Source: Escherichia coli
GTDB lineage: Bacteria; Pseudomonadota; Gammaproteobacteria; Enterobacterales; Enterobacteriaceae
Length of the DNA: 352 bases
Reading direction: 5' to 3' (one strand)
Assembly: GCF_003334335.1 (NCBI RefSeq)
Contig: NZ_QOWQ01000209.1
The stretch's first letter is position 1. Each line of letters opens with the position of its first letter. Both the position numbers and the translations under genes were made by a program. A model generated the notes under the pieces. That model saw only the letters and a list, made by a program, of their open reading frames with translations, ran no database searches and had not been told where the DNA came from. Positions 1 through 352 of this stretch are shown one piece after another.

Positions 1-130
1 GCGTCACCCTGAACTGATGTTCCGTCACCCGGAAAACGAGTACGACTGGCTGAGCTCAGACGCCGCTGTGGATGAGGTCCTGCTCATCAACGAATACACC
101 TTTACCGAAGCCGGTCTGCGCGCCGGCTGA
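1..130 (+). CDS. 3' end of an upstream ORF, 5'-truncated by the window edge; product not recognised (hypothetical protein). Codon phase starts at nt 2; TGA stop at 128-130.
   Basis: Frame 2 is the only + frame open across 2-127 (42 codons: RHPELMFRHPENEYDWLSSDAAVDEVLLINEYTFTEAGLRAG*); frames 1 and 3 hit stops within the first 20 nt. In K-12 CP4-type islands the gene immediately upstream of the antitoxin is a small DUF987 ORF (yeeT/ykfH), but this C-terminus does not resemble what I recall of those proteins, so the family is left open. Confidence 0.55.
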   Translation, partial: RHPELMFRHPENEYDWLSSDAAVDEVLLINEYTFTEAGLRAG

Positions 131-152
131 CCCGTCATCGTTAAACTATCAT
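127..152 (+). promoter_or_regulatory. Weak candidate sigma70-like promoter: -35-like CTGACC (127-132), -10-like TATCAT (147-152), spacer 14 nt (suboptimal).
   Basis: Hexamer resemblance only (4/6 and 5/6 to consensus) at a position that would give a ~25-30 nt leader for the downstream GTG start. The short spacer makes this speculative; the downstream gene may instead be co-transcribed with the upstream ORF. Confidence 0.15.
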
Positions 153-167
153 TCACCGATTTTCTGT

Positions 168-172
168 GAGGA
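168..172 (+). promoter_or_regulatory. Shine-Dalgarno / ribosome-binding site (GAGGA) for the downstream CDS
   Basis: GAGGA at 168-172 lies 7 nt upstream of the GTG at 180-182, which is canonical spacing, in an AT-rich leader. Confidence 0.7.
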
Positions 173-179
173 TTTTATC

Positions 180-352
180 GTGTCAGACACACTTTCCGGG
201 ACAACGCATCCCGATGACAATGACGACCATCCCTGGTGGGGACTACCCTGCACAGTGACGCCCTGTTTCGGCGCCCGTCTGGTGCAGGAGGGTAACCGCC
301 TGCATTACCTTGCCGACCGCGCCGGTATCAGAGGCCTGTTCAGCGATGCAGA
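180..352 (+). CDS. cbeA: N-terminal part (57 codons) of a CbeA/YeeU-family antitoxin (YeeU/YafW/YfjZ family, cytoskeleton-bundling type IV antitoxin); 3'-truncated by the window edge
   Basis: GTG start at 180 preceded by a GAGGA RBS; the frame stays open to the window end. The translation matches, from recall, the N-terminus of E. coli YeeU/CbeA (MSDTLPGTT..PWWGLPCTVTPCFGARLVQEGNRLHYLADRAGIRG.FSDAD) with a few substitutions, and contains the GARLVQEGN.LHYLADRA core shared with YafW and YfjZ. The gene symbol denotes family membership; this may be a paralog rather than the K-12 yeeU locus itself. Confidence 0.85.
   Translation, partial: MSDTLSGTTHPDDNDDHPWWGLPCTVTPCFGARLVQEGNRLHYLADRAGIRGLFSDA

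Follow-up and report, generated by a model that had tools for sequence, protein, structure and literature searches.

Background

The gene order JAB, DUF987, antitoxin and toxin is common to three islands of Escherichia coli K-12, namely CP4-44 (yeeS-yeeT-cbeA-cbtA), CP4-6 (ykfG-ykfH-yafW-ykfI) and CP4-57 (lfgB-ypjJ-yfjZ-ypjF), in which the DUF987 and antitoxin genes are separated by 73, 18 and 37 nt, respectively. K-12 is the best-studied strain and the gene relic described below is absent from it. The CbtA/CbeA toxin-antitoxin (TA) pair of CP4-44 is a working pair (PMC5371832) and, in the related island CP4-6, the upstream genes are thought to be co-operonic with the TA pair (PMC5371832). No paper on the DUF8835 family or on the spacer between the DUF987 and antitoxin genes was found in the literature. 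The stretch of E. coli DNA analysed here, 352 nt in length and referred to as the window, covers a DUF987-antitoxin gap of 162 nt that RefSeq leaves unannotated.

Results

Gene order and features of the locus

The window is chromosomal DNA and was 100% identical to many E. coli genomes including that of O26:H11 str. 11368 (NC_013361.1 5581485-5581836), and related copies were present in 4,785 of the 5,426 complete E. coli genomes. A 12 kb region around the O26:H11 match (L001) served as the reference locus, with the window at L001 6001-6352. The RefSeq gene order of this region was IrmA, DUF905, DUF932, antirestriction, JAB (RadC-like), DUF987, YeeU-family antitoxin, CbtA toxin, DUF5983 and DUF957, and therefore included the CP4-44-type succession of antirestriction, RadC/JAB, DUF987, YeeU antitoxin, CbtA toxin and DUF5983. 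As the order matches that of K-12 CP4-44, CP4-6 and CP4-57, the functional genes have the canonical arrangement of CP4-44-type islands. A rearranged island architecture, which had been proposed in a sequence-only reading of the window, was thus not seen among the functional genes, which follow the order JAB-DUF987-YeeU-CbtA.

The gene directly upstream, which overlaps the first 17 bases of the window, encodes a true member of the DUF987 proteins (PF06174) that include YeeT, YkfH and YpjJ. Its coding sequence (L001 5796-6017, RefSeq product "DUF987 domain-containing protein") specifies 73 aa ending in ...YVRLMSVTLN* and residues 1-65 matched the whole of the Pfam model (positions 1-65/65, E 1.7e-40). 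The JAB gene is a separate coding sequence (L001 5257-5733) two genes upstream. The features of the window are collected in Table 1. Several further pseudogene fragments were located 3' of the TA module in the O26 island (L001 7791-8851 and 10012-11797), including those of DUF4942, an HTH regulator, a phosphorothioated-DNA restriction endonuclease, a sialate O-acetylesterase and a nanM gene with an internal stop, and the relic therefore sits within a generally decaying island.

Table 1 Location of features within the 352-nt window
Feature	Position	Strand	Details
DUF987 (yeeT-like) gene, 3' end	1..17	+	Frame 3, ...(S)VTLN and stop TGA at 15-17; WP_000692345.1 ends at L001 6017
Imperfect 12-nt direct repeat flanking the junction	2-13 CGTCACCCTGAA; 23-34 CGTCACCCGGAA	+	11/12 bases identical (repeat search)
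Deletion junction	15..19	+	DUF987 stop TGA overlapping the junction-made ATG (TGATG)
37-codon 3' relic (codons 178-214 and stop) of a DUF8835-family gene	17..130	+	Probably a non-functional pseudogene fragment
Spacer/leader before the antitoxin gene	131..179	+	49 nt, conserved; Shine-Dalgarno GAGGA at 168-172
YeeU/CbeA-family type IV antitoxin gene, 5' part	180..352	+	GTG start at 180; WP_001315620.1 starts at L001 6180; translation VSDTLSGTTHPDDNDDHPWWGLPCTV...

Reading frames across the DUF987 stop codon

Frame 2 of the window (positions 2-130) translates to the 42 residues RHPELMFRHPENEYDWLSSDAAVDEVLLINEYTFTEAGLRAG* with the stop codon at 128-130. No potential start codon (ATG, GTG or TTG) occurred in this frame from the preceding stop (L001 5900-5902) up to the ATG at position 17, which overlaps the DUF987 stop codon (cTGATGt), and the maximal open reading frame is accordingly the 37-aa MFRHPENEYDWLSSDAAVDEVLLINEYTFTEAGLRAG of bases 17-130. 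The first five residues of the 42-aa peptide, RHPEL, are therefore DUF987 codons read out of frame, and the repetition of RHPE within the peptide is due to the imperfect 12-nt direct repeat listed in Table 1. The 42-aa peptide matched no family of Pfam-A in an hmmscan search at E<=10, the DUF987 and RadC/Prok-JAB models included, and gave no BLASTP alignment to K-12 YeeT at E<=100.

Homology to the DUF8835 family

A complete gene of 214 or 215 aa was present between the DUF987 and antitoxin genes at six other loci (L005, L006, L007, L013, L016 and L020), and these intact genes stop exactly where the open reading frame of the window stops. The relic peptide was identical at 31 of 37 residues (84%, E 5e-21) to residues 178-214 of WP_000086755.1, an intact DUF8835-family protein, and at the DNA level positions 17-130 aligned co-linearly and in frame with the last 37 codons of the intact genes. 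The 49-nt spacer that follows the relic also directly follows the stop codon of the intact genes, with the same antitoxin gene next, and its distal ~37 nt are present in K-12 CP4-44 as well. The homology of the relic to the DUF8835 family is clear from these alignments, yet the family is characterised by one complete domain of ~200-225 aa that has a start of its own, which the relic lacks. Codons 178-214 alone remain, equivalent to 17% of the gene, while the ribosome binding site (RBS), the start codon and codons 1-177 are gone.

A search restricted to the gap between the DUF987 and antitoxin genes returned 7,188 places in 3,705 genomes, which were mostly unannotated, with a "hypothetical protein" overlapping the gap in some divergent copies. 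The 5' part of the intact gene was detected in 2,297 genomes, 1,939 of these at a coverage of at least 80%. An exact DNA pattern scan of genome contigs gave matches on two tiny contigs only, labelled as a Collinsella MAG and Mesorhizobium, and these resembled contamination. The 37-aa relic peptide is held in databases as a "hypothetical protein" (UniProt Q8VQQ1, protein P0135) from at least 1000 contigs, and in L001 the numbering of locus tags passes over RS28980 at precisely this place, from ECO26_RS28975 to ECO26_RS28985. Together the skipped tag and the database peptide suggest a gene call that was later dropped by RefSeq.

The intact protein WP_000086755.1 has been named "hypothetical", "antitoxin of toxin-antitoxin stability system" in older NCBI and UniProt entries and "DUF8835 domain-containing" in the newest RefSeq records. 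The intact 214-aa protein had no match in the copy of Pfam-A used, in NCBIfam or in PADLOC, and the DUF8835 name rests solely on recent RefSeq product lines, one of which is misspelt as "DUF8835 domain-containing pootine" (L020 4019-4663; H74 and H84). Among the PHROGs only phrog_5162, of unknown function, was matched (full length, E 9e-33), and no relative was found among solved structures in the PDB by sequence or by fold. Homologues (1,563 word-indexed; 3,508 clusters at 50% identity) were almost all 200-225 aa long, aligned end to end and occurred in Enterobacteriaceae and many Alphaproteobacteria. A confident AlphaFold2 model built from a 108-sequence alignment (pLDDT 94.5, pTM 0.86) was of a single integrated alpha/beta domain. 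Residues 178-214 are not a separate unit of this model but are predicted to make up the last part of a long helix as well as a second helix and a short hairpin.

A search for an experimental basis for the "antitoxin" name found none. In several E. coli strains a small deletion in the spacer removes the DUF8835 stop codon and yields in-frame fusions to CbeA/YeeU of 342-343 aa (P0003, P0020, P0025 and others), with the joint ...TEAGLRAG-LPEDFI-VSDKLHETN... corresponding to window positions ~128-180 in intact-gene islands. One such fusion was encoded by a 4.66 Mb chromosome and a second was present on 8 contigs. The "antitoxin" name may derive from these fusions, or they may hint at a functional link. 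In a Salmonella island the order was DUF987, CbeA, CbeA, DUF8835, CbtA and DUF5983 (L021 4054-6084), which places the DUF8835 gene directly upstream of the toxin gene and not of the antitoxin gene. A Tistrella homologue (L022 5001-5645) was located in a conjugative-transfer region containing DUF2958, ParB, DUF736, NikA-like, relaxase and T4CP genes but no CbtA or CbeA, and the DUF8835 gene for this reason looks like a general mobile-element accessory gene.

Deletion junction and polarity

Compared with an intact locus, the window lacks 550 nt, which comprise an 18-nt spacer together with codons 1-177 and a single base of codon 178, so that the RBS, the start codon and 83% of the DUF8835-family gene were taken away. 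The sequence aact(g/a)ATGTTCCGTCACCCGG was common to the junctions of all seven truncated loci sampled (L001, L008, L009, L010, L014, L017 and L018), while the intact genes read ...TTCTGG(C/T)TGTACCGTCA(A/G)CTGG at this point. Of the junction ATG, the A belongs to the TGA of DUF987, and the TG is what remains of the ancestral Leu178 codon (CTG/TTG). Across the gap the seven truncated loci were 84-100% identical to the window and, in addition to the junction itself, had the same three relic-specific changes beside it. The truncated copies share one origin, and a junction-spanning probe (window 1-60) was covered to at least 80% in at least 3,077 of the 5,426 complete E. coli genomes.

Intact genes carry CGTCAACTGGAA at the second repeat site (23-34), and two of the three relic-specific changes beside the junction therefore make that site more like the DUF987 3' end. 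Such a resemblance may have been left by microhomology or template switching as the rearrangement took place. In the JAB and DUF987 genes, 760 of 761 nt were identical between L001 (5257-6017) and L020 (3240-4000), an island with an intact DUF8835 gene, whereas the relic was only ~94% identical to the tail of that island (H57/L005 type). Compared in this way, the sequences imply that paralogous islands have recombined in a mosaic fashion close to the 3' end of DUF987.

Several other inactivated forms of the gene bear on whether the window state was reached by deletion or by insertion. The 73-nt spacer of K-12 CP4-44 retains the RBS region and the first ~8 codons of the DUF8835 gene (ATGAGCAGAATTATC...; GGGAATTCTGATGAGCAGAATTATCGCCACTACCG) fused to the distal ~37 nt of the 49-nt spacer, and reflects a deletion of ~630 nt that was independent of, and complementary to, that of the window. 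E. coli B REL606 has a full-length copy (L015 169-812) that is frameshifted by a 1-nt deletion, and at L019 (~700-777) another truncation has left the last ~28 nt of the open reading frame with an intact antitoxin-toxin pair downstream. Frameshifted DUF8835 forms were also found in the protein database (P0043, P0094 and P0120), and in Salmonella the gene is also part of an island of this type, albeit with the antitoxin genes before it and the toxin gene after it. These comparisons support a deletion, and not an insertion, as the source of the window state. The gene has been inactivated repeatedly, by the deletion seen in the window, by that of K-12, by the frameshift of REL606 and by the other truncations, which suggests that an island already fixed in the chromosome can do without DUF8835.

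Sequence constraint and alternative roles for the retained segment

Across the 36 shared codons the Nei-Gojobori dN/dS ratio was 1.28 among six distinct relics and 0.33 among five intact genes, these being pairwise values that are not independent of one another, and the ratio for the whole intact gene was 0.25. Variable sites at codon positions 1, 2 and 3 numbered 8/9/5 in the relics, which fits a neutral 2:1 ratio (p=0.37), as opposed to 2/3/25 in DUF987 (Fisher p=1.6e-5 versus the relic) and 15/12/30 in YeeU (p=0.023) at the same six loci; the whole intact DUF8835 gene had 28/14/38. Purifying selection on a small-protein frame, as seen in the intact gene, was therefore not evident in the relic. 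Six residues (W177, Y179, L182, N202, F206 and G210) are 94-99% conserved in the 108-sequence family alignment and, of these, the three on the junction side are altered in all relics (W177 deleted, Y179F and L182P), while N202, F206 and G210 are retained. Several relics also have T205I or R212H/C, and the window itself has A198V. Relaxed constraint on the relic is well supported rather than proven, given the small sample and the non-independence of the pairwise dN/dS values.

The 37-codon frame could alternatively be a genuine small-protein gene, coupled to DUF987 by termination-reinitiation at TGATG and encoding a putative micropeptide with the conserved DUF8835 C-terminal helix-hairpin. The ATG does overlap the upstream stop codon, the frame was open in all seven sampled copies, several pipelines have called the peptide as a protein (UniProt Q8VQQ1; at least 1000 contigs) and the region is probably transcribed, given the operon proposed for the upstream genes and TA pair of CP4-6 (PMC5371832). 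Against this, the dN/dS of ~1.3 and the absence of a third-position bias were unlike both flanking genes at the same loci, family-conserved residues have been replaced, and no Shine-Dalgarno-like sequence was visible 5' of ATG17 when read from the sequence. The ATG itself arose by chance at the junction, most genomes have no RefSeq/PGAP annotation of the region, and K-12 CP4-44 has a working CbtA/CbeA pair without the segment (PMC5371832). The open frame was rejected as evidence for function; stop-creating changes make up 3.9% of all single-base changes and the probability of no stop after 20-30 neutral substitutions is 0.30-0.45, so the openness of the relic is uninformative. A translated small protein is on balance quite improbable. 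Slightly more doubtful again is the idea that the TGATG-coupled frame gives a putative active 37-aa micropeptide which interferes, for example, with intact DUF8835 paralogues or with the CbeA/CbtA module, to which the family is linked by the natural DUF8835-CbeA fusions. If true, such an activity could explain why the scar has stayed open in more than half of E. coli genomes.

A non-coding role, in which the retained 113 nt would be a promoter, leader or RNA element needed for yeeU-cbtA expression, would be in keeping with the identical length of the relic and spacer in all sampled copies and with their retention in thousands of islands. The scan of L001 5700-6400 identified no plus-strand sigma-70-like promoter or terminator, however, and the Rfam search (E<=10) returned only two chance-level matches, both on the minus strand (best E 6.4, the other 8.9). 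Folding of window positions 1-200 gave a z-score of -0.78 and hence no evidence of structure. In addition, 22 of 108 relic positions were variable, a higher density than in the flanking genes, and K-12 CP4-44 and L019 have kept the antitoxin and toxin genes without most or all of the segment. We regard this role as very unlikely.

The alternatives put forward in the sequence-only reading, a divergent DUF987 C-terminus or the insertion of an intact foreign gene next to the TA pair, had nothing in their favour beyond the dissimilarity of the peptide to YeeT and are effectively refuted, as a canonical DUF987 gene with its own PF06174 match stops at base 17 in another frame, the peptide has neither a Pfam match, a YeeT alignment nor an in-frame start 5' of base 17, and just 37 of the 214 codons of a DUF8835-family gene are present. 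The 42-residue translation that it quoted was nevertheless correct, and its remark that the peptide is unlike DUF987 proteins was confirmed by the null Pfam and BLASTP results. The peptide was mistaken for the C-terminus encoded by the gene immediately preceding the antitoxin, namely DUF987, the coding sequence of which ends in frame 3, and it was not a divergent member of that family, having no DUF987 signal while a bona fide DUF987 gene lies directly upstream. The RadC-like JAB match for which a search had been proposed was likewise absent. The notion of a different gene beside the TA pair held in so far as the peptide does derive from one, of the DUF8835 family, although as a 37-codon deletion relic and not as an insertion. 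A clear DUF987 gene in canonical synteny and a frame disrupted upstream were both found, and these go part of the way towards the outcomes that the reading itself had named as counting against it. The original observation is thus a mix-up of frames combined with a real pseudogene fragment.

Discussion

The evidence above is best explained if positions 17-130 are what remains of the 3' end of a DUF8835-family gene, neutral and non-functional, after one ancient deletion of 550 nt that more than half of the complete E. coli genomes now carry, and we place the probability of this reading at roughly 90%. The ancestral CP4-44-type island would have had a DUF8835 gene of ~214 aa between the DUF987 (yeeT-like) and antitoxin (yeeU/cbeA-like) genes. 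A single deletion would then have removed the 18-nt spacer, the RBS, the start and codons 1-177 and joined the DUF987 stop directly to codon 178, where the junction would by accident have made an ATG overlapping the TGA. This junction-made ATG is the reason that gene finders sometimes call a 37-aa "hypothetical protein". The remaining fragment, 17% of a single-domain protein (half a helix, the second helix and the terminal hairpin), would be drifting neutrally and, because of this drift, most likely has no function of its own. Its persistence would be due to its location between two retained genes, with both of which we infer it to be co-transcribed.

Some observations run counter to the relic reading. 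Although they have diverged by up to ~15%, all seven sampled copies retain the ATG and a 37-codon frame that is open and free of indels, and the retained piece holds the most conserved motif of the family, VDE...YTF..G. The TGATG overlap of start and stop codons is also a classic arrangement for translational coupling. The remaining probability falls mostly to a coupled, translated micropeptide or to a cis-acting role, neither of which has positive support.

The relic is relevant mainly to the cleanliness of annotation. In UniProt (Q8VQQ1) and many GenBank entries, the 37-aa "hypothetical protein" would best be regarded not as a gene but as a fragment of a DUF8835 pseudogene and be left unannotated, and the long DUF987-antitoxin spacer of more than half of complete E. 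coli genomes is a deletion scar. The current understanding of CbtA/CbeA islands is unchallenged by what is an ordinary pseudogene fragment. Compared with the intact DUF8835 gene, such as that encoding WP_000086755.1, the window has the homologous 3' end in its original context but has lost the purifying selection that acts on the gene. The closest counterpart is the yeeT-cbeA intergenic region of K-12 CP4-44, which at the same position in the same type of island is a scar of the same lost gene: K-12 retains the 5' end (RBS and ~8 codons, MSRIIATT) and the distal part of the spacer, whereas the window retains the 3' 37 codons and the whole 49-nt spacer.

Follow-up and report, generated by a model that had tools for sequence, protein, structure and literature searches.

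Positions 180 to 352 of the 352-nt stretch of Escherichia coli DNA analysed here, the whole of which is called the window, are very probably the 5′ part of an intact cbeA gene belonging to a cbeA-cbtA pair at the distal end of a tRNA-Leu island, a pair that would work in the manner known from K-12 and that is preceded by the relic of a deleted gene. CbeA/CbtA is the founding type IV toxin-antitoxin system. At this locus the antitoxin gene is identified together with its start codon, its product is an intact 122-aa protein in identical loci, a toxin gene follows 89 nt downstream of it, and the pair is set in a genomic island (Table 1).

Table 1. Coordinates of the features in the window and in the loci compared with it (L001, locus of E. 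coli O26:H11 11368)
Feature	Location	Strand	Evidence or remark
DUF987 (yeeT-like) gene, 3′ end (...VTLN, stop TGA at 15-17)	window 1-17	+	RefSeq WP_000692345.1 ends at L001 12017 = window 17
Relic: last 37 codons and stop of the 214-aa gene	window 18-130	+	alignment to the intact STEC307 gene
Untranslated leader of the antitoxin gene, with Shine-Dalgarno GAGGA at 168-172	window 131-179	+	sequence reading; GAGGATTTTATCGTG invariant in 10 diverged copies
CbeA/YeeU-family type IV antitoxin gene, first 57 codons (GTG start)	window 180-352	+	PF06154; 2h28; RefSeq WP_001315620.1
CbtA-family toxin gene	L001 12638-13012	+	PF06755
Block of DUF905, DUF932, antirestriction, RadC/JAB, DUF987, CbeA, CbtA, DUF5983, DUF957	L001 9550-13706		
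tRNA-Leu gene	NC_013361.1 5523962-5524046		island boundary
Tyrosine integrase	NC_013361.1 5524210-5525472		next to tRNA-Leu, far end of island
Intact 214-aa gene, strain STEC307	L003 2469-3113		
Further 214-aa family loci	L014 6001-6645; L015/L016 6001-6645		
DUF987-cbeA spacer of K-12 CP4-44	L005 2952-3024		

The antitoxin gene and its toxin partner

The open frame that begins with the GTG at position 180 runs to the end of the window as 57 codons and two further bases, with the translation VSDTLSGTTHPDDNDDHPWWGLPCTVTPCFGARLVQEGNRLHYLADRAGIRGLFSDA, and 196 bases of the 122-codon gene lie past the window end. The preliminary description of this DNA had taken the translated N-terminus for a near match to YeeU/CbeA and had proposed a profile or protein search as a check. 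That search returned a significant YeeU/CbeA family match (PF06154, 2h28), far beyond chance even for the fragment, whose residues 18-56 align to positions 1-39 of the Pfam model CbeA_antitoxin (PF06154, E 2.8e-18) and which shares 53 of its 57 residues (93%) with K-12 CbeA. The full-length antitoxin, taken from a 100% identical locus, covers positions 1-100 of the 101 in the same model (E 5.6e-53). In phmmer comparisons with solved structures it matched the YeeU entries 2h28 (E 3.7e-76) and 2inw (E 2.2e-74) far more strongly than the YfjZ entries 2ea9/2jn7 (E 4.8e-40 and 6e-40), and it is therefore assigned to the CbeA type and not to the YfjZ/YafW type. RefSeq record NC_013361.1 likewise annotates a 122-aa "type IV toxin-antitoxin system YeeU family antitoxin" whose start coincides exactly with window position 180. 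RadC was the only protein here to match an NCBIfam model; the antitoxin, its toxin partner, DUF987, DUF5983 and the 37-aa reading frame discussed below matched none, and this silence is not evidence against the identification, because PGAP evidently names these proteins from Pfam-type models. Nor did any PADLOC defence-system model match the antitoxin, its toxin partner or the 214-aa protein described below.

The position of the start codon deserves separate attention. The Shine-Dalgarno sequence lies 7 nt 5′ of the GTG, within a leader string that does not vary among diverged copies (Table 1). An in-frame ATG at window 72 would make the antitoxin 36 residues longer, and the frame is indeed free of stops from 72 to 180 in this window; however, in-frame stops break this extension in four of the seven copies of the same architecture and in one of the three copies with an intact 214-aa gene, the region is deleted in K-12, it is the pairing of GAGGA with GTG 180 that is invariant instead, and residue 1 of the short form lies ahead of the point where the Pfam domain and the solved structures begin. 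The longer form is thus barely credible, and it was dropped on account of the stops in homologues, the open extension being a chance feature of this allele. Position 180 is kept as the annotated start, since the extension is broken in related copies and absent from K-12. Downstream of this start, the variable sites of cbeA among seven diverged copies fall at first, second and third codon positions in the proportion 3/10/19, a third-position bias that points to purifying selection.

The preliminary description had also predicted a CbtA-family toxin gene directly downstream, and such a gene is present. In the O26:H11 11368 locus a coding sequence for 124 aa on the plus strand begins 89 nt past the antitoxin stop, and its product spans the whole of the Pfam model CbtA_toxin (PF06755, E 1.1e-61, model positions 1-112 of 112) and shares 109 of 124 residues (88%) with K-12 CbtA. 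The further statement that the toxin gene directly follows the antitoxin gene in every known occurrence holds at this locus and fails as a universal rule, as YagB is an orphan antitoxin (PMC5371832) and the 214-aa gene stands between the two genes in Klebsiella michiganensis. The toxin keeps F65 (in ...DAVNFLVEKY...), the residue required for FtsZ binding in CbtA, YpjF and YkfI (PMC5624674). Its position 15 is a cysteine, and the R15 that contributes to MreB binding in K-12 CbtA is not present; YpjF and YkfI also carry C15, and YpjF nonetheless binds MreB (PMC5624674). As these relatives show, the residue at position 15 is not family-defining, and the MreB targeting of this toxin may differ in detail from that of K-12 CbtA. 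The Erwinia CbtA does not behave like its E. coli counterpart (PMC6521040), and therefore family membership alone is no guarantee of the same targets.

The region upstream of cbeA and the 214-aa gene family

The first 17 positions of the window are the tail of a DUF987 gene, whose full protein matches PHROG 14887 (E 2.6e-37). What follows is the remnant of another gene. Database records whose match to the window begins only at position 18 have a gene for a 214-aa protein between DUF987 and cbeA, and alignment to the intact gene of strain STEC307 indicates that about 550 bp are missing from the window. The deletion junction at 17/18 joins the last 37 codons of this gene straight to the DUF987 stop codon, and in doing so it creates an apparent ATG at 17-19 (TGA|TG). 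The relic nature of positions 18-130 was not noticed in the preliminary description. Among 5,426 complete E. coli genomes, the junction of the window type occurs at 4,246 places in 3,029 genomes, the 5′ part of the intact 214-aa gene at 2,831 places in 1,962 genomes, and the K-12-type junction at 2,805 places in 2,530 genomes. Seven copies that differ from one another by up to 12% all share the window-type junction together with the substitutions next to it (MFRH...), which argues for a single ancestral deletion.

The same diverged copies bear on the fate of the remnant. Its variable sites are distributed 8/9/5 over the three codon positions, so that the first two positions account for 17 of the 22 and there is no third-position bias, and its stop codon is kept in six of the seven copies and lost in one. 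Because this pattern differs from that of cbeA and one copy has lost its stop, the relic is considered to be drifting rather than to be a maintained small gene. One could suppose instead that the 37-codon frame at 17-130 encodes a small protein that has a function and whose translation is coupled to that of DUF987 by the TGATG overlap, as its ATG overlaps the DUF987 stop codon, the frame is open with a stop in six of the seven diverged copies and the junction is very widespread. Yet the deletion junction formed this ATG by accident, the substitutions show no codon-position bias, one copy is without the stop, no family matches were found, the frame is annotated in none of the RefSeq records inspected, and it is absent from both the K-12-type and the intact-gene architectures. 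A coupled small protein is accordingly very improbable, and the frame was dropped as a candidate gene on the strength of its codon-position pattern and its origin at the junction. Positions 18-130 are, as this pattern of change indicates, a non-functional scar of the deleted 214-aa gene. More than half of complete E. coli genomes have an unannotated 162-nt "spacer" 5′ of cbeA, which is hence explained as a deletion scar, and the 37-codon ORF should not be called as a gene.

Microhomology was looked for at the window-type deletion junction, and none that was convincing was found. The junction is flanked by the two copies of an 8-nt direct repeat, CGTCACCC, the first in the DUF987 tail (2-9) and the second in the relic (23-30). 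The intact 214-aa gene reads CGTCAACT at the site of the second repeat copy. Both copies being retained, the repeat does not explain the deletion, and its occurrence around the junction may be due to chance. In the CP4-44 element of K-12 the 214-aa gene has been lost by a different and independent deletion, which kept its first ~25 nt (ATGAGCAGAATTATCGCCACTACCG).

The family to which the deleted gene belongs, of which WP_001774605.1 is an intact example, is large, with 1,650 homologues that include members in Salmonella, Klebsiella and Citrobacter and reach into Alphaproteobacteria (Tistrella, Stappia), where identity to the E. coli protein is ~60%. Searches of the 214-aa protein gave no match in Pfam, PDB sequences or PADLOC, and its PHROG matches were only to families of unknown function. 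Its AlphaFold model is confident (pLDDT 87.7, pTM 0.80), with no convincing relative among solved structures. NCBI names the protein "antitoxin of toxin-antitoxin stability system", a name for which no supporting evidence was found, and a literature search on it gave nothing specific. The gene order is DUF987, 214-aa gene, CbeA, CbtA in E. coli and DUF987, CbeA, 214-aa gene, CbtA in Klebsiella michiganensis. In Tistrella the 214-aa gene lies between ParB/DUF736 and a relaxase, and CbeA/CbtA are not nearby. Some E. coli carry the 214-aa protein fused in frame to CbeA in a product of 342-343 aa (e.g. P0019, 343 aa) with the junction ...LRAG-LPEDFI-VSDK..., and these fusions apparently arose from a small deletion in which the stop codon was lost along with most of the leader between the genes. 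From its three positions, before cbeA, between cbeA and cbtA, and fused to CbeA, it could be proposed that this gene, with its confidently predicted fold and no solved relative, is a third functional partner of the CbeA/CbtA module, a proposal that we regard as rather unlikely. The simplest reading makes it a leading-region accessory gene of mobile elements. If the partner reading were true, the at least two independent deletions of the gene might mark a switch in toxin control. The family is in any case widespread and uncharacterised, which makes it a reasonable target for students of these modules.

Island context and the probable working of the pair

By megablast, 4,785 of 5,426 complete E. 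coli genomes contain a match to the window, with a median of two and a maximum of 12 places per genome. The sequence is 100% identical in E. coli O26:H11 11368 and in at least 24 other chromosomes among the matches listed, O103 and O145:H28 included. In the 11368 chromosome it belongs to an island of ~60 kb, rich in IS elements, which starts ~57 kb 5′ of the window with a tRNA-Leu gene and, after it, a tyrosine integrase. The cargo comprises P4-like genes (psu, ogr/delta, icd-like, primase), the fec operon and many IS elements, and the antitoxin-toxin pair lies at the distal end, where the island stops before nanC and fimB. Genes 5′ of the pair encode a GTPase, Ag43, an IS600-disrupted gene, IrmA, DUF905, DUF932, antirestriction, JAB/RadC (matched by TIGR00608, E 1e-43) and DUF987, and those 3′ of it DUF5983, DUF957 and a truncated DUF4942. 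The conserved block is thus found inside an element that a tRNA gene and an integrase delimit, as expected of a CP4-like, tRNA-associated island, and the window is assigned with confidence to a tRNA-Leu island of the O26/O103/O145 type. The preliminary description had suggested a horizontally acquired island or cryptic-prophage module and had named the flanking genes to be sought. The element turned out to be a composite tRNA-Leu island and not one of the three K-12 cryptic prophages, and DUF987, RadC-like/JAB, antirestriction, integrase and tRNA genes were all found, with DUF932 and DUF905 in addition. The island is eroding, in that a hypothetical gene is split by IS600 (L001 5133-8940). Likewise, 3′ of DUF957 a truncated DUF4942 gene borders directly on a piece of an HTH regulator gene (L001 13791-14044).

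How the pair works can be proposed by analogy with its K-12 orthologues, to which the antitoxin is 93% identical over its first 57 residues and the toxin 88%. The K-12 toxin targets the H6/H7 loop of FtsZ and the double-filament interface of MreB (PMC5624674), and the same source describes K-12 CbeA as interacting with FtsZ and MreB and stabilising their bundling without binding the toxin, and as protecting also against unrelated FtsZ inhibitors (PMC5624674). On this model the toxin of the present locus would bind FtsZ at the H6/H7 loop and MreB at the flat double-filament interface, so that cell division and elongation would both be blocked, and the antitoxin would, without toxin binding, bind the FtsZ and MreB polymers and promote their bundling, which would offset the toxin. 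A second source likewise cites experiments on K-12 CbeA for neutralisation without toxin binding, and it reports that YafW, YfjZ and CbeA each neutralise all of the three K-12 toxins and that the operon lacks autoregulation (PMC5371832). A promoter consensus scan from the RadC gene to DUF957 found no sigma-70 promoter on the plus strand, and its one minus-strand match, against 1.8 expected, was treated as chance; a terminator-like hairpin lies 3′ of the DUF957 gene. As there is no consensus promoter in or near the window and a hairpin follows DUF957, the pair is probably co-transcribed with the upstream genes, and transcription from further upstream is plausible, the sequence weakly suggesting it. 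An Rfam search of 2.3 kb at a permissive threshold returned only a chance snoRNA match (E 0.83), with no known RNA element or RNA antitoxin.

Two other readings of the pair's role have to be weighed against this K-12-like mechanism. The pair may be a silent passenger, both genes being intact and yet without a present host role in a decaying island. Such a reading would fit the IS600 insertion, the truncated hypothetical genes and the truncated DUF4942 nearby, the deletion of the gene directly 5′ of cbeA down to 37 codons, and the report that in K-12 the antitoxins can be deleted, together with the proposal of poor expression for the toxin genes (PMC5371832). It is nevertheless unlikely, because the antitoxin and toxin frames are both intact, the variation of cbeA is third-position-biased, the module is so widely and repeatedly present in the genomes searched, and phenotypes in oxidative stress and biofilm have been reported for K-12 deletions.

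The other reading holds that the antitoxin acts wholly or partly otherwise than by bundling, for instance through conjugative type IV secretion into recipient cells, the module then serving a "leading region" function of mobile elements rather than addiction. It would fit a screen in which 32 chromosomal E. coli proteins, CbeA, YagB and YfjZ among them, were recovered as Cre fusions translocated by the F-plasmid (F-like) type IV secretion system (PMC11288057), and the neighbouring antirestriction, RadC and DUF932 genes and the 214-aa family (next to ParB and relaxase in Tistrella) are typical of conjugative leading regions. Translocation was, however, rare, at about 1e-7 to nearly 1e-5 per donor, with each antitoxin found once in the screen (PMC11288057), and the neighbourhood of this copy is devoid of conjugation genes. 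CbeA is moreover reported to bundle in vitro and to neutralise unrelated FtsZ inhibitors (PMC5624674). A link of CbeA-type antitoxins to conjugation is possible, and that the present antitoxin works by this route in place of, or beside, bundling is improbable. The K-12-like mechanism remains the reading we prefer.

Comparison with known systems

Compared with K-12 CbeA (YeeU, from CP4-44; structure 2h28), the antitoxin of the window has in common the Pfam family PF06154, the length of 122 aa, the GTG start and the ribosome-binding site, and the two proteins are nearly identical over residues 1-121 (E 3.7e-76), the window copy differing by four substitutions in its variable N-terminal tail. Both loci have a spacer of ~89 nt to a 124-aa CbtA toxin, which reads C15 at the window locus and R15 in K-12, and both have the upstream order Ag43 ... 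RadC-like, DUF987. The elements themselves differ, since the window island is set at tRNA-Leu, lies by nanC/fimB and has an integrase, whereas CP4-44 is integrase-less. They also carry different deletion scars between DUF987 and cbeA, and it is owing to the relic that this spacer measures 162 nt in the window as against 73 nt in K-12.

The remaining relatives are more distant. YfjZ (CP4-57; 2ea9, 2jn7) and YafW (CP4-6) have the Pfam family and a partner of the same toxin family in common with the window gene, but the match is far weaker (E about 5e-40, against 4e-76 to CbeA), their N-termini are shorter, and their toxin-antitoxin spacer is 20 nt where the window type has ~89 nt. YagB (CP4-6) belongs to the same protein family and is without a neighbouring toxin gene, whereas the window gene has an intact one. 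To judge from the defining features that can be read in sequence, every one of which is present, the gene of the window is a CbeA/YeeU member in a canonical cbeA-cbtA pair, and no result speaks against this identity. The system is already known, as the preliminary description had stated; identical loci are annotated in RefSeq, correctly and at these very coordinates, and the allele is carried unchanged by many E. coli genomes. What is new in comparison with the systems described before is a single detail, namely that the "spacer" before cbeA is the tail of a deleted neighbour gene.

Follow-up and report, generated by a model that had tools for sequence, protein, structure and literature searches.

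A variable acidic N-terminal tail outside the conserved fold of a widely distributed, island-borne YeeU-family antitoxin of Escherichia coli

The window analyzed here, a stretch of 352 nucleotides of Escherichia coli DNA, spans the boundary between a DUF987 gene resembling yeeT and an antitoxin gene of the YeeU/CbeA family in a CP4-44-like integrative island (Table 1). A first-pass annotation had drawn attention to the segment THPDDNDDHP near the N-terminus of the antitoxin, as a more acidic version of the corresponding part of K-12 YeeU (CbeA). Our analysis indicates that the segment probably belongs to a weakly constrained, flexible acidic tail on a paralogous, island-borne copy of the gene, and that it represents a common allele and not a new feature. 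Translation of the GTG-initiated frame gave T9-H-P-D-D-N-D-D-H-P18 (first base of codon 9 at 204, final base of codon 18 at 233), in agreement with the annotation. The K-12 segment given in the annotation was exact, as the translation of MG1655 cbeA reads VSDTLPGTTLPDDNHDRPWWGLP... with TLPDDNHDRP at the equivalent residues. The greater acidity was also borne out, with a net charge of the tail of −5 in the window allele and −3 in K-12. The annotation had named one outcome in which there would be nothing unusual, namely identity to a widely distributed reference allele together with an imprecise K-12 sequence. The K-12 sequence contained no error, but the allele in the window is itself one of very wide distribution, and therefore the feature is ordinary and already catalogued, even though the observation is confirmed and its interpretation supported.

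Table 1. Features of the 352-nt window (positions are those of the window)
Feature	Position	Strand	Basis
DUF987 (YeeT-like) gene, final codons and TGA stop (15–17)	1..17	+	RefSeq CDS end; alignment
3′ remnant of a deleted 214-aa gene (final 37 codons and stop)	18..130	+	Alignment to locus L050
GAGGA Shine-Dalgarno sequence of the antitoxin gene	169..173	+	Direct sequence reading
YeeU/CbeA-family type IV antitoxin gene, 5′ part (codons 1–57 and two bases; GTG start)	180..352	+	
Hypervariable acidic N-terminal tail, codons 4–18	189..233	+	Entropy, variants, dN/dS, pLDDT, position outside PF06154
Segment singled out by the first-pass annotation, codons 9–18	204..233	+	Translation
Conserved CbeA_antitoxin domain, beginning (from P18/WWGLP)	231..352	+	PF06154, residues 18–117

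Many complete E. coli genomes (at least 40 among the matches listed) match the window over its entire length with 100% identity, and 222 records are at least 99% identical to it. Chromosomes with 100% identity include those of O26:H11 11368, O103, O145:H28 and a range of other strains, both commensal and clinical. At an identical locus the RefSeq name of the product is ‘type IV toxin-antitoxin system YeeU family antitoxin’ (WP_001315620.1), and the exact 122-aa protein, which has a RefSeq MULTISPECIES entry, was found on at least 1000 contigs. Of 5426 complete E. coli genomes, 1807 (about a third) contain the 46 nt coding for the tail (196–241) at ≥99% identity and 2712 contain the K-12 equivalent, whereas the whole antitoxin gene was present at ≥99% identity in only 214. 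One tail is therefore joined to several gene bodies. The antitoxin family as a whole is present in 4857 of these genomes (total 5426), the median copy number being three and the maximum 14, and the copies number ∼13,000 in all. The allele is already a named RefSeq protein, and good descriptions exist of its family, its fold and the context of its gene.

In O26:H11 11368, the order of the island is Ag43, IS600, IrmA, DUF905, DUF932, antirestriction, RadC/JAB, DUF987 and YeeU, followed by a CbtA-family toxin, DUF5983, DUF957 and DUF4942. The toxin CDS (CbtA family, PF06755), whose product is WP_000854753.1, begins 89 nt downstream of the antitoxin at this 100%-identical locus, beyond the end of the window. 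The island adjoins nanC and fimB, whereas K-12 cbeA, located in CP4-44, adjoins tmaR/yeeA. The window gene is not cbeA proper (the ortholog of K-12 b2004 in CP4-44): its product is 93% identical to CbeA with another tail and C-terminus, the yeeT–yeeU spacer is different, and the PGAP label is ‘YeeU family antitoxin’. It is a paralogous or allelic island-borne copy in a CP4-44-like module away from the K-12 cbeA site, in line with the earlier suggestion of a distinct paralog or allele.

The tail lies outside the conserved antitoxin domain. The full-length protein from an identical locus (L001; the window itself encodes residues 1–57) matched the Pfam family PF06154 (CbeA_antitoxin) with E = 5.6e-53, with residues 18–117 aligned to model positions 1–100 of 101. 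The sequence also matched PDB entries 2h28 (E = 3.7e-76) and 2inw, and the YfjZ structures align to the antitoxin starting at residue 19. In an AlphaFold2 model of the antitoxin, for which the alignment included divergent homologs from an exhaustive search, the mean pLDDT was 84.5, with values of 91–96 in the core blocks. The pLDDT was below 50 across residues 1–16, and no secondary structure was predicted before residue 29. A first model, based on a shallow alignment of close relatives, had a pLDDT of 63 with residues 1–51 below 50 and was discarded as uninformative. When the retained model was superimposed on 2h28 with Foldseek, the rmsd was 1.0–1.1 Å (for chain B, 1.0 Å over 103 columns, with a target-normalized TM of 0.96 and E = 6e-19), and on the basis of this comparison the protein is predicted to adopt the YeeU fold.

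The lengths of the crystallized chains provide a further view of the tail. In the Foldseek library, the chains of 2h28 (E. coli YeeU) comprise 104 and 109 residues, from a 122-residue protein plus tag, and most chains of 2inw (Shigella YeeU) comprise 116–117 residues, with extra columns that fit the model poorly (rmsd 7.5 Å). Judged from these chain lengths rather than from coordinates, the tail appears to be unseen in the 2h28 crystal and ordered in another conformation in 2inw, as would be expected of a flexible tail. By the same measure, the 2inw chains indicate that the tail can become ordered. Together with the AlphaFold2 model, this describes a tail that is flexible, predicted to be disordered and located outside the conserved CbeA_antitoxin fold, where the first-pass annotation had suggested that it might lie.

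The tail is also the variable part of the family, as had been proposed from its absence in YafW and YfjZ. The family members retrieved carry 38 different E. coli-type tails, all of them net acidic (−1 to −5), and the variant with THPDDNDDHP is at the acidic extreme and among the two most frequent. Asp, Asn, His, Pro, Thr and Ser are abundant in the tail. Within the E. coli group, the column entropy is 0.82 bits for residues 4–18, five times the 0.17 bits of residues 19–117, and reaches 1.12 bits for the final five residues. Amino-acid variation affects 11 of 15 sites in the tail and 24 of 99 in the core (Fisher p = 3e-4). Mean pairwise dN/dS, calculated from the 11 alleles with DNA, is 0.49 for the tail and 0.16 for the core, and sites with replacement variation outnumber those with silent variation only by 11:2 in the tail, as against 24:23 for the core (p = 0.054). 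The seven differences between the window and K-12 in codons 19–57, as read from the alignment, are all synonymous. This variability has limits, as M-S-D, P11, D12, N14 and P18 are near-fixed in the E. coli group, and W19, W20, G21 and L22, with which the domain begins, are near-invariant or invariant. The near-fixed residues, the net acidity of all variants and a dN/dS value under 1 make some function for the acidic tail likely.

Indels in the tail comprise whole codons (−1, −2 and −5). In an E. albertii allele (L006, minus strand), the five codons for PGTTL, located between the two TLP repeats of the K-12 tail (DTLPGTTLPDD), are absent, which suggests that the tail holds a short duplication that may be lost again. 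In two proteins, P0109 and P0119, the tail is read in the +1 frame (…PGQRIPTTITTA…; equivalent to window 195–245), and the frame is restored before GLPCTVTPCF. Each variant was deposited as a single sequence and represents either a frameshift that is compensated and that the tail tolerates, or an artifact of sequencing or of a pseudogene. Other Enterobacterales have different tails (MSNK..HDIAEPWWGLK, MNNHSESGTKPEN..QQWGLK) or none. The N-terminal architectures were collected by scanning contigs with a conserved 21-mer, which yielded 38 loci, mostly from other Enterobacterales and short-tailed paralogs, with few E. coli-type alleles.

YeeU-type antitoxins vary not only at the N-terminal tail but also at the last five residues. 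Residues 118–122 (L001 8531–8545, beyond the window) are as variable as the tail, with the forms ETKK, EMKN, ATATTS, APATTS and ETESNPPE, and these C-terminal forms combine freely with different N-terminal tails. The downstream CbtA-family toxins have a variable N-terminal segment as well, with two main types, PDTHVREAS.C and PVLPGQAASSR (MKTLPDTHVREAS.C.SPVT and MKTLPVLPGQAASSRPSPVE; L001 8638–9012, L002 5570–5944, L043, L044 and L046–L049). In the small sample of eight loci in which the two genes were compared, no association was found between the tail and the toxin type, and every class of antitoxin tail was seen beside both types of toxin and in combination with differing antitoxin C-termini. 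At one further locus (L045 1867–2328), no intact CbtA-family ORF was annotated or detected between the antitoxin (P0070, with a tail one codon shorter) and DUF5983; a disruption of the toxin may have left the antitoxin there as an orphan. Recombination has redistributed the tail variants over different gene bodies and toxin types, giving a mosaic structure, and the tail is therefore unsuitable as an orthology marker when these multi-copy modules are typed or aligned.

In the reading that we prefer, residues 9–18 are part of an 18-residue tail preceding the CbeA_antitoxin fold, which starts at about W19, and the gene belongs to one of the CP4-44-like integrative islands, several of which are present in most E. 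coli. The folded domain most likely carries the antitoxin activity, because YafW and YfjZ, which have no tail, are reported to neutralize their toxins (PMC5371832) and because K-12 CbeA is reported to counter CbtA through FtsZ/MreB binding and filament bundling and not through toxin binding (PMC5624674, PMC5086665). This type IV mechanism has been described solely for K-12 CbeA. We infer that the tail is dispensable for core antitoxin activity and that the four substitutions relative to K-12 would be near-neutral, with little functional effect. The tail would evolve under relaxed, but not absent, constraint and would be swapped between gene copies by recombination; this combination of relaxed constraint and recombinational exchange would explain why so many tail variants exist. 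The literature consulted contained no experiments on the antitoxin tail.

The same variability could be read as a sign of adaptation. The tail would then determine specificity or insulation and be subject to diversifying selection, tuning which toxin or cytoskeletal target state each antitoxin counteracts, and the extra acidity of the THPDDNDDHP variant would matter functionally. We consider this unlikely. Replacement variation is concentrated at positions 6, 7, 9, 10, 15 and 17, on a conserved P-D-x-N-x-x-x-P scaffold. Site-specific positive selection at these positions would be compatible with the data, and the excess of amino-acid-variable over silent-only sites in the tail is likewise consistent with diversifying selection acting on a small number of sites. 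The many co-resident copies held by most genomes would provide a setting for such selection. However, the mean dN/dS of the tail remains below 1, and the type of tail does not follow the N-terminal type of the toxin in the eight loci, with SGTTHP and HETN tails found next to both. Moreover, the tail-less paralogs are working antitoxins, and YfjZ even cross-neutralizes YkfI (PMC5371832), while FtsZ and MreB, on which K-12 CbeA is reported to act instead of the toxin (PMC5624674), are invariant in E. coli. The more far-reaching proposal, in which the tail is a rapidly diversifying specificity module that lets co-resident CbtA/YeeU modules act independently and the DDNDD variant is a distinct functional class, seems to us distinctly improbable; such independence could arise, for example, through tuned engagement of FtsZ/MreB filaments or of the module's own toxin. 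A tail that sets specificity among co-resident modules would be of interest to toxin-antitoxin specialists, but nothing in the present data requires it.

Proteases typically enter antitoxins at disordered termini, and the predicted disorder of the tail would suit a regulatory handle, either as a protease recognition or stability element of a labile antitoxin or as a signal for transfer through a conjugative type IV secretion system (T4SS), with variants that alter half-life or export. There is, in our judgment, very little chance that this is its role. The sequence contains no match to those known degrons that could be tested, and the literature search returned no data on CbeA proteolysis. CbeA was recovered among proteins translocated through an F-type T4SS, but so were YfjZ and YagB, which have no long tail (PMC11288057); this argues that T4SS transfer does not require the long tail.

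That the start codon is misannotated, so that translation begins downstream and the tail variation is merely that of a non-coding leader, is scarcely credible: the start is GTG and not ATG, and the paralogs begin ∼14 codons later relative to the domain, but GAGGA is located six bases 5′ of the GTG at 180, GTG TCA GAC opens each of the 11 alleles whose DNA sequences were compared, the next in-frame candidate (GTG at codon 26) would remove the near-invariant WWGLP motif, the tail indels preserve the frame with a dN/dS below 1, and the 2inw chains of 116–117 residues must include tail residues. The antitoxin reading frame is real, as follows from the position of the Shine-Dalgarno sequence, which is kept in K-12 (AAGGA context) and in L050, and from the conserved opening codons. 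The translation of 180–350 begins VSDTLSGTTHPDDNDDHPWWGLPCTVTPCFGARLVQEGN, and the 57 antitoxin codons from the GTG encode VSDTLSGTTHPDDNDDHPWWGLPCTVTPCFGARLVQEGNRLHYLADRAGIRGLFSDA. Scans for other elements in the window were negative. With permissive E-values, no Rfam RNA element was detected, the scores for SECIS_2 (14 bits) and engA (11 bits) being at chance level and far under the gathering scores. No terminator was found, and the only promoter-like site is a weak one on the minus strand. Minus-strand ORFs are short and unsupported. The flagged segment contains no meaningful repeats, and a repeat search of the window gave short chance-level ones besides a 12-nt direct repeat.

The spacer of 162 nt between the DUF987 stop codon and the antitoxin GTG is not ordinary intergenic DNA. 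The DUF987 CDS (WP_000692345.1) ends at L001 8017, which corresponds to window position 17 of this identical locus, and window 1–17 was also aligned to the end of the DUF987 gene in L050. Window 18–200 aligns to L050 1201–1383, with 169 of 183 bases identical. In L050 and other islands, a 645-nt gene (214 aa; L050 669–1313) is present between DUF987 and yeeU. Its product is labeled in RefSeq as ‘DUF8835 domain-containing protein’ or ‘antitoxin of toxin-antitoxin stability system’; despite the DUF8835 label, it had no match in the copy of Pfam that was searched, and an NCBIfam scan of the antitoxin, the 214-aa neighbor and the 37-aa ORF described below was likewise negative. Relative to L050, the window has a clean 550-bp deletion that has taken out nucleotides 1–532 of the 645-nt gene and left the last 113 nt, along with the adjoining downstream spacer, so the window spacer holds a 3′ remnant of the deleted gene. 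In K-12, an independent deletion of ∼640 bp keeps just the first 25 nt of the 214-aa gene.

A 37-aa ORF (17–130, with its ATG at 17), which is deposited as a hypothetical protein (e.g. Q8VQQ1_ECOLX) and occurs on at least 1000 contigs, is the C-terminal remnant of the 214-aa gene. Its ATG overlaps the TGA stop codon of DUF987 (TGATG at 15–19), and this overlap could allow coupled translation of the putative remnant peptide. The 12-nt direct repeat, at 2–13 and 23–34 (CGTCACCCTGAA / CGTCACCCGGAA), flanks the deletion junction at 17/18 and may be related to the origin of the deletion. Single ORFs of 196–212 aa that are predicted to encode fusions of DUF987 (PF06174) and YeeU (PF06154) are present in some assemblies (P0051, P0061 and P0068); they apparently arise from deletions that join yeeT in frame to the yeeU leader.

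The known systems closest to the window allele include K-12 CbeA (YeeU; CP4-44; PDB 2h28), the type IV antitoxin of CbtA. Both proteins have 122 residues and the PF06154 fold, both genes have a GTG start and the same Shine-Dalgarno context, and both are arranged in the order DUF987, antitoxin, CbtA-family toxin and DUF5983. The window allele differs from K-12 in the tail by P6S, L10H, H15D and R17H, and its full-length protein differs near the C-terminus by S105G, C107G, D108G, M120T and N122K. The upstream spacer is 73 nt in K-12 and 162 nt in the window, and the cognate toxin of the window allele (O26:H11 11368) is 88% identical to that of K-12, with a different N-terminal segment. Shigella flexneri YeeU (Q83JN9, PDB 2inw) is likewise long-tailed and has the PDDNHDRPWWGLP motif, with ∼90% identity over the aligned region. 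However, its tail reads TTPPDDNHDRP, several core substitutions are present, and most tail residues appear to be modeled in the 2inw crystal. YfjZ (CP4-57; PDB 2ea9 and 2jn7), YafW (CP4-6) and YagB share the Pfam family and the fold, with 60–65% identity in the domain. YfjZ and YafW adjoin CbtA-family toxins, whereas YagB is an orphan. Unlike the window allele, these three proteins have no 14-residue tail, begin 2–7 residues before the WGL motif and have shorter C-terminal ends. In the multiple alignment YafW and YfjZ both start just before this motif with the 14 residues absent, in agreement with the first-pass annotation that both lack the segment.
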